From the NCBI GenBank assembly GCA_037444485.1, contig JBBIMI010000001.1, positions 32,001-96,000 on the forward strand: 64,000 bases of DNA, given 5' to 3'. The first letter of the stretch is position 1, and every line of letters starts with the position of its first letter. Origin of the DNA: Candidatus Micrarchaeota archaeon. Its GTDB lineage: Archaea; Micrarchaeota; Micrarchaeia; Norongarragalinales; Norongarragalinaceae. The notes beneath the pieces were generated by a model. It had not been told where the DNA came from. It ran no database searches and worked only from the letters and a program-made list of their open reading frames with translations. The position numbers and the translations under genes were made by a program. Of this stretch, positions 1 through 64,000 are shown piece by piece.

Positions 1-659
1 AATTTAAAGCATCAAAAAAACAAAATCTAAAGAATTTTAAGGATTAATGATTTAAAACCAAACGGCGTGAATAAAAAAACGTTTTCGCGTTACTAGCAGT
101 AATCGCCGCAACAACTGTTCTAACTGCTTGCGTTCCCTTAAGCCCTGAAAACCGCGAAAAAAATTGGTAACGACGCTTGCAACGCCAGCCAAGTTTTCAA
201 ACCAGCCAAAAAAAAACCATCGCTTAAACCCTCGCCAATCAAACGCTTTACACGACCGCGAGAACGCGCCGAAAACGATTCCTGTTCGCGCGAGTGCTCC
301 TGCGCGCTTAAAGCAACTGCGAGGCACTGAAGCAACCGCGCATCAAGCGCGTCGCTCGGTTGCGCTGCAGCCGACTTCAAGCAATACATTACTTCAACGA
401 TTGCTTCAACGCCGAAATAATGCGTAAAGAATTCGGTTACACGACTCGAAAGCAGTTTAAATCCAGGATTATTGGAGTTTTACTAAGAGTTTTACTGCAA
501 TGGAAGATTAAAAAATATTCCAGCCAAAAATTCCAGTCAAAAATCAGTGCTTTTAAAAAGTAAGACCTACAACGCGGTAGTACTCCTCTTCAAACTTTTA
601 CGAGTTTGAGAGCAACTAGAAACCCCTGCAGAAATTAAAAATACTGAAATTAAAGAGAG

Positions 660-1175
660 GTGAAAAACAAAACGATTCTTGCAAAGCACGAAATCCTCGA
701 GCGCATAGTGCGCGACAAGCTCGTCGAAGGATTCGTTGACTTGAAGCGCCAGCTTCAGCCGGCAAGCATGGACTTAACCCTAGAAAGCGTTCACGCGCTC
801 GAAGAAAAAGGCGCGCTTGACTTCGACAACACGCAGCGCGTAATTCCAAAAACCCGCGAGTTAAAGTTTAACGCGGACAATTGGCTCGACCTCGCGCCAG
901 ACACTTACAAAATCCGCTTCAAGGAAACAATTCGTTTGCCGGACGACTTGAGTGCAATAACCTTATCCCGTTCTTCACTCGCCCGCTGTGGCGCGTTAAC
1001 GCACGCAGGCTGGTGGGACCCAGGCTACTGCGGACGCGGAGAAGCATTGCTTTCAGTCGGCGGTAAAGGCCTGCGCTTGAAGAAAAATGCGCGCGTGACG
1101 CAAGTTATTTTCTTAAAGTTGAACGACAAAGCACGCGAATTATACTCAGGAATACATAATAAAGAAAACATTTAA
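660..1175 (+). CDS. dUTPase / dCTP deaminase family protein (archaeal trimeric dUTPase-like)
   Basis: QLQPASMDLTL, SRSSLARCG, WWDPGYCGRGE and ARVTQVIF motifs of the dCTP deaminase/dUTPase fold. Confidence 0.85.
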   Translation: MKNKTILAKHEILERIVRDKLVEGFVDLKRQLQPASMDLTLESVHALEEKGALDFDNTQRVIPKTRELKFNADNWLDLAPDTYKIRFKETIRLPDDLSAITLSRSSLARCGALTHAGWWDPGYCGRGEALLSVGGKGLRLKKNARVTQVIFLKLNDKARELYSGIHNKENI

Positions 1176-1188
1176 TGACGGTGTTTTA

Positions 1189-1668
1189 GTTGATTGGAAA
1201 ACGCAAGCTTGAAACCGAATGCAAGCTTCAAAAAGTGCGTGATACAGTAAAAAAACTTGCAGCGATTTGGATTGATATTACCACATTGTTCAGTAGCAAA
1301 ATACGCGAAAAAACTCGTGAAAGTCAAAGGTTTTGACGAGGAACTCGCAGAATTAGGCGGCTTGCTGCACGACATCAGCAGAATCAACTTTGAAACAAGA
1401 GAAAACCACGCGGGGTACAGGCATTCTAGACGCCGAGAAAATCCTTAAAGAACTGAATTACCCGCAAGAAGTAATCGATGAAGTCAAACACTGCATCGAA
1501 TCGCACAACGAAAGCAAAAACAGTCGAGCCCAAGACTGCAATCGCAAAGATAGTCGCAAACGCGGATGCGATTACTCGCTTCGACGCTATTCCGATACTA
1601 ATCCAACTCGGTTTGAAGCTAGAACAACGATGTTACTAAAGCAGTTGCATGGACTTAAAGCAAACTAA
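1189..1668 (+). pseudogene. Degraded HD-domain phosphohydrolase
   Basis: HD-family segments (YYHIV..VAKYAKKL, ELGGLLHDI, EVKHCIESH, KIVANADA) are spread over several frames, with an in-frame TGA and frameshifts. Confidence 0.75.
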
Positions 1669-1871
1669 ACTAAAACTACGACTTTAAAAGAAGAAGATGA
1701 AGAACTTAAGAAAAAAGAAAAAAAGAAAACAAAAAAAAGAATTAAAAAGAAAACAAAAAATAATCAGGGAATTACTAGGGAGAACTGGAAGAGCTTGAGG
1801 AAGAACAGGAAAAAACAATTAAAGAAAAAGAAACGTTGAACGCGCTAAGCGCGTACGAAGATGGTTTTAAA

Positions 1872-2012
1872 GTGGCTAGCGTTGACTTTCTGTTCGCAAT
1901 CGACGACGTGATTATGGTAGTGGGCTTAATCCTGATTTTGTTTACTGGCGAACTAGTGTGGGGCGGACTGCTGTTCATCACTGGACTCGTCACACACTTA
2001 TCAGGATTCTGA
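1872..2012 (+). CDS. Small membrane protein (46 aa), not in ORF track
   Basis: GTG start; MASVDFLFAIDDVIMVVGLILILFTGELVWGGLLFITGLVTHLSGF has two hydrophobic segments. Confidence 0.5.
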   Translation: MASVDFLFAIDDVIMVVGLILILFTGELVWGGLLFITGLVTHLSGF

Positions 2013-2077
2013 AACCAGCAGTTCACTGGCATGGCGGCCTGCTCAAGTTTTTATTTCAGTCTACGCAATTTATTTGC

Positions 2078-2782
2078 ATGCTAGACTTTAATGCACTTAT
2101 CGACAAGTACTTGTACCGCGAGCACAAACCCAAACAAATAGGGCGTTACTACCCAAGCGAAGTCGGAAACTGTATCCGCAAAACATGGTTTTCGTATAAA
2201 TACCCGCAAGAGTTCGACGTAAACAAGTTACGCGTCTTCGAAATGGGCAACATCTTGCACGAGTACGTAATCAAAGTCTTTAAAAGCGAAAAAACGCCTG
2301 AAGTAAAACTCTTAAAAACAGAATTCCCCTTCCAACTTCCAGTAGACGATTTTACTATCAGTGGACGCGTTGACGACTTGCTTCTGCTTACAATAGAAAA
2401 CAAGGAACTCTTGGTTGAAGTAAAATCAACTAGCAGCATCGGCTGGATGAATAAACCCCAACCCAACCACGTAATGCAACTGCAATTCTACATGCACGCG
2501 ACTGGGGTGCACGACGGCGCGTTGTTGTACATCGAAAAAAACACGCTTCAAGCCAAAGTCTTTAACGTGCCTTTCACGCAGAACGCTGCAGACGAAGCTT
2601 ACGCCCGCTTTAAAGCGTTGCACGCATTCTTAAAGCACGATGAACTCCCGCCTGCGGAAGCCAAACTAGAGAAAGAAATCAACTGGTTCTGTAAGTACTG
2701 CGAGTACAAGCCAAAGTGTGACGCGGCCGGACTCGCGCAAACAGAACACGAGAAAGTCAAGCCGAGATGGACTAAAGCTTAA
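2078..2782 (+). CDS. Solo Cas4-like PD-(D/E)XK nuclease with 4Fe-4S cysteines
   Basis: PSEVGNC..K, GRVDD, VEVKS, QLQFY and C-terminal CKYCEYKPKC; ATG at 2078 preferred over the upstream start in the track. Confidence 0.85.
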   Translation: MLDFNALIDKYLYREHKPKQIGRYYPSEVGNCIRKTWFSYKYPQEFDVNKLRVFEMGNILHEYVIKVFKSEKTPEVKLLKTEFPFQLPVDDFTISGRVDDLLLLTIENKELLVEVKSTSSIGWMNKPQPNHVMQLQFYMHATGVHDGALLYIEKNTLQAKVFNVPFTQNAADEAYARFKALHAFLKHDELPPAEAKLEKEINWFCKYCEYKPKCDAAGLAQTEHEKVKPRWTKA

Positions 2783-2929
2783 AACCAATAACAACTACAA
2801 CAAACCAACACAAACACAACTGGTTTCAATCAACTAAAACCAGCTGAAAACAAGGTAACGAGAAATAGAAATAGAATAACAGGCGCGAAACGTAGGCACG
2901 AAAAGGTGTTACCGAAACGCATACTTTGC

Positions 2930-2963
2930 ATTACTTTGTAAAACAAATTACTTTGTAAAACAA
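2930..2963. repeat. 17-bp tandem duplication ATTACTTTGTAAAACAA x2
   Basis: Read directly; lies between convergent genes. Confidence 0.85.
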
Positions 2964-3021
2964 TTTTGAATCGCGTTGCTTGATTTATTTGGTATTAACT
3001 TGAATGCGTTTGACTCCACTA

Positions 3022-3519
3022 CTATTTTTGCTGGTTTTGTTGGTTTTGACCTTGTTTTTGCTTGAATCTCCACGTGTTTACGAGTGAAGTCCACTCGCTG
3101 CCGACGTGCTTCAACGCTTCCCCAAACCGGTTTGAAACAGAAAGCAGCATTTGATGCCGCTCGTCTTTAGTGCTTTGGCCGGACGGGTTTCGCCTGCTTC
3201 TGGCAAGCATTCCAACGCGCACGAGTTTGGGAATCACTAGATTTCGCAGCGTTGAGTTCGCAACCCCGTTTTCAAGCATCCACGCATTCAATTCCTGCCC
3301 TGAAACGCCTTCCCGCGTGCTTAAAAAATCTATGAGTTTCACCGCGATTTCGTATTGTTTTTTCTGTAGGTCTGGAGGGAATACTAGAGCTAGAACGTCT
3401 TTTGCTTCCCAACGCGCTTCCAAACTCATTGGAAGATCATCGTAAACGAATTTCAACGCGGTTTTTGAAGGAATTCCTCTAGAGAAAGGTGTTTTCAACG
3501 ATTCTGAAACGCGCTGCAT
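3022..3519 (-). CDS. Hypothetical winged-helix-like protein
   Basis: HTH-like segment (SGQELNAWMLENGVANSTLRNLVIPKLVRVGML) followed by a wing and a C-terminal helix. Confidence 0.6.
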   Translation of the reverse strand: MQRVSESLKTPFSRGIPSKTALKFVYDDLPMSLEARWEAKDVLALVFPPDLQKKQYEIAVKLIDFLSTREGVSGQELNAWMLENGVANSTLRNLVIPKLVRVGMLARSRRNPSGQSTKDERHQMLLSVSNRFGEALKHVGSEWTSLVNTWRFKQKQGQNQQNQQK

Positions 3520-4181
3520 TTTTCACCAATTCCTTGAACACTAAACACCATGATGGTGGGCGGCATGATAACGAAAAACAAGAAAACAATTCAAGTATTT
3601 AAATATTGTTATGGTATATAAAAAATTGTGGAAGGCTGGTTTTCGCGTTTTTTTACCCTCTAAGAGCGCGAGAGGTTACTCAAGCCGCCCAAAAACACGC
3701 TACAATACCGTAACGATGTAACGTAGCGTTTATGCGGATGCACTAACTCGTTATCGTTATAGTGTATTTATTTCCTGTAAAACGATTAGTGGAAGTTAAT
3801 ACTAATTCAATATAATTCCAGTAATCGCACGATTTTTGTTTTCCTGTTTTCGAAACAATCGAATTCAAAAGAATTCAAAACAATTCCAGAATTCTTGCAG
3901 GTGCGACTCCAAAAAATTGGTTTAGAGAAATGAATGCAATCGAATGCGCGCACGTGAACCGGCACAAGAATCAGCAGAACCAGCACGTGAACCAAATAAC
4001 AACTGGCAGAAAAACAAGAGAGAAAACACGAAAAAGAAAACACGAAAAAAGAAGAAATCGGAATCAAGAATTAAGAAAATTGAAGCCTAGCCCAAAACAA
4101 AAAACAAGAAAATAGAAAAACAAAACAGAAAATAGAAAAACAAAAAACAAAAATTAGTTCATACCGCGATGAACTTATTCG

Positions 4182-4475
4182 TTACTCGATGTATTTTTGG
4201 TGTTTTAGCGAAAATAATCGCAATGGCTCGCTTTTTCGTGGTTTTATTTCAAGTAAAACGTTGGAAGTGCGCTTAGTTTTCGAAAAAGCAATTTTACGAT
4301 TTTTTTTGAAGAAATCAAGAAGAAGATGGAACGCTTCAGCGACGCTAGTCGCCTTTTCGTTATTCGCTTGAAGTTCGCCGGCCAAAGCATGGATTTTAGG
4401 AAAATCCTCTTCAAAAATTCGAATCAAACGTGTTTTTTTCTTTGCCTTTTGAGCCAATCCTCTTTTTTTCGCCAT
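4182..4475 (-). CDS. Small basic protein, possible ribbon-helix-helix
   Basis: Beta-like TRLIRIFEED followed by two amphipathic helices (..TSVAEAFHLLLD); lies in an AT-rich region. Confidence 0.4.
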   Translation of the reverse strand: MAKKRGLAQKAKKKTRLIRIFEEDFPKIHALAGELQANNEKATSVAEAFHLLLDFFKKNRKIAFSKTKRTSNVLLEIKPRKSEPLRLFSLKHQKYIE

Positions 4476-5164
4476 TCAAACCACCATTTATATATTTACA
4501 AGATTAACATTTTAAATAAAGTAGATTTTGTTTATAAATTTATCTCTTATTAAGTGTTTTTTTATTTTATATTAATAAAATATAACTTTGTTGATGATGT
4601 AAATAAAATTTACAAAAATTAATGAATAATGGGTTAGAGAGAGTTCTATTGCTTTTGTTGTGATCGTATGGTTTTGTGCGTGAGTAGTTTGCGTAGATTT
4701 TAAATTAAATAATTAAATTAAATAATGTATTTTAGGGATTAAACTGCCTACTATGCAATTTTTCAAGTTGTTTTCCAAAAGTTTTTCAAAAAAATGCTTC
4801 GAATTGTGGCTATACCATAAATTATGAATTTTAGAAAAAATTGTTGAAAAAATCGCTGATTTAAAAAATACGTAGCCGCATTCGTATTGCTGTGTTTGAA
4901 AACAAAAGTTTTATCCAACATTTTGCATTAAAAATAATTCGAATTGAGAAAACTGTGAGAAAACTAGCTAAACCCAGAAAATAAACCCAGAAAACTGCCT
5001 ATTTTATTTTATTGTTATTTTGTTGTTTTTGTTGTTTTCGAGTTTAGGCAAAAGAATGCGTTCGAAATTCACTGAAATTAAATGAAAATAAATGAAAAAT
5101 TAATGGAAGTTGGGTCGGCGAGCGTTTAAATGCAGTTCTGCACACTGTATTCCTCATGGTGTAT

Positions 5165-5200
5165 TTTTCATGGAATTAGGTCTTTTCATGGAATTAGGTC
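5165..5200. repeat. 18-bp tandem duplication spanning the Lhr start codon (MELGLF-MELGLR)
   Basis: TTTTCATGGAATTAGGTC x2; gives two possible ATGs (5170, 5188). Confidence 0.9.
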
Positions 5201-7953
5201 TGCGTCCAGAGGTAATGCGCCTCGTCAAAGCAAAAGGCTTCACCGAATGGACTGAAATTCAGGAAAAAGCGATTCCACTCGTGCTTGAAGGAAAAAATAT
5301 TCTAGCAATAGCCCCAACTGGTTTTGGTAAAAGCGAAGTGGCTTTCTTAAGCATCTTGTCAAAAATCCTCGACGCACACGATGCAGGCGACAAACGCGGA
5401 ATTAAAGCACTATACATTACTCCGTTGCGTGCTTTAAACCGGGATTTGATGGAACGCTTATTGTTTTGGACGCGCGTGCTCGGAATTTCGCTTGCTGTAC
5501 GCCACGGCGACACTAGTGCGAGCGAGCGGGTAAAACAACGCGAGCAACCAGCAGAGCTTTTCATCACCACACCTGAAACTCTTCAATCAATGCTCGTAGC
5601 ACCTAAACTCAAAGACGCGCTCTCCAACGTCAAGTTCGTAGTAATTGATGAAGTTCACGAACTCGTCGAAAGCAAGAGGGGTTTACAGCTCGAACTCGGA
5701 CTTGAACGCTTGAGAGAAAAAGCACCGAGTTTTCAGACGATTGGGTTAAGCGCGACTATAGGCGACGAAAAGGAAGCTGCGCGCTTCGTTGCACGCAACG
5801 CGATAGTCGTGAAATCTAGTGTTGAACGCGGGTTGAAGGCAGGCGTCGAGTGCCCGGCGCAGCCGAAAACCGATGAGCTTGAAGAGTTGGGCGTAAGCAA
5901 GGAATCGCGGGCGAAACTCGAACGCGTTATGGATTTGATTGAAACACACTCGCGCACGCTATTGTTCGTAAATACGAGGTACGTCGCTGAATCACTTGGC
6001 AGCCTGTTGTTTGAAACGCGTTTGAAGGACGAGATTGCAGTCCACCACTCGTCGCTTTCGAGGGAAGCCAGGCTCGAGACGGAGAAAGAATTCAAGTCTT
6101 TCGGTGGAAAGCTGAAGACAATAATATGTACGAGCTCTCTCGAACTCGGCATCGATGTTGGAAGCATTGATTTAGTGATTCAATTCGTTTCCCCCAGGCA
6201 AGTGACGCGTTTTCTGCAACGCGTCGGGCGAAGCGGTCACAGCAAGCACTTGACACCCAAGGGTATTGTAATCGCTAACGACGCGCTCGACTGCTTCGAA
6301 AGCGCGGTCATCGTTTCCCGCGCGAAGAAAGGCTTGCTTGAACATCTTGAAATCCGTAAGAACGCGTTGGACGTCGTTGCACACCAGGCTGCTGGACTCG
6401 CGTTGGACTTCGAACAACTTACTGTCGATAAAGCTTTTTCGTTAATCAAACGCGCGCGTTCGTTCGAAACGCTTTCCATGCAGGAATTCATCGAAGTTTT
6501 AAAGCAGGCGAGCGACGCTGGAAACATTTCTTTCGACGGAACGCGTTTTTCAGCGAACAAGAAAACCAGGTTGTATTACTACGAAAACTTGTCGACGATC
6601 CGCGACGTGAGAAAGTACTTCGTGAAAGACGCGGACAAGCGTAAGAACGTCGGCGTTCTAGACGAAGACTTCGTTAACGAATACCTTTATCAGAATGCTA
6701 CTTTCATCGCAAGCGGTAGAGCTTGGCGCGTACTAAGCATTTCAGACGATGAAGTAGTGGTTGAAGCAACTCGCGACTTTGGAGCCGCGATTCCGGATTG
6801 GGTTGGTGAAGAAATCCCGGTAACGCGCGAAGTCGCCGAACAAACAAGCGAACTCATCGCGGAACTAGGCAATGCGAAAGAAAGTGAAGAACTAGCGCAA
6901 GAACTTTCTTGTTCGCAAGACGCATTGAAGAAAATGATTGAATTCGCGCGGGAACAAAAAAAATTCTTCGAATCAAAGGCCGGTGAGATAACAATTGAAA
7001 CCAACAAAAACTTTGCAGTCGTGCACTGTTTCGCTGGCACGAAAGCAAACGAAACTCTTTCCCGCGCGCTCGGCGCACTGCTTACCGCAAGCCTCGGCGC
7101 CAGCGTGCGAAGCAAAGCAAGCGCGTACGGCTTTCTCTTGGAATTCCCGAAAAACGTGGACGGTGAGAAACTCAAGCAAGCGCTGCAAGAATTGAGTGGA
7201 CGCAGCCTGCGGGCTATTCTTGAAAACGCGTTGCCGCACTCGACGCTCTTCCGCCACAAGTTCGTGGGCGTCGCGAAAGCGTTCGGAGTGCTGCGTAAGG
7301 ACAGCGAGTTGGGCGGCTTCGGCGTGCGCCGGCTCGTTGAAGCGTTGTGGGGCACGCCGGTATTCAAGGAAGCGTTGGAAGAAACTTTCTTCGACAAACT
7401 AGACCTGCAGACAGCTGCCGAAGCTTTGGGACAAAAAATCTCGTTGATTCAAGGCCGTGGCGAGTGGTCGCCTCTTGCCAAGCAGTTCTTCAACTACGGT
7501 GCTTTCAGCGAATTGATGGTTCCAGCAGAGCCGAATTCTCAAGTAGTCCAAGCATTCAAGCAAGAACTCTTGGAAAAACGCGTCCGCTTGTTGTGCGCTT
7601 ACTGCGGCAAGAAATTCGGGCGCACGCTCAGCGACGACCGCGTGCTTGCGTGCCCGTACTGTAAATCAACGCAGTTGACTCTAGAGGAATACGGTGAAGT
7701 GCTCGAGAAGAAAAAAAGGAAACGAGAATTAAGCGAAGAAGAAAAACGCGGGTTGCGTGAAGCCAAACGCGTAGTTTCGCTAATCGCAGCGTACGGAAAA
7801 CGCGCGTTGCTGGCGCTTGAAACGTTTGGCGTCGGACCCAAGAGCGCGTCGCGCGTTCTAGCGAGGCTTCATAAGACCGACGACGAGTTTTACGCGGACT
7901 TGCTGGAATCTCAAAAAAAGTTTATTAAAACAAGGCGGTTCTGGCGGTTGTGA
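5170..7953 (+). CDS. lhr: Lhr-family SF2 DEAD/DEAH-box helicase
   Basis: APTGFGKS, YITPLRALNRD, VRHGDT, IDEVH, LSAT, TSSLELGIDVG, QRVGRSGH, IPDWVGE and a C-terminal CxxC pair. Confidence 0.92.
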   Translation: MELGLFMELGLRPEVMRLVKAKGFTEWTEIQEKAIPLVLEGKNILAIAPTGFGKSEVAFLSILSKILDAHDAGDKRGIKALYITPLRALNRDLMERLLFWTRVLGISLAVRHGDTSASERVKQREQPAELFITTPETLQSMLVAPKLKDALSNVKFVVIDEVHELVESKRGLQLELGLERLREKAPSFQTIGLSATIGDEKEAARFVARNAIVVKSSVERGLKAGVECPAQPKTDELEELGVSKESRAKLERVMDLIETHSRTLLFVNTRYVAESLGSLLFETRLKDEIAVHHSSLSREARLETEKEFKSFGGKLKTIICTSSLELGIDVGSIDLVIQFVSPRQVTRFLQRVGRSGHSKHLTPKGIVIANDALDCFESAVIVSRAKKGLLEHLEIRKNALDVVAHQAAGLALDFEQLTVDKAFSLIKRARSFETLSMQEFIEVLKQASDAGNISFDGTRFSANKKTRLYYYENLSTIRDVRKYFVKDADKRKNVGVLDEDFVNEYLYQNATFIASGRAWRVLSISDDEVVVEATRDFGAAIPDWVGEEIPVTREVAEQTSELIAELGNAKESEELAQELSCSQDALKKMIEFAREQKKFFESKAGEITIETNKNFAVVHCFAGTKANETLSRALGALLTASLGASVRSKASAYGFLLEFPKNVDGEKLKQALQELSGRSLRAILENALPHSTLFRHKFVGVAKAFGVLRKDSELGGFGVRRLVEALWGTPVFKEALEETFFDKLDLQTAAEALGQKISLIQGRGEWSPLAKQFFNYGAFSELMVPAEPNSQVVQAFKQELLEKRVRLLCAYCGKKFGRTLSDDRVLACPYCKSTQLTLEEYGEVLEKKKRKRELSEEEKRGLREAKRVVSLIAAYGKRALLALETFGVGPKSASRVLARLHKTDDEFYADLLESQKKFIKTRRFWRL

Positions 7954-8111
7954 TTCTTGCTGTTGTAACTGTTAACTGCAAGCTCCGAAATTCTTTTTCC
8001 GCTTTCGCTGGCGCGGCGGCTCGCAAGTTTCAACGAATTCGTAATTTTCTTCGCTCGGCGGCTCGCGTTCTTCCAACTTTTTCTTGCGCACTTCAACTAT
8101 TTTCGGCTTCG

Positions 8112-8582
8112 TCAACCCACTACCCTCGGTTTTCTGGTGATTACTGTTTCATTCAACGCGTTCGGGTGCATCGCAAAATAATCAGCTGCTTCCTTGTTTA
8201 ACGCGTCGTTCGGATTCGGTTTTTCGAGTAATTGCTTTAACGCTTTTACTAGGCTCACTAGCGTCGTGCCTTCACTCCACTCGTTTAAAAGCTGAATGCA
8301 TACTTTTCCGTCTTCGCTGCGAATGTTCGGGTGAAAGATTGGAGTCAACCAAGTGACTTCGATTCCGCCAGCGTAAGGGTATTCGCGCTTCAAATCGATT
8401 TGAATAGAGTGCGACTCGCGTTTTTGTAGCGAGTCCCCGTTCTTAAACAAGCTGACGCCGCGCAAGCTTATTACGTAACTCGTCTTCGACTCGTTAACCT
8501 CAAAATTTTCTTTGCTGGCAACCATTTGTTGAAACTCGCTTTCAAGCCTGCGTCTCCAAATCGCTTCAGGAAGCATTGGCAT
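8112..8582 (-). CDS. E2 ubiquitin-conjugating enzyme (UBC fold)
   Basis: RRLESEF N-helix, EYPY, TPIFHPNIRSEDGKVCIQLLNEWS (HPN plus catalytic Cys), PNPNDALNKEAA. Confidence 0.93.
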   Translation of the reverse strand: MPMLPEAIWRRRLESEFQQMVASKENFEVNESKTSYVISLRGVSLFKNGDSLQKRESHSIQIDLKREYPYAGGIEVTWLTPIFHPNIRSEDGKVCIQLLNEWSEGTTLVSLVKALKQLLEKPNPNDALNKEAADYFAMHPNALNETVITRKPRVVG

Positions 8583-8620
8583 TACAGACTACCTCGAAAA
8601 AACAGTTGAATGATTTGACT

Positions 8621-8884
8621 TCAACCGCCAGTCGGATCAGGCATCAACAGCAAACGACTCCCTTCCTTTAAACCAGCGTCTGCCACCGTAATTTCAGGAT
8701 TCAAAACCTTATCATCAACAGTAGATAAAACAAAACGGTCTTTTAATTGAAGGTTTTCAGCGAGCACTTCCAAAACAGAGCTGATTGTGAAGCCCGGCTC
8801 TACCGCAACAACTATTTCCTTCCCGCTCGTGGTATGCGTTACTGTAATGTTGAATTCTTTCGAAGGCGAACTTTCCGATTCCAT
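8621..8884 (-). CDS. Ubiquitin-like protein ending in Gly-Gly
   Basis: TTSGKEIVVAVEPGFTISSV and TVADAGLKEGSRLLL resemble ubiquitin [20 protein letters not shown] and TLSDYNIQKESTLHL; terminal GG; directly upstream of the E2. Confidence 0.88.
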   Translation of the reverse strand: MESESSPSKEFNITVTHTTSGKEIVVAVEPGFTISSVLEVLAENLQLKDRFVLSTVDDKVLNPEITVADAGLKEGSRLLLMPDPTGG

Positions 8885-8984
8885 GCAAAAACCACCTCAA
8901 TTAAAGCACGTTAGTTAAAGCAAAAGATATTTGAACACAATATAATAATAAGTGTTGCGGTGAACAAAAGAGGTTTTTAAACCC

Positions 8985-9461
8985 GTGAATGAAGAAAAGA
9001 AAAAACCAAAGACAATAAGTGAGAAAGACGCGGTTCAAGAAGCTGGCGTTAAAGAAACCGTTGAAGAAGAAAGCAAGGAAACCGCTGAATCTAAAAACGA
9101 AAACACTAAAGAGGCGGAAAAACAACTAGTGGAAACAAGTGAAACGAGTAAAACAAGCGAAAAAGAAGAGAAGAAGCCTAGAGTGAAAGTCGTTGTAGAA
9201 CCAGTTTTCGGCGAACGCGGAACAAAACCCGTCATAACCGTCACTAGCGAGAAACCGCGTTTAGTGCGTGAAGTAGAAGAACAAGCTGCTCGAGACGTTC
9301 TGCCAACACAATCTCCGCCGGGCACGCCGTTAGAAGCGCGGAAACCCTTGACGCGTGAAGAAGTAGTTGAGAAAGCGAAACAGGTTTGGGAAGAGAACAA
9401 GCGGAAAAAAAGTGAAGGTAAGTTCTTCAACCGCTTAAAACGCGCGTTGAAACTCGGTTAA
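8985..9461 (+). CDS. Hypothetical charged low-complexity protein in the ubiquitin locus
   Basis: E/K-rich 158-aa ORF, co-directional with JAMM; C-terminal amphipathic FFNRLKRALKLG. Confidence 0.7.
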   Translation: MNEEKKKPKTISEKDAVQEAGVKETVEEESKETAESKNENTKEAEKQLVETSETSKTSEKEEKKPRVKVVVEPVFGERGTKPVITVTSEKPRLVREVEEQAARDVLPTQSPPGTPLEARKPLTREEVVEKAKQVWEENKRKKSEGKFFNRLKRALKLG

Positions 9462-9480
9462 AGTTGTTTAAAGCGGTGAA

Positions 9481-9942
9481 TTGATGTTCGAGGTTTACGT
9501 TCACGAGAAAGTCTTAAAGAAAGCTGAAAAACACTGCGCACGCGAAGCAGAGAGAGGACTAGAAGCGATGGGTTTGCTTTTGGGAAACGCGTTCACGCAC
9601 AAGGGCCGTGAGTACGTTGTAGTCGAAGACTATTCCACTGGCGAGAATGAAGCAACAAGCGTTTCGGTGCGCTTTACGAAGAAAGCGTTTTCTAAACTCG
9701 CGAAAGACTTCGAGGAAGGTGGACGCATAATCGTTGGTTGGAGCCACGCACACCCGTCTTACGGTTGCTTCCTCTCAGCAACAGACTTGAAGACTCAAAA
9801 CAATTACTTTAACGAAGATTTCCACGTCGCGCTCGTCATAGACCCAACGCACAAAACGTCGAACGGTTTTGAAAAAAAGTTTTTCAAACTCTGCGCTGAA
9901 GGCTACCGCGAAGCTTCCTACGCGGTAATCAAAGAAAAGTGA
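9481..9942 (+). CDS. JAMM/MPN+ metalloprotease (Rpn11/CSN5-like deubiquitinase)
   Basis: EAMGLLLG and IVGWSHAHPSYGCFLSATD (HxH-x7-S-x2-D), ALVIDP. Confidence 0.93.
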   Translation: MMFEVYVHEKVLKKAEKHCAREAERGLEAMGLLLGNAFTHKGREYVVVEDYSTGENEATSVSVRFTKKAFSKLAKDFEEGGRIIVGWSHAHPSYGCFLSATDLKTQNNYFNEDFHVALVIDPTHKTSNGFEKKFFKLCAEGYREASYAVIKEK

Positions 9943-10952
9943 AAAAAATGCTTGGACAAAGCGAGACGCAGGAAAAAAACGCGAACGCACCCGCTGCTGC
10001 TGGCGCGTCAGCCGCAACTCCAGCGGCGAAGACGACAGTAAAGACAATGGTGGAGACGCGCAGAAAGAAAGCAGTCGTAAAGAAAACCGCGATTAAGATA
10101 ACTAAGTTTGATAAAGCGCTCGCGCAACAAATAATTTTAGGCGAAACTAACCTAAAGAAAATCCAGGAAAAAATGCGTGTCGACGAAAAACAATTTTTTG
10201 AACGCGTGAAGAAACTAGGCGACGCTGGTTACATTGTTATTAATGAATCAAGGGAAGCCTGGTTTGGAATAAAAGGCTTTGAAGCCTTCGCCAACCAATT
10301 CAAGAAACTTGCGTCTACGCCGACGCCGAAATCCCGCGCGCGACTGGAAGAAACGCCCTCCGCGGCGCAAGCACCGCAAGCGCAGCAGACGCCAGCGCAG
10401 CAAGCGCAGCAGACGCAACAAACGCAGTCTCCCTTCACACAGCCCACGGTTCCGCCTGCGTTAGACCCTAGGCAAACTTTTCTTGCTGAAGCGACTGCAA
10501 AAGAAAAAGATGAGGTCAACGTCGACTTGAGCGAATTGCTTAAAAAAGGTGCTCCTAAACCAAGCGACTCGATTTTCGTAAAACGCCAAAACGAAAAATC
10601 TTCTAGAGTGCTCTCTCGCGCGTTTGAAACAATTAAAACCAAGGATCCTGCAAAAGTCTCGACTGCAGGAGAATTAATTGAAGCGATTAAGAAAAGTAAG
10701 CCGAGCAGAGAGGCGTTGATGGTTGACGGCGGCGAGGCTTGCGAATTGTGTAAAGCAAATTTTAAACTCGCTGTTGCAGGAGACGGCAACCCAAAGTACG
10801 GCCACTGCTTCTGCGGAGCAGCCTACCATAAAGACTGTTACGAGTCCCTCGCAGGCAACAGCGGAAAATGCGTGCGCTGCGGCAAGAAACTCAAACTCGA
10901 GTTAAGCAAACAAAGCGAAGAAGCGGTTAAAGAAATAAAGGAATTATTCTGA
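9939..10952 (+). CDS. Putative RING-type E3 ligase (N-terminal wHTH-like, Q/A-rich linker, C-terminal C4HC3 finger)
   Basis: CELC-x18-CFC-x4-HKDC-x10-CVRC; overlaps the JAMM stop (GTGA), indicating translational coupling. Confidence 0.75.
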   Translation: MKKMLGQSETQEKNANAPAAAGASAATPAAKTTVKTMVETRRKKAVVKKTAIKITKFDKALAQQIILGETNLKKIQEKMRVDEKQFFERVKKLGDAGYIVINESREAWFGIKGFEAFANQFKKLASTPTPKSRARLEETPSAAQAPQAQQTPAQQAQQTQQTQSPFTQPTVPPALDPRQTFLAEATAKEKDEVNVDLSELLKKGAPKPSDSIFVKRQNEKSSRVLSRAFETIKTKDPAKVSTAGELIEAIKKSKPSREALMVDGGEACELCKANFKLAVAGDGNPKYGHCFCGAAYHKDCYESLAGNSGKCVRCGKKLKLELSKQSEEAVKEIKELF

Positions 10953-10990
10953 GAAAGCGTGAAGTACCCTAAAATACTGGGTTCCGACTT

Positions 10991-11752
10991 TCAATGCACT
11001 GGGCAACTAACGCGTTTCGGAACTTCAAACAACCGTGCAGTCGACTTCAAACCGTCCAGAAAGAGGAACTTGCCTGCAAGCGTTTTCTCGCCGAAAGAAT
11101 CACTGTGCACGAGCTTCAAAAACTCGTTCACTTGAATTCCTGCAACAACGCTCGTCGTCGTCGGAAGCGCCGGATTCTTTGGGTTAATCCAATCAACTAA
11201 CTCTCCCACACAATTGTACTTTTGCCACAAAAGCTTGTAATCGCTTTTACTCAACCCGCACTCGAGACACGAAGAAGGAGCGCGCACTACTTGCACTTTC
11301 CCGAAAAACCCGGTTGTTCCCCCGTCAATCAAAGGAATCTTGCTGTAACACTGGGCGTTCAAATGCAGTCTCGCACCCAAGTTGTCGAGACAACCGAAAG
11401 CGTAATCGAAATTTTCGTAAAAATCTTCAGGAAGTTCTTCAATCTTCTCAGTGAAAACGCGTACCTCGGCAGTCGGATTGATTCTTGCAGCTTCGCGTTT
11501 TACCACATCAACCTTCGGCAAGCCCACGTCTCCCTCGCTAAAGAAAACACAGCGATTCAAGTTCGCTTTCACAATCGAATCGAAGTCTACAAGCGAAATG
11601 TTTTTTACGCCGAGTTGAAGCAAGAGCTTGACGACTTCATTTCCAAGCGCGCCAGCGCCGACTACAAGCACGCGCGCCTCCGCGACTTCAGTCTGCCTCC
11701 AACCCTTCACGCGCTTTTGCCTATCGTGAACGTCCTCATCAATCGCAACCAT
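10991..11752 (-). CDS. E1-like ubiquitin-activating enzyme (ThiF/MoeB/UBA family)
   Basis: DRQ, VLVVGAGALGNE, DFD...NLNR, GCLDN..AR, CLEC, NCVG (candidate catalytic Cys), PALPTT, terminal CPVH. Confidence 0.9.
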   Translation of the reverse strand: MVAIDEDVHDRQKRVKGWRQTEVAEARVLVVGAGALGNEVVKLLLQLGVKNISLVDFDSIVKANLNRCVFFSEGDVGLPKVDVVKREAARINPTAEVRVFTEKIEELPEDFYENFDYAFGCLDNLGARLHLNAQCYSKIPLIDGGTTGFFGKVQVVRAPSSCLECGLSKSDYKLLWQKYNCVGELVDWINPKNPALPTTTSVVAGIQVNEFLKLVHSDSFGEKTLAGKFLFLDGLKSTARLFEVPKRVSCPVH

Positions 11753-11803
11753 AATGCTATTTTTAACAATCGTTCTTTAAAACAATATTAGGGAAACAAA
11801 AAA

Positions 11804-12595
11804 ATGCCTTTGATTCTCTACACTACGGAAGACATTGCGGGAACGAACGCCGCGCGCATTCTGAAAGAAAATTATGGCTTTAAACAAACTGAAGACTTGC
11901 AGATTAAAGACAAGACCTTCAAAACCTGGTATGACCATGAAATCCAACTGATCGAACTAAATACGCGCCTGGCGTTCGACAGCAACTGGCTCAATGATTA
12001 CTTCGCGAGCGACTTGCTCGTGTTTGCTTCCCGCCACTGCAGTGAAACAAGTAAACCCTGCCTTACCACGCACACTACTGGCGATTGGGCCAGCGGCGAA
12101 TTGAGTGCAACCAGCGCGTTCGCCGTAAAAACCGCTTTCTTGTTCTTCAAACAAAACCCGCTTGAAGGATTTAGCGTTTCACTGGAAGCAACCCACCACC
12201 AGCCTTGGAATTTAACCACCCCCTCACTCTTCATTGAAGTTGGAAGCAGCGAAAACGAGTGGCGCGACGAAAGAGCTTGCGCGCTCTTAGCAGAATGCGT
12301 TATTGAAACAGCGAAAAACTATTCGAATGCGAGCGGAAAAAGCGCGTTAGGGTTCGGCGCCGGCCACTATGCGCCAACGTTCAACGAACTCGAAGCAAGC
12401 GATTACAGTTTTTCATTCATTGCTCCAAAACACTCACTCGACTTCGTAACAACTAATTTAATCAAGCAAGCAGTTGCAAAAACGCGTGAAGGCGTTGAAG
12501 TAGCAGCAATCGATTGGAAGGGCTGCAGCGGCGAGCAACGCAAGAAAGTGATTCAAGCTTGCGAAGAAATCAGCTTGCCTTGGGAGAAGGTTTAA
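11804..12595 (+). CDS. dtdA: Archaeal D-aminoacyl-tRNA deacylase
   Basis: FASRH, LTTHTTG, LEATHH, FIEVGS, GFGAGHYAP, IDWKG. Confidence 0.88.
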   Translation: MPLILYTTEDIAGTNAARILKENYGFKQTEDLQIKDKTFKTWYDHEIQLIELNTRLAFDSNWLNDYFASDLLVFASRHCSETSKPCLTTHTTGDWASGELSATSAFAVKTAFLFFKQNPLEGFSVSLEATHHQPWNLTTPSLFIEVGSSENEWRDERACALLAECVIETAKNYSNASGKSALGFGAGHYAPTFNELEASDYSFSFIAPKHSLDFVTTNLIKQAVAKTREGVEVAAIDWKGCSGEQRKKVIQACEEISLPWEKV

Positions 12596-12647
12596 TTAGA
12601 CAACGCGTTTTAAACATTTTAAATAATTTGCAACCAAAACTGATTGC

Positions 12648-13211
12648 ATGGACGAGTATAAAGACAAACACAAAGGCGCGCAGCGACTCTATGTTTGCGA
12701 CGAGCGTGGAAACACTAGCGGCGAGATCGTAGAACGATGGAAAGCCCACACTACGCCTGGAGTCAAACACTTGGCTTTCGGAATTCTTGTTTTAAACGAA
12801 AAAAACGAGATAGTCTTACACAAGCGGCCAGCGCGCAAAGTCGGCGGCGGGGTTCTGGACATTCCCGTCAGCCACATTCTTGAAGGCGAAACTAGAGAAC
12901 AAGCCATGAACCGTTGCTTGAAAGAAGAATACGGCATAACCGCAAAACGCTTCGAGCATTACCCCGGCTTTTCGTATTATGAAGAGTATCCTGACGGAAC
13001 TTGCGAAAACGAGTACTGCTTGATAAGCGTGATAAGACACGAAGGCAAGTTTAAACCCAACCCGGAGGAAGTTGAAGGCGAACTAAAAGTTTTTCCAGCA
13101 AGTAAAGTCGTCAAAGAAATAAGAAAACATCCGCGGAAATACTCTATTTGGTTTAGGAAAGCGATAGAATTGTTAGCCAACGACGAGCGCGGCAGAAAAC
13201 ATTTGGTTTAA
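12648..13211 (+). CDS. idi: Type 1 isopentenyl-diphosphate isomerase-like NUDIX protein
   Basis: AH...HLAF, LHKR..K, SH..EGE, ENEYC, PNPEEV and WF motifs; mevalonate context; canonical catalytic Cys not evident. Confidence 0.7.
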   Translation: MDEYKDKHKGAQRLYVCDERGNTSGEIVERWKAHTTPGVKHLAFGILVLNEKNEIVLHKRPARKVGGGVLDIPVSHILEGETREQAMNRCLKEEYGITAKRFEHYPGFSYYEEYPDGTCENEYCLISVIRHEGKFKPNPEEVEGELKVFPASKVVKEIRKHPRKYSIWFRKAIELLANDERGRKHLV

Positions 13212-13243
13212 AACATTTGGTTTAAACTTATTGAGTGATAAAC

Positions 13244-14491
13244 TTATCGATTGAAAATAATCTCCATGCTTTCCGGCTCCAAGCGCACGCCTTCATTACT
13301 CACACCCAAATTAAGGACTTCAATCTTTTTTTCCTTATAACCGCGCCAGAATTCGCGCACTTTTTCCGCAGACTCTTCGCTTAAGCATATCGCGGCTATC
13401 GAGTCGCCGCCGCCAGCGCCTGGAAGCTTGGCGACGAAAGCGCCGTGCTTAAGCGATTCGTTGACGAGTTTGCTTAGTGTCGGGGGCTCTATTGGGGCGC
13501 CGCTTTTTTCGCCTAGTTCGCGCGTTAATTCGCGCCCGCGTTCGAATTCTTGTTTGAAGCGCGTGAATAACTCGAGTTCGCTTGATGGTTTTTGTGGTTT
13601 CTGTGTGGTTTTCTTTGATTCGGCGAGCGTGAGGGTTTTGGCGTAAAGCGAAGGGTTTTGTTTCGCGAGCGCATTGATTTTTTCGAGTAAAGCTATTGCT
13701 TTCGCGTTTGCTTCGTTGAGTTCCCGCATTAAATTCGCGTACTCTTGCGGGTTTGTTGTTTTCCACGCGTTTATTTTTTTAACCATTTCGCTGGTTGAAG
13801 CGCTTTCGCCGGCAATGTTTCCGACTACTGCGGTGAAGGAGGGCGGCATTGCGAGTGGTTTTGAAGAGTAATCCCAAGCGCTCTCTAGAGCTTCCAGAAA
13901 GTCTTTCTTCTTTAAGATGCTTGGGCTGTAACGCGAGTAAACGTGTCCGCCGTAAGTTGCGGCGGCAACGTCGAAACCGCTGCCTATCTTGCCTTGCGCC
14001 ACGCAGTGAACCAACTGCGCTGTTTTGTGCAGTAATTCTTTTTCTTTTAACGCGTCGATTCCGTGAAGCGCGAGTACCGCGGCTGTCGAGGCTACTGTGA
14101 CTGCTGCTGAAGCGCCGAGTCCGGCTTTAGTAGCGCCTAGTCCGAATGCTGGGTCGCTGAACGTGGTTAATTCTATTCCGTTGAAAGAAATGTTTTTGCG
14201 GATAAAGTAATTGAAGCAAGTTTCGACGGCGCCCCGCATGAATTTTGTGGCTGAATCTTGTTCTGGGGTTAACGGGTTTTTGAAAACCAGTTTGTTTAAC
14301 TCGAATGCTGCTTCAGCGAACGCGTTGAATTGCGGGGCGTTTAACACGACCTTGTTTTCGTCAAGCTTTCGCGCGCGCACGAAAACGCGTTTGTTTACTC
14401 CGGTAACGAAGGAAACATTTGGTTTTTCGAGAACCGAATACCCGCCAATCCAAAGTATTTTCCCGGGCGCTGACGCAATGCAAGAATTCAT
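13244..14491 (-). CDS. Phosphomevalonate kinase, ERG8-type (GHMP)
   Basis: SAPGKILWIGGYSVLE, KAGLGASAA, QGKIGSGFDVAAATYG, IEP, PGAGGGD. Confidence 0.88.
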   Translation of the reverse strand: MNSCIASAPGKILWIGGYSVLEKPNVSFVTGVNKRVFVRARKLDENKVVLNAPQFNAFAEAAFELNKLVFKNPLTPEQDSATKFMRGAVETCFNYFIRKNISFNGIELTTFSDPAFGLGATKAGLGASAAVTVASTAAVLALHGIDALKEKELLHKTAQLVHCVAQGKIGSGFDVAAATYGGHVYSRYSPSILKKKDFLEALESAWDYSSKPLAMPPSFTAVVGNIAGESASTSEMVKKINAWKTTNPQEYANLMRELNEANAKAIALLEKINALAKQNPSLYAKTLTLAESKKTTQKPQKPSSELELFTRFKQEFERGRELTRELGEKSGAPIEPPTLSKLVNESLKHGAFVAKLPGAGGGDSIAAICLSEESAEKVREFWRGYKEKKIEVLNLGVSNEGVRLEPESMEIIFNR

Positions 14492-14495
14492 TTCA

Positions 14496-15263
14496 CTACC
14501 TTCTCAAGACTTCCTTCAACACTTGTTTAGCGTTTTCAAGAATAAAATCAGCTTGTTTTGCGAGTTCTTCACGCTTGCTGTTTCCAGTTAAAACGCCTAT
14601 TGTTTTCACTCCAGCTCGTTTTCCAGCAATTATTCCTGCAAGCGAATCCTCTACGAGAACAACTTCTTGAGGGAAAACGCCTAGTTTTTTTAACGCGTAG
14701 TTTATCATTGACGGGCTTGGTTTTTCCTTTAAACGTTTTTCCTTCAAACCAGCGTCTTCAGTAACCAGCAAATCAACTTTAAAACCGAATTTCTTAATTA
14801 ACGATGAAGCAAACAGTTTGTTGGCGTTCGTGATTATCACGGTTTTAAAGCCTTTATTACGCAGTTGTTTCAACAAACTCGCGGAACCCTGAATTTTTTT
14901 CGCGAGGTTCAAGAGTCTTCCAGGATTCCTGCGAATTCTAGAGTACTCGCGGACAGCGACTTCACTTTCAACAAGTTCAGCTTTAGAAAGATTGTTTACC
15001 GCCTTGCGTAGTTTTACGCGTGTCGCTTGAAGACGCGCTCCGCTTCCCGCTTTCTTAATGCCTAACTTGTTTAAAGCGATGAGCGCTTTAAAAAAATCTT
15101 GTTTTTTATGAAACTCTGGAAGAGAGCGAATCGCGTAAACGTCGCGCACTCGAAAACACGGTTTTACGCCGGCGTGCGCTAAGGCTTTCTCTACAACCTT
15201 TTCTTGAAACCTACCGTAATCCACTAGCACTCCTTCGAGGTCGAAAAAAACGGCGCGAATCAA
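14496..15263 (-). CDS. HAD-superfamily hydrolase
   Basis: FFDLEGVLVD, IITN, KPSP, VEDS..GI.AG. Confidence 0.85.
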   Translation of the reverse strand: MIRAVFFDLEGVLVDYGRFQEKVVEKALAHAGVKPCFRVRDVYAIRSLPEFHKKQDFFKALIALNKLGIKKAGSGARLQATRVKLRKAVNNLSKAELVESEVAVREYSRIRRNPGRLLNLAKKIQGSASLLKQLRNKGFKTVIITNANKLFASSLIKKFGFKVDLLVTEDAGLKEKRLKEKPSPSMINYALKKLGVFPQEVVLVEDSLAGIIAGKRAGVKTIGVLTGNSKREELAKQADFILENAKQVLKEVLRR

Positions 15264-15279
15264 ACGCAGACACCAACCT

Positions 15280-16353
15280 TTATTTCACGATTATTCTGCC
15301 GCTTGCCTCATCATACCAGTGTTCGCGAATGTTGCCGCTTGAGTCAAGCAAGTGTTCGTTAACGTACTTCGGCCCAAAACCAACTTTGCAAACCAGTATT
15401 TTCTGAACGCCTTCAACTTCAGCCAAAACTTTTTTTACTTCATCAACGTGTTTTTCAACAGTAAAAACGTGAGCGTTGGGGCCAGCGTCGAAAGTGTAAC
15501 CAGCCTTTATTTCGCCCGCAGCGTTGTTAAAGTCTATTATTGAAGCCATTATTTGTTTTGAAACGTCGTTCAAATACGTTATTGGCGGCCACGTGTCGAG
15601 CATTACCGCGTGCATGTTGCTTGATTCACGCATAGTCGCTTCGAGAAGCGTCGGCAAGTCTTTGCGTAGAATCGCGTTGCGCACGGTTTCAAGAGTCTTC
15701 GGCAAGTCTCGAAGCCGCTTTTGATAAAGACTGCTTGTCGCCACCGTCTGCTTCATTCCAGCGCGAGAAGAAATTTTTTTCTTTCCTTGCTCTACGATTG
15801 CAATCACGTTACGCAACTCCAGCCAATGCGACGGCGGCGCGATTTGAATTGCTAACGAATCGCTGCCGTCGCTCTTGACTCCGCGTTTCCACTCGACGAA
15901 ACCGCCGAGAACACTGCGGCAAGCGCTGCCTGAACCCAAGCGCGCGAGAATAGATAATTCGCTTGAAGACAAGTTGAGGCCGGCTGCTTTGGAAGCAGCG
16001 CAAGCAAGCGCAGCCAAGCCGGCAGCGCTTGACGCGAAGCCAGCCGCGGTCGGAAAACAATTGAGTGAAACTATTCTTGCTTTTGCGTTTATTCCGGCTT
16101 TTTCTCGAATGACGTTCAATTGTTGCATGCGTTCAGCTGTTTCCTTGTCGTTCAAGTCAAGCTTTCTTCCATTCAACCAAACTTCGTCTTCCGCGAATTT
16201 TTCTGAAAACATGACGGTCGTACGCGTTTTCAGCGTTTCATCCATAGTCACAGAAATGCTTCCTTCCTGCGGCAGAATCAGTTTTTCGTCGCGTTTCCCC
16301 CAGTATTTTACTAACGCGATGTTTGCAGTTGCTTCAACAGTTGAAATACTCAT
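15280..16353 (-). CDS. mvaD: Diphosphomevalonate decarboxylase
   Basis: NIALVKYWGK, FPTAAGFASSAAG, RLGSGSACRS, SSRAGM, YTFDAGPNAH. Confidence 0.92.
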   Translation of the reverse strand: MSISTVEATANIALVKYWGKRDEKLILPQEGSISVTMDETLKTRTTVMFSEKFAEDEVWLNGRKLDLNDKETAERMQQLNVIREKAGINAKARIVSLNCFPTAAGFASSAAGLAALACAASKAAGLNLSSSELSILARLGSGSACRSVLGGFVEWKRGVKSDGSDSLAIQIAPPSHWLELRNVIAIVEQGKKKISSRAGMKQTVATSSLYQKRLRDLPKTLETVRNAILRKDLPTLLEATMRESSNMHAVMLDTWPPITYLNDVSKQIMASIIDFNNAAGEIKAGYTFDAGPNAHVFTVEKHVDEVKKVLAEVEGVQKILVCKVGFGPKYVNEHLLDSSGNIREHWYDEASGRIIVK

Positions 16354-17251
16354 TTAATCCCCCCTCGCTGCGTTTCAAGAGTTCTTTAACGTAATTGATT
16401 GAGTCAAACAGTATTCTGCGCTCGCACGCATTTAATCGTTTATCTTCAGCGAAAAGCTTTAAATCGCGTTCGAAAAAACGCTTGAATTTTTTAACTGCTT
16501 GTTTTTCTGGAATGCGTTTCTTTCCACAATCGTAAAAAAAGTTTAACACTGCTAATGCGCCGACACGTTTCAACCAACTGCGGACAAGCGGGTTTTCAAC
16601 CCCGGCCTCCCGCTGCAAAACACGCACGTACTCGGAAACAAAGCTTAAAGAATCGCGCGCTTCAGGAAAAACTTGCAACAACAACCGGCCAGCAGAACTT
16701 TTCAAAAACGTTTTCGACTTACGCAAGCGTTTTTTGTAGTAAGAGATTATTGTTGCAGCGTTGAGAGGCGCGCCGCTCTCGCCGAGATACAAGTTTCTTC
16801 GAAAAACAATGTGTTCCGCAAACTGGTCTAGTTTGTCAGCTGCCTTCAATGCTCGCCCTACAAGGGAAGAAACACGTTTCACTCTCCGAAAACCATTCGG
16901 GGAAAGCCCAAACGAATGCGAAGCGATAGCGTCACAAACCAATTTCACTTCTTCAACCGAAAAACCGTATTTCGGCAGTATGCTTGCAGCCGCTTGCGCG
17001 GAAGCGACTTCATGCTCGTCCGCTAAACCCATCTTTTTTAAAAGGTTTTCAGGAATCCGCAGCCAATCGTGAAACAAGCCGGCTATAAATCCAAGTTCCT
17101 GCTCACGCAGCGAACCACCGCCTTTTTTTACGAGCTCGCGAGTCAAAAGCGCTACGGGCAGGATGTGCTCGCGCCAAGAGTGAACCTTCGAATGCAATCC
17201 CTTCCGCGTTCTCTCCTCGTAATGCTTTTCAGCAAAACTAGTCAATTTCAT
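16334..17251 (-). CDS. HD-domain protein
   Basis: HSWREHILP, AGLFHDWLR, HE..SA, IASH, ADKLD. Confidence 0.8.
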   Translation of the reverse strand: MKLTSFAEKHYEERTRKGLHSKVHSWREHILPVALLTRELVKKGGGSLREQELGFIAGLFHDWLRIPENLLKKMGLADEHEVASAQAAASILPKYGFSVEEVKLVCDAIASHSFGLSPNGFRRVKRVSSLVGRALKAADKLDQFAEHIVFRRNLYLGESGAPLNAATIISYYKKRLRKSKTFLKSSAGRLLLQVFPEARDSLSFVSEYVRVLQREAGVENPLVRSWLKRVGALAVLNFFYDCGKKRIPEKQAVKKFKRFFERDLKLFAEDKRLNACERRILFDSINYVKELLKRSEGGLNEYFNC

Positions 17252-17314
17252 TCTTGGAATACCGTTTTAGATTACTTTTAGATTACTGCGTTTACTGCGA
17301 ATATCGCCGTATTT

Positions 17315-18460
17315 CTATAGGCGGTTCACTATTTTCTCGAACTCTTCGCGGGCTTTACGCTTTGATTCAGCTTCAATTTCAGAAACCCACTTGCCCGCGT
17401 ATTCGCCTGAAGGCTTGGCGTAAACGTCAGGGTGCGCGTAATGCAAGACGAGTTGAGCTGCTTGATTCGCTTTTTCCTTGCTTATTGAAGAAATCATTTT
17501 TTTAGAATCTTTAGGAATGTTTTCCTTAATTTTTTCAGAAAACTCTTCCAATCCAGGGTAGCCGTGATTCAACCCAAATTCTAGGAGTTCGTCCTCTGAT
17601 TCGAAGTTGAAGTGTTTTATCAAGCTGTAGTAAACGTCTTCCTCCATTTTTCGCATTCTGTTAACTTCACTCACCAATTCTGGCGGGTAGTCTGAAGCAG
17701 TTTTCTTTGCTCTAATCCTCAGCAGCGACTCCAGCAGGAAAGCGAGTTTTTTAGTATCAGCGACAGTGAATTTTCTTTCCTCTCGCATACCCAAAAGTTT
17801 TTCGACGAAAGGCTTCATTTCTAGATCGGTATCGTGTCTTTTTCCAGCTACGAATTCCGCTCGTCTTTTCACTACTGTAGCGCCGAGTCCTTCAGGCCCC
17901 TTGTCACCCCAAGTCAAGCCAAGCAATACTATTTTCTCTAACAAGGGCTTGTTCTCGTCCTCTAATTTTTCTCTTATTTTTTCTAACGACAACTCGTTGT
18001 CTTGAATGGCTTTCGTAATTGCATTGAATTCAGAATCGGTTAAGAACGTCAACCCAGTTTCATCCTCCTTGATTTTTCCTTCACGAATTTGCTTCAACCA
18101 CGCGCTCCTGCGCTTTTCAAGCAGTCTTACAGTCTTGAAACCGTCAGACTGACTTAATGCAGACAATCCGGTTTTTCCAGTTTCTCCCGCTCGCCTTATT
18201 AAATCGTGAACAATCGCGGCAATTCCAGCCAAGTTCGCTAAAGCCTTTACGGAATCAGAATTCAAGCGTTGCTTGCGCGCGTTTTCTTCAGCGACCCGCA
18301 TTGCTTCTAAAGCAGCTGGATAAACGTGGTCCCGCGCGTGAGCGGGCTCTCGCCCGCCGCTCTTTTCAAGAGTATCGTAGGCTTTGTTGAAGTACGAAAA
18401 AACTTTTTTTAAAGCCTTGGTTGTCCGTTTTCTCGCTTCACTCGGGTTTTCAAACACCAT
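17315..18460 (-). CDS. HD-domain protein (divergent)
   Basis: HARDHVYP, AAIVHDLIR, WGDK; pattern parallels the neighbouring HD gene. Confidence 0.7.
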   Translation of the reverse strand: MVFENPSEARKRTTKALKKVFSYFNKAYDTLEKSGGREPAHARDHVYPAALEAMRVAEENARKQRLNSDSVKALANLAGIAAIVHDLIRRAGETGKTGLSALSQSDGFKTVRLLEKRRSAWLKQIREGKIKEDETGLTFLTDSEFNAITKAIQDNELSLEKIREKLEDENKPLLEKIVLLGLTWGDKGPEGLGATVVKRRAEFVAGKRHDTDLEMKPFVEKLLGMREERKFTVADTKKLAFLLESLLRIRAKKTASDYPPELVSEVNRMRKMEEDVYYSLIKHFNFESEDELLEFGLNHGYPGLEEFSEKIKENIPKDSKKMISSISKEKANQAAQLVLHYAHPDVYAKPSGEYAGKWVSEIEAESKRKAREEFEKIVNRL

Positions 18461-18674
18461 GAATTAAATTTGAGTAAACTGATTTTATAAACGTTTACGC
18501 AATAAACGTTTGCGTATTGGCTCGCATACAGATTATTGTTTTAAACAATTTTTTCAAGAAACAGGAAACAATTTTTTTCAACAATTTTTTTTCAATAAAT
18601 ATTTTTTCAACAAACAAAGAACAATTATTTTTAAAACAAGAATAATTATTTTCAACAAGTAGTGGGAAAAACGA

Positions 18675-19757
18675 ATGGCGAACAATTTCGTAAAAATAAT
18701 TGCGAGCGCGCCGAACAAAATTCATGTTGCTGGCGAGCACAGCGTCGTTTACGGTGGAATAGCTTTAATCGCTCCAGTTGAAGTGGATGAAAAACGCAAC
18801 GTTGTGGAATTAATCGCTGAACCCGGCCAGCCTCAGCTAGAGTTTATAGGAAAAGGTTACGGAAAAACCGGGAGGGCAGTACTGCATGCTGACGGGACGA
18901 TGAACGGGGACAACGAATGGAAGCCGATGCTTGAAGTAGCGCAACACGTTTTAGAAGACTGCGAAAAAAACTTGAAAGACTTGAATACTAGTATAACCGC
19001 TGAACGGTTTTTCAGTGGTGCGCCGAAAGGAACAGGCAATTCAGCTTCAATTCCAGCAGCATTCGCTTCCGCGTTATACGCGTTTTTGGGAAAAAAACCA
19101 AGCAAGCAAGAACTTTACGATGCGGCTTTCATTGCGGACAACGCGTGGCATGGCGGAAAGTCAAGCGGTGGAGACGTGCAAGCAGTAATTTCGAACCATC
19201 CACAAAAATTCTGGAGAGAATTCACTCGAAAAGGCGTAAAACCACGTTACCAAGACTTTAGTGGAACGCTTCCGAAAAACACTGTTTTAGTGTTAATAGA
19301 TTCTTTCAGGGGTGTTGGAGAGAAATCCACTACGGCGCTCCAAATCGAGAAATTCGCTGCAGCTAACGGAATAACTAGAAAACCTTTCGAATTAACTGAA
19401 CAGGAAAGAAAAAAAATATGTAAGCCTTACGATGAAGTCATCGAAAAAATAGAAAGCGAAATGCGTTTTGACGGAAACCCTGAAAAACTCGGGGCATACT
19501 TCAACGAAAACCACGAGTTACTGAAAAAATCAAATGTTTCAAGTCCAGACATTGAAGAAGCTATTTCAGTAAGCAAGCGAAACGGCGCTCTAGGAGCGAA
19601 ACTAATCGGCGCCGGAGGCGTTGGGGGGGCAGTCATAGCCCTCTGCATGCGAGAAAAAACGCGTTTAATAACGAATGCGCTTGCGGAAAAAAAATTTAAT
19701 AGTTGGACGGTCAAATTCGCTGAAAAAGGAGCTTGCGTGGATTCGATGCAAAAATGA
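18675..19757 (+). CDS. mvk: Mevalonate kinase
   Basis: SAPNKIHVAGEHSVVYG, PKGTGNSAS, HGGKSSGGD, GAKLIGAGGVGG. Confidence 0.88.
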   Translation: MANNFVKIIASAPNKIHVAGEHSVVYGGIALIAPVEVDEKRNVVELIAEPGQPQLEFIGKGYGKTGRAVLHADGTMNGDNEWKPMLEVAQHVLEDCEKNLKDLNTSITAERFFSGAPKGTGNSASIPAAFASALYAFLGKKPSKQELYDAAFIADNAWHGGKSSGGDVQAVISNHPQKFWREFTRKGVKPRYQDFSGTLPKNTVLVLIDSFRGVGEKSTTALQIEKFAAANGITRKPFELTEQERKKICKPYDEVIEKIESEMRFDGNPEKLGAYFNENHELLKKSNVSSPDIEEAISVSKRNGALGAKLIGAGGVGGAVIALCMREKTRLITNALAEKKFNSWTVKFAEKGACVDSMQK

Positions 19758-19805
19758 TATTTTGGATGGAGTCAAGTGATGGGCTCGTATTAAAATAATA
19801 GTAAT

Positions 19806-20514
19806 ATGAAAATGAAAACTTTTGTTATAGGCGTTGACGAAGCGGGCAGATTGCAATAACTCAAGTTATTGCAAGCCAAAAGGACCCGTCATCGGCCCAC
19901 TAGTAGTCTGCGCTTTCGCCGCGCCAGAGTCTTCGCTTTCTTCACTCAAGAGCGCGGGTGTCAAGGATTCTAAGTTGCTGACGCCTGAAAAGCGCGAGGC
20001 GCTCGCGCGCGAGTTGCGCGCGTTTCCGCACGCCCTCGCCGTCGTCACCGCGCGGGAAATTACTGAGGAAATGGCGCGCAAGGTTTCATTGAATGAAGTG
20101 GAAGCGCGCTTCATGGCTAGCGTGATTCAAGCAGTCGTAGAGAAAGTTGGTTTCGAGAACGTGGCGCGAATCATGGTTGATTCTCCTGACCCGACTACAG
20201 TAAAGTTTAAAGCGCGGTTGCGCAAGTATTACGACGCTGATTCGAAAGTTCATTGCGAACACAAGGCGGACTTGCGTTATACTGAAGTAGGCGCTGCTTC
20301 AATTCTAGCGAAAGTCTTGCGCGACGCTGAAGTCGCTAAAATCAAGGAGTTGTTCGGTGAAGACTTTGGAACAGGGTATAGTCACGATGCGGCGACGATC
20401 GCATTCCTGAAAAAACACTTGCGTGACCCGCGGCTCACGGAATTCGTGCGGTGGAAGTGGAGCACCGCAAAAAAATTGAGGGTCACGCAGTTAGAGTTAA
20501 ACAAATTCCTATAA
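19806..20514 (+). CDS. rnhB: Ribonuclease HII, split by a 31-nt insertion (join 19806..19849,19881..20514)
   Basis: Joined product MKMKTFVIGVDEAGRGPVIGPLVV; also DSK, HKAD, AASILAKV, GTGY and C-terminal PIP-like QLELNKFL. Confidence 0.9.
19850..19880 (+). other. Candidate BHB-type intron in rnhB mRNA
   Basis: GGGC-AG^A-TTGCAATAAC-TCAA-GTTATTGCAA-GCCA-AA^A; 10-bp perfect hairpin; cutting after the 2nd nt of each bulge restores AGA GGA CCC. Confidence 0.75.
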
Positions 20515-20569
20515 ACTTTAGGATTCTGTAACTTTAGAATTAAGTGAGTATAAATTTAAGATTAAGCAG

Positions 20570-21286
20570 TTAAGCTGGAATGCTTTCAGCGCTTGCCGTG
20601 GTCTGCTCGCCAGTTGGTTCACCTTCTTCCGCGCCTTCCTTCACGCTGGCAGCAGCTTCCGCGTTCTCCACGCTTTCCGCACTTTCTAGCTGCTGGGCTT
20701 CTGTAATGTCGAATTCTTCGTACAACTCGCTCTTGTAAACCTCGACGCGGCGCAGCGGCATGAATTTCTTGAGCTTGCCGTAAAGCTCTGTTCCCGCCTT
20801 GCCCCAAAGCACTTCTTGAATGAATTTACCGAATTCCTGTCTCGCGGCTTTCTTCTTCAACTCGCTCGCCAACGCGTTGCGTAAAAGCCGTTTTTGCGTT
20901 TCGCTGCAAGGAACGTTCGTGACTATGAGGACTTTGACCGTAAAATCGATTCCGTCACTCGATTTTACTGGCAGGATTACGCGCAACGCTTCCCTGCGCC
21001 TGCGCACTAGAGTGCTCAAGTACTCGCGCGCGATCTCGTGGCCAATGAATTTCGTGAATGCGGTGCGTCCCTTGATTTCGCTGACGCGCAAGCGAATGTT
21101 TACGTAAACGTGACTCAAGTCATGAGTCACTTCACGCAATGGAAGCGTGATTACGCGGTTCATTAAGTGTTGCTCGTCGCTGGCAGGCACTCGCGCGACT
21201 TCCACTTCACCCAAGAATTTTGGTGCAATAATCGCGTACCAAGATTTGGTGCGCCAAGTGTCAACCGGTTTTTTGGTTACAACCAA
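20570..21286 (-). CDS. rps3ae: 30S ribosomal protein S3Ae (eS1)
   Basis: DTWRTKSWYAIIAP, TKFIGHE, PLRRVEVYKS; acidic C-terminal tail. Confidence 0.93.
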   Translation of the reverse strand: MVVTKKPVDTWRTKSWYAIIAPKFLGEVEVARVPASDEQHLMNRVITLPLREVTHDLSHVYVNIRLRVSEIKGRTAFTKFIGHEIAREYLSTLVRRRREALRVILPVKSSDGIDFTVKVLIVTNVPCSETQKRLLRNALASELKKKAARQEFGKFIQEVLWGKAGTELYGKLKKFMPLRRVEVYKSELYEEFDITEAQQLESAESVENAEAAASVKEGAEEGEPTGEQTTASAESIPA

Positions 21287-21305
21287 ATAAAAACACCTTC
21301 AACCT

Positions 21306-21758
21306 TCACTTGACTAATAGAGCTGCTTCCTCTGGAACGTAACTCCAGTCAGCTGGAATCTTTTTGCCGCGGTAATAACGCACAAGCCGCCTGATTTTTG
21401 ACTCGACGTGCGCGAGCTTCACCTTATTCTGCACGTCGCGCGGGTTTTGCTTCAAGTGCTTACGCAAGCCAACCGCGGCGCGAATCAAGTCCATCAAGTC
21501 GCTAGGGTACTTCGGCCCAAGGTTTTTTTCCTTCAAAAAAGCGCTGATGCTTTGTCCTAAAACAAGCTTCGCGTTCGGCACACCGTACTGGTCGCGCAAC
21601 ACTACTCCAATTCTCGCTTCAGTCTCGCCCTCGCGCGCAAGTTTTTCAATAACTGTTTCCACTTCTTTTTTTGAAGCCCGAATCCAGCCTACACTCCGCT
21701 TGCCGACTGGCTTGTGTGAGCTCGACTTTCCCTTCTTCCGCGTATGCAACCTAGCCAA
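21306..21758 (-). CDS. rps15: 30S ribosomal protein S15 (uS15)
   Basis: MARLHTRKKGKSSS, IGVVLRDQYG, ESKIRRLVRYY. Confidence 0.95.
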   Translation of the reverse strand: MARLHTRKKGKSSSHKPVGKRSVGWIRASKKEVETVIEKLAREGETEARIGVVLRDQYGVPNAKLVLGQSISAFLKEKNLGPKYPSDLMDLIRAAVGLRKHLKQNPRDVQNKVKLAHVESKIRRLVRYYRGKKIPADWSYVPEEAALLVK

Positions 21759-21875
21759 ATAAACAACTCCTTAAACAAAGAATCGAATTTGTTTTCAAAA
21801 GAAAAGAATTCGACGTTTTCCACTTCACTAAAAATTTTGCGGGAACGACTATAAAAACCTTTTATTCGAAACCTT

Positions 21876-24254
21876 TTATTCGAACACTTTCACAGAAAAC
21901 TCTTTCTCGCTGCGCTTTACTTCGACAACCCTTGCCTTCGCAATAACCTTGATTTCGTCAACAACGTCAGCCAACAAACGCGCTTCCTCTATTCCGACGC
22001 CGACTTCAACGCACTCTACAGGTGCATTCAACGCGAGTCCCTTCGCTGCCTTGAACTTGCGCGTTTCACTCAACACTAAATGCATCAAGTCCACTGTTTT
22101 TTTAACGCTCGCGTCGCAAACTCGTTTCGGTTCAGGCCACCCCTGTACATGCAGACTCTCGCCGCGCTTTGCGAACAACTGCGAATAAATTTCTTCAGTA
22201 GTGTAAGGTGCGAAAGGCGCGAGCAGCTTGAGAGTAGTTTCAAGAACTTCACGTAATGCGTGCTGTGCGCCGCGTTTTGACTCTGCGTCAGCGCCGTAAA
22301 TCCTGTGCTTGACGTCTTCCAAGTAGTAATCGCAGAACGAGTGCCAAAAGAACGACTGCACTGCAGTAATCGCGGCATAGTAATCGAATTCCTCCATTGC
22401 TTTAGTCGCGATGCGAATAGTCTCGCTTAACTCGCCGAGAATCCACTTGTCAACGATGCTTTCTTTCGCTTTCGCACTCGCGTCAAAGCCTTCTAGAGCC
22501 TTTTCCACGAATTTGGAGGCGTTCCATAACTTCGTCAAAAAAGATTGCGCGAAATCAATGTCCTTCCAACTAAACACGACGTCTTTTCCAGTGCGTCCAC
22601 TTAAGGCAGTCCACTGGCGTAACGCATCAACGCTAGCGCGTTTTATTACGTCCTTCGCTTCAACGTAATTGCCGAGCGACTTACTCATTTTCTTGCCGTC
22701 AACACCTAAAACCATTCCATTCACGAGCACTGTCCCGAAAGCAGGTTTGCCTGTAAGCGCCAAGCAACGGTAAATAGTGTAAAACGCCCAAGTGCGAATA
22801 ATGTCGGTTCCCTGCGGCCGAAGCGAAACCGGAAAAAAACGCTTGAACTTCTCCTCGTCACGCGTCCAGCCTGAAATCACGAGCGGGGTGACGCTCGAGT
22901 CAACCCAACCGTCGCAAACGCTTTCCTCGCCGGCAAGCGAACCGCCGCAAGAACACTTCGCGCGAGGCGGCGCGTCAACAGTCGGGTCTACCGGCAACGC
23001 GTTTTCTTTTTGCGCAAATACTTTGCCGCATTTTACGCAATACCAAAAAGGAATCGGAATGCCGAAAGCCCTCTGGCGCGAAATGCACCAATCCCATTCG
23101 AGTGCGTCAACCCAATCCAGCAATAACTGCCGCGAGTGTTCGGGAATCCAACGCATTTCCCCGCTCGCTTTTTTTACTTCTTGTTTGAAGTTGGATAACT
23201 TGGCAAACCACTGCGTGGACTCGATGAACTCGACTGCGTGCTTGCAGCGGTCGTGAATCTTTACAGTCTGCTTTAAAGCCTCTGTTTTTTTCAACAAACC
23301 TTTTTCTGCAAGCTTGCCAACGATTTTCTCGCGCGCTTGAACAACAGTCAATCCGTCTAGCTCGCCTGCGTTCGCGAGTTCACCCCGCTCGTTCATCGCC
23401 TTTATTATAGGCAGCTTGTGACGGTAAGCCCAGACAACGTCAGTCTTGTCTCCGAAAGTGCACACCATCACGGCGCCTGTTCCGAAATTCGGGTCCACGT
23501 CAGAATCCGCCAAGATTTTTACAGTTTTTCCAAACAAAGGCGTAGTCAACGTTTTTCCAACGAATTGCTTGAAACGCTCGTCGCCGGGGTTGACGAGAAC
23601 CGCAACGCAAGCGTGCAGCAATTCTGGGCGCGTGGTCGCGATCTGGAACGCTTTTCCATCGACAGTCTTGAAGTCGATAAAGTAAAGCACTGAATCCCGC
23701 TCTATTTCCTCAGTCTCCGCCTTCGCAATCGCGCTTGCGCACTTCGTACACCACAAGACCGGGTGCCTAGCGCGGTAAACCAGTTTTTTTTCGAACATCT
23801 TTAATAAAGAGTATTGAACTAGTTTCTTGTACTCGGCGCTCGTCGTGAAGTACTCTGACCGCCAGTCGATGCTGAAACCCATCAACTTCATCTGCGGCCG
23901 AATTGAAGCGATGTTAGCGTTCGTCCACTCTAGACACTTTTCGCGAAACTCTTTCTTCGGCAAACGCCCGTACTTCGCTTCAACCTTCACTTCAGTAGGA
24001 AAACCGTGGCAATCCCAACCCTGCGGAAAGAAAACATTGAAGCCCCGCATGCGCTTGAAGCGCGCTGCGAAATCGATGTAACACCAGTTTAACACGCTGC
24101 CTGTATGGAACTCGCCGGTTGGGAAAGGCGGGGGAGTGTCTATCACGAAAACAGGTTTTTTCGAATCAAAGTAATCGAACTCGTGAATCTTTTTTTCCTC
24201 CCAAACCTTCAACCATTTTTCTTGAATTTTTTCGTGAACGAGTTTATCAAGCAC
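21876..24254 (-). CDS. valS: Valine--tRNA ligase
   Basis: IDTPPP, HTGS (HIGH-like), GTGAVM, DWCISRQR, QGTDII, KMSKS. Confidence 0.95.
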   Translation of the reverse strand: MLDKLVHEKIQEKWLKVWEEKKIHEFDYFDSKKPVFVIDTPPPFPTGEFHTGSVLNWCYIDFAARFKRMRGFNVFFPQGWDCHGFPTEVKVEAKYGRLPKKEFREKCLEWTNANIASIRPQMKLMGFSIDWRSEYFTTSAEYKKLVQYSLLKMFEKKLVYRARHPVLWCTKCASAIAKAETEEIERDSVLYFIDFKTVDGKAFQIATTRPELLHACVAVLVNPGDERFKQFVGKTLTTPLFGKTVKILADSDVDPNFGTGAVMVCTFGDKTDVVWAYRHKLPIIKAMNERGELANAGELDGLTVVQAREKIVGKLAEKGLLKKTEALKQTVKIHDRCKHAVEFIESTQWFAKLSNFKQEVKKASGEMRWIPEHSRQLLLDWVDALEWDWCISRQRAFGIPIPFWYCVKCGKVFAQKENALPVDPTVDAPPRAKCSCGGSLAGEESVCDGWVDSSVTPLVISGWTRDEEKFKRFFPVSLRPQGTDIIRTWAFYTIYRCLALTGKPAFGTVLVNGMVLGVDGKKMSKSLGNYVEAKDVIKRASVDALRQWTALSGRTGKDVVFSWKDIDFAQSFLTKLWNASKFVEKALEGFDASAKAKESIVDKWILGELSETIRIATKAMEEFDYYAAITAVQSFFWHSFCDYYLEDVKHRIYGADAESKRGAQHALREVLETTLKLLAPFAPYTTEEIYSQLFAKRGESLHVQGWPEPKRVCDASVKKTVDLMHLVLSETRKFKAAKGLALNAPVECVEVGVGIEEARLLADVVDEIKVIAKARVVEVKRSEKEFSVKVFE

Positions 24255-24345
24255 TTCAATCCACTCGAACGCTCCGAGAAAAAAACAAAAAACGGCGACT
24301 AGAAAACGCAGAAATGGGAGAACTGCTGCGTGGTTGACGTTTTTC

Positions 24346-24516
24346 CTACTTCTTTTTGAAGCGCGCGGTCCACTTCAAGCGCGACGGATTGCGTTTCAAC
24401 GCCGCGTTCTTCTCGCACTTTCTTGAACAGTAACGCACTGCAGACCCGTCTTTCTTGAACAACGTGACTCCGAAACCTGCTTGAATCTCTTTCCCGCAAA
24501 AACTACATGACGCCAT
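24346..24516 (-). CDS. rpl24e: 50S ribosomal protein L24e (56 aa, below ORF-track cutoff)
   Basis: Translated by hand: MASCSFCGKEIQAGFGVTLFKKDGSAVRYCSRKCEKNAALKRNPSRLKWTARFKKK; lies after S28e as expected. Confidence 0.93.
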   Translation of the reverse strand: MASCSFCGKEIQAGFGVTLFKKDGSAVRYCSRKCEKNAALKRNPSRLKWTARFKKK

Positions 24517-24615
24517 TAACCTTTCAACCTTTTCCGTTCTTCAACCCTTTCCGCTCGCTAGCTCCAGCTTGCTAACTCTATTCGCTAGCGCTCACTAGCT
24601 CCAGTTTGCAGTCCT

Positions 24616-24975
24616 TCATTTTTTTTCTTGCTTTTTCTGCTTCAACGGACGCGCTTCCCGCTCCGTCTCTAACAACATCAACACGTCTCCCTTTTTTACA
24701 GGTCCTTTAAGGTTCCTGCGAATAACGCGGCCCTTGTCGCGGCCTTCAAGCACTTTAACCATCACTTGCTTGACTTCACCGAAAACGCCTGTCCTGCCAA
24801 TGATTTCGACGACTTGCGCCGGAAAACCTTCAAACGCGCCGGCTGCAGCCTGTTGCGCTTGACGTGGTTCGAATGTTTTCTTACCCTCGTTTTTCGAAGC
24901 ACGCTCTAAAGCTTCCTTCTCCGCTTTTTTCTCGATGCTCTTTATTTTAGTCTTGCCGCCCAACTGCAAAACCAC
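24616..24975 (-). CDS. rps28e: 30S ribosomal protein S28e with N-terminal extension
   Basis: [30 protein letters not shown]. Confidence 0.92.
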
Positions 24976-25077
24976 CTAAATCCAAAAAATTTTCAAAAAG
25001 ATTTTCAAAAAAAACGATAAAACGATAAAACGAACGATAAAAATTATTCCTAAAAAATTTTCCTAAAAAACAAAAAA

Positions 25078-25581
25078 TTAAGCTACTTCTTTTTCTTCAA
25101 CTTTTTCTTCCTTAACTTTTTCTTCTTTCGCTTTCTTCGCTGCTGGCTTCACTGTTTTTTTCGCTTCCTTTTTTTCCGCGCCAGCAGCGCCTGCGCTTGC
25201 GCTTGCAGTAGCTTCTTTCGGTAGTTCTGAAATTATTTCCTTGACTAGCGCTTCAGCGTTGCCTAGCTTCGTGATAGCGATTGCAGCTGTTGGAACGCTT
25301 AAGCCAGCCGCCTTGCCGAGGCTCGCTTTCTCGGGAGTGAAAGCGTAAGGCACGCGTTTCTCGACGCAAAGCATCGGCAAGTGCATGACTATTTCCTCCG
25401 GGTCGACGTCTTCAGCGATTACGACGAACTTCGCGTCCCCGCGTTCTATTGCCTTCGTAGCTTCGTTAGTGCCTTTGCGCACTTTACCAGTGTTTCTCGC
25501 TTCCTCTACAGCCTCGAGAATCTTGTTTTTCAAGCTCGCTGGAGTCTGAAAATTTACGTAAGACTTTGCCATTCTCATCAC
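25078..25581 (-). CDS. rpl7ae: 50S ribosomal protein L7Ae with K/E/A-rich tail
   Basis: [35 protein letters not shown]. Confidence 0.95.
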
Positions 25582-25776
25582 CTCGACGCATTGAAAACGC
25601 GTTCACTGATTCGAAGCAAAACCGAATACGAAAAAAAGTAGTTTTGCGACAAGATTTTTGTGTGAGAACCAATTTAAATACGTTTTGCATTAATAGAAAA
25701 AAAATAAGATGAGAAAACGGAAAAGAAGATGAAAAAAAATAAAAAAAATTTTCTGTTCGGGGGGAGTGCATTTAAG

Positions 25777-26775
25777 TTGAAAAAAAAGTTTTCGGTTTTA
25801 ATCGTTTTCTCGATTGCTGGAATAATCTTGTTTGGCTGCGTTTCGCAACCGCAAGCACCTGCTAGTGCTGGCGCTGCAAACGAACGACTAGAAGCAAGCG
25901 TTGCAAAAATCGAGAATAGAATCAGTGCTTTAGAAAGCCGGTTGTCGATGCTCGAAAACGCTTTCGCTAAAAAATTGCTTGAACTCGGCGTTCCTCTGCG
26001 TTTTTACTATGACTCGAGCTGCGCGTTCTGCGCGAATGCTGATTACGTTAGCATGGCTGCTGGCTTGATAGACAGGCTTAAAGACCAAGGAATCCAGCTT
26101 GAAATCATTGACGTGAAAGGAAACTTCACGCAGCCCAACGCCCTTGGACTCAAACGCTTGCCTGCGTTTTACGCACCTGCATTCGCGCTTGCGAAAAGCA
26201 AGGAGTTAAGCGAGTTTTTCAAGACTCTTGAAGAAAACCGTTTTACGATAATCAACGCGGTGAACGGCTTGGCTGCGTTGACTAACGACGCAAGCGAACT
26301 CGTTGGCGGCGATTGCAACCTCGGCGATGGAAAAGTGCGGTTACGCGAATTCTATTCAGAAACATGCGCGTTTTGCGTGCGCATGAACTACGCTAACGGC
26401 ACAGAATACAATCCGAAAAACAATCCGCGTTACGCTAGCGTTTCCAGCGAAGCGGTTGAAGAAGTCAACAAGGCGCTTGGAGATAAAATAATTTACGAAA
26501 AATTCTGTATTCTACTGCATACCGCGCCGGACAACCTGCGACTCATCGGCGTAAACAAAAGCGATGACGAACTTTGCGCCGCGAAGTACTCGCGCGAGGA
26601 ACTCGATAAAGCGAATTCGCTTGCAAGCGATTACGCAATTCAAAGCGCGCCGTTCTTCGTGGTAGACTGCAAGTACGTCTTCAACGCTGTGACTGCAGAC
26701 AAACTCAAGAAAAACATTTGCGCGGTACGCCCCGACATCTGCAGCAGCGTCAACAACACGAATTCGAGTAGTTGA
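25777..26775 (+). CDS. Secreted/lipoprotein with two thioredoxin-like CxxC motifs
   Basis: Basic N-terminus plus hydrophobic stretch ending LFGC; coiled coil; YYDSSCAFC and FYSETCAFC; APFFVVDC. Confidence 0.65.
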   Translation: MKKKFSVLIVFSIAGIILFGCVSQPQAPASAGAANERLEASVAKIENRISALESRLSMLENAFAKKLLELGVPLRFYYDSSCAFCANADYVSMAAGLIDRLKDQGIQLEIIDVKGNFTQPNALGLKRLPAFYAPAFALAKSKELSEFFKTLEENRFTIINAVNGLAALTNDASELVGGDCNLGDGKVRLREFYSETCAFCVRMNYANGTEYNPKNNPRYASVSSEAVEEVNKALGDKIIYEKFCILLHTAPDNLRLIGVNKSDDELCAAKYSREELDKANSLASDYAIQSAPFFVVDCKYVFNAVTADKLKKNICAVRPDICSSVNNTNSSS

Positions 26776-26786
26776 GAGTTAACCGC

Positions 26787-28088
26787 TTAAAAGTTAACCC
26801 TCAATTCGGCAAGCAATTCACGCGCTCGGTCCACGCTTATTTTTTTCTCTTCAACCATCTTCCGCGCTATAACGTCAATCAACTCGCCTTTAGCGCCCGC
26901 CAAAACCGCGATGTTCTTCGCGTGCAGTTTCATGTGCCCCGCTTGAATTCCTTCGGTAGCAAGCGCGCGAAGCGCAGCGAAATTTTGAGCCAAGCCCACC
27001 GCTGCCATAACCTCGCCTAATTCGCGTGCAGTCTTCACGCCGAGAAGCTTTACGCAAACGCGCGCCACCGGATGCGTTTTCGTCGCGCCGCCGACTAAGC
27101 CGAGCGCGACAGGCAGAGTTATTTCTCCGATTAAGTCCCCTTTCTCGTTCTTGTAGTACTTCGTCAAAGGCGAGTATTTGCCTGAAAGCGCTGCGAAAGC
27201 GTGCGCGCCTGCCTCGAGCGCGCGCCAATCGTTTCCAGTGGCAATCGCTACAGCGTCAACGCCATTCATTATTCCCTTGTTGTGCGTGCAAGCGCGGTAT
27301 TCGTCGCTTGCCGCGAACGCGTAAGCGTCGAGAATGCGTTCGATTGTTTCCTCTCCGCCGCAAACTCCTTCGACAGCGAGCTCGCTTTTAGGAAAAACAG
27401 CTTTAGCGTGAGCAGTGCGGTTGACTGCGAGGTTTGAAATGATGCGCAAGCGCGCGCTCGCTCTAGTAAGCTCTTCCAATTTAGGGGCAAGCGCTTCACT
27501 CATCGTGTTCACCGTATTCGCGCCCATCGCGTCCCGCACGTCGACAAGCAAGTGCACTGCAAGCATTTTGCCGCGCGGCGAATCGACGACGCGCGATTCA
27601 ATCCCTCGCGCGCCTCCACCGTGTTCTACAAGAGTTTTGTCTAGAGTGTTGACGAAAGCAATCAGTTTTTGTTCCTGTTCTTTAATAATCTTGATTGCGT
27701 TAGCCCAATCGTTTTCATTAAAACGCGGATTAACGAGCTGAATCTGTCCAATCATCACGGGCTCAGTCGAAGTAGTAGTGAAACCGCTTGCAGCCCGCGC
27801 GATTTTCGCGGCTTTGCTTGCAGCAGCGACCACGCTTGGTTCTTCGATTGCGAAAGGAATAAAGTAATCTCGGCCGTTGATTTTAAAGTTTGTAGCGATT
27901 CCGATCGGCAGTTGCGTTGTTCCAACAACGTTTTCAATCATTCTATTCGCTGTTTCCGCGCCCAGCCCACCGTAATGGCTTAAAATCGTCGCTTCTTCTT
28001 GAGTTAACCCAGCAAAGTTTCGCACGAATTCGAGGCGTTCGGCAGCGGAAAGCTTGTAAAACTCTTTCACTTCAGAAGATTTTTCCAT
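26787..28088 (-). CDS. mvaA: HMG-CoA reductase, class II
   Basis: MIENVVG, EEPSVVAA, DAMGANTVN, THNKGIMNG, GIQAGHMKLH. Confidence 0.93.
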   Translation of the reverse strand: MEKSSEVKEFYKLSAAERLEFVRNFAGLTQEEATILSHYGGLGAETANRMIENVVGTTQLPIGIATNFKINGRDYFIPFAIEEPSVVAAASKAAKIARAASGFTTTSTEPVMIGQIQLVNPRFNENDWANAIKIIKEQEQKLIAFVNTLDKTLVEHGGGARGIESRVVDSPRGKMLAVHLLVDVRDAMGANTVNTMSEALAPKLEELTRASARLRIISNLAVNRTAHAKAVFPKSELAVEGVCGGEETIERILDAYAFAASDEYRACTHNKGIMNGVDAVAIATGNDWRALEAGAHAFAALSGKYSPLTKYYKNEKGDLIGEITLPVALGLVGGATKTHPVARVCVKLLGVKTARELGEVMAAVGLAQNFAALRALATEGIQAGHMKLHAKNIAVLAGAKGELIDVIARKMVEEKKISVDRARELLAELRVNF

Positions 28089-28274
28089 GACCCCACCAAA
28101 AAAAATTATTTCTCCAACGAATTAAAAACCCCTCTAAAACCCTTCTCTGCTTCGGCAATCAACGATTTTCCTAGAGTTTAGAACGATTTAAAAAAAACAA
28201 CTCGCAATAAAAAACTGGTAAAAACTAGTTGACTGATTAACGAAACGCTTAACAATCGCTCGAGGTAGTCGCGA

Positions 28275-29321
28275 GTGACTGCTGGAATAATTGGTTACGG
28301 GACCGCAATACCGCGCTTGCGCATAAAGCCAAGCGAAATAGCGCGAGTGTGGGGTAAAGACGGCGAACGCGTAAGCGCGAGCTTGAACGTCAAAGAAAAA
28401 GCAGTCGCAGCCTTCGACGAAGATTCTTGCACTCTCGCTGTTGAAGCAGCGAGGGAAGCGCTTGAAACAGCGCGAATCAAGCCAACGCAAATTGGAGCCG
28501 TCTTCGTTGGAAGTGAAAGCAAACCGTACGCAGTCAAGCCAACTGCAACCATAGTCGCTGAAGCAATAGAAGCGACACCCAACCTCACTGCAGCCGACTT
28601 CGAATTCGCTTGCAAAGCAGGCACTACTGGAATTCAAGCACTCATGGGAATGACTGAAAGCGGAATCATTGATTACGGGATTGCAATAGGTTCAGACACT
28701 GCTCAAGGCAGGCCTGCAGACGCTCTCGAGTACACCGCAGGCAGCGGTGCAGGCGCTTTCATAATCGGAAAACAAGACCCTATTGCGACAATCGACGCTA
28801 CCTTCTCGTTCACTACAGACACTCCGGATTTTTGGCGCAGGCAACACGCGGAATTCCCGCGCCACGCAGGCCGTTTTACTGGCAAGCCAGCCTTCTTCAA
28901 ACACGTGGTAAGCGCGGCTCAAGGACTCATGAAAAAAACAGGTTTGACTGCAGAAGATTTCAATTACGTGGTCTTCCATCAGCCCAACGGCAAATTCCCG
29001 TTGGAAGCAGGCAAGATTCTCGGCTTCGAAAAACAAAAACTCGAACAAGGACTAATAACGCCTTACATTGGCAACACTTACAGCGGAGCTTCAATGATTG
29101 GGCTCGCAAGCGTCTTAGACGCCGCCAAGCCCGGCGACAAGATTCTAGTAGTCTCTTACGGCAGCGGCGCAGGCAGCGATGCGTTTGCTATCACCGTCAC
29201 TGAAGCAATAAAGCAATCCGGCCGCAGGCCGAAGAAAAGTGTTTTCGAAAAAATCCGCGACAAGGAATACGTTGACTACGCACTCTACGCAAAACACAGA
29301 AAGAAAATCAAGAGCTTGTGA
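28275..29321 (+). CDS. Archaeal HMG-CoA synthase
   Basis: GSESKPYAVKP, EFACKAG, FHQPNGKFP, GNTYSG, SYGSGAGSD. Confidence 0.93.
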   Translation: MTAGIIGYGTAIPRLRIKPSEIARVWGKDGERVSASLNVKEKAVAAFDEDSCTLAVEAAREALETARIKPTQIGAVFVGSESKPYAVKPTATIVAEAIEATPNLTAADFEFACKAGTTGIQALMGMTESGIIDYGIAIGSDTAQGRPADALEYTAGSGAGAFIIGKQDPIATIDATFSFTTDTPDFWRRQHAEFPRHAGRFTGKPAFFKHVVSAAQGLMKKTGLTAEDFNYVVFHQPNGKFPLEAGKILGFEKQKLEQGLITPYIGNTYSGASMIGLASVLDAAKPGDKILVVSYGSGAGSDAFAITVTEAIKQSGRRPKKSVFEKIRDKEYVDYALYAKHRKKIKSL

Positions 29322-29389
29322 GGAGATTAAATTGGGGTTGAGTGAAAGAAAAAAAATTTTCTTTATTTATTTAGGCTATTTACTGTTTA

Positions 29390-29688
29390 TGCTGAACTCC
29401 AGCGTGGCTGTAGCAAACCAGGAAAACCCGTTTAGAGAAATAACAATGATTTCAATGCTCGTTGCGCCGATTGCTTTCATAATCTGGTTGATTTACAAGA
29501 TTGTGAATCCAGCTGACTCTCGAGCGCTTACAGTAATCAAAGGCAGCTTAATCTGGAGTTTAACAATCTTTTTAGGTTCCTCGCTTTACAACATTACTGT
29601 TTGGAAACCACGATTCCCAATAACACCAGACTACGTTTACCGAGTTGATTCAATGGGCTTTAATCACATTTCCAGCAAGCGCTTTTAG
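29390..29688 (+). CDS. Small membrane protein
   Basis: Two hydrophobic segments; start uncertain. Confidence 0.45.
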
Positions 29689-29747
29689 CCGCGCTTGAAA
29701 TCAAAATACTTAAAGCCAGTAAACAAGTTAAAAACAAAAAAAAGAAA

Positions 29748-30920
29748 GTGAAACTCATGCGCAAGGTTTCAGTAATAGGGGCTGCTTACACAAAGTTCGG
29801 CGAACACTGGGAAAAAAGCTTTAGAGAACTCGCCGTCGAGGCGGGCGTAAAAGCACTGCAAGACGCGCACATGGAAGGCAAAGACATTCAAGCGCTTTAC
29901 GGCGCCAGCATGGCCAGCGGCACGTTTATCGGACAAGAACACGTTGGCGCGCTCTTAGCAGACCAAATGGGTTTAAACCCGATTCCAGCAATACGTTGTG
30001 AAGCTGCCTGCGCCAGCGGCGGCGTTGCGTTCAGGCAAGCTTACCTCGCGGTTGCAAGCGGTGCTTACGACATCGTCGCAGTCGGAGGCGTCGAGAAAAT
30101 GACTGACGTCAGCGTCGAAGAAGCCGCAACTGCGCTTGGAGGCGCGGGCGATCAAGAATGGGAATTGTTTTACGGCGCTACTTTTCCAGCGATTTACGCG
30201 TTAATGGCGCAAAAATACTTGCACGATTTTAATGCGAAAGAAGAAGAATTCGCTGCAGTAGCAGTCAAAAACCACTACAACGGCGCGAGAAACCCGCTAG
30301 CACAATACCAGAAAGAAATCACTATCGAAGACGTCATGAACTCGGGCTACATCGCCACACCACTCAAACTACTCGACTGTTCACCAATCACTGACGGCGC
30401 TGCCGCAGTCATCCTTTGCGCTTCAGAACACGCAAAGAAATACACCGACCAACCAATCGAAATAATCGCGAGCGCGCAAGCCAGCGACACGCTCGCGCTT
30501 GCAAGCAGGCACTGCCTCACAGAACTCCATGCTACTAAAGTAGCCGCGAGAGAAGCATTCAAGCAAGCCCGCCTCACGCCAAAAGACATTGACGCAGCCG
30601 AAGTACACGATTGCTTCACGTCCGCGGAAGTGATGGCGATCGAAGACTTAGGATTCTTCGAGAAAGGCAAAGGCGCGAAAGCAACTAGCGACGGCGCGAC
30701 TGCATTAAACGCAGAAATCTCAGTCAACACCAGCGGCGGCTTGAAAAGCTGCGGCCACCCAGTTGCCGCAACCGGCATCAAGCAAGTATGCGAAATCGTG
30801 GAACAACTCCGCGGCGGCGCGAAAGAAAGACAAGTAAGCGGCGCGGAAATAGGCTTGACTCACAACGTTGGGGGCAGTGGCGCGACTGCGGTTGTCCACA
30901 TATTCAAGAGAGGGGATTAA
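29748..30920 (+). CDS. Acetyl-CoA acetyltransferase (archaeal thiolase)
   Basis: EAACASG, GVEKM, EVHDCF, SGGLKSCGHP, HNVGGSG. Confidence 0.93.
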   Translation: MKLMRKVSVIGAAYTKFGEHWEKSFRELAVEAGVKALQDAHMEGKDIQALYGASMASGTFIGQEHVGALLADQMGLNPIPAIRCEAACASGGVAFRQAYLAVASGAYDIVAVGGVEKMTDVSVEEAATALGGAGDQEWELFYGATFPAIYALMAQKYLHDFNAKEEEFAAVAVKNHYNGARNPLAQYQKEITIEDVMNSGYIATPLKLLDCSPITDGAAAVILCASEHAKKYTDQPIEIIASAQASDTLALASRHCLTELHATKVAAREAFKQARLTPKDIDAAEVHDCFTSAEVMAIEDLGFFEKGKGAKATSDGATALNAEISVNTSGGLKSCGHPVAATGIKQVCEIVEQLRGGAKERQVSGAEIGLTHNVGGSGATAVVHIFKRGD

Positions 30921-30921
30921 A

Positions 30922-31323
30922 ATTAGGCATGCTTTACCGTTGATTTGGCGCAGGATTCCAGAACGCTACAACCTACTCGGCTCAACATGCCAAAACTGCG
31001 GCGTTTCTTACTATCCTGAACGCAAGATCTGTCCCAAATGCAGACGCCACGGAAAACTCGTTAAACAAAAAATGCCTCGTGAAGGCAAGATCGTCAGTTA
31101 CACTCAAGTGCATGCTGCTCCAAAAGGCTTCGAGCACGAAACGCCTTACTGGCTGGCAATCGTAGAACTCGACAACGGCGCCAAACTAATGGCGCAAATC
31201 GTGGACTCGCCGAAAGAAAAAATCGTTGAAGGCGCGCGCGTGCAAGCCTGCTTCCGCAAAATATTTGAAGATAACGAAGAAGGCGCGATCGCTTACGGAT
31301 ACAAGTTTAAAGTCGTTTACTAA
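30922..31323 (+). CDS. DUF35 Zn-ribbon/OB-fold protein (thiolase-HMGS scaffold)
   Basis: WRRIPERYNL, CQNC..CPKC, GKIVSYT, YGYKF; start uncertain (ATT 30922 or TTG 30940). Confidence 0.88.
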   Translation: MRHALPLIWRRIPERYNLLGSTCQNCGVSYYPERKICPKCRRHGKLVKQKMPREGKIVSYTQVHAAPKGFEHETPYWLAIVELDNGAKLMAQIVDSPKEKIVEGARVQACFRKIFEDNEEGAIAYGYKFKVVY

Positions 31324-31357
31324 GCTTATTTTTAAATCCGTGGGAGAATAGAAAATT

Positions 31358-32131
31358 ATGAATGGCAAGGAAAAACGGCCAATCCTACTTGAGCTTGATG
31401 CGGTGCACCCTTGCTGGTGTATCGAGTCTATCAACAAGGTTGAAGGCGCGCAAATAAGCTTAGTCTCTCCTCTTGTTTCTGAAAAAGACGTTTCCTGCGG
31501 TTATTATGAATTAAACGCGCCGAACGTCGACTTGTTTATTGACACGTTGAAAAAACATCCTTGGGTTAAAGAAATCCTTGTAATCGAGAAAACAAAAAAC
31601 CATGCTTTCGCGCTGATAAGGTCGCAGCATGATAAGCTAATGATAGAAACAATGGTTAAAACCGGCGCTCTGCCGCTAGAGCCTACGCTCACGAAAAGCG
31701 GTTTCGACACCGTAGCGTTAATCGTGCCAGACGACAAGACGCTTCGCGTGCTGGCCAGCGCATTGAAAGAGAATTTCGAGTACAAAATTCGGTTTAAAAA
31801 ATATTTAGTGAAAGAAAAAAAAGTTGGTGGAGAAAGATTTGGCGGTACAGGATTGTTTTCGTCAACCGACTTCTTGAAATTGAAGCTTGCAACAGAAAGC
31901 CTCTCACCAAAACAACGCGAGGCTGTTATGCTGGCTTCAGAAAAAGGCTATTGGGCAACTCCAAAACGCGTTGATCTAGAAGAACTCGCACGCCTTGCTG
32001 GCATAAATAAAGCGACATTCAGCGAACACTTGCGTAAAGCTGAAATAAAACTACTTCCGATCATTGCAGACTTGCTGAAAAAACTCGTCTTTAAAAATCC
32101 ACCAGCCAGCGCTGGCGCAAGACCAATATAG
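31358..32131 (+). CDS. Bacterio-opsin activator (HTH_10) type transcriptional regulator
   Basis: LSPKQREAV..A...GYW..PKR..LEELA...GI.KATFSEHLRKAE. Confidence 0.85.
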   Translation: MNGKEKRPILLELDAVHPCWCIESINKVEGAQISLVSPLVSEKDVSCGYYELNAPNVDLFIDTLKKHPWVKEILVIEKTKNHAFALIRSQHDKLMIETMVKTGALPLEPTLTKSGFDTVALIVPDDKTLRVLASALKENFEYKIRFKKYLVKEKKVGGERFGGTGLFSSTDFLKLKLATESLSPKQREAVMLASEKGYWATPKRVDLEELARLAGINKATFSEHLRKAEIKLLPIIADLLKKLVFKNPPASAGARPI

Positions 32132-32153
32132 GGCCACACACACTAATTTAGTT

Positions 32154-33701
32154 ATGGAAGCAAGTCAACCAAAGCACTTCAGCGACGGCGACGAGTGGAT
32201 GCTAGCTGAAGCCTTTCCAGGCATCGATTTTTTCTTTAGTCAAATTTTCTTGCATGCATTCGTCAACGACTTAGAAAACAGTGTTGGACGTAATTATTCG
32301 AAGGTTCTTGCAGTGTTCGATGGAAGCAAGGGATACCACATAGCTTTTTATTACGGCAAGCACGATTGTCTAGAGTTCACGCGGCACGTGCTCAACAAAA
32401 TTGTTGCGGTCCCTTCATTCGGCGATGAAATAAACGCTAAAATCCGCCGCTACTCCGACGAGCTCGTGCAGCACGCTGCCAGCATCGCAAATCAAAACTT
32501 AGCATCTAAAACCAACGCTGAACTGTGGGAAATATTAAAAGAACACGTCGAACGGCACACGAAGCTCTACGAGTGGGGCTGGCTGTCAAACGCTACTGAC
32601 ATGTTCTACCCCGAATACACGGATTACTTGAAGAATTACTTGCGCTCGAAAACAAACTCAGAAGAGCAAATTAACCAGTTGCTCGTGGCACTCACTGCAC
32701 CTGAAGAAAAAAGCGAGGAAGCCAAACAACAAGAAGAATTCCTGCGCCTAGCCGCGCGGTTGTGGGAAGACAACTACCACCGCGAGCTGATAGCGAAAGC
32801 AAGCGAAAGCGAAATAATCGCTAGGTTAAAACCGTGGGCTAAGCAAGCGCTAGAGGAATTCCACGCGAAGTACGGCGTAATCGGCGCGCTCTACGTAGGC
32901 GAGCCTTTCACGCTTGAACACTACGCATTAGAATTAAAACACTTATTTGCGAAAGGAGTCAGCCCACGCGAAGAGCTTGCCGCGCTCGATTCAGCGCTTG
33001 AAAAACGTGCGTTGGAAAAGCAAAGGCTATTGCACGAGCTTGAAGTGGATGAAAAGCACACGCGCTTGTTCGCAGTTTACGCTGGCTTCATGCTCACTAA
33101 ATTTTACCGGCGCTACGCGCAAATCAGAGCGCTTTACGCGATGCGGAGTGTATTAAAGGAAATTGCCCGTCGTTTTGGAATCACGTTGAAACAAGCGCGT
33201 TTTATGTTAACGCCAGAATACAAGCAACTACTCACGCAAGGTGGCTTTAACTTGATGCAATTGCGTGAGCGCGAGAAATTCTGCGTTCTTTACTCCGAGA
33301 AAGACTTCGACAAAATCTTTGTAGGTAAAGAAGCGCGAAAGCTTGCCCCCAGCGCTGAGGAAAAACACGACGCCGAAGTGAAAGAACTGCGGGGGCAATG
33401 CGCTCGCGTAGGCAGCGCGCGGGGGCGCGTTAAAATAATTTTGAGTACAGCCGACTTGCCTAAAATGAGGCAAGGTGACGTGCTTGTTGCAATCGCAACG
33501 AATCCTGATGTTGTGCCAGCAATGAAGAAAGCAAGCGCGATTGTAACTGAACAAGGTGGCGTGACTTGCCATGCGGCGATTGTTTCCCGCGAACTAGGAA
33601 TTCCTTGTGTAATTGGAACGAAGGTTGCGACGAAAGTTTTAAAAGATGGTGATTTTGTGGAAGTAGACGCAACGAAGGGCATTGTAAGAAAAGTTGCTTA
33701 G
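32154..33701 (+). CDS. PEP-utilising enzyme mobile (phospho-His swivel) domain protein
   Basis: C-terminal GDVLVA..TNPD, TEQGGVTCHAAIVSRELGIPCVIG, VDATKG; large helical N-terminal part. Confidence 0.8.
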   Translation: MEASQPKHFSDGDEWMLAEAFPGIDFFFSQIFLHAFVNDLENSVGRNYSKVLAVFDGSKGYHIAFYYGKHDCLEFTRHVLNKIVAVPSFGDEINAKIRRYSDELVQHAASIANQNLASKTNAELWEILKEHVERHTKLYEWGWLSNATDMFYPEYTDYLKNYLRSKTNSEEQINQLLVALTAPEEKSEEAKQQEEFLRLAARLWEDNYHRELIAKASESEIIARLKPWAKQALEEFHAKYGVIGALYVGEPFTLEHYALELKHLFAKGVSPREELAALDSALEKRALEKQRLLHELEVDEKHTRLFAVYAGFMLTKFYRRYAQIRALYAMRSVLKEIARRFGITLKQARFMLTPEYKQLLTQGGFNLMQLREREKFCVLYSEKDFDKIFVGKEARKLAPSAEEKHDAEVKELRGQCARVGSARGRVKIILSTADLPKMRQGDVLVAIATNPDVVPAMKKASAIVTEQGGVTCHAAIVSRELGIPCVIGTKVATKVLKDGDFVEVDATKGIVRKVA

Positions 33702-33747
33702 AGCTTCTTTTCTTTTGATACATGGTAGAAGCAAATTGCAGTAAAGC

Positions 33748-34890
33748 CTATTTGAATTCAGTTAAGCGCTTTTGTCTTAAAATCCTGCTTTTGGCAAGAT
33801 AGGCTTCAAGCGGATTCTTCAAACGCTTTTCTAATTCACTCAAAGCCTCTTTCAAAAAAGAAAACTTTAAGGATTTTCCTTTGAACGCGCGGCGAACGTT
33901 TTCCCTAACCTGCCAAACCCCGAGAGGAATCGCGTAGCCTTCACCAATTTCTCGAAAAACAACGACTCGCGCCTGCAACCGCATTTTATGTAAAGCTTCA
34001 ACAACTGCAAAGCGTCCAGCATAATAGCCGCCGCCTTCGCTTTCAGCATAATCGCTTCTTCCCTCGAAAGGCTCGTACTCGTGCGCGATTCCCAGCGCGC
34101 TCGCTGCTTCAGGCGAAAACCAAGCCTCGAATTGCTCGAACTCCCACTTGCCTGGCACTAACAAAATTTCGAAGTGATTGTAAAGAAACTCGCTCGAATA
34201 AATGCGGACCTCACTCAATTCAGGAAAACCACGCACTTCACTCAAAAAAAAGTCTGCAAGCATCTTGTCGGTGGCAGTAATCCCCCACTTTGTTGGAACA
34301 AGTTTTTTCTCTCTCCCAAGAATCCCGGCTGAAAGCAACTTTTGTACGTAATAAAAATCGAGTCCAGCACTCACGAGTTCTGGAAGCGCCTCGCGAACCA
34401 ACAACTGGTCTTCAACAATCGAATCAATTTTCTTTGGAATGCTTGGGTTTCCTGCAATCCGCAGCGACTCGACCTCACCAGCAGGCCCCATCGGCTGAAC
34501 CCACTGCGAGAAAGTTACTTCTCCCCGCAGCGGCTTCTCGAATTCAACCTCCAAATCAACTGGTTTAGTCGAAAGCACTACATCCTGGATTTCGGTGAAA
34601 AAACGCTCAGGACGTTTAACGTTCTGCCTATTCGCTCCACGAGCCAACGAAGAACGAAACTCGACGAGTTCAGAATAAGGCCTGCCGAACCACTTGCCAG
34701 GCGAATCACATAATTCGGCGTCTACTTCGTCATCAAAACCCACTAACGGGCCTGCTGAGACATTGGGGTAATTGTTGTGACCAACAAAAACGTTCGGCGG
34801 GCTGGGCCCAAAAACGCTTTTCACGCTCTTAAAAGGCAACGGGTAAAGTAGCTTTAACTCTTCAACCCGCTCTCTAGAAGAAAAAACCAT
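33748..34890 (-). CDS. Nre-family DNA repair protein
   Basis: SPPNVFVG..NYP, LVPTKWGITATD, GGYYAGR, PLGVWQVRE, C-terminal PIP box QKRLTEF. Confidence 0.88.
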   Translation of the reverse strand: MVFSSRERVEELKLLYPLPFKSVKSVFGPSPPNVFVGHNNYPNVSAGPLVGFDDEVDAELCDSPGKWFGRPYSELVEFRSSLARGANRQNVKRPERFFTEIQDVVLSTKPVDLEVEFEKPLRGEVTFSQWVQPMGPAGEVESLRIAGNPSIPKKIDSIVEDQLLVREALPELVSAGLDFYYVQKLLSAGILGREKKLVPTKWGITATDKMLADFFLSEVRGFPELSEVRIYSSEFLYNHFEILLVPGKWEFEQFEAWFSPEAASALGIAHEYEPFEGRSDYAESEGGGYYAGRFAVVEALHKMRLQARVVVFREIGEGYAIPLGVWQVRENVRRAFKGKSLKFSFLKEALSELEKRLKNPLEAYLAKSRILRQKRLTEFK

Positions 34891-35208
34891 TTTTACCGCT
34901 AAAGTAGTGAGAAAACCTAGTTTAAAAAAGCATTCAAACCCTCCTGCCAGTGAAAACACCAGAATGCCCCTAATAGATATCACATAAATATCTTTCAAAT
35001 ACCTCTTACAACTCATTAAAGAACTAGAATTGTATTATAAAAGGCTTTTAGGAGACTTTTAATCTACCTCTTTATGTAACTATTTGTTTTAACTATTTGT
35101 CACTTACACCGCGTAAACGGCACCGAAAGGTTTAAATATGGCTTTTGCGTTGTTTGTAGACTGCTTTGAGGCAGACTGGCTTGAAAACAGGGTTTGTGGG
35201 GGTGTGAA

Positions 35209-36387
35209 GTGACTGAAGTTTTTGAAGCAAAAGAAAAGCTCTTGAAAGAATTAGGGTGGTCTGAAAACCCGTTCGTCAAAGACCTGCGTACGAGTGATAA
35301 GGAGAGCTTTCTCAAATATTACAGGCCATTCGAAGCCGCTACAATACTTCAAAAAATGGCTTTCGATTCTAAAGCCTGCCTATTGCTCGGGCCCAAGGGA
35401 GTTGGAAAAACGTCTGCATTATACTATGTTTTATACTCCCTGCCTGTAGAAGAGTTCGACGTAGTTTTTTTGAAGGAACCGCCGCAGAATTTGATGGGAT
35501 TAGCTGGCGAACTAGGATATCCAACAAGGGGTGGTTTCGTAGAATCTATTTTAAGTGTTTTCGGCCGAACGCGTGAAAAAACTGTTTCCCGCGCCGAGTT
35601 AATAGATTGGTTAAAAAAACGAGGCAAGAAACTGGCGCTTTTCGTTGACGAAGCGCATTTGGAAAAGAACCCGGAAATGTTCATGGAATTCAAGTACCTG
35701 CTCGACGACGTGCCAAACCTGCGCATGATTATTTGCGCTCTAGGCAAGGAAGGATTTCCGGACTCGCTGATTCAACTTATAGGCGAGAATAACGTGTTCC
35801 AGCGAAAGGGATTCGATGAAAAGGAAATGATTGAAATCATTAGTCATCGCATTTCCGCAGTTGGGGGAACAGGCTTGAAGCCTTTTCCAGAAGCTTTTTT
35901 GAAGGAAGTCTTCAGCGACCGCAACCTTCTCTCACCACGCTACGTGTTCGACGAGCTTAACGCGTTTCTCGCGAGCCTCGCACTCGGTAAAAGCAAGTGG
36001 AAAGGCGCTGTAGAATACGCGAACGACCCAATCGTGCAAGCAGCCATCGCGCGTTCGCTGGAGGAAGAACGCGAAGCCAAAATAACTACTAGTCACGCTG
36101 ATTGGTGGGTGCTCTTGACTCCGTCTCAGAAAACAGTGTTGGAAACGTTGTTGAAGGCTGGAGGTAAGGGCTTGACTCTAAGCGACATTCGTGCTCAGAC
36201 TAAGCTCAGCGAGAATACTGCCTTCAATGCACTCTACCAACTCCGCGGTGACGATGAAGCTGAGAAGAAAAGAAAACCGGAAGTGCCGTTCCCGCTAGTA
36301 CGGGTGCAAACTCGCCTGGTGGGCGGCAAGAAAAAAAACGTTTACGCGGTCGACGAGAAAATTAAAAACTTGTTTACAATGAGTTGA
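35209..36387 (+). CDS. AAA+ ATPase (ExeA/GspA-like) with C-terminal winged helix
   Basis: LGWSENPF, GPKGVGKT, LFVDEAH; LTPSQKTVL...LTLSDI...LSENTAFNAL. Confidence 0.75.
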   Translation: MTEVFEAKEKLLKELGWSENPFVKDLRTSDKESFLKYYRPFEAATILQKMAFDSKACLLLGPKGVGKTSALYYVLYSLPVEEFDVVFLKEPPQNLMGLAGELGYPTRGGFVESILSVFGRTREKTVSRAELIDWLKKRGKKLALFVDEAHLEKNPEMFMEFKYLLDDVPNLRMIICALGKEGFPDSLIQLIGENNVFQRKGFDEKEMIEIISHRISAVGGTGLKPFPEAFLKEVFSDRNLLSPRYVFDELNAFLASLALGKSKWKGAVEYANDPIVQAAIARSLEEEREAKITTSHADWWVLLTPSQKTVLETLLKAGGKGLTLSDIRAQTKLSENTAFNALYQLRGDDEAEKKRKPEVPFPLVRVQTRLVGGKKKNVYAVDEKIKNLFTMS

Positions 36388-36440
36388 CGTTTAAACATTC
36401 AAGCTTGCATTCTTGGTTTTGGATTCTAGGAGGTGGAAAA

Positions 36441-36593
36441 ATGGATTACGGCGAAAAAACTATTGCTGAAGTCTTTAGAGAACTCGCTGCAAGCAACGCT
36501 GCCTTCAAATTCGCTGCTCGAGGCGACAACGTTAAAGTAAGCGTGGACGGACTGCATTCCGCATTAGTTCGCCGCATTAGTGTCCGTTATTAG
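36441..36593 (+). CDS. Small hypothetical protein (50 aa)
   Basis: Strong SD GGAGGTGG before ATG. Confidence 0.5.
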   Translation: MDYGEKTIAEVFRELAASNAAFKFAARGDNVKVSVDGLHSALVRRISVRY

Positions 36594-36638
36594 GCGTTTG
36601 TTATAGTTGTTTGTTATAGTTGGTGGGGGTGAAGTTGA

Positions 36639-36875
36639 TTGACTTCAAAAGTGTTTTCGTTGTACGACGCTGACAAACTCTTGCGTCAAGCAGGCGCGGA
36701 ACGCGTGGACGAGAAAGCGAGCAAGAAGCTTTGCGAGTTGCTTGAAGATTCTGGAAAAGAAATCATGCTTAAAGCGCGCGTGTACGCGCGGCACGCCGGT
36801 AGAAAAGAAATCACTAAAAACGACGTTTTCCTTGCTGCTGGAATGCTGCAAGAAGTTTTAACAACGCGGGTTTGA
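36639..36875 (+). CDS. Archaeal histone
   Basis: LLRQAGAERV, ARHAGRKEITKNDV histone-fold signature. Confidence 0.9.
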   Translation: MTSKVFSLYDADKLLRQAGAERVDEKASKKLCELLEDSGKEIMLKARVYARHAGRKEITKNDVFLAAGMLQEVLTTRV

Positions 36876-37131
36876 TGGCGCGAGTTTTTGTTGGTTTGTT
36901 TTTTGTTGGACGTGATTTTGCTGGTTTAAGCGGTTCAGGGTGGGTTGAATCTAATTCTGTTGAACCGCTTGCTTTCAGGCAAAAAAAAGCCTTTTGAGCG
37001 GGCGTTTCTGTCCGCTCCTCATTCTTTTCACCTCTAAAAACTTGTTTACAAGCACAAACAAAAAGGTATAAATATAGTATTGCATAGTATTGACGTTTGT
37101 TGTGCTCTTGAATTGTTTTTGGGTGTTTTGA

Positions 37132-37287
37132 GTGGTTGAAGTGCTTATAGTTAAACTGCCTGATGGCACGAAGGCTGCGTTGAAGAAGGTGGCGCAGGAC
37201 GGCGGGTACATGCACTTGAGTGATTTGGTGCGTGACTGGATTCGGCAGGGTTTGATGGCTGCAAAAAGTAAAGGATTAAACAGGTAA
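37132..37287 (+). CDS. CopG-like ribbon-helix-helix protein (51 aa, not in ORF track)
   Basis: MVEVLIVKLPDGTKAALKKVAQDGGYMHLSDLVRDWIRQGL: beta strand plus two helices, with the G-Y-x-x-x-S-D-x-V-R pattern. Confidence 0.75.
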   Translation: MVEVLIVKLPDGTKAALKKVAQDGGYMHLSDLVRDWIRQGLMAAKSKGLNR

Positions 37288-37482
37288 AACAAACAAGACT
37301 GAAGGCGCGAGCGTTACGCGCTCGCGCAGTCTCTCGAGTATTTCGCCGACTTTTCTAGCGAGTATTAGAGCTTGTTTTTGCATGCGGTGATGCTGCAGAA
37401 AATAAAAAAATTTTTTTTCGCTTATAGTTTTTTCGTTTTATTGTTTTAGTTCGTTTTATTGTTTTTTTAGTGAAAACTCGGC

Positions 37483-38886
37483 TTAAACGCGGTATTCTTT
37501 GCCGAGGCTCGGTACGAAGACTTCGATTTGCTTTTTTTGTGATGTAGCCCATTCTTCGATTGCTTCAGCGAGCTCGAAGGGTTTTGTTGCTTCGCCGTGT
37601 ATGACGAACACTTTCTTCAAGCCTTGAGTGCTTTTAACGAAAGCCATTAATTCGTTGAAATCGCTGTGCGCGCTGATTGGCGCTTGAACGACTTCGAGAT
37701 TCATCTGAAAAACCTCGTCGTCGAACTTTAATTCTTTCGCGCCGTCCAACAACTCGCGTCCGCGAGTGCCTTTTGCTTGGTAGCCGACGAAGATAATCTT
37801 GTTCTTCGGGTCTGCACCCAAGTGTTTTAAGTACGTGAGTACGGGTCCGCCGTTAAGCATCCCGCTTGTCGTGACTATGATGGCTTTGTCTTGCGCTAGC
37901 ACGTCGCTGCGGTCTCTCGTTTCCGGATAGTAATAGAACTTGCTTTTGAACGGGTCATCTTCGCTTGTAAGGATTCGGTGTTGGACTTCGCGTTTTAAGT
38001 AAATCGCGTTATGCCTGTAAATGCGGAGGACTTTCTTGATCATGCCGTCTATGTAGATTGGTGCTTCTGGAATCGCGCCTGAACGCATGAAGTTTTCGAG
38101 CGCGAACAAGATTTCTTGTCCGCGTCCGATTCCGAATGTCGGTATTATTACTTTTCCGCCTTTCTTGAAGGTTTCCTTAATGCTTTCAGAGAGAATGCGG
38201 CCGGATTCCTTGAGTGAAGGGTGCTTGTCTGCTTTGCTGCCGTAAGTGCTTTCTATGATAAGCGCGTCGGCTGTCAGATTCGGTTTAGCGCCTTCAAGCA
38301 ATCGGGTGGCGCGCAAGTTCAAGTCTCCAGTGTAAAGCAGTTTCTTGCCGTTCGCGCGGATTTCAATCATCGCGCTGCCTAGAATGTGGCCAGCGTCGTG
38401 AAACGCGATTTCGTAACCTTTAGACAGTTGATGCTGGCGGCGGCGTTCGCGGCCGGCCTCGTTTTGCTGTTGTTGTGCTCGCGTTGAAGCAGGCCGTCCG
38501 TCGGCTTCAACTATCTCTGTGTTCACCAAAAGCATTTTTACGTCCTCCTGCCTGTAAGGTGAAGCGTGTTGGTTGATGCGTAAGTAATCCGCTAGAAGAA
38601 CTTGAATCAAATCCCGCGTTGGCTTCGTCAAAAACGTTTTGCCGCGAAAACCAGCTTCGTATAACGCGGGAAGAAAGCCACTGTGGTCTAAGTGCGCGTG
38701 CGTCAACGCGACTGCGTCAAGCGAACGCATTTGCTTTTCTTCGAGCAGCGGGTGTTCTTCTTCGTCTTCCTCGAGCTTAATGCCGCAGTCGAGCAGAACG
38801 CGTTTCGTTCTTGAACTGTTCTGGGTTTCGACTAGGATGCTGGAGCGTCCGATTTCTCGGGCTCCGCCTAAAAAGTATAATTTCAA
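37483..38886 (-). CDS. MBL-fold beta-CASP ribonuclease (no KH domains)
   Basis: LGGAREIGRS, THAHLDHSG, AGHILGSA, ESTYG, SGMLNGG, GYQA.GT.GR, SAHSD, HGE. Confidence 0.92.
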   Translation of the reverse strand: MKLYFLGGAREIGRSSILVETQNSSRTKRVLLDCGIKLEEDEEEHPLLEEKQMRSLDAVALTHAHLDHSGFLPALYEAGFRGKTFLTKPTRDLIQVLLADYLRINQHASPYRQEDVKMLLVNTEIVEADGRPASTRAQQQQNEAGRERRRQHQLSKGYEIAFHDAGHILGSAMIEIRANGKKLLYTGDLNLRATRLLEGAKPNLTADALIIESTYGSKADKHPSLKESGRILSESIKETFKKGGKVIIPTFGIGRGQEILFALENFMRSGAIPEAPIYIDGMIKKVLRIYRHNAIYLKREVQHRILTSEDDPFKSKFYYYPETRDRSDVLAQDKAIIVTTSGMLNGGPVLTYLKHLGADPKNKIIFVGYQAKGTRGRELLDGAKELKFDDEVFQMNLEVVQAPISAHSDFNELMAFVKSTQGLKKVFVIHGEATKPFELAEAIEEWATSQKKQIEVFVPSLGKEYRV

Positions 38887-39208
38887 CTATTAAAACACTT
38901 TTTCAAATTTTAAACTCTTGAATTGCTTGCTCGGTTTTTCGCTTGCTCAGTTTTCGTCCGTCTCCGGCGGAAACAAGCTCTTTTCCGCAAAGAAGCTTGT
39001 TTTCGCAACTAGGAGACTAATCGAAAAAAGAATTGCAAGTATTACGTGTCGATAGGAGTATATAAACCAACCCCAGTTCGCCGATTAACGGTGCAGTTCT
39101 TTTTTTCGCGTTTGACCGCGCGCGACGCGCGTTTAGCGTTCACCGAGTTTTTTATTCCAGCGTAGTCATAATACTAAGGGAGTTGTTGCATACTAACAGG
39201 GTTATTGC

Positions 39209-39961
39209 ATGATGGCGATGGGTTTAGACGACCTAAAGAATTTCTTGAAGTCTAAAAAAAGCGTGGGAAAGACTAAGCGGAAGCACGCTGCAGAGATGGG
39301 GGAGAGTATCGGAGAAAAGCTTTCTTCGTTAGAGGAAGAGATTTCTGTTTGCAAGACGCGGGAACTGCTTTACAGAAAGATTCTAGAACGCTATTCTGAA
39401 ATGATCGGGTTAAGCGAGGAAAAAACTATTCCTGAATTGAAGGCGCTTGTAAACGCGGGGGACGCGAACGTTTTAGAAGTGAAGCAAAAAATTTTAGGAG
39501 AATTGCAAACGCTGCGGGGCCCAGAGTTTTCTTACGCGTTTGAAAAAGATTTTCTCGACTACGCGGGAAAGGCGTTCGAATTCGTTTCTTCGCTTCGCGA
39601 GGTTCACGCGAACTTGAGTTTTTCCTACTGGCTTTCACCGAAAGAAATTTTAGAGTTAGGGGCTGCCGACGCTTTCGACAAAGCGATTTTCTTGTGCTCG
39701 CTTCTCAAAGCCGGTGGTTGCGGCAACGCGCGCGTGCGAGTTTTCGAGCTCGAGGGGGGTTTGAAGCACGCAGTAGTCGTTTTCGAATTCGCTAACATGT
39801 TTTACGTTTTCGATTCTTCGCGGCGCGAGCCGAACGCGAGGCTTTCGGCGCCGACTGCGGACGAAGCGTTGAAAGAATTTTGCTGCGACGGAAAGAAAGT
39901 GACGCGCTCGCTTTACGAGTTCAACGACTCTGAATACAATGAGTTTGGTGAGGAAGAATAA
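39209..39961 (+). CDS. Transglutaminase-like fold protein, apparently lacking the catalytic Cys
   Basis: YWLSPKE, GAADAFDKAIFLCSLL, HAVV, YVFD. Confidence 0.6.
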   Translation: MMAMGLDDLKNFLKSKKSVGKTKRKHAAEMGESIGEKLSSLEEEISVCKTRELLYRKILERYSEMIGLSEEKTIPELKALVNAGDANVLEVKQKILGELQTLRGPEFSYAFEKDFLDYAGKAFEFVSSLREVHANLSFSYWLSPKEILELGAADAFDKAIFLCSLLKAGGCGNARVRVFELEGGLKHAVVVFEFANMFYVFDSSRREPNARLSAPTADEALKEFCCDGKKVTRSLYEFNDSEYNEFGEEE

Positions 39962-40001
39962 GCGAACCACAGGCAGGAGGCGTCCAAAGTTTTCGGTGTT
40001 T

Positions 40002-40208
40002 TCAGAGTTTCTTGAGTTTAGCTAAAAACTTTTTGTGAATTCGCACAGTATCGCGCAAGTGCTGCGCGAACGAACGCTTTTTCGAAAGCAGTTGCTTGTG
40101 AATCTTCAACTCGTCGCGCGCGTGCTCTCGCCAGGCGTCCGCAAAATTGTGGAGTTTCCTGGCTAGCGCGCGTTTTCGGTTTTCAGATTTCTTGCTTTTT
40201 CCAACCAT
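40002..40208 (-). CDS. Small basic protein with internal helical repeat
   Basis: WREHARDELKIHKQLL / FAQHLRDTVRIHKKFL. Confidence 0.55.
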   Translation of the reverse strand: MVGKSKKSENRKRALARKLHNFADAWREHARDELKIHKQLLSKKRSFAQHLRDTVRIHKKFLAKLKKL

Positions 40209-40349
40209 TTTCGTACCACATTGCGAATGAATCCTGAGAGTATGAAGAAAGGCACGGGTTTAAATATTTCGTTTCGCAAAAAAAATTCCTTGAAGGTTTG
40301 AAGAAGCTAGTTTTCTGGAGAGTTGAATTTTTCTAGAGGGTTGAATTTT

Positions 40350-40541
40350 TTGGGCGTTGACATCAACAGCAAGTGTTTTTACTGTGCGGGCTGCGTTTCA
40401 GTCTGCCCCACGCTCGCGTTGACGCTTGAAGAAAACAAGATTGTCTGCGATTTTTCGAAATGCACCGACTGCGGAATTTGCATTAAAGCGTGTCCGGTTA
40501 AAGCGATTTCCTTCCACTCAAGCAAAAAGAAACAAGGTTGA
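40350..40541 (+). CDS. 2x[4Fe-4S] ferredoxin
   Basis: CFYCAGCVSVCP and CTDCGICIKACP. Confidence 0.92.
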   Translation: MGVDINSKCFYCAGCVSVCPTLALTLEENKIVCDFSKCTDCGICIKACPVKAISFHSSKKKQG

Positions 40542-40576
40542 ATAAGAACAAGTTGAATAAGAACAAGTTGAATAAG
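40537..40576. repeat. 15-bp tandem repeat GTTGAATAAGAACAA (about 2.7 copies) spanning the ferredoxin stop
   Basis: Read directly. Confidence 0.9.
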
Positions 40577-40578
40577 GA

Positions 40579-41757
40579 TTGAAAAAAGATTATGACGCGG
40601 TTGTAGTCGGGGCTGGACCTGCAGGCAGCGTATTCGCGCGCACAGCTGCGGCGAAAGGACTAGATGTCCTAGTCGTAGACAAGAAAAAAGACTTGGGGAC
40701 TCCAGTGCGTTGCGGCGAGGGACTCGACGCTAAATACTTTCGCGAGTTCGACTTGCCGCTAGTTCCAGGCGCACAACCATTTGAAATAAACGGGGCTGCC
40801 TTGTACGGCCCAAAGCGGCAGAAAATCGTCTTACGCACCGCGATGACAAAGGGCTTCGTGCTCGAACGAAAGATTTTCGACAAGCACTTAGCGATTCAAG
40901 CGATTAGGAAAGGCGCGCACTTCCTACCGAAAACCCTTGCAACAGGACTAATCAAAGAAGAGGGAAAAATTGCGGGCGTTAAAGCCATTCATGACGGCGT
41001 CGAACTCGAATTCCATGCATCCCTCATAGTCTCAGCAGAAGGCATGGAAGCGAAAATAGCGCGCGAAGCCGGCTTTCCCGCGCTTGCGACGCTTTACGAT
41101 ACTGACACTTGTTACGAATACGAAATGGCGAACGTCGAATGCGAAGACCTTATCGAAATTTATTTCGGCAACGAAATCGCGCCAAGAGGGTACGTATGGG
41201 TTTTTCCAAAGGGTAAAGACGTTGCGAACGTAGGCATCGGCGTGGGGGCGGCGACCGGCGCGAATCCGAAAGAACTTCTCGACCGTTTCATTGCAAGTGA
41301 AACGCGTTTCAAGTCAGCAGAGCCCATTGAAGTAAAGGGAGGCTTAATCAGCGTGGGCGCGCCGATTCGCGAGTTCGTGAAAGACAATTTTATGGTAATC
41401 GGCACTGCAGCACACCAAGTAGACCCTATTCACGGCGGCGGCATCGGCCTCGCGGTCGAAGCCGGGTTCATCGCCGGCAACGTCGCCGCGGAAGCGGTTG
41501 AACAAAAAAATTTTTCGAAGAATTTTCTAGCGAAATACGAGCGCGAGTGGCGCGAGAGGGAAGGCGCGAAACTCGAAAAACGCTTGAAACTGCGTCACGT
41601 CATTGAAAAACTGAACGACGATGACTTGAACCACATTTTTAATGAGGTGAATGAAGCTGATGTGGATGCGTTGCTGCGGGGCGAGTACAAGAGCGTAGTC
41701 GCAAAGGTTTTGTTGAAGCGCCCAAGCATGCTGAAAATTGTTTCCGCGCTCGCGTGA
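40579..41757 (+). CDS. Geranylgeranyl reductase family (DGGGPL reductase-like)
   Basis: VVGAGPAG, PVRCGEG, APRGYVWVFPKG, NVGIG, DPIHGGGI; adjacent ferredoxin. Confidence 0.9.
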   Translation: MKKDYDAVVVGAGPAGSVFARTAAAKGLDVLVVDKKKDLGTPVRCGEGLDAKYFREFDLPLVPGAQPFEINGAALYGPKRQKIVLRTAMTKGFVLERKIFDKHLAIQAIRKGAHFLPKTLATGLIKEEGKIAGVKAIHDGVELEFHASLIVSAEGMEAKIAREAGFPALATLYDTDTCYEYEMANVECEDLIEIYFGNEIAPRGYVWVFPKGKDVANVGIGVGAATGANPKELLDRFIASETRFKSAEPIEVKGGLISVGAPIREFVKDNFMVIGTAAHQVDPIHGGGIGLAVEAGFIAGNVAAEAVEQKNFSKNFLAKYEREWREREGAKLEKRLKLRHVIEKLNDDDLNHIFNEVNEADVDALLRGEYKSVVAKVLLKRPSMLKIVSALA

Positions 41758-41893
41758 AACGCGGGGGGAGGGGTACAAGTTTAAAAATTTTGTTTTCTTT
41801 AAACAATTGGTTTGTTTGCAGTCATTTGCTTTGATTCGCTTTGATTCCACGTTTGTTTTCGTGATTTTTGTTTTTGATGGAGGTAATAGTGTT

Positions 41894-42076
41894 TTGAAGT
41901 TGAAGTTAGACCAGTTAACTAATTACGAGAAGGCGCGGCTTGTAGGCGCTAGGGCGTTGCAGCTTGCGATGGGCGCGCCGCCACTCGTGAAAGTGCCTGA
42001 AGGCGTCGTAGACGCGATCGTGGTAGCGCGCTTGGAATTCGAGAAAAACGTGATTCCGCTTCAAATAATTCGTTAA
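41894..42076 (+). CDS. rpoK: RNA polymerase subunit K (Rpo6)
   Basis: LTNYEKARLVGARALQLAMGAP, IPL. Confidence 0.92.
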   Translation: MKLKLDQLTNYEKARLVGARALQLAMGAPPLVKVPEGVVDAIVVARLEFEKNVIPLQIIR

Positions 42077-42109
42077 CACGAGCGGAACGCTTGACGAACT
42101 TTAAAGAAA

Positions 42110-43333
42110 TTACTCGTAGCGGAGTGCATCCACGGGCTTTAGCGAAGCTGCTCGCCGCGCGGGTAAAACACCTGAAATCGCGCCTACCAAGAAAGAGAAT
42201 GCAAGCGAGAAACCGATTAGTTCTGGCGTTATCGATGCTTTCAGGAACGATTCGCCTGCTTGCGCCGCGACTTCCTGCGCGCCTAAAGCCAAGACTAAGC
42301 CGAAGGAAACGCCTAGAATGCCACCCAGCAAGCCAAGCATTCCGGACTCTGTTAAGAAAAGCAGTAAGACATGCGAGTTTCTGGCGCCTATCGCCTTCAT
42401 TACACCTATTTCCTTTGTTCTTTCGAGTACACCAGTGTACATCGTGTTCATTATTCCGATTCCGCCGACGAGCAGGGAAATTGCCGCAATGCCTATTACC
42501 GTCGCTTGGACGGCGCCCAGAATCGCACTGAAGGAAGCTGCGAGTTGTTCAGGGGTTTGCACTGAAAAATCTTCTTCTCCTTCTTTTTGGTGTCTTGAAG
42601 CACGCAGTTTCTTAAATATTTTTTCGCCCACTTGTTCCGCTGAAACGCCGGCTTGCATTTGAACGATTATCATGGAAACTAGTTTTTGTTCGTTAAACAT
42701 TTCTCGCGCGGTTTCTATTGGAATATAGATTTGACTATCGTCGTGCCTGCTGCCGACCGACTTCAATACGCCGACCACTCGAAAATCTTTGCCGTTCAAC
42801 TTGATTTTGTCGCCGGGCCTAATTTTTTTCTTGAAAAACCCGTTTGCGAGGTAACTGCCGACTACCGCTGCGTACTTGTCACTGGTTTTAAAGTCCCTGC
42901 CTGCAGAGAGTTTGAAGCCCATCGCGTCTTTAAGCATGTCTTGCGTTTTGCCTAATGGAATGCTTACGAGGAACGTGTTTTTAGACTCGCCTGAAAATTC
43001 CATCGTAACGCTTTTAACCAATACTTCGCCTGCAAGGCTTACTCCAGCAATTTTTTTGATGTCGTTCACGTCGTCTGTGGTGAGTGGATGCGCGGATAAC
43101 TCACTTGCGAAAGGCGAGGAAAACATGCCGCCTGCAGAACCCATCACGATTATCTTGTCGGCACCCAGTTTTTGAAACTCTGCAGAAATCACGTTGTTCA
43201 AGCCGCTGCTTAACGATACGAGCGCCACTACGGCGGCGATGCCTATAAAGACGCCTATTACAGTAAGTAAGCTCCGCAATCGCCGGTGCGATAAGTTTCT
43301 TGAAGCGAGGTAAATATAGTTTACCAACCGCAA
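42110..43333 (-). CDS. ABC transporter permease, MacB/FtsX family
   Basis: RSLLTVIGVFIG, GGIGIMNTM, ERTKEIGVMKAIGA, PARRAA.L.PVDALRYE. Confidence 0.92.
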   Translation of the reverse strand: MRLVNYIYLASRNLSHRRLRSLLTVIGVFIGIAAVVALVSLSSGLNNVISAEFQKLGADKIIVMGSAGGMFSSPFASELSAHPLTTDDVNDIKKIAGVSLAGEVLVKSVTMEFSGESKNTFLVSIPLGKTQDMLKDAMGFKLSAGRDFKTSDKYAAVVGSYLANGFFKKKIRPGDKIKLNGKDFRVVGVLKSVGSRHDDSQIYIPIETAREMFNEQKLVSMIIVQMQAGVSAEQVGEKIFKKLRASRHQKEGEEDFSVQTPEQLAASFSAILGAVQATVIGIAAISLLVGGIGIMNTMYTGVLERTKEIGVMKAIGARNSHVLLLFLTESGMLGLLGGILGVSFGLVLALGAQEVAAQAGESFLKASITPELIGFSLAFSFLVGAISGVLPARRAASLKPVDALRYE

Positions 43334-43457
43334 TCGCCTCGAGTTTGCTTCACGAAGTATTGTTTTTACTAATTCCAGGTTTTCAGGTTTTGTGGTGTTT
43401 CGCTGTTAGTTTTGTTGTGTTTTGCGCCGCATTCTGAAATTTTTGTAAATGGGTGGT

Positions 43458-44708
43458 TCAAACGCGTTTTCTGTGTGAAAACCATTTGAACAAGCGCCAA
43501 AGCACGTAGAATGCTATCAACGCGATGACTGCGATTAGGACGGTATTTAAACCGCCTTTCTTTTCCAAATCCATTCGCGTTATTTCTTCTTCGGAATATA
43601 AGCGGAGGGAAACTTCCCGATATTCTTTATAGTTCTTGTTGTTCGCATCTTTGAAAGATATTTCCAGCGGAAGTTTGATTTGGCTTCCAGTGTTTGGCGA
43701 AACATAGAGAGAGTACTGTACTGTTTGATAATCACCGGAATCCAGTCCGCCGACGTAAACGTTTGCTGCTGAAAGCGTTTGAAACCCTGCGTTCGGTAGA
43801 AGGCGGACGGAGAGGAACTTCGCGTCAGAAAGGCCTTTATTCACTATTTTAATCACGATGTTTCCTGGTTGGCTTGTACGTAGGATTTCCGTAGATTCTA
43901 GTTCTATGAATATTTCTGGTTTGGCGTTGACTAGGAAAGCGATTGAATCATCGCGAGAGTAATTGTTTCCAGCGTCATCTACATACGAGAGCGAGAGCGT
44001 GGTTTTATAGAGTTTTGCCGCAGCATCTGAAGCAGCCATCACGTTGAATTCAAGGGTTTTTTCTTCACCTGCATCCAAGTACTGTAGTCGTTGTTCGCTT
44101 CCGCTTTTTATGAACGCTAACGGAATGGTTGGGGAGGATAAGTCTATTTTCAGCGCCACATCACGGACTGTCGAACTGGCTTGGTTTTTGATGTGCACTT
44201 TGACTATTGCTTCTTTACCAGGTTCTATTTCAAATGGTTCTGTTTCTATCTTCGTAACGCTTACGACTATGTCTTTCGGTTTCACTGTAATCGATAACTT
44301 GGTTGAAAGCCAGTCGCCTGGCTTTGAACGACATTTGAAGCTGATTTCATTGACGCCGAAAACCGCTTTTGAGTCAACGCGTAGTTTATACTTCAACACG
44401 ACGCTTTGGCCTACTAACAACTGGCCCACGTAACGCGTCGCACTCTCGTTCGCGTCTAAAGAGAATGGAAAAACTGGTTCGAGCGCGCACTCCACGTTGT
44501 CGCTGGTTGCCGCGCTGTTCAAGACACTCACCCACAAGTCGATGTACTGCCCTGGTTCTGCTGGGTAAGGCTCGTATTTTAAAGCGGACAAGGAAAGCGT
44601 TCCACCAAGCAGCGGCGTTGCCGCTGCAGTAAAGCCAGCTAGAGCTAGAAAAGAGGCGAAAAACAAAACAATTATGCTTAATTTCGTTAATTCATTCATT
44701 TCAACCAA
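43458..44708 (-). CDS. COG1361-type S-layer/Ig-like domain membrane protein
   Basis: Signal peptide, repeated PG...N Ig-like units, C-terminal TM; typical position between archaeal ABC genes. Confidence 0.75.
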   Translation of the reverse strand: MVEMNELTKLSIIVLFFASFLALAGFTAAATPLLGGTLSLSALKYEPYPAEPGQYIDLWVSVLNSAATSDNVECALEPVFPFSLDANESATRYVGQLLVGQSVVLKYKLRVDSKAVFGVNEISFKCRSKPGDWLSTKLSITVKPKDIVVSVTKIETEPFEIEPGKEAIVKVHIKNQASSTVRDVALKIDLSSPTIPLAFIKSGSEQRLQYLDAGEEKTLEFNVMAASDAAAKLYKTTLSLSYVDDAGNNYSRDDSIAFLVNAKPEIFIELESTEILRTSQPGNIVIKIVNKGLSDAKFLSVRLLPNAGFQTLSAANVYVGGLDSGDYQTVQYSLYVSPNTGSQIKLPLEISFKDANNKNYKEYREVSLRLYSEEEITRMDLEKKGGLNTVLIAVIALIAFYVLWRLFKWFSHRKRV

Positions 44709-44760
44709 TTACCTGTTAGGTTTTTATTTTCTTGAGTTGTTTCATTGTTTCACGTTGTTT

Positions 44761-45441
44761 TCACGAATGCTGCAGCATGCCGTCTCTCAAGTGCAGCGTG
44801 CGGTGCGCGATTTTCGCGTATTCAGTTTCGTGCGTCACCAATACTATTGTTTTATTTTCAGTTTCGTGGAGCTCCTCCAGTAAAGACATTATTTCCGCGC
44901 CCGCGCGCGAGTCTAAGTTTCCGGTTGGCTCATCCGCCAAGATCGTGTCTGGGTTTACTACGAGTGCGCGTGCTACTGCAACGCGTTGTTGTTCGCCTCC
45001 ACTTAGTTCGTACGGCTTGTGATTCAGCCGCGCGCCTAAACCCATTTTTTCAAGCATTTTTCGCGCTCGAGTTTTCCGCTCTTTTTCTGGAACTTCTTGA
45101 AAAACGAGCGGCATTTCAACGTTTTCCTGCGCAGAAAGCGAGTGAATAAGGTTAAAGTTTTGGAAAACGAACCCGATTCTACGCCCCCTTATTTCAGCCA
45201 AATCGCTTTCGTTCAGTAAAGAAATGTCTTGGCCGTCCAACAATATTCTTCCATGCGTTGGCAAGTCCAGGCAACCGATCAAGTGCATTAAAGTCGATTT
45301 TCCGGAGCCGCTTGGACCGACTATCGAAACGAATTCGTTTTCCGCGATTTTCAGGCTGACTCCGCGCAATGCAGGCACTTCAATCGCGCCCATTCTATAA
45401 ATTTTTTTGACGTTTTGGAGTTCGATTACCGTTCGTTTCAA
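44761..45441 (-). CDS. ABC transporter ATP-binding protein (LolD-like)
   Basis: GPSGSGKST, LSGGEQQRV, LADEPTGNLD, VTH. Confidence 0.93.
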   Translation of the reverse strand: MKRTVIELQNVKKIYRMGAIEVPALRGVSLKIAENEFVSIVGPSGSGKSTLMHLIGCLDLPTHGRILLDGQDISLLNESDLAEIRGRRIGFVFQNFNLIHSLSAQENVEMPLVFQEVPEKERKTRARKMLEKMGLGARLNHKPYELSGGEQQRVAVARALVVNPDTILADEPTGNLDSRAGAEIMSLLEELHETENKTIVLVTHETEYAKIAHRTLHLRDGMLQHS

Positions 45442-45555
45442 AGCACACCAACTCGATAGCGGAGAGCTAAAGAGAAAGATAAAGAAAAAGAGTTCTGAAA
45501 ACATTAATTATTAATTGCAGATATATTTAAGTCTTGGTTTTGAAGTTGGTTTCGA

Positions 45556-46710
45556 ATGAGTAAAGCGTTTCAAGCAACGCAAACAATGAGTAATTTAGAC
45601 TTGTTTTACTTACTGCGGGAATTGAGGGTGTTGGAAGGCGCGCGGCTTTCGAAAGCGTACGGATTCGCGCCTAACGCGCCAAACGTTTTCCGCTTTAAGT
45701 TTAAGGCTTCTGGCGGCGAGTTAAACCTGCACGTCGACTTGAGTGTCGGGATGTGGTTGACGAAGTACTTGAGGGAACCGCCGAGACAGCCTGACGCTTT
45801 TGTAACGAAATTGCGGAAGGATTTGGAGAACGCCCCGCTTTCTGAAGTAAAGCAATTAAATTTCGACCGAGTAGTTTCACTCGTTTTTTCTACTAAAGTT
45901 GGGGAACGCGTCTTGATTGTGGAATTCGTCGGCAACGGCAACCTCTTATTGCTCGATGAAAACAAAAAAATAATTCAAGCACGCGAAAACCGTAATTACG
46001 TTGTTCGGAAGCTGCGTGCGGGCGCAAGGTACGTGCTTCCCTCGTCGGAAAAGAAAAACCCGAGCGAGCTTAATGAAAGCGACCTGCGTGGATTGCGCGG
46101 GGGCGTGGTTTCCGCATTGTTCAAAAAAGTGAATTTGTCGCCTTTTTACTTGGAGGAAGCCTGCGCGCGGGCTGGAATCGAGTTCTGTGAGAAAATCGAG
46201 GAACTTGAAGCAGAGAAACGAAAGGCGCTTGCCGACGCGTGCAGGAAATTGCTTGCAGAGAATTCCACGCCAAGAGTTTACGTTGTTGGCGGTCGGGCAG
46301 CCGCATTCGCACCCTTCGAATTAAAGAAATTAAGAAACGCGGCGAATAAAGAATTCGAGAGTTTTTCTAGAGCGTTGGATGCTTATTATGCGGAACTCGT
46401 TGGAGAGAGAGGCTCGCGCGAGGAGAAGGCGGAAACGCGTTTCGAAAAAGAATTAAGCGAGTTGCGCGCATTGCTTTCAAGGCAGGAGCTGTCAGCAAGC
46501 GCGTTAGACAATGAGGCTAGAGAAAAAAAGCTTTCTGGGGATTGGATTTGCGCCAATTCAGGTTTAGTCGAACGCGTTATCGAAGAAGCTCGCGCGCTTA
46601 AGAGCGGCGTCGATTCTAGGGAAGTTGAGCGCCGGATTGCGGCGTTGAGTGGAAAAATCAAAAAAACATCTATTGCTGGCGCTGAATTGATTATTGAAAC
46701 TGGCGAGTAA
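45556..46710 (+). CDS. NFACT/Rqc2 family protein, N-terminal part only
   Basis: F..KLRK.L, QLNFDRVV, EFVGNGN, Y.LP, E.C.RAG, F.SFS.ALD.YY and coiled coil. Confidence 0.8.
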   Translation: MSKAFQATQTMSNLDLFYLLRELRVLEGARLSKAYGFAPNAPNVFRFKFKASGGELNLHVDLSVGMWLTKYLREPPRQPDAFVTKLRKDLENAPLSEVKQLNFDRVVSLVFSTKVGERVLIVEFVGNGNLLLLDENKKIIQARENRNYVVRKLRAGARYVLPSSEKKNPSELNESDLRGLRGGVVSALFKKVNLSPFYLEEACARAGIEFCEKIEELEAEKRKALADACRKLLAENSTPRVYVVGGRAAAFAPFELKKLRNAANKEFESFSRALDAYYAELVGERGSREEKAETRFEKELSELRALLSRQELSASALDNEAREKKLSGDWICANSGLVERVIEEARALKSGVDSREVERRIAALSGKIKKTSIAGAELIIETGE

Positions 46711-46757
46711 GGACGCGCAACACGAAACAAGAGCGGTAAGAATAAGAGTAGTAAGTG

Positions 46758-47027
46758 TTACTGCGGCGGATTAGTGAGGCTGCGGCGGTCTACAACCATT
46801 ACGTCTTTAACGTCTAATACCGCGCTGTACGGAATCGTAACCAAATCAGTGCCTTCGTGTTTCGCGCGGGCGGCCAGGCTGGATTCCGGATTCGGTTCTA
46901 GCAAAACGCTTTCGAGTTTTCCAGTCAATTCATTCAAATACAAGTCTACGATGCGGCCTATTTCTTCCCCATCAGAAGTGATTATTCTTTTTCCAGCCAG
47001 TTGTTTGGCGATAGCGTACCTAACCAT
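46758..47027 (-). CDS. PRC-barrel protein
   Basis: LAGKRIITSDGEEIGRIVD, TGKL, IPYSAV. Confidence 0.85.
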   Translation of the reverse strand: MVRYAIAKQLAGKRIITSDGEEIGRIVDLYLNELTGKLESVLLEPNPESSLAARAKHEGTDLVTIPYSAVLDVKDVMVVDRRSLTNPPQ

Positions 47028-47235
47028 TTCTTGTTTTCACCTGCAATAGCGAAAAACAGTTTTTAAAAGTTATCGAATTTCGAGTTGAAGTTATTTGTTT
47101 CACGCTATTTAAATATTTTTGTTTAAGAGTGTTAAGCTTTAAGGGCTTTAAGGAGAGCGAAACGCAAGTATTAATAACACCGTGTTTTTATATTGTTGGT
47201 TTTTCATTTGAACCAGACGATGCTGGAAAAACAAG

Positions 47236-47502
47236 GTGGTTTTCTTGAAGATAAAGGAAGAAGTGCTTAAAGTCATTGATGCTTTGAAAAAACAAGGCTT
47301 CAACCCAGTAGATGCTGTTTTCGAGGGCGCGCTTGGTGTGAAGGAGGACACCACCCTCGCTTTCATGGACAAGCTTAACGACGCTCAAATGGTTTCCGGC
47401 GTTATTAGAGTAATTTACACTGTTGACGGGGAGAATGTTCGTTTCGTCGAGATTCCAGTCGGGCAAGGCGGCGGAGCCGAGGCTGCAAGCGCCGAAAAAT
47501 AA
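47236..47502 (+). CDS. Hypothetical protein
   Basis: 88-aa ORF with normal composition filling the gap between the two PRC genes. Confidence 0.6.
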   Translation: MVFLKIKEEVLKVIDALKKQGFNPVDAVFEGALGVKEDTTLAFMDKLNDAQMVSGVIRVIYTVDGENVRFVEIPVGQGGGAEAASAEK

Positions 47503-47606
47503 AATAATTAATGAATGAAAGCAAAACTAGAAAGACTGAAGAAAACCGCATTCAAGCAGCCACTAATTTTATTTTATTAATTTTTATTTATTTTATTATT
47601 CAAAAT

Positions 47607-47969
47607 TCAAGCGCGCTTGTACTTGTAAGAGTAAGGCAGTGGTTTTGCTGGCGCCGCTGGCTCCATTTCCTCTTCAAATGATTCTTGAATTGGGCTTGAA
47701 GACGTGAGGATGATGCGGTCGACCGCCTTAATGCTTTTATACATTATTGTTTTCTCGTGAAAAACGCGTTTGGCTTCCTCTTTACTAGTTGCTTTTATTG
47801 GTTCGAGGGTAAGGCGTGCAACTTCACCTTTTTGTAAGTCGATTATTATATCGTACACTTTACCAAGATAACGCGCGTTATCCGAGTACACATCCATGCC
47901 TATTAACTGCGATATTTTTATAGTCACTAAATCACCTCGATTAATTGTTTTTCTTGAATTATTCTCCAA
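47607..47969 (-). CDS. PRC-barrel protein
   Basis: LIGMDVYSDNARYLGKVYDIIID..KGEV, IKAVDRIIL. Confidence 0.85.
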   Translation of the reverse strand: MENNSRKTINRGDLVTIKISQLIGMDVYSDNARYLGKVYDIIIDLQKGEVARLTLEPIKATSKEEAKRVFHEKTIMYKSIKAVDRIILTSSSPIQESFEEEMEPAAPAKPLPYSYKYKRA

Positions 47970-48123
47970 TTTTAGTTAAACTCTAATTAAACGCTTTGAG
48001 TCAAGTGAAACTATTTCGCTTCATGTGAATTTAAATGCTTTGGTGAGTTCCCTTAATGCTTTAAAGGCACGGCTTTCTATTCCAACAACCCACTTAAAGC
48101 AGGTTCATCAACATCTAACTGAA

Positions 48124-48525
48124 TTAAACTACTCTTAAATCTATGGTTTTGCGGACCTCATTTAAAATGTGGCCGTAATCGCGGTAGTGTGATACTGCAA
48201 ACACCTTGATTTTGTAAGTGCCTGGTTCGGTGCGTTGCGTGGACCAAACAGGTATTGAAAGTGTTTTTGTTTCGTTTGGTTGTAAGAGGCCAACGCGCAC
48301 TTCCCGTTGTTGAGTCAAACCAGTTTGGTCTGTAGCTAATGGTTTTTGAACCTCTACGACAACTGAAGTCAAGAGTTCTTTGTCGAGGTTGTTAGTCAAG
48401 TGAATGATTAAGTCGGCGCCGTCGTTCTTGTGCGCATTCAAACGAAATGGGTGTATTTCAGTCCGTAAGGAGTAAATAGTGTTTGTAATTATTGGTTTTT
48501 TTCCGAACAACTCAAACAAACCCAT
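48124..48525 (-). CDS. Hypothetical Ig-like beta-sandwich protein
   Basis: VGLLQPNETKTL, PGTYKIKV pattern. Confidence 0.6.
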   Translation of the reverse strand: MGLFELFGKKPIITNTIYSLRTEIHPFRLNAHKNDGADLIIHLTNNLDKELLTSVVVEVQKPLATDQTGLTQQREVRVGLLQPNETKTLSIPVWSTQRTEPGTYKIKVFAVSHYRDYGHILNEVRKTIDLRVV

Positions 48526-48746
48526 TTCAAATCAACCTTGTTACGCGGCTTTTAAAAACACTTAACGCCGCAAAAAACTGTTAAAACATTGAAACATTGT
48601 TGAATAAAAATTTTGAATAAAAATTCAGTTATTATTTAATCATGATTTAAATTAAAAAACATTGTTTTTGATGGTTTTAAGTAATTTGTTGTTTTATGGT
48701 TTTGTTTGGGGTTGTATGGTTTAGTGTTTGGTCAGCGTTAAACACG

Positions 48747-49160
48747 TCAAACATTAGTTTCAACCCACGCGCGCCACCACTCCGCATTTTTTTCAAGGAT
48801 TTGAGAAAAACTAGTAGACAAGTAGATTAATTGGTTTCGCTTTCCTCGCGCGAAAACAATGAGCCCGGATTTGTTTAATGCGAATAAGAGTAAGTACAAC
48901 GTGCTTTTCTTCAATTTCAAGTTAGTTTGGAGTTCGGTGAACGTTTGAGGTTTTTTCTTCAATTGTTCGAGCACGTTGATTGCGAGTTCTTTTCGCGTAC
49001 TTGAAAAGAAAAAAGCGTTATTTATGAAGTCGTATAAAGTGTATTGTCTTGAAAGTATTTTTTGAACGTCTGTTGAATTTACTCTAAAATAAGTGGTGGT
49101 TTGTTGTTTTTGTTTTTGGTAATTAGATTTTGGTTTCAAGTTTTGTAGCTCGTTCAACAC
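48747..49160 (-). CDS. Winged-helix protein
   Basis: PQTFTELQTNLKLKKSTLYLLLFALNKSGLI. Confidence 0.7.
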   Translation of the reverse strand: MLNELQNLKPKSNYQKQKQQTTTYFRVNSTDVQKILSRQYTLYDFINNAFFFSSTRKELAINVLEQLKKKPQTFTELQTNLKLKKSTLYLLLFALNKSGLIVFARGKRNQLIYLSTSFSQILEKNAEWWRAWVETNV

Positions 49161-49369
49161 ACACCCTCCAATTCCACTATTTTCGGTTTTTTAATATATT
49201 GTGTTTCGATAATATATTATTAGATAATAATAATGATAATAAAATAATAAATAATGCATTATTGTTTTGGTAATAATGTTGTGTTTCGGTAACACACTAC
49301 ACCTTAATACTAACGAAAACTAATTAAAAACTAATCAAATAATATTTGATTAGTTGGTTGTTGGTTTAA

Positions 49370-49891
49370 ATGATTTTATCTAAGAAAGAGATTTTGAAGG
49401 CGATTAAAGCAGGCATAATAAAAATAACACCTTTTGATGAAAGTAGCGTCGGTGCGTGTTCTGTTGATTTGAAGCTTGGTTACGAATTCAAGAAATTTGT
49501 TGGTAAAAAACAAAATATTGTAATTGATTCATCTTTTGTTCGATTAAGTGAAGATTATTGGAAGAGCTTGCGTTTACAAAAAAATAAACCAATAACAATA
49601 AACCCTAAAGAGTTAGTTTTGGGAACTACTTTAGAAAGAATTAAGTTAAGTAATTCTATTTGCGCTTTTATTGACGGTCGAAGTCGTTTTGCTAGAGCTG
49701 GCTTACTTGTTCACGTCAGCTCTAGTTTGATTCAACCAAGTGTTGATAACGTTCAAGTGCTTGAAATCATTAACATGTCTTCAACCCCAATGAAGTTATT
49801 TCCAGAAACTAAGATTTGTCAAATTATTTTTCACGAGCTTAAGGGTACTGCTGAGTATTCAGGCATTTTCAAAAACCAAACAAAACCATAA
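49370..49891 (+). CDS. dcd: dCTP deaminase
   Basis: SVDLKLG, LGTTLE, GRSRFARAG, VLEI.N, ICQIIF, F..Q. Confidence 0.88.
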   Translation: MILSKKEILKAIKAGIIKITPFDESSVGACSVDLKLGYEFKKFVGKKQNIVIDSSFVRLSEDYWKSLRLQKNKPITINPKELVLGTTLERIKLSNSICAFIDGRSRFARAGLLVHVSSSLIQPSVDNVQVLEIINMSSTPMKLFPETKICQIIFHELKGTAEYSGIFKNQTKP

Positions 49892-50051
49892 AACAACAAA
49901 TTACTTAAAACATTTCATACAAATTACTTTTAAAATAGTTTTAATTGGAAGTTTATTTGGTGGAAAGTAGAAAGCCTTAATATTATTTTTAAAATTATTT
50001 TGTTTGGTTCATAAGTTTTAGTGAAAGTCCTAATAAAATTATAATTGATGT

Positions 50052-50119
50052 GGGTTGTGAGAATTATGAGTAGTGTGGGATTATAGGGTTGTGAGAATTA
50101 TGAGTAGTATAAGATTATA
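50052..50119. repeat. 34-bp-period imperfect tandem repeat (GGGTTGTGAGAATTATGAGTAGT core x2)
   Basis: Read directly; upstream of enolase. Confidence 0.8.
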
Positions 50120-50146
50120 AATAGTGGAAGTGTGGGGGGTGTGTGG

Positions 50147-51433
50147 TTGAAAATAAAATCATTTACAGCACGTCAAATACTAGACTCGCGTGGGAAACCA
50201 ACAGTAGAGGTTGAGTTGAATGGATTTAAGGCAAGCGTTGCTTCAGGTGCTTCAACAGGCTCTTTTGAAGCGTTTGAGTTGCGGGATGGCGCAAAAGCTT
50301 TTTTAGGTGATGGGGTTCTGAAAGCAGTCGCAAATACGCTTTTTATTTCACGAAAACTCACCAACAAAAACTTTTCTTCGCAACAAGAGTTCGACGAGGC
50401 GTTGCTTTCCCTCGACGGCACGCCAAACAAAAACAAACTCGGCGCTAACGCCATCCTCCCAATTTCAATCGCTTTTTCTCGCGCTTTATCAGCCGCAGAA
50501 AAAAAACCATTACGAGTTTTCCTACAAAAAGAACTTTCATGGAAAATGAAAAAAAGAGTGAAAAATACAGGGAGGGAAGCGCTTCCAATCCCTCAATTTA
50601 ATCTTATCAACGGCGGGCGGCATGCTGGAATCAAGAATGATGTTCAAGAACATTTATTGATTCCAGCCCGTGCAAAGACTTTTTCTCAAGCGCTTCAAGT
50701 AGGTGCTGAAGTTTACGGGGTTTTGAAAAAAATCTTGGTGAAAAAGTTTGGCGTTCGCGCGGCGCTTGTCGCCGACGAGGGTGGTTTCGCGCCTCCTGTT
50801 TCCAGCGTAAGTGAAAGGTTGGAATTGATTGACGCTGCAATTGAGGAAGCTGGTTGGGGTGGGGTGGCGTTTCTTGGATTGGATTGCGCCGCTTCAGAGT
50901 TTTACGAACCTCGAACAAAGGTTTATTGTGTTGGTGGAAAAAAATTTTCAGTTGGAGAATTAATTGATTTTTACGAGTCTTTATTGAAGTCATTCAAGAT
51001 AATCTCATTAGAAGATGGTTTAGCTGAAGATGATTGGAGTAGTTGGCGTGAATTGATGGCGCGTTTTGGTGGGCGGATTCAAATCGTTGGCGACGATTTG
51101 CTTGTGACGAACGTTTCAAGAATCAAGAAAGCAGTTGAATTACGCGCTGCTAATGCATTATTGTTGAAGCCTAATCAAATCGGAACTGTTTCTGAAACCC
51201 TCGCCGCTGCAGCGTTAGCTAAAGATAGTGGTTGGCAAGTGATTGTTTCGCATAGGTCTGGCGAGGTTGAAGATTGTTTTATAGCTGATCTCGCAGTAGG
51301 AATCGGCGCAAGTCAATGCAAGTTCGGCGCGCCGGCGCGAGGTGAGCGGGTGGCGAAGTACAATCAATTACTTAGGCTCGAAGAAGAAATAGGTTCGAAG
51401 AACTTCGCTCGTTTTCCCTTCAAGACACATTAA
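50147..51433 (+). CDS. eno: Enolase
   Basis: ILDSRGKPTVEV, SGASTG, DEGGFAP, VGDDL, KPNQIGT, SHRSGE, ERVAKYNQLLR. Confidence 0.95.
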   Translation: MKIKSFTARQILDSRGKPTVEVELNGFKASVASGASTGSFEAFELRDGAKAFLGDGVLKAVANTLFISRKLTNKNFSSQQEFDEALLSLDGTPNKNKLGANAILPISIAFSRALSAAEKKPLRVFLQKELSWKMKKRVKNTGREALPIPQFNLINGGRHAGIKNDVQEHLLIPARAKTFSQALQVGAEVYGVLKKILVKKFGVRAALVADEGGFAPPVSSVSERLELIDAAIEEAGWGGVAFLGLDCAASEFYEPRTKVYCVGGKKFSVGELIDFYESLLKSFKIISLEDGLAEDDWSSWRELMARFGGRIQIVGDDLLVTNVSRIKKAVELRAANALLLKPNQIGTVSETLAAAALAKDSGWQVIVSHRSGEVEDCFIADLAVGIGASQCKFGAPARGERVAKYNQLLRLEEEIGSKNFARFPFKTH

Positions 51434-51484
51434 TATATTGCTCGCAACGATACATTACTTGCAATAATAATAGTTTAGTTATTG

Positions 51485-52774
51485 TTAAGTCCGCCGCACT
51501 TGAATCGAATTCGCGTTTAAAAGCGTTATTAATTTAAAGCCAGGCATCTTCAAACCACTTTCAGCGCACGCCTTCTCGTTGAATTCGGAGCCGTTACCCG
51601 AAACGCCAACCCCGGCTACTAGAAAAGGAACCGCATCGCCTGAATGCGCTTTCAACTCACAGGGAGTCGCATGGTCTGCGGTGACGGCAACGCGCACGGT
51701 GCGCAAATCAATTTTTTTTATGAGTGGTTCAAAAAACCGAGCGCCTAATTCTTTAATGTTGTTAGTTTTTCCAACAACATCTCCGTCATGCGCAAACAAA
51801 TCTGGTCCTTTCAAGTGAACGTAAACACCTGCGTGATGCTTTAAAAGCTTCAACGTTTCTCTCACCCTACTTGCACTCGTTGCTTCCAATGCGATTTTCT
51901 TCACACGCATTCCCAACAACCAACCTATCCCTGCCTCTACCGGCATGTCTGCAAGCAAGGCCCAACCGCGCAAGCGTGCAAGCGCTTCACGCGAGATTTT
52001 AGGCGCTCGCGTTTCAGCATCCCTCAAAAGAAGACAATTCGCTTGCAGCAATCCGCGCGCAACGCGTTTTTTATTCACGTGGCTTTCTTCAAGCACTCTT
52101 TTCGCTGCAGTGCTGAATTCGTTGACTAACTGCGCGGTTTTCGCAGCAGCAGCGCTCGAATCCAGTGGCTTGCAGGCGACGATTTTAGGCGAAAATTTTT
52201 TTAATGCAACCGCTATCTTTCCACCAGCAGTACCAGCAGCGTAAGCCGGGTCGGTGTTGCTCACGTTTTTAGATAGGCCGCGCGCTTTGATTATCAACAG
52301 GCCGCGGTGTCCTACGGTCGCCTTAAATTCGAATTTCGCGTTTTTCAAACGTATTTTTCTATTTAACTCTTTTTCAAGCGCCCGTGATTCTTTTAGTGAA
52401 AGGCTTCGGCCAACGCGTCGGTCAATTATTTTATTTCCGCGGCACGTGGCAAAGTTCGCGCGTAAAGCAAGCCAGCCGTTCTTGAATTTTACGCCTGCGC
52501 CGAGCGCTTCTATAAGACCTCGTCCGACGTGAAACTTTTTCGGGTCGAATCCTAGGATAGAGAAAACGCCAGCGTCAGATTCGGGCGCGATTCCGCCGGC
52601 GATGTCAAGCAAACCAGTCACGCCGCCTCGCGCTAAAGTGTTTAAAGATGCTGGTGCAGCAGCTTCCAAAGGTGTTTTGCCGCCAAGGGCTTTGTTTGGC
52701 CGGTCTCCAAGGCCGTCCAACACTATTAACAAAATTTTTGGGTTCTTTAACTTTTTGTTTTTTAAATTTTTCAA
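51485..52774 (-). CDS. apgM: Cofactor-independent phosphoglycerate mutase (archaeal)
   Basis: LDGLGD, TPLEAA, PESD, GRG..EA.G, KGPD..AHDG, TADHATP, HSGD.VP. Confidence 0.9.
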   Translation of the reverse strand: MKNLKNKKLKNPKILLIVLDGLGDRPNKALGGKTPLEAAAPASLNTLARGGVTGLLDIAGGIAPESDAGVFSILGFDPKKFHVGRGLIEALGAGVKFKNGWLALRANFATCRGNKIIDRRVGRSLSLKESRALEKELNRKIRLKNAKFEFKATVGHRGLLIIKARGLSKNVSNTDPAYAAGTAGGKIAVALKKFSPKIVACKPLDSSAAAAKTAQLVNEFSTAAKRVLEESHVNKKRVARGLLQANCLLLRDAETRAPKISREALARLRGWALLADMPVEAGIGWLLGMRVKKIALEATSASRVRETLKLLKHHAGVYVHLKGPDLFAHDGDVVGKTNNIKELGARFFEPLIKKIDLRTVRVAVTADHATPCELKAHSGDAVPFLVAGVGVSGNGSEFNEKACAESGLKMPGFKLITLLNANSIQVRRT

Positions 52775-52912
52775 TCAAATCAACCTTTCGCTTCGTTTGT
52801 TTCAATGCATTGTTTTAAAACGAGATTATTTATATTTCGCTGTTGATAATGTTGATAAATAATTTCGTGTAATAATTCAGTGTTGTTCGTGCAACAATTG
52901 CAATAATTTGGT

Positions 52913-53323
52913 GTGGTTGCAAGTTTGAAAGAAGCAATATTGAAAGAAACAACGCAGGCTTTCTTATGCCAAAATTGTAGGTTTATTTTTTCTGAAACGG
53001 GCACCGCTGACGCGTCGGTGCGCGTTTGCCCGCGGTGCAACAGCAAGAACACAGTAAAGCAAGCTAGGCAAGCGCCGGCAGCCGACACGCAAAGCGAAAG
53101 CGCTGATAAAAAAACAGTGAGGTTAGCAACGCAACACTATAAGATTGGTTCTACGCAGCGCGTATTCGGCGAAACCAAGGAAGCTTGGAAGAGTTTCCAT
53201 TCGTCGGAAATCGCGTCTTGCCCGCATTGTGGGGGAACGCGTTTTTCGCTTGACTTTAAACACAAGGAAAAAGTTTGTTTGAATTGCGGCACTGTTCTCT
53301 CGCTCCGCAGAAAACAAGTTTAA
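52913..53323 (+). CDS. Double zinc-ribbon protein
   Basis: CQNC..CPRC and TFIIB-like CPHCGG...VCLNCGTVL. Confidence 0.7.
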   Translation: MVASLKEAILKETTQAFLCQNCRFIFSETGTADASVRVCPRCNSKNTVKQARQAPAADTQSESADKKTVRLATQHYKIGSTQRVFGETKEAWKSFHSSEIASCPHCGGTRFSLDFKHKEKVCLNCGTVLSLRRKQV

Positions 53324-53387
53324 GGCCATCCAAAATTGTCATCTCAAAAAATTTTTGAATTTTTTTTAATTCTTTCTGGTGGCGCGC

Positions 53388-53552
53388 ATGAATTTGGCTG
53401 AAGAATTGAATGCTTTTATGGCATTCGTACAAAACGCGGTGCTTTTAATCAGCGGCTTTCTTTTCGACTTGGTTTTTTCACCGCTTTCGTTAACAGTCCT
53501 TTTAGTTTGGCTCTTGCTGTTTTTCCTTTTTTCTCAAAGTTCTTTATTGTGA
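53388..53552 (+). CDS. Small hydrophobic protein (54 aa)
   Basis: MNLAEELNAFMAFVQNAVLLISGFLFDLVFSPLSLTVLLVWLLLFFLFSQSSLL; GGTGG upstream. Confidence 0.4.
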   Translation: MNLAEELNAFMAFVQNAVLLISGFLFDLVFSPLSLTVLLVWLLLFFLFSQSSLL

Positions 53553-53618
53553 TTGTTCTCGATTGTTGTGATTGTCTTTTTCGGCTGCGCAACAACATGA
53601 AATTGTTTTAGTGGTTAT

Positions 53619-54179
53619 TTGAAAAAAATCCCTGCAGTTTACGCAACGGTTGCTTTTGCATTCTTTTTAGGCGTAGCCGCATTTGCAGCACTTTCTTTTT
53701 TTCAAGATTTTTTTCAGGAATCCAAGTGTTTTGCAGCAGAGAGCGTCGCGCCTGTTTTTTCTCCTGGTTCTGCCGCCGCGCTTATCGCGTTGATTGACAA
53801 CAGCAAGAACACGATAGACGTAATGGTTTACCAGTTTTCTTACGCGAAACTGCGCGACGCGTTAGTCAATGCGGCTGCGCGGGGCGTACGCGTGCGATTG
53901 ATTCTCGAACCGAAAGTCGATTCTAATCTTGACGCTGGTGCTTTTCTCGCGGCGCGCGGAGTGGTCGTGCGGTGGGCTTCGCAAAAGTATTACAATACGC
54001 ACGCTAAATTTGCGGTTTTCGATAACGAGTGTGTTTTCGTTGGGAGCACTAACTGGTCTCGCGCCGCGTTCGAGTCGAATCGCGAGGCCGCCGTGAATGT
54101 TTGCGGCGTGCGGATAGCGTCAGAGTTCGAAAAGGTTTTTGAGAGTGACTGGGCCGAAGCGGTTAGCATTACTCAATAA
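53619..54179 (+). CDS. Phospholipase D/Nuc-like protein (single HKD motif), N-terminal membrane anchor
   Basis: HAKFAVFD...GSTNWS...NRE. Confidence 0.88.
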   Translation: MKKIPAVYATVAFAFFLGVAAFAALSFFQDFFQESKCFAAESVAPVFSPGSAAALIALIDNSKNTIDVMVYQFSYAKLRDALVNAAARGVRVRLILEPKVDSNLDAGAFLAARGVVVRWASQKYYNTHAKFAVFDNECVFVGSTNWSRAAFESNREAAVNVCGVRIASEFEKVFESDWAEAVSITQ

Positions 54180-54498
54180 CTAGTATTAATAACTAGTTGC
54201 TGGCTTTTAGCCCGCTAAACTCAGGAATTCAAGAAAAGAAACTTCAAGAAAAGAAAAACAAAATAAAAAACAATGTAAAAAACAACAAAACCAAACTACA
54301 AAAACTAAACAACAAAAACAAAAGGGGAGCGTAACAAGAGTGTTTTAGAAATTTTTTCTAAAACTTTTTTTGTTTGCCTCTCTTTTGCTTCTTTCTTTTT
54401 CCTTTTCTTTTTTTCTCTTTTTTTCATCGCGTTCGTTGCGCCGCGTCGTCTCACCCGCAGAATCAAGTGACGTGTTTTTACTTTTTTTCTTTTTAGAA

Positions 54499-54652
54499 TA
54501 GCGGGGGGAGGATTTGAACCTCCGACCTTTACCCGGAAAAAAGTTTTTTTGACTTTTTTGAAAACTTTTTCCCTCCGGGTTATGAGCCCAGCGGGCACTC
54601 CTGGCTACCCTTAGAGCACCACCAACCACAAAATCGATGTTGTTACCCCGCT
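54499..54652 (-). tRNA. Initiator tRNA-Met(CAU) with two introns (54643-54611 at 9/10; 54574-54529 at 43/44)
   Basis: Spliced 75 nt: AGCGGGG TA GGGTAGCCAGGAGTGCCC G CTGGG CTCATAA CCCGG AGGTC GGAGG TTCAAAT CCTCC CCCCGCT A; A1-U72 and three G-C anticodon-stem pairs mark the initiator. Confidence 0.9.
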
Positions 54653-54723
54653 GTAGTTTCGGAGTGCGTTTAAAGAATAAGTTGTGCGTGGTTATAATAC
54701 TTTCTGGAAATACGTTTAGACGT

Positions 54724-55302
54724 TTAATCAAACGGTCGAATTTTTGGTTGAACTTTCGAGAACGAATTTTGGGTGTTTTGCTGTGGGATTTTCTCCAAGA
54801 TTTTTTTAATAGTCTTAATGCGGGTTTCTATCTTTTTCAATTCTCGCTTGTTATCGTAAAAATTCATTTTCGACTCGCATTTCGGGCAACGGAATCGCTC
54901 TTCCATAGCGACATCGAACGGCAGCAGCGTGCAACCACGCCTGCACTTGTAAAACATCGTTTTCTCCGCTTCTAAAGTTTTTCGCGCGAGTTCCTCGTAC
55001 TCCCTCTGCTTTACAGCAATAAAATTTTGAAACGCTCGTCCAGCATCGCAACGCCAAGTGTAAGTAAACCAGCCGCTGTTTAGGTTCTTTTCGCGGTGGT
55101 ATTCGACAAGTCCGTATTTGTGCAACACGTTGAGAAGCGAGCGGATTTCAGCCATCTTGATTTTGGTTTCCCGCTCGATTTTCTCGTCGGTCGCGCCCTC
55201 CCCATTGTAAAGAGAGTTTATTATCTTCATGCCTTTGCGTCCGGAAATTTCTTGGACGTAATCGAAAAAGTGTTTCGTGAAGAAATCTAGTTTTTTCTTC
55301 AT
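54724..55302 (-). CDS. tfe: Transcription factor E (TFE alpha)
   Basis: wHTH (TDEKI, IRSLLNVL, GWFTYTW) plus Zn ribbon (C...FRCPKC). Confidence 0.9.
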   Translation of the reverse strand: MKKKLDFFTKHFFDYVQEISGRKGMKIINSLYNGEGATDEKIERETKIKMAEIRSLLNVLHKYGLVEYHREKNLNSGWFTYTWRCDAGRAFQNFIAVKQREYEELARKTLEAEKTMFYKCRRGCTLLPFDVAMEERFRCPKCESKMNFYDNKRELKKIETRIKTIKKILEKIPQQNTQNSFSKVQPKIRPFD

Positions 55303-55329
55303 GGAAATTCTTTTACAACCAACTTGTTT

Positions 55330-55887
55330 TTATATCTTGCCCTGTTTTCTCGCGCGCGGTGGTAGTTTAATAACTTTAATAACTTTTTCGCGCGGGGACG
55401 GAATTATTTTTATTCTAGCGCCGGAAAACTTTTTTCCCAATTCTCGGCCTTGAAAGAATTCGTGGAGAAAAACCGCGATTGCCGCAACTTCGGAGTGAGG
55501 TTGATTCGTGATCGAAACATTCCAATCCGCGAGCGAGTAAACTTCGCGGGGCACTTTCCCTGCACCAACAATCAACACGAGTTTTTTTTGTTTCCTTAAT
55601 TCAGGCATTGCTTGGCGCAAGGGCAAGCCGTAGAACGTCAAATGCGCTTTCTTTCCGCCAACTTTCTTCAAAACGCGTTTCCAGTTTTTTTCGTAACGCG
55701 CCTTGAATCTGCCACCCCATTTCTTCACAATTTCGCGAACGGTTTCAAGTAATTTGTCGTCGCGTTCGCCAGAAAAAATTATTTCGTCGGCGCCGAATGC
55801 CCGTGCAGCTAGAGCGCAATGCGTCGTCACCCGCTTATCGCGGGACTTGCGGTGGCCTAGACGCAGCACCACGATTTTTGTAGTCAC
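55330..55887 (-). CDS. trm56: tRNA (cytidine56-2'-O)-methyltransferase
   Basis: VLRLGHR..RDKRVTTH, HLTFYG, VGAGKVP, NQPHSEVAA. Confidence 0.93.
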   Translation of the reverse strand: MTTKIVVLRLGHRKSRDKRVTTHCALAARAFGADEIIFSGERDDKLLETVREIVKKWGGRFKARYEKNWKRVLKKVGGKKAHLTFYGLPLRQAMPELRKQKKLVLIVGAGKVPREVYSLADWNVSITNQPHSEVAAIAVFLHEFFQGRELGKKFSGARIKIIPSPREKVIKVIKLPPRARKQGKI

Positions 55888-56060
55888 GGCGCTTACCTTT
55901 CACTCTTCTTTTTTTTCATTGGTTTCATTGTTTTGTTTCGGTTTAGTGAAACAGATTTATTTTTATTTGGCGGCATTCAAGTATTTTATTTCGTTGCATT
56001 GCATTGCCTTGCGTTGTTTTGCGCGTTGCTCGCGTTGTTTTGCGCCAGCCTTACTTTTGC

Positions 56061-56188
56061 GGGCTCGTAGCTCAGCTTGGCAGAGCGACCGGCTCTTAAG
56101 CGAAAAACTAAGCGAAAAACAGCAAGCGTTGTTTTTCTCGCGGTTTCGGGAAACCGGTAGGTCGAGGGTCCGAATCCCTCCGAGCCCG
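56061..56188 (+). tRNA. tRNA-Lys(CUU) with 54-nt intron at 37/38 (56099-56152)
   Basis: GGGCTCG/CGAGCCC acceptor, GCTC/GAGC D stem, ACCGG/CCGGT anticodon stem with loop CTCTTA^A, GAGGG/CCCTC T stem. Confidence 0.9.
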
Positions 56189-56453
56189 CTCTTTAACGCC
56201 TTCCTTGAACCCTTTAAAAAGAATGGTAAGGTTTTTATTTCACTTTAACGTAAGTTTCTCTTGCGGATTCTGTGAAGGTGGGTTGAACTGGTCGCCCTGC
56301 CGGCTTCAGGATGCCGCTTCAGGCAGACTGGGTTGGCCTAATTCTTTTTAAGGCGACCAATTCTCTTTTTCATCTTTGTTTTTTCACCGCAAGGTTTTAT
56401 TTACTTCTCGCGTTTTCTTACTCAACGATTTCTTCCAGAAAGTGGTTTTTTAA

Positions 56454-57239
56454 ATGCGTTTTCCTTACGCCTCGATTATTTTGTTTTCGCTTCTTGTCGC
56501 GCCCTACTTTCTTTTTTCTGGAGGAACGCTTTACTTGCCTTCAGAGTTCTTGAACTCGCTCGCGTTGGGCGCTGGAATGTATGCGGGTTTAGTAACGCAC
56601 TTGTTCTTGCATGTGGGAATACTTCACTTGTCTGGAAATTTGGTTCCCCTAATCTTGTTTTCGCTGTTGCTGGAATCGACGCTTGCTTCGATTGACGTGC
56701 TCGCCATTTTCTTTGCGTCCGGCGTTCTCGGCGGCGCATTGTTTTCTTTCCTCAACCCATCAGCGTATTTAATTGGTGCTAGCGCTGCGGTTTCGGGTTT
56801 GATGAGTGCGGCGACGGCATTGCGGCCGCGTCAAGCGCTTGCGTTTCTCGTAGCAACTCCCTTACTCGTTTCATTCATTGTTTTTCCAATCGTTTCCTCG
56901 TTTGAACGCGCTCAAGAACGCTCGCTCGAGCAAAAGCAAGCGGCGCTTCAAGCCAACTTGAATAAGTTGATTGAAGAAAACAAGACTGCCGAGGCCGCGC
57001 GAGTGAACGCTTCGCTTCAAATAGTTGAAAAGCAAGCGATGCAGACGCAGGAGGGCCGCTTGCGCGAGGAAACAACGCCAACCGATTTTCTAGTGCATGC
57101 TTTCGGCGCGTTCGTCGGCGTGGCCTTCTTGTTTTTCTTTAGAAAGAAAAAACTAGTGGAAGGCGCGAAAGAGTTTGAAGTGTTGGGCGCTTTGCTTTTC
57201 GCTTTCTTTGAGTGGTTTAAGCGCCGCGTGCGAGTATAG
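56454..57239 (+). CDS. Rhomboid intramembrane serine protease
   Basis: HLFLH...HL.GN, IGASAAVSG (Ser), VHAFG (His). Confidence 0.85.
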   Translation: MRFPYASIILFSLLVAPYFLFSGGTLYLPSEFLNSLALGAGMYAGLVTHLFLHVGILHLSGNLVPLILFSLLLESTLASIDVLAIFFASGVLGGALFSFLNPSAYLIGASAAVSGLMSAATALRPRQALAFLVATPLLVSFIVFPIVSSFERAQERSLEQKQAALQANLNKLIEENKTAEAARVNASLQIVEKQAMQTQEGRLREETTPTDFLVHAFGAFVGVAFLFFFRKKKLVEGAKEFEVLGALLFAFFEWFKRRVRV

Positions 57240-57461
57240 CGAGTTATATGCGGCAAGCACATGCAGCGAGTATAAATACTTTTTTCGTTAAATTATTTTT
57301 GTTGATTTGTGTTGTTTCGTAGTCGCGGCCAAGCCGCCTTGCAGGGATTGCGTTTGCATGAGTTGAGTTTTTGCGTGACGCACTTAAGGCAGAGCGGCCA
57401 TGCGCCCGCCTGCAGGTGTTGTTCCTGCACTGTTGCGTGGGTGCTGGATGCAGTAAGCGGG

Positions 57462-58409
57462 TTAGGCGAGTTCGACTCTCGCTCCCTGCTTTATCGCGCT
57501 GATAACGCGCGCGTTAGCGCGCTTGGCTTGCTCTTCGTTTAAGCCTTTCGTAATCACGTTGCCGTTAGGCAGCAAAACTATCTTGCCTGGACGCGTTTTT
57601 AATTCGATGATGCGTTTTGTTTTTAAGCCGCGCACGTTGTTTTGGAAAAAGTATTCTTTGTTACCGCATAACGCGAATGCTGGCGTGGAAGCGTCGTCAG
57701 CCTCAACGATTTCCTGGTTTTTTTCGGCAATGTTTTTTTTTGTTTTTGGGCTGCGTGCACACGCGACGCACGCCAAGTTTTTTTGTAGGTTTATGGTTGT
57801 TGAAGCGCCAGTTTTCTTGTCAGCGTAAAAAAGAATTCCGGCGTAACGCGGCTTGCCTTCAAGCAAACTAATCAATTCTTCAACTTGTTTTTTCGCGGCT
57901 AAAGCGGTTGCAGTTGGAGAAATTCCTTCCACGCTGCAGCTTCGCGGCAGCGTTTGTTTTGGATTCCAGCAAGCAAAGCAAGGCGTTTTTTCTGGAATTA
58001 TTGTTGAAATCATGACTTCGCTGCGTATTGCGGCAGAGAAAATCCATGGCTTGCGCGCGCGCAAGCAGTACTCGTTCAAGACGAAGCGCGTTTGAACGTT
58101 GTCTGTGCAGTCTAGCACGATATCCGTTTTTTCAAGCAATCGCGTAACGTTCCATTGGTTTAAGTGTTCGGTGGAGGCAATCACGTTCGCGCCAGACTTC
58201 TCTAATTTTTTTTTGGCTGCTGCGGCTTTGAGAAAGCCGACGTCGCCAGCATCGAATAGTTTCTGCCTCGGCAAGTTGTTTTGTTCGATAAAGTCTCTAT
58301 CGATTAAAACAAGTTTTTGGAAGCCTGTTCTCGCTAGTTGTAATGCGGTGTTCGCGCCTATCCCGCCGACTCCGACTACTGCAACTACTGTATCCAGTGT
58401 TTTTCGCAT
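57462..58409 (-). CDS. ThiF/MoeB-family adenylyltransferase (second E1-like)
   Basis: VGVGGIG, DRD...NLPRQ, DCTDN..TR, PCFAC, SCSVEG, CVAC plus C-terminal LCG domain. Confidence 0.88.
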   Translation of the reverse strand: MRKTLDTVVAVVGVGGIGANTALQLARTGFQKLVLIDRDFIEQNNLPRQKLFDAGDVGFLKAAAAKKKLEKSGANVIASTEHLNQWNVTRLLEKTDIVLDCTDNVQTRFVLNEYCLRARKPWIFSAAIRSEVMISTIIPEKTPCFACWNPKQTLPRSCSVEGISPTATALAAKKQVEELISLLEGKPRYAGILFYADKKTGASTTINLQKNLACVACARSPKTKKNIAEKNQEIVEADDASTPAFALCGNKEYFFQNNVRGLKTKRIIELKTRPGKIVLLPNGNVITKGLNEEQAKRANARVISAIKQGARVELA

Positions 58410-58489
58410 GCCTGCACTGCTCTACGAAAGCTTTTATTAAAGAGTTTGAAAAATAATTTTTTAGTAATTTTTAGGGGCTGACACTTTAA

Positions 58490-60676
<2,187 letters not shown>

Positions 60677-60739
60677 AAAACTGGAAAACAAAACAATGAA
60701 AGCGAAACGAAGTAGTCGAAGCGGCGAAGTGAATCTGAA

Positions 60740-61171
60740 ATGAATTTAAGGATTGCTTGGAACGCGTTCATGCTTTACGTTGCAGCTGCGCTTGTGGCGT
60801 TTGGTTTAAGTGGCTTCGTGAATCAAGCGTTTGGCTGGCGCGAGTCGCTTTTGAGTGACGCGTGGAAACTCGTCGCAATCGCGGTTGGCGGAGCAATAGT
60901 CACAGGCTTTGTTTACCCGCTTCTCCGCGGCGTTAAGAAGGGCGACGTGTTAATCACTCTAACAAAACGAGTTGTCGCAGGACAAGAATTCGTTGATTAC
61001 GTTGCAGTAACTGCTTTGGAAGACGGCAGGGTCGGAAAAACAATCCGCGTCCAACTTTCAAACGGGGCGATTGCTGAAGGCGTAATCACTGCTTACGCGA
61101 GCACGTTGTCGCCTCCAACAATTAATTTGGCTTGGGTGCAACAGAACGAGTCAGCAATCTCGTTCAAGTAA
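60740..61171 (+). CDS. Hypothetical membrane protein
   Basis: Two TM segments plus a beta-rich C-terminal domain. Confidence 0.65.
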   Translation: MNLRIAWNAFMLYVAAALVAFGLSGFVNQAFGWRESLLSDAWKLVAIAVGGAIVTGFVYPLLRGVKKGDVLITLTKRVVAGQEFVDYVAVTALEDGRVGKTIRVQLSNGAIAEGVITAYASTLSPPTINLAWVQQNESAISFK

Positions 61172-61216
61172 CGCGGGCGAGGTACGCAGCTGGTACGTGG
61201 GCGAGGTACGCGGGAA

Positions 61217-61804
61217 ATGCGTTTGATTGAAGCGATGCACATCACGATTTCTGTTCTCACGATTACGCTCGCTTTTTGGTTCTTGTGGTCTGACGTGCGG
61301 CTGGGCTCTACGCCGAACGCGCTTGACCCTGCCCTCTTTGCAGTAGTTTTTTTGACGATAGGGCTCGGCTTTATTTTGCATGAACTCGCGCACAAGTACG
61401 TTTCCTTGCATTACGGAGTGCACGCGGAGTACCGCGCTTGGACTCTCGGCTTGTTTCTCGCAATAGTTCTCGCTGTCACAGTCGGCTTTATTTTCGCCGC
61501 GCCTGGCGCGGTTTACATTCTCGGGCGAGTGAATAGAAAGCAGAATGCGATGATTTCGCTTGCGGGCCCAACCATGAACTTGGTTCTCGCAGTTGTTTTC
61601 GTCGCGTTGCTGCCTTTCTTAGGTTGGGTTTCCGTGATTGGCGCGCAAGTAAACTTGTGGCTCGGCTTGTTTAACATGATTCCGTTTTTTCCTTTCGACG
61701 GGCAGAAGGTTGCTTCTTGGGACTGGCGGGTTTGGTTGAGTGTATTCGTGGTTTTCATCTTGTTTTTCTTTAGTCTCGTGTTTACGCCTACACCGAGTTT
61801 CTAG
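61217..61804 (+). CDS. Site-2 protease (M50) family
   Basis: HELAH, AGP..N, FNMIPFFPFDG. Confidence 0.9.
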   Translation: MRLIEAMHITISVLTITLAFWFLWSDVRLGSTPNALDPALFAVVFLTIGLGFILHELAHKYVSLHYGVHAEYRAWTLGLFLAIVLAVTVGFIFAAPGAVYILGRVNRKQNAMISLAGPTMNLVLAVVFVALLPFLGWVSVIGAQVNLWLGLFNMIPFFPFDGQKVASWDWRVWLSVFVVFILFFFSLVFTPTPSF

Positions 61805-61874
61805 TTTCTCTATTTTTTTAGAGTTTTTCAGGGTTTCTCGCAGGTTTTAAAAGCGTTCGCAACGTAACAAATTC

Positions 61875-62084
61875 ATGAAACTGTTGGACGACGTGAAGGC
61901 TTTCCTGCGTGAAGACCGCGCGCAAGTGAGCGCTGAACTGATTATTGTGATTGCGGCTTTGATCGCCGTCGCGATAGTCTTGATTACGCAGTTACAGAAC
62001 ACCGCTAAGAAGGGCAGCAAGGTTCTTGCGCAGGAAACAGACAAGGCATTCAAGGAAATAAGTCAAACCGTGAATTCGTCTTAA
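61875..62084 (+). CDS. Class III signal peptide pilin-like protein
   Basis: RAQ-VSAELIIVIAALIAVAIVLI. Confidence 0.85.
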   Translation: MKLLDDVKAFLREDRAQVSAELIIVIAALIAVAIVLITQLQNTAKKGSKVLAQETDKAFKEISQTVNSS

Positions 62085-62111
62085 TTGCTTTAAGCTGCGC
62101 TGGTAAGAACC

Positions 62112-62552
62112 TTGTTTGCATTGCGCGGGCAAGCTAGTTTGGAAACCTTGATTGTTTTAAGCGCGTTGTTCGCTTTCCTACTCGCCTTCATTCCAGTAGT
62201 AATTCAAGCTCGCGAGTTGATCGAATTCGCGAAGACCGCTGGCCAAGCACAGGTTTTCGCGGAAAGGCTTTCGTCGGACTTGAAGCAAGCGCAGTTGCTA
62301 GGCGGCGGGAACGCGCGCGAATGGGTTTTTTCCCTAACCGGCGGCGAGATGGCCGTCTCCCTCGTTTCTTCCGCCTCGGACGCGAGCATTCTAGTAGTAA
62401 CTTCTTCTTACGCTGGCCATTCAAAAAAAATCGAGAGGACGCTGGGTTTTCCGGCTTCAGTCGCCGGCGAAACGCGGTTGACTGCCGGGAGTTTTATTGT
62501 TCGCGTAAAAAATGATGCGGGACGCGTTGAAGCAGAAATCTTAAAGCGTTAA
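62112..62552 (+). CDS. Pilin-like protein
   Basis: RGQ-ASLETLIVLSALFAFLL. Confidence 0.8.
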   Translation: MFALRGQASLETLIVLSALFAFLLAFIPVVIQARELIEFAKTAGQAQVFAERLSSDLKQAQLLGGGNAREWVFSLTGGEMAVSLVSSASDASILVVTSSYAGHSKKIERTLGFPASVAGETRLTAGSFIVRVKNDAGRVEAEILKR

Positions 62553-62571
62553 CAAGCGTTAACGCCGCCGC

Positions 62572-62599
62572 GCCTGCAAGCGCGGGCGCGCTTGCAGGC
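62572..62599. terminator. Perfect GC-rich hairpin between convergent pilin genes
   Basis: GCCTGCAAGCGCG-GG-CGCGCTTGCAGGC. Confidence 0.55.
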
Positions 62600-62687
62600 A
62601 AGTAGGTTGCTGTGGGATGGTCGTTGGTAGGTGAGTTGTTGGAAGCAGGTTGTTGTGTTGGAAGCGTATTTTCTAGATTTCTAGAAA

Positions 62688-63113
62688 TTACTTGAAGTAA
62701 GTAGTGCCTTTTAGTTTCACGAACTCGTTTTTGTGGTAGTCGAACGCGATTGCTTGCGCGCTCACGTAATTCTTTGTCTTGAGGCAGTTGTTTGACTCGA
62801 GCTTCTCGCCTTCAGCTTCTAAAACAAAGCAAGCTGCGCCAGTTTGTTTTAGTAACGCGTCGAATAAGGTTTGCAGTCTTTCTTTCGCTTGCAGGTTTCC
62901 ATTCATGAACTCTACGAGCAGTTCGTTGGTCGCCGAGTTTTTCGTCGTTGTTTCAAGAAAATCTTGTGTTAACTGCAGTTGGTAAACGCGTGCGTAAGAA
63001 AACTCTTCTTGGACTGGAGCGCGGAAGAACGTAATCAACGCAACTGCTGTCAACAACGTTAATAATGCTTCAAGAGAAAAAACAATGCCGCGCAGTTTTC
63101 TTTCCTTAATCAT
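62688..63113 (-). CDS. Pilin-like protein
   Basis: RG-IVFSLEALLTLL class III-like N-terminus. Confidence 0.75.
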   Translation of the reverse strand: MIKERKLRGIVFSLEALLTLLTAVALITFFRAPVQEEFSYARVYQLQLTQDFLETTTKNSATNELLVEFMNGNLQAKERLQTLFDALLKQTGAACFVLEAEGEKLESNNCLKTKNYVSAQAIAFDYHKNEFVKLKGTTYFK

Positions 63114-63597
63114 TCACACCGCCTTCCACAAACACGCAAGCCCGCAGCACTACGACTTCGTCTTCGAAAAAAGCAGGCCTCGAAACGCAGAATGCGTTTG
63201 CGCTCGCGCTCGCATTCGCGCTTGAATTCGCGCTTGCATCAGCGCTTGCTGCCGGCATTCCGCGCGTTTGCAGCACTCGCCCGTCAAGGCTGCGGAGTTC
63301 AAAACCAAACCCGTTTCTCAAAACGATTTCTTGGACCGCGCGCGAGTCTATTTCCTTGACGCGGACGAGGGTTTTCTCGCATTCGGCTATCCCGTCAGGC
63401 AAACAGTTTTTCAAGAGCAAGTCCGCAAAGTAAACCGCTTTTTTTTCGAAAAAAGTGTTTTGGGAAACGCTGGCGAACGCAGCCGCGTTCATTTGAAAGG
63501 AAAACACTATCGCAGTCAACGTGATTACTGTCAGTAAAGCTGCTATCAACACGTCGAGGAAAAAGCTTGCTTTCCTGCGTTTTGGGTTTGCCTTCAT
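63106..63597 (-). CDS. Pilin-like protein
   Basis: RRKA-SFFLDVLIAALL class III-like N-terminus. Confidence 0.7.
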   Translation of the reverse strand: MKANPKRRKASFFLDVLIAALLTVITLTAIVFSFQMNAAAFASVSQNTFFEKKAVYFADLLLKNCLPDGIAECEKTLVRVKEIDSRAVQEIVLRNGFGFELRSLDGRVLQTRGMPAASADASANSSANASASANAFCVSRPAFFEDEVVVLRACVFVEGGVND

Positions 63598-63629
63598 GTA
63601 GGATTCCTTGTCGTGTAGGATTCCTTGTT

Positions 63630-64000
63630 TTATGTTGGTTCGAACTCGTTTTGTTCGACTTCAAGGTTTTCGAGCGAGCGGATGCTCGCGTGACACGTCG
63701 CGCTTGCTGAAACACTGTTTTTACTAAGCACTAGTTCGCGTCCGCCGCCGCTTAACGAGAGGTTTTCCGCGCCAGCTTGCGTGAAGTCAAGCGGAAACGC
63801 GGTGTTGCGCCCATCTAACGCGAAGTAATCGATTAGAAAACAAAGCGCTTCAGCGCTTTGCTTCAGCGACTGCGTCGAGAAAACGTTTTCCGCGTTTTTT
63901 CTCGCTTGTGCGGCGAATGAAGTGAATGCTATTACTAACGCGAGGAAGGCTGCGAGCAAAGTGATGAATTCTAACAGCGTTTGCGCCCTGCGTTTTTCTC
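63630..64000 (-). CDS. Pilin-like protein (start at or beyond the window edge)
   Basis: Frame continues upstream as EKRRAQ-TLLEFITLLAAFLALV. Confidence 0.7.
   Translation of the reverse strand, partial: EKRRAQTLLEFITLLAAFLALVIAFTSFAAQARKNAENVFSTQSLKQSAEALCFLIDYFALDGRNTAFPLDFTQAGAENLSLSGGGRELVLSKNSVSASATCHASIRSLENLEVEQNEFEPT

Follow-up and report, generated by a model that had tools for sequence, protein, structure and literature searches.

Archaeal gene clusters with eukaryote-like ubiquitin systems are known from Caldiarchaeum subterraneum (Aigarchaeota) and from Asgard archaea. According to the published accounts, an operon encoding ubiquitin (Ub), E1, E2 and a small RING finger protein (srfp) lies there adjacent to a gene for an Rpn11-like JAMM protease (PMC5654768; PMC6043591). 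Hennell James et al. 2017 (PMC5654768) class these operons as Clusters I and II. Their paper describes or predicts a C-terminal UBL domain and a separate catalytic-cysteine domain for the Caldiarchaeum E1, and C-terminal UBL domains are commonest among Cluster I/II E1s. A further archaeal group, “Cluster III”, is less eukaryote-like and has E1/E2/JAB(/RING) operons in bacteria as relatives (Hennell James 2017, Supplementary Note 4). In bacteria, operons of E1, E2, Ubl and JAB genes are known to serve in defence, according to the abstract of a preprint (bioRxiv 10.1101/2023.09.26.559546).

Here we describe a cluster from a Micrarchaeota genome (0.96 Mb, 95% complete, 0.2% contamination) that we consider likely to be a system of six genes, chromosomal and passed on vertically, for conjugation and removal of a ubiquitin-like protein (Ubl), confined to one Micrarchaeota order, most probably Norongarragalinales. 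The literature searched contains no Micrarchaeota example of such a system, although the species labels of Supplementary Fig. 1 in Hennell James et al. 2017 are illegible. On this reading, eukaryote-style protein tagging reaches a DPANN lineage of tiny genomes from which the papers searched had not reported it.

Organization of the cluster

Three transcription units make up the cluster in the window, a 64,000-nucleotide stretch of contig JBBIMI010000001.1 (Table 1). The ORF list and translations confirm the preliminary description of six genes at these coordinates in a split order of Ubl-E2 (minus), X-JAMM-zinc finger (plus) and E1 (minus), and show the catalytic motifs to be intact. The AT-rich interval between the divergent units contains TTTAAA and ATATAATAATAA stretches on reading the sequence, and is presumed to be a bidirectional promoter region. 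The true JAMM start is likely the ATG at 9484, which has GGTGA ahead of it, and the zinc-finger gene downstream starts within the stop codon of the JAMM gene or directly next to it.

Table 1. Features of the cluster, in window coordinates
Feature	Position	Strand	Size or extent	Assignment
E2	8112..8582	minus	156 aa	UQ_con; HPN 84-86, Cys95
Ubl	8621..8884	minus	87 aa	Rad60-SLD / ubiquitin matches; GG-stop
Intergenic, AT-rich, between divergent Ubl-E2 and X-JAMM-E3	8885..8984	.	100 bp	
X, charged ORF	8985..9461	plus	158 aa	without known family
JAMM/MPN+ isopeptidase, Rpn11-like	9481..9942	plus	153 aa	JAB
Candidate E3 (zinc-finger protein)	9939..10952	plus	337 aa	no Pfam family
Winged-helix domain of candidate E3	10086..10322	plus	residues ~50-128	AF2 model, Foldseek
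C4HC3 cross-brace (RING-fold) zinc finger of candidate E3	10734..10886	plus	residues ~266-316	
Minimal E1	10991..11752	minus	253 aa	ThiF/MoeB-type adenylation domain

E2, JAMM, E1, Ubl and X

The E2 and JAMM are the only UQ_con and JAB matches in the host genome (70.6 bits against a curated Pfam cut-off of 27, and 47.6 against 22.5, respectively). The HPN and catalytic Cys95 of the E2 are invariant in 29 of 29 aligned homologues, and an LP..W.RR..E helix at the N terminus and a P-R-V-V tail at the C terminus of the protein are also conserved; its best PDB matches are eukaryotic E2s, with Ubc1 first (1fxt, 7.7e-12). The JAMM carries the catalytic residues E28, H89-x-H91, S99 and D102, and most closely matches the Caldiarchaeum Rpn11-like structure 6fjv (1.1e-12), followed by CSN5 and Rpn11.

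The E1 matches Pfam ThiF with 174.5 bits (cut-off 28.1) and lacks a C-terminal UBL/UFD domain. Its adenylation domain contains GAGALGNE; the protein also has the pair C162-x2-C165, a conserved Cys181 in the crossover loop and C250-P-V-H253 at the C terminus. The conserved Cys residues are visible across a 69-row alignment of the window E1 and 68 ORFs taken from loci of Micrarchaeota, Thermoplasmata and Solirubrobacterales. The NCBIfam equivalogs ThiF, MoeB and UbaA all score under cut-off, ThiF and MoeB being the best matches and far under it. With curated cut-offs passed and catalytic residues conserved, the identities first proposed for the E1, E2 and JAMM stand.

The ubiquitin likeness of the Ubl is marginal in Pfam: it reaches 24.3 bits for Rad60-SLD (cut-off 23.8) and 17.1 for ubiquitin, under the cut-off of 25.4, and 5 of 25 homologues show a weak ThiS match. 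A profile from these 25 homologues places ubiquitin first in the PDB (mono-ubiquitin E 0.002-0.017), and among its best 60 PDB matches it finds ubiquitin instead of MoaD, ThiS or SAMP. The encoded protein ends in ...MPDPTGG directly before the stop codon, and the exact GG end noticed at the outset recurs in all 38 aligned sequences. As the gene reads, the Ubl is encoded already mature and should need no processing. The marginal ubiquitin likeness of the Ubl and the lack of a UFD/UBL domain in the E1 for E2 recruitment were both counted against a conjugation system.

X is charged (26 K and 31 E) and has no match in Pfam, NCBIfam or PADLOC. Its EQAxRD[IV]xP motif is conserved, and it ends in a tail that is both basic and hydrophobic (...GKFFNRLKRALKLG), whose helical amphipathicity exceeds that of shuffles in only 7 of 28 homologues. 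Three rounds with a home-made HMM recovered X homologues in 23 of 39 Micrarchaeota loci; they sit in the JAMM-Ubl region, on the JAMM-strand side of the cluster, and by these matches X is a sixth conserved component.

Host and distribution

A DPANN host had been guessed from sequence, and correctly so. The possibility that the host is an Asgard or Aigarchaeota member, which would have placed the cluster among systems already described, falls away because the homologues and phyletic pattern identify the genome as Micrarchaeota (DPANN); named homologues come from Micrarchaeota or Norongarragalinales. Of 401 genomes sampled across the phylum, 47 have a UQ_con E2, counting the host genome. With the host left out, it occurs in 46 of 48 genomes of the same order versus 0 of 352 in the rest of the phylum.

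Synteny in relatives, which the preliminary description had wished to see surveyed, is strict. All five core genes were found at 30 of 39 related species loci, and all 30 complete loci have the same split order and the same strands, an arrangement that by this constancy is far beyond chance. Eight of the nine partial loci are truncated by contig ends. In one locus (L024) the E1 is absent within 4.6 kb, and in another (L038) it lies directly upstream of Ubl-E2, the JAMM and zinc-finger genes not being between. The zinc-finger match adjoins the JAMM match in each of the 35 Micrarchaeota loci containing both.

A winged-helix protein with a RING fold

The candidate E3 matches no Pfam family at curated cut-offs, and none of the 113 homologues found has a precomputed Pfam domain. 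Its profile matches only 120 of 1.84 billion representatives. Homologues with a named source are from Micrarchaeota and are annotated “hypothetical”, apart from one that JGI labels “DNA-binding Lrp family transcriptional regulator”. In an AF2 model the winged-helix stretch has a pLDDT of ~96 and matches the wHTH domains of MarR, DtxR, MntR and AspA (Foldseek probability up to 1.0, E 0.01-0.1).

The zinc finger has ligands C268, C271, C290, C292, H297, C300, C311 and C314 and is followed by a conserved C-terminal helix. Across 48 homologues the eight ligand positions and a C-E-L-C motif are invariant or nearly so; seven ligands are strictly invariant, and C290 is replaced by His in one relative. 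Below the Pfam cut-off, Prok-RING_1 is matched by 33 of 33 members and zf-RING_2 by 29 of 33, and the best PDB match of the zinc-finger profile is the AMFR RING (E 0.0056). Nearly all top Foldseek rows for the zinc-finger model (pLDDT 70) are RING E3s (E 0.12-0.6, probability up to 0.97), and VIA-align, run against 48,161 chains, placed RING/U-box domains in almost every one of its 50 best ranks (Z 4.0-5.2). Such modest structural scores (Z ~5, Foldseek E >0.1) are expected for a 50-residue domain and are not decisive. The C-x-C-x4-H spacing, which lies between the RINGv and PHD consensus, is not that of a canonical RING-HC or RING-H2 finger and was counted against the E3 reading; PHD fingers are not known to be E3s.

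A predicted complex of the E2 with the RING domain scored 0.46, which is 0.45 over every one of three controls (best 0.01), with at least 95% of contacts agreeing between runs and a partner pLDDT of at least 75. Among 157 solved complexes 116 reached the mark that it passed, as did 2 among 215 mismatches; those passing at 0.60 or less comprise only 18 of the 157 solved complexes and both passing mismatches. The prediction lends weak support to an E2-RING complex, and the pass may reflect likeness only, because RING-E2 complexes have already been solved. Two independent structure searches thus uphold the RING fold of the “RING-type E3” first claimed, and together with the complex prediction they make an E3 activity, which we infer, probable. 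The E3 role and a role as transcription factor can coexist in one protein.

Genomic context and alternative explanations

The surroundings of the cluster are housekeeping genes for ribosomal proteins, a tRNA synthetase, the mevalonate pathway and enolase, and neighbours include the Lhr helicase, D-aminoacyl-tRNA deacylase, Nudix and mevalonate enzymes. The host genome also encodes proteasome alpha and beta subunits and Cdc48. The link to proteasome/Cdc48 targeting raised in the preliminary description is possible, as judged from the presence of both. A second ThiF-family E1, at window positions 57462-58409 beside Cdc48, could serve sulfur transfer or be of SAMPylation type.

The zinc-finger protein might instead regulate the cluster as a transcription factor of the winged-helix type whose zinc module is structural, the system itself being E1-E2-only and E3-independent like the Thermoplasmata E1-Ubl-E2-JAMM operons. 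We regard this as unlikely, although the N-terminal domain is modelled with high confidence as a wHTH similar to those of the MarR, DtxR and MntR repressors, the JGI label points the same way, the RING sequence matches all fall under curated cut-offs and the scanned flanks of the related Thermoplasmata operons contain no zinc-finger match. The support of the E2 complex prediction is weak, but its score stands clear of every control. In both fold searches nearly all matches are RING/U-box E3 domains, rather than zinc ribbons or other treble clefs; the ligands and C-E-L-C motif are conserved as described; and the gene overlaps the JAMM stop codon and keeps its place beside JAMM.

An antiviral role had been entertained in the preliminary description. 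It would be of the Bil, CBASS-Cap2-Cap3 or 6A-MBL kind, with the Ubl put on viral or effector proteins, and the bacterial operons cited above are precedents. We now give it very little credence because the context is housekeeping. The JAMM does match PADLOC JAB models (best 1.5e-7; BilC 1.3e-4) and the E1 matches Cap2-type “E1-E2” models (best 7.5e-14; BilD 4.8e-6). However, the second, housekeeping-type ThiF paralogue does at least equally well against these Cap2 models (4.9e-18), which marks the Cap2 matches as generic Rossmann-fold similarity; there is no specific PADLOC family match, and nothing is returned for the E2, Ubl or X. Defence genes are typically patchy and island-borne. The distribution here is the opposite: 46 of the 48 genomes sampled from the order have the system, and its chromosomal position is fixed. 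No cyclase, effector or mobile-element gene lies nearby. Least probable of all is that the Ubl and E1 form a MoaD/ThiS/SAMP-type sulfur carrier pair for cofactor or tRNA thiolation among unrelated neighbours. The minimal ThiF/MoeB type of the E1 and the weak ThiS matches of the Ubl would suit such a pair, whereas the HPN-Cys E2, Rpn11-like JAMM and RING-fold protein are co-conserved in all 30 complete loci, the Ubl profile finds ubiquitin, and the second E1 could handle sulfur transfer.

In the conjugation system that we favour, the Ubl would be produced with its Gly-Gly end already mature, and the minimal E1 would adenylate this C-terminus and form a thioester, probably on Cys181, before handing the Ubl to Cys95 of the single E2. 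The winged-helix/RING-fold protein, acting as E3, would use its C4HC3 cross-brace finger to dock the charged E2 and its winged helix to select the target or location, and the JAMM would take the tag off. X, predicted to be disordered and Lys/Glu-rich, with its RD[IV]xP motif and basic hydrophobic tail, would be a co-inherited partner and may be an adaptor, anchor or preferred substrate. These chemical steps are proposed from the observed genes, catalytic residues, folds, synteny and phyletic pattern. Because the genome also encodes a 20S proteasome and Cdc48, the system most likely serves to regulate or turn over proteins in a housekeeping capacity.

Comparison with known systems

The cluster shares with SAMPylation and Urm1-type systems, in which UbaA is the sole enzyme for attaching SAMPs and JAMM1 reverses the reaction, a ThiF-family E1, a GG-ending beta-grasp modifier and a JAMM protease. 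SAMPylation requires neither E2 nor E3, whereas the present cluster has both an E2 and a RING-fold protein conserved together, and the JAMM reaches only 23.2 bits for the NCBIfam desampylase model (cut-off 130), being nearer to Rpn11 and CSN5.

As stand-ins for Cluster III we took Thermoplasmata/Methanomassiliicoccales E1-(Ubl)-E2-JAMM operons and Solirubrobacterales E2...E1-E2-JAMM clusters. The Micrarchaeota system resembles Cluster III in its E1 type because it has a minimal ThiF E1 without a C-terminal UBL. A C-x-E/Q-C ... [YF]-x-C ... C-x-x-H pattern is common to the E1s of all three groups, and W-L-T-P-I-F-H-P-N also occurs in the retrieved Thermoplasmata and Solirubrobacterales E2s. The backbone of the E2 tree is without resolution, so this likeness is one of E1 architecture, not tree placement. 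The stand-in operons are co-directional, unlike the three-unit Micrarchaeota cluster, and in their flanks phmmer detected neither a wH-RING homologue nor one of X, both of which are additional here.

Compared with Clusters I and II, the Micrarchaeota E1 ends at its zinc motif, without the C-terminal UBL and separate catalytic-cysteine domains. The Caldiarchaeum Ub has nine extra residues that are removed by Rpn11, whereas the Micrarchaeota Ubl has no propeptide; the E3 candidate combines a winged helix with a C4HC3 finger in place of a small RING-H2 protein; and X is an extra conserved gene. The E2s here score 55-73 bits for UQ_con versus 110-134 bits among the canonical E2s of Asgard archaea that score highest, and the host is DPANN rather than Aigarchaeota or Asgard. 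In both cases, by the same accounts, the genes are clustered, with JAMM transcribed apart from Ubl-E2, and the best solved relative of the JAMM is the Caldiarchaeum enzyme. Common to both are a GG-bearing Ubl, an E1, a UBC-fold HPN-Cys E2, a candidate E3 with a cross-brace zinc finger and an Rpn11-like JAMM.

A predicted complete ubiquitin-like conjugation locus in Micrarchaeota

Six contiguous genes of the micrarchaeal contig encode an E2, a ubiquitin-like modifier (Ubl), a charged protein termed X, a JAMM protease, a zinc-finger protein and an E1. All six open reading frames claimed in the preliminary description are present, and their catalytic motifs are intact, comprising HPN and Cys95 in the E2, the JAMM residues and a Ubl that ends in GG and a stop codon. 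Judged by sequence, this is a genuine DPANN locus with all the parts of a system for Ubl conjugation and deconjugation, whose function is predicted throughout. No NCBIfam equivalog was assigned to any of the six proteins.

Features of the cluster and of the remainder of the window
Feature	Position	Strand	Length	Family match
E2	8112-8582	-	156 aa	UQ_con 70.6 bits (cut-off 27)
Ubl	8621-8884	-	87 aa	Rad60-SLD 24.3 bits (cut-off 23.8); ubiquitin model 17.1 bits (cut-off 25.4)
X	8985-9461	+	158 aa	no Pfam family
JAMM	9481-9942	+	153 aa	JAB 47.6 bits (cut-off 22.5)
Zinc-finger protein	9939-10952	+	337 aa	no Pfam family
E1	10991-11752	-	253 aa	ThiF 174.5 bits (cut-off 28.1), residues 19-252
NFACT-family protein	45556-46710	+		NFACT_N 150.5 bits
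tRNA	56061-56188	+	128 bases	Rfam, 51.9 bits
Second ThiF/MoeB-family E1	57462-58409	-	315 aa	ThiF 171.7 bits, no equivalog passed
Cdc48 AAA ATPase	58532-60676	+		TIGR01243 1126.7 bits

The genes for X, JAMM and the zinc-finger protein are closely spaced, with the JAMM stop codon overlapping or abutting the start of the zinc-finger gene; the likely JAMM start is the ATG at 9484, which has GGTGA just before it. These genes diverge from the Ubl-E2 pair at a 100-bp AT-rich spacer, and the E1 gene is convergent with the zinc-finger gene. This layout suggests that the cluster comprises three transcription units.

All 29 aligned E2 homologues keep H84, P85, N86 and C95 unchanged. The best solved relatives of the protein are eukaryotic E2s, headed by yeast Ubc1 (1fxt, 7.7e-12), and the family is divergent, scoring 55-73 bits against UQ_con across the order versus 110-134 bits for the top-scoring canonical Asgard E2s. 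In the E2 alignment, the C-terminal end has, beyond a variable linker, a Pro that never varies and an Arg that hardly does (P-R-V/I-V/I), and the N-terminus carries an invariant L-P. The conserved tail may serve as a docking peptide for the E1, which has no ubiquitin-like domain (UFD) at its C-terminus, or for another partner.

The Ubl terminates in ...PDPTGG with the stop codon immediately after, and this GG-stop arrangement is found in 38 of 38 aligned Ubl sequences. Its sequence similarity to ubiquitin-type families is marginal (the Rad60-SLD score lies just above the cut-off); ubiquitin is the first PDB match of a profile built from 25 members, and matches to single ubiquitin are weak (E 0.002-0.017). 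Since the Ubl is encoded in mature form and needs no maturation step, the JAMM protein is expected to act as a deconjugase. Its residues E28, H89-x-H91, S99 and D102 are all present, and in the PDB it matches the Rpn11-like protein of Caldiarchaeum best (6fjv, 1.1e-12), with CSN5 and Rpn11 next. The match to the NCBIfam desampylase model is weak (23.2 bits; cut-off 130).

The E1 consists of an adenylation domain alone, which ends at C250-P-V-H253 and has neither a C-terminal UBL domain nor a separate catalytic-cysteine domain. In an alignment spanning Micrarchaeota, Thermoplasmata and Solirubrobacterales, C162-x2-C165, the crossover-loop residue C181 and the C-terminal C250-x2-H253 are conserved. 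By analogy with MoeB, ThiF and UbaA, we presume that these positions form a Cys3-His zinc site and provide a candidate catalytic cysteine. The protein scores 87.3 bits against the NCBIfam UbaA model, for which the cut-off is 450.

The second ThiF/MoeB-family E1 gene is divergent from the Cdc48 gene, and its product may be a SAMP/Urm1-type activating enzyme beside an unfoldase. Proteasome alpha and beta subunits are also encoded in the genome. An NFACT-family protein is present in the same window as the Ubl cluster; eukaryotic NFACT/Rqc2 acts in ribosome quality control together with the RING ligase Listerin.

Host and conserved gene order

The source assembly comprises 961,727 bp in 58 contigs and is 95% complete with 0.2% contamination. 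The window carries ordinary archaeal housekeeping genes together with an intron-containing tRNA, the intron being implied by the 128-base span of the Rfam match; ARAGORN reported no tRNA in the whole window. The GC fraction is 0.331 at 48001-50000 versus 0.43-0.51 elsewhere in the window.

The guess of a DPANN-type host was borne out, in that all named homologues of the E2 and the zinc-finger protein come from metagenome-assembled genomes (MAGs) of Candidatus Micrarchaeota, Micrarchaeia or Norongarragalinales. Counting the source genome, 47 of 401 sampled genomes of the phylum contain UQ_con. With that genome excluded, the domain is present in 46 of 48 genomes of the same order and in 0 of 352 genomes from all other families of the phylum, and the two negative genomes inside the order are 76-78% complete. 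LFW-144_1 and MAGs titled Norongarragalinales are among the closest relatives, which makes Norongarragalinales most probably the order carrying the cluster. LFW-144_1 is Ca. Norongarragalina meridionalis, and Norongarragalinales is an order of the DPANN phylum Micrarchaeota that is sister to other Micrarchaeia (PMC8561730).

A motif-based scan of one genome per species yielded 238 E2 relatives, and the best 80 of these 238 loci were kept: 39 from Micrarchaeota, two from Asgard archaea (as placed by a later genome search), 32 Thermoplasmata or related euryarchaeal records, and seven from Solirubrobacterales bacteria. The proteins of the window were compared by phmmer with six-frame open reading frames of each locus (E at most 1e-3). 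Among the 39 micrarchaeal loci, the Ubl was recovered in 37, JAMM and the zinc-finger protein in 35 each and the E1 in 31, and all five core genes were found together in 30. The order and strands seen in the window, E1 / ZnF-JAMM / Ubl-E2 in the orientation of the loci, recur in every one of these 30 complete loci. The split gene order that had been proposed for this one genome is therefore an inherited trait of the order rather than an accident.

Eight of the nine partial micrarchaeal loci are cut by a contig end. Two loci depart from the common arrangement: L024 (4683-7471) keeps ZnF-JAMM/Ubl-E2 with the E1 absent within 4.6 kb, and L038 (3-1397) places the E1 directly upstream of Ubl-E2, with neither JAMM nor a zinc-finger gene intervening, an order resembling that of Thermoplasmata. 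The flanks are kept as well, with a D-aminoacyl-tRNA deacylase in 26 loci and an Lhr helicase in 21. A second conserved small gene was sought in the gaps between E1 and the zinc-finger gene and between the deacylase gene and E1 of relatives, where only variable, unrelated insertions were found; the window itself is free of such gaps.

Thermoplasmata loci are co-directional E1-(Ubl)-E2-JAMM operons, and Solirubrobacterales loci are arranged as E2...E1-E2-JAMM. Neither the zinc-finger protein nor X was matched in these two groups of loci when their flanking DNA was scanned with phmmer. Some Thermoplasmata clusters of the order E2-JAMM-E1 (L043-L046) contain JAMM in a stop-to-stop frame of about 600-890 aa (for example L045:7296-9965), where large additional domains are probably joined to it; the compact operon is seen in most of the remaining Thermoplasmata loci. 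The seven Solirubrobacterales loci (L064-L067, L071, L076 and L080), which are actinobacterial, encode two distinct E2 paralogues, and their E1 has a C-x-E-C ... C ... C-x-x-H pattern in common with the archaeal enzymes.

A two-domain candidate E3

Homologues of the zinc-finger protein number 113, none with a precomputed Pfam domain. Those with a source name are called hypothetical, bar one 'DNA-binding Lrp-family regulator', and all named organisms are Micrarchaeota. Searched against 1.84 billion cluster representatives, a full-length profile of 48 members found just 120 matches at E <=1e-3; 69 reach <=1e-30, and the weak tail of matches covers the N-terminal part only. The few matches and the uniformly micrarchaeal named hosts thus indicate a small, lineage-restricted family. 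In the Protein Atlas, the sole match is a cluster of archaeal hypothetical proteins.

An AF2 model of the whole protein places a winged helix at about residues 50-128 (pLDDT about 96) that resembles the DNA-binding domains of MarR, DtxR, MntR and AspA. It is followed by a low-confidence linker, the zinc finger and a terminal helix. Eight conserved zinc ligands (C268, C271, C290, C292, H297, C300, C311 and C314) have cross-brace spacing, with the third, C290, replaced by His in one relative; H289 is Tyr in two relatives and is therefore not a ligand. The C-x-C-x4-H-x2-C spacing of this C4HC3 finger is that of neither RING-HC nor RING-H2, and we take it to fall between the RINGv and PHD patterns.

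Several comparisons point to a RING fold. Matches to Prok-RING_1 occur in 33 of 33 members (best E 3.9e-4) and to zf-RING_2 in 29 of 33 (best E 7.9e-5), all of them below the curated cut-offs, and no match of the family passes the cut-off of a curated RING model. The best PDB profile match of the finger is the gp78/AMFR RING (E 0.0056). A model of the finger domain (pLDDT 70) gave Foldseek top rows that consist almost wholly of RING E3 domains (E 0.12-0.6; probability as high as 0.97), and an independent structure alignment against 48,161 chains gave a top 50 made up almost entirely of RING and U-box domains at Z 4.0-5.2, a range (below 8) that can reflect a common arrangement, such that weight lies on the uniformity of the list and not on the score. 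A profile of the C-terminal part, run against five outgroup genomes, gave weak RING-like matches in two Asgard genomes only (best 5.2e-7, to a VWA-RING protein) and none in those of Thermoplasmata or Solirubrobacterales.

A predicted complex of the E2 with the finger domain was graded 'weak support' (score 0.46; best of three controls 0.01), with contacts agreeing by at least 95% between runs and a partner pLDDT of at least 75. Of 157 solved complexes, 116 reach the mark, against 2 of the 215 mismatches; only 18 of the 157, and both passing mismatches, do so at scores of 0.60 or less. Since the model may remember solved RING-E2 complexes, we read this pass as likeness rather than binding. Given its ligand spacing, we treat RING membership of the finger as tentative, yet consider the zinc-finger protein most probably an E3.

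X is a conserved, putative partner with a basic tail

X contains 26 Lys and 31 Glu among its 158 residues and has no match in Pfam, NCBIfam or PADLOC and no usable match in the Protein Atlas. Three rounds of hmmsearch over all locus open reading frames, seeded with six close relatives, located X in 23 of 39 micrarchaeal loci in addition to that of the window, and in no locus from outside Micrarchaeota. In the loci inspected, the match is on the same strand as JAMM, within the JAMM-Ubl region. By these matches, X is a real family.

The aligned tails have in common an EQA-x-RD-[IV]-x-P motif and a short helix, and finish in a basic, hydrophobic stretch such as GFFGKLKAALGF. This alignment omits candidate open reading frames of seven loci (L002, L003, L010, L012, L020, L021 and L034) in which the longest one in the gap is motif-less; the profile later located X in other frames of L002, L003 and L020. 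The last 18 residues bear a net charge of +3 to +7 in all 28 homologues. The helical hydrophobic moment of the tail is above that of shuffled sequences (0.1 or less) in only seven of the 28; for the tail in the window, it was exceeded in 0 of 500 shuffles. Some tails (...KKKGFLQKLFGG) presumably resemble the membrane-targeting sequence of MinD. X could be an adaptor, a membrane tether or a lysine-rich substrate.

Function and alternative explanations

Present as a single copy at a fixed position, the cluster occurs almost throughout the order, and housekeeping genes surround it. An antiviral role, which the preliminary description had suggested, is very unlikely given this context, including one like that of Bil, CBASS Cap2/Cap3 or 6A-MBL systems. 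PADLOC gave no match for the E2, Ubl or X, and its matches to JAMM and E1 are weak and generic, with a housekeeping ThiF paralogue scoring equally well or better. Moreover, no effector, cyclase or defence gene adjoins the cluster. It is also very unlikely that the Ubl and E1 constitute a pure sulfur carrier of the MoaD, ThiS or SAMP type, a role that leaves the co-conserved E2, JAMM and RING-fold protein unexplained.

The most serious competing explanation is that the zinc-finger protein acts mainly as a regulator, as its winged helix and the name of one homologue might suggest, rather than as an E3. We consider this improbable in light of the RING-like finger and its predicted contacts with the E2, and both roles could coexist. 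Tentatively, and with considerable doubt, we propose that the order elaborated a simple E1-Ubl-E2-JAMM core, of the Thermoplasmata or bacterial kind, into a larger cascade. To that core it would have added a multi-domain E3 of its own, joining a DNA-binding-type winged helix to a C4HC3 RING, and X as an obligatory partner that is disordered, rich in lysine and equipped with a basic hydrophobic tail. Substrate-directed, E3-dependent tagging would then have been invented independently, outside the Asgard/eukaryote line. On this view, the winged helix might steer tagging towards proteins bound to nucleic acid, and X might operate at the membrane of an ultrasmall, host-dependent cell.

Complete prokaryotic sets of E1, E2, RING protein, Ubl and deubiquitinase are central to the debate over the origin of eukaryotic ubiquitylation. 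Here a full set occurs in genomes of ~1 Mb, fixed in one order of a DPANN phylum and not found in 352 sampled sister-order genomes, a clean phyletic contrast for asking what purpose the system serves in a reduced, probably host-associated cell. The pairing of a candidate RING E3 with a ThiF-type E1 lacking a UFD is relevant to the sequence of steps by which the cascade's parts came together, and the zinc-finger protein is the first candidate for a multi-domain archaeal E3. The system is also naturally minimal (a 253-aa E1, a 156-aa E2 and a mature Ubl), making it attractive for biochemical and structural work.

Relationship to known systems

Complete operons for ubiquitin, E1, E2, RING protein and Rpn11 have been described in Caldiarchaeum (PMC3082918, PMC5654768, PMC6043591) and are also known from Asgard archaea. 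Passages of Fuchs 2018 (PMC6043591) state that ubiquitin, E1 and E2 operons accompany those JAMM proteins that are closer to Rpn11, and credit RING partners to Caldiarchaeum and Asgard only; a passage of Hennell James 2017 (PMC5654768) treats small RING proteins as the sole kind known in archaea. Our search of the literature found no description of the cluster in Micrarchaeota or DPANN archaea. The word 'ubiquitin' appears 0 times in the main text of papers centred on Norongarragalinales, as does 'Micrarchae' in the supplement text of PMC5654768, outside of which stand the species names of Supplementary Fig. 1, an image. Several of the E2s already bear the label 'ubiquitin-conjugating enzyme E2' from the NCBI pipeline, and the E2 is thus no hidden component. 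The novelty lies in the lineage, in the combination of a UFD-less E1 with a RING-fold E3 candidate, in the two-domain architecture of that candidate and in the partner X.

A quick maximum-likelihood E2 tree of 73 rows was built from 72 of the 127 E2 domains found plus that of the window; it omits every second Micrarchaeota, Thermoplasmata and canonical Asgard row and is without Caldiarchaeum or eukaryotic E2s. Thermoplasmata, Solirubrobacterales, canonical Asgard and a divergent Asgard pair each form one clade (SH-aLRT 94-100). The tree is star-like, with micrarchaeal rows at its centre, backbone forks supported at 73-89 and long branches meeting, and therefore no donor or sister group can be named. 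The nearest E2s from outside Micrarchaeota, the divergent Asgard pair L041 and L042, are solo genes with no E1, JAMM or zinc-finger gene nearby. The record for L042 is titled 'Candidatus Bathyarchaeota archaeon', yet its genome (G402) groups with the Sigynarchaeum (Asgard) phylum, such that the NCBI title and the GTDB placement seemingly disagree.

SAMPylation is E1-only and uses a JAMM1-type desampylase and a UbaA-type E1, whereas the micrarchaeal cluster has a co-conserved E2 and fails both models. Bacterial antiviral Ubl systems differ in that the micrarchaeal cluster has at most weak, generic matches to defence profiles and no effector, cyclase or defence neighbours. With the Caldiarchaeum/Asgard type, the cluster shares a β-grasp modifier ending in GG, a UBC-fold E2 with HPN and Cys, and an Rpn11-like JAMM. 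However, E1s of that type are characterised in Hennell James 2017 (PMC5654768) by a C-terminal UFD/UBL and a separate catalytic-cysteine domain, both of which are missing here. As candidate counterpart of the RING E3 of that type, the cluster has a C4HC3 finger that matches RING/U-box folds, passes no curated RING cut-off and has weak support for E2 binding. Sequential E1~Ub, E2~Ub and E3-dependent conjugation has been demonstrated for Caldiarchaeum, whose pro-ubiquitin carries a nine-residue propeptide that is cut by Rpn11, as reported in passages of PMC5654768; the micrarchaeal Ubl, in contrast, requires no such processing.

A feature in common with Cluster III and bacterial-like E1-E2-JAB operons is a ThiF/MoeB-class E1 without a C-terminal UBL domain. 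This domain is described in a passage of Hennell James 2017 (PMC5654768) as most frequent in Clusters I and II and entirely absent from Cluster III. On these comparisons, the E1 motif pattern and the missing UBL domain link the cluster with the Thermoplasmata/bacterial kind, and the JAMM protein links it with the Caldiarchaeum/eukaryote side.

Follow-up and report, generated by a model that had tools for sequence, protein, structure and literature searches.

The interrupted rnhB gene

The window, by which we mean the whole stretch of 64,000 nucleotides that was analysed, carries a gene for RNase HII, rnhB, on its forward strand. In the window, an open reading frame at 18675-19757, putatively GHMP-kinase-like by its motifs, ends 48 nt upstream of it. 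The rnhB gene itself is divided between two reading frames. The first starts with the ATG at 19806, reads MKMKTFVIGVDEAGR, reaches an AGA codon at 19848-19850, continues with LQ and ends at a TAA stop codon at 19857-19859. The second is open from 19882, begins GPVIGPLVV, encodes 210 aa and has a stop codon that ends at 20514; its product matches positions 9-198 of the 199 positions of the Pfam RNase_HII profile (E 7e-38). The gap between the two frames is 31 nt and lies inside the catalytic motif. A 23-nt tandem direct repeat (two copies, 74% identity) was also seen at 19905-19950, in frame inside the second part of the gene.

The insert contains a hairpin, TTGCAATAAC-TCAA-GTTATTGCAA, at 19851-19874, which was computed as an 11-nt inverted repeat with 100% complementarity. 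It occurs at one site in the window when both strands are searched, against none expected from 100 shuffles, and the insert is present as a single copy in the whole genome (0.96 Mb in 58 contigs, G+C 47.5%), even when up to 4 substitutions are allowed. An exon-2 protein search of this genome (G000) gave one match only and thus no second rnhB. A contig made by a second assembler from the probable source run did not differ from the window at any position between 19300 and 20700. The insert is therefore no artefact of one assembler, since an independent assembly, of the same sample, is identical. An earlier reading of the sequence only had claimed that the motif GVDEAGR/GPVIGP is broken by 31 nt with a perfect 10-bp TCAA-loop hairpin and an in-frame TAA, that the remainder of the gene is intact, and that an assembly error should be considered; the first two claims hold in every detail given above, and the identical second assembly speaks against the error. 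The elements of the locus, named according to the intron interpretation developed below, are as follows.

19806-19849, plus strand: rnhB exon 1, starting with the ATG and ending with AG of the Arg codon; codes for MKMKTFVIGVDEAG(R) with the catalytic Asp-Glu of DEAGRG
19836-19843, plus strand: 5' strand of the outer helix (in exon 1); GACG 19836-39 faces CGTC 19887-90, and C19843 faces G19882
19844-19847, plus strand: exon strand of the central helix, GGGC; with GCCA 19875-78 it forms 3 bp and one G.A
19848-19850, plus strand: 5' bulge AGA, which is the Arg codon; predicted cut after 19849
19850-19880, plus strand: candidate intron, 31 nt; its excision would join AG+A to GGA CCC, giving R-G-P
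19851-19874, plus strand: inner helix, the perfect 10-bp hairpin with loop TCAA; contiguous with the 5' bulge on one side and with GCCA on the other
19875-19878, plus strand: intron strand of the central helix, GCCA; GCC is invariant among 8 genomes, in part through the search pattern (see below)
19879-19881, plus strand: 3' bulge AAA; predicted cut after 19880
19881-20514, plus strand: rnhB exon 2, with the last base of the Arg codon, GPVIGP... (210 aa) and the stop codon TAA

Because 19850 and 19881 are both A, removal of 19850-19880 or of 19851-19881 gives the same spliced product. The geometry is that of a canonical bulge-helix-bulge (BHB) motif, in which each bulge lies 3' of its central-helix strand, and the order along the strand is GGGC, AGA, hairpin, GCCA, AAA. 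The flanks proposed in the sequence-only reading, a bulge AGA, a helix GGGC/GCCA of 3 bp plus G.A and a bulge AAA, were located at 19848-50, at 19844-47 with 19875-78, and at 19879-81, respectively. Its cutting rule, after the second base of each bulge, takes out exactly 31 nt and yields AGA GGA CCC in our hands too. The same rule is given for the cbf5 introns, which are cut between the second and third bulge residues (PMC2738675). In the canonical register the outer helix consists of one C-G pair, a 3x4 internal loop and then 4 bp (GACG/CGTC). This weak outer helix and the G.A mismatch in the central helix of this copy are weak points.

The same insertion site in relatives

Searching with the exon-2 protein, we found rnhB in 38 of 41 genomes (40 relatives and our own), and 30 loci were examined among the matches listed. 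The D-E/D-x-G-R-G motif was unbroken at 24 of these loci, which read GVDEAGRGPVIGP without a break, and at the other six, our own included, it was broken exactly between R and G. A DNA pattern derived from the interrupted loci matched 8 of the 68 genomes of the order, and a reversed-pattern control matched none of the 68. The intron-bearing eight (G000, G016, G021, G044, G014, G004, G034 and G043) belong to three families, and three of them (G016, G021 and G044) to one genus. For two, G043 and G044, the pattern used made AGR and GCC obligatory, and the invariance of these columns is therefore partly built in. A pattern match in G093 was judged by eye to be due to chance. The comparison with relatives that the sequence-only reading had called for thus returned the same R/G site interrupted in 8 of 68 genomes, with helices that covary.

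The inserts of the eight genomes measure 29, 31, 33, 33, 35, 37, 39 and 43 nt, which makes seven different lengths, and every one of them blocks translation: five shift the frame and the three in-frame ones each contain a stop codon. All eight are built alike: NGGC and AGA are followed immediately by the hairpin, after which come GCCN, a triplet and GGN. Defined by two 3-nt bulges and a 4-bp helix, the motif has AGA and NNN flanking NGGC/GCCN in 8/8, and all four central pairs form in 6/8. The AGA bulge does not vary in the eight intron-bearing genes, and the 3' bulge is AAA, ATA, AAG or AGA, with a third base that always completes an Arg codon (AGA or AGG). A cut after the second bulge base would leave AGA or AGG followed by GGN in each of the eight and so restore DEAGR-G. 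The copy in the window (3 bp + G.A) and that of G021 (3 bp + G.G) are relaxed BHB forms, and the former is the least canonical of the eight. In a relative that is about 90% identical (X2, from another study's run), 74 letters stand in place of the 124 letters of the window at 19758-19881, that is, of the spacer, exon 1 and intron.

Structure was quantified on a MAFFT alignment of the eight sequences (A1) with a hand-written BHB structure. Paired cells amounted to 90.1%, compared with 75.6% in shuffles (none of 500 reached the observed value) and 28-45% when the partners were slid, and 11 of the 19 pairs had changes on both sides. In the inner helix all 10 aligned pairs change on both sides among the eight genomes. 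The fourth central pair (columns 29/75) is U-A in four genomes, C-G in two and unpaired in two (G.A in our own and G.G in G021); all three genomes of the genus g10 have G at its intron position, and the exchange between U-A and C-G may represent a single evolutionary event. The outer helix (columns 21-24/84-87) is paired in 100% of cells, its pairs being either invariant or changed on one side only; they never covary because they are constrained by codons.

RNAalifold, applied to the same alignment, independently found the GGC/GCC helix, the AGA bulge and the hairpin. In its register the partner of column 29 is the first G of the Gly codon, which does not vary; the central helix then has 3 bp, the 3' bulge grows to 4 nt and the outer helix is extended, and the cut would therefore not be placed after the second of three bases. 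On these models the BHB motif itself is real, and the register of the 3' bulge is one of two alternatives. The GGC/GCC helix was present in the unconstrained minimum-energy folds of 6/8 sequences. For the copy in the window the minimum-energy fold (-23.8 kcal/mol) uses CGGG/CCCG and the BHB fold (-23.6 kcal/mol) lies 0.2 kcal/mol above it; in G021 the BHB-constrained fold is 2.1 kcal/mol above the minimum. The comparison with relatives strongly supports the intron interpretation, and we consider it very probable that the 31 nt at 19850-19880 constitute a BHB intron in the rnhB pre-mRNA, for which splicing is predicted from the DNA. Among the sequencing runs listed as containing this DNA there was no RNA run.

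Other inserts, possible mobility and alternative explanations

The sequence-only reading had suggested that the genome may hold more mRNA introns, and three further candidates agree with this, two in rtcB and one in metK. In rtcB (contig C30) a 51-nt insert at 2998-3048 (L046:1338-1388) separates PDGHEG from YGFPIGG and shows the succession AAGG, ata, a 13-bp hairpin, CCTT, gaa; a second insert of 35 nt at 3126-3160 (L046:1466-1500) separates GGVGY from DINCG. Among the rtcB loci of the order the first site is occupied in 6/30 and the second in 4/30, and a compensatory change from C-G to U-A was seen among relatives in the central helix of the second site. As rtcB itself carries two BHB-type inserts, new RtcB would need existing RtcB. 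In a bacterial-type metK (C29:4946-5023; L126:947-1024) a 78-nt insert with two in-frame stops lies between GHPDK and ICDQ. It reads GGAC, aaa, hairpin, GTCT, aaa. Without it the gene would run on as GHPDK-ICDQ, and the exon-2 side matches S-AdoMet_synt_N positions 17-98 and the complete M and C domains. All three inserts combine a central helix of 4 bp with bulges of 3 nt, and in each case removal restores a conserved active-site motif. An archaeal-type metK was not found in the genome, and its cbf5 is uninterrupted in the TruB_N domain.

These inserts emerged from a homology census in which the ORFs of contig C1 (714 kb) of the relative G005 were compared with our genome; the rnhB of G005 is on its contig C3, outside the census. 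The final parse recovered both rtcB inserts and newly found that in metK, and a stricter parse missed the rtcB positive control. Four short split candidates of the census proved to be antisense or of low complexity, and other stop-containing inserts or splits (on C8, C9, C15, C19, C21 and C28) lacked either a convincing BHB or an identity in Pfam. When the genome was scanned for a BHB with frame repair only, using four filter sets, the scan lacked discriminating power because the counts at the true cut equalled those with the cut shifted by 1-2 nt (for example, 38 vs 23-34, or 26 vs 25-31). It recovered rnhB and the first rtcB intron, but most of its output joined genes that are neighbours. 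One candidate, in enolase at 50622-50674 of the window, was a false positive, the gene being uninterrupted.

In eight of 30 relatives (loci L050, L053, L061, L067, L069, L070, L072 and L075) the RtcB match starts at residue 3 of DINCG, within open frames of 610-963 aa. These loci probably contain a candidate intein at DI/NCG, three residues from the second rtcB intron site.

A second type of rnhB intron was found in G257, G317, G132 and G129 (loci L044, L085, L086 and L087), all of family f19, with inserts of 21-31 nt. Parsed by hand, it would be cut two bases downstream (after AGAG), with a central helix GCAG/CTG(C/T) and the product R-G-S-V. Since this second type lies two bases away from the first, the catalytic motif of rnhB appears to be an intron hotspot.

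The distribution of the introns was examined on a tree built by maximum likelihood from 32 exon-2 proteins (those of the 30 loci, G043 and G044, with search matches that had no locus excluded). The genes follow genera, and intron presence has to change 8 times on the tree, with well-supported branches enforcing at least 5 of these changes; the intron-bearing G044, for example, is sister to the intron-free G023. The ends AACTGA.. and ..GGTTGCC are common to the introns of G016/G044 and G034, genomes of different families. In G034 a 375-aa ORF with LAGLIDADG_3 and HTH (winged-helix) matches (E 1.5e-8; L037:1487-2611, minus strand) lies directly upstream of the split rnhB; its open frame continues through rnhB exon 1 and the intron. 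A homologue of this endonuclease with 50% identity is located upstream of the split rnhB of G257, a member of another family (L044:480-1475, plus strand). Mobility is hinted at by the patchy occurrence on the rnhB tree together with the LAGLIDADG gene directly upstream in two relatives, and the rnhB intron is probably what is left of a mobile element, or was carried by one.

The same observations bear on the reading that the insert is a DNA-level device, a scar or immunity insert which destroys a homing-endonuclease target, namely the intron-free DEAGRG DNA, and is kept as it happens to be spliceable. This concerns the origin of the insert and is compatible with the BHB intron explanation. The many changes on the tree, the shared intron ends across families and the LAGLIDADG gene beside the split rnhB of G034 and G257 are what would be expected of it. 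Against this, the endonuclease gene adjoins just 2 of 12 intron-bearing loci, compared with 0 of 24 intron-free ones, a difference that with so few cases is not significant; it was found neither beside rnhB in the window nor in the flanks of the other 10 intron-bearing loci, and its cleavage specificity is putative. We regard such an origin as a possibility worth keeping in mind, with the chances somewhat against it. In our genome the G034 endonuclease has one match, a weak one on contig C14. Nine LAGLIDADG_3 matches were noted there (on C42, C12, C2, C6 and C14), six of them above the Pfam cut-off; several lie in free-standing frames of 170-225 aa, and one on C2 is near two tRNA genes.

Tentatively, and with less than an even chance of being right, the BHB introns in mRNAs of Micrarchaeota could make up a small, mobile population with the best-conserved active-site DNA as its homing target (rnhB DEAGR/G, rtcB HEG/Y/G and GVGY/D, metK HPDK/I), spreading or being retained by destroying the target sites of free-standing LAGLIDADG enzymes. 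DNA repair, the supply of methyl donor and the RtcB ligase would then depend on splicing by EndA and RtcB, and if this is true rtcB forms a self-referential loop.

Another explanation would be that a small palindromic element has inactivated rnhB and that the likeness to a BHB is coincidental. Translation does stop 17 codons in, the central helix of this copy is mismatched and its BHB fold is not the one of minimum energy. A dead gene would not be expected to keep exon 2 intact over 210 aa with a nearly full Pfam match, and seven other genomes are interrupted at the same phosphodiester by inserts of other sizes, with downstream frames open for 205-212 codons. The dN/dS values between intron-bearing rnhB genes were 0.100 (G044/G016), 0.134 and 0.141, and the value for two intron-free rnhB genes of the same genus was 0.129; when exon 2 was compared with that of the relative of about 90% identity mentioned above, 11 of the 13 listed codons that differ were synonymous. 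Judged by these values, the interrupted rnhB genes are under purifying selection, the opposite of the relaxed selection that the sequence-only reading had named as the mark of a simple pseudogene. The insert moreover belongs to no repeat family, and no other rnhB was seen in the genome that could have taken over. We therefore hold a dead gene to be very improbable.

The codons next to the intron are unusually uniform. GAC, in the 5' outer strand, is used in 8/8 intron-bearing and 17/24 intron-free genes, AGA in 8/8 and 6/24 (in two of the eight the pattern itself demanded AGR), and GTC in 8/8 and 2/24. This is consistent with selection acting on the exon strands of the helices, or with co-conversion on transfer. 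Between G044 and the intron-free G023 there are 9 mismatches in the first 30 nt of exon 2, compared with about 3.6 on average; two other segments reach 8-10, so that the excess is not distinctive.

It might also be argued that no splicing takes place and that the ribosome, as it does on gene 60 of phage T4, takes off at AGA and lands beyond the hairpin. A stop codon three codons past the take-off codon and a stable hairpin would suit such a bypass, and in G034 AGA stands directly before GGC, so that take-off and landing codons would match there. That match is found in 1/8 only; in 7/8 the triplet before GGN is AAA, ATA or AAG and does not match AGA. Hopping makes no use of the covarying NGGC/GCCN helix between exon and intron or of the fixed 3-nt bulges, and the same architecture recurs in rtcB and metK with other junction codons. 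Bypass is accordingly, in our estimation, even harder to credit than a dead gene. A self-splicing group I or II intron can be dismissed, as 31 nt compare with a ribozyme core of hundreds of nt and an Rfam search of 19600-20100 returned no family up to E = 1, and so can a repeated palindromic element (MITE, REP or RPE-like), as the insert is single-copy, shifts the frame and carries a stop.

Proposed splicing and comparison with known systems

The BHB intron explanation calls for a splicing endonuclease and a ligase, and candidates for both are present in the genome. EndA is encoded by one ORF of 388 aa with two tRNA_int_endo matches and an N-domain match, of which residues 13-388 align to PDB 4fz2/9w2k (E 6.8e-128). 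We take 4FZ2 to be the epsilon2 enzyme of ARMAN-2. By this alignment the genome, which is of a Micrarchaeota-type DPANN archaeon, is predicted to encode a full-length EndA of the epsilon2, ARMAN-2-like type. Its length corresponds to the 387-390 aa of the three-unit epsilon2 enzymes of ARMAN-1 and ARMAN-2, which are described as cleaving both strict and relaxed BHB motifs (Fujishima 2011, PMC3239211). RtcB is also encoded (497 bits). With the lax ARAGORN setting -i, under which intron placement is ambiguous, 21 of the 32 tRNA calls in the genome were intron-bearing. In the window, ARAGORN with introns allowed reported a tRNA-Lys(CTT) with a 54-nt intron at 56061-56189, and default ARAGORN on the whole window found no tRNA.

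The proposed course of events is as follows. In the transcript, exon GGGC would pair with intron GCCA, leaving AGA, the Arg codon, and AAA as bulges on opposite strands; the 10-bp hairpin would close one side of the motif, and the exon-exon pairing of GACG/CGTC together with the C-G pair the other. The epsilon2-type EndA would cut after the second base of each bulge, and RtcB would ligate the 2',3'-cyclic phosphate to the 5'-OH, which would restore AGA GGA and with it the intact catalytic motif GVDEAGRGPVIGP. The excised 31-mer would probably be circularised. That rnhB relies on EndA-type splicing, as had been proposed at the outset, is thus supported: cleavage and ligation of this RNA are what we infer from the anatomy observed at the shared site, the covariation, the purifying selection and the presence of both enzymes.

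For archaeal mRNAs, the intron of cbf5 in Crenarchaeota has stood since 2002 as the one documented case of splicing by proteins. If our interpretation is true, splicing of mRNA by the tRNA machinery is not the oddity of a single gene, as it would extend to eight genomes within one order, to a second type of intron found in another family and to the three sister introns of rtcB and metK. It would also be tied to the broad-specificity epsilon2 endonuclease, and gene callers would systematically mis-annotate such DPANN genes as frameshifted or truncated. EndA of the ARMAN-2 type has a broad substrate tolerance and that of ARMAN-2 has already been crystallised, and the inserts offer short, defined substrates with which to test what the enzyme needs outside a tRNA body. 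They are, in addition, a natural case for the origin and movement of protein-spliced introns.

Three known systems invite comparison. In cyanophage, a free-standing endonuclease, F-CphI, is reportedly encoded beside psbA, whose intron is a self-splicing group I intron, an arrangement said to support collaborative homing. The loci of G034 and G257 resemble it in that a free-standing LAGLIDADG gene is next to a gene with an endonuclease-less intron. They differ in that the intron is predicted to be spliced by proteins, and the window has no endonuclease gene by rnhB.

The introns of pre-tRNAs cut by the epsilon2 EndA of ARMAN-2 are closer, with the same predicted enzymes and the same motif of two 3-nt bulges and a 4-bp helix (PMC3239211; Kaneta 2018, PMC5829648). 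Unlike them, rnhB provides an mRNA as the substrate, so that splicing must restore the reading frame, and codons constrain the exon strands of the helices.

The closest relative is the cbf5 intron. Watanabe in 2002 and Yoshinari in 2006 are said to have described it as a BHB intron in the cbf5 pre-mRNA of Crenarchaeota. The sequence-only reading had called archaeal mRNA introns rare, with cbf5 as the classic case, and this agrees with our literature search, which covered full texts, with subscription journals largely outside, and found crenarchaeal cbf5 as the sole archaeal mRNA BHB intron; introns in rnhB, rtcB or metK, or mRNA introns of DPANN, were not mentioned in that literature. The gene is a different one in our case (rnhB) and so is the lineage (Micrarchaeota-type DPANN), and EndA is an (alpha-beta)2 heterotetramer in the cbf5 hosts and a three-unit epsilon2 enzyme here. 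Splicing of cbf5 was demonstrated by cDNA, whereas that of rnhB is predicted from the DNA sequence. The likenesses to the intron treated by Yokobori in 2009 (PMC2738675) are as follows: both introns are short, interrupt a protein-coding gene and form a BHB or relaxed BHB between exon and intron with the cut between the second and third bulge residues. That of cbf5 lies in the region of the catalytic Asp codon and that of rnhB in the DEAGRG motif, and both show patchy gain and loss among relatives in hosts whose EndA is of a relaxed-specificity type (PMC2738675).
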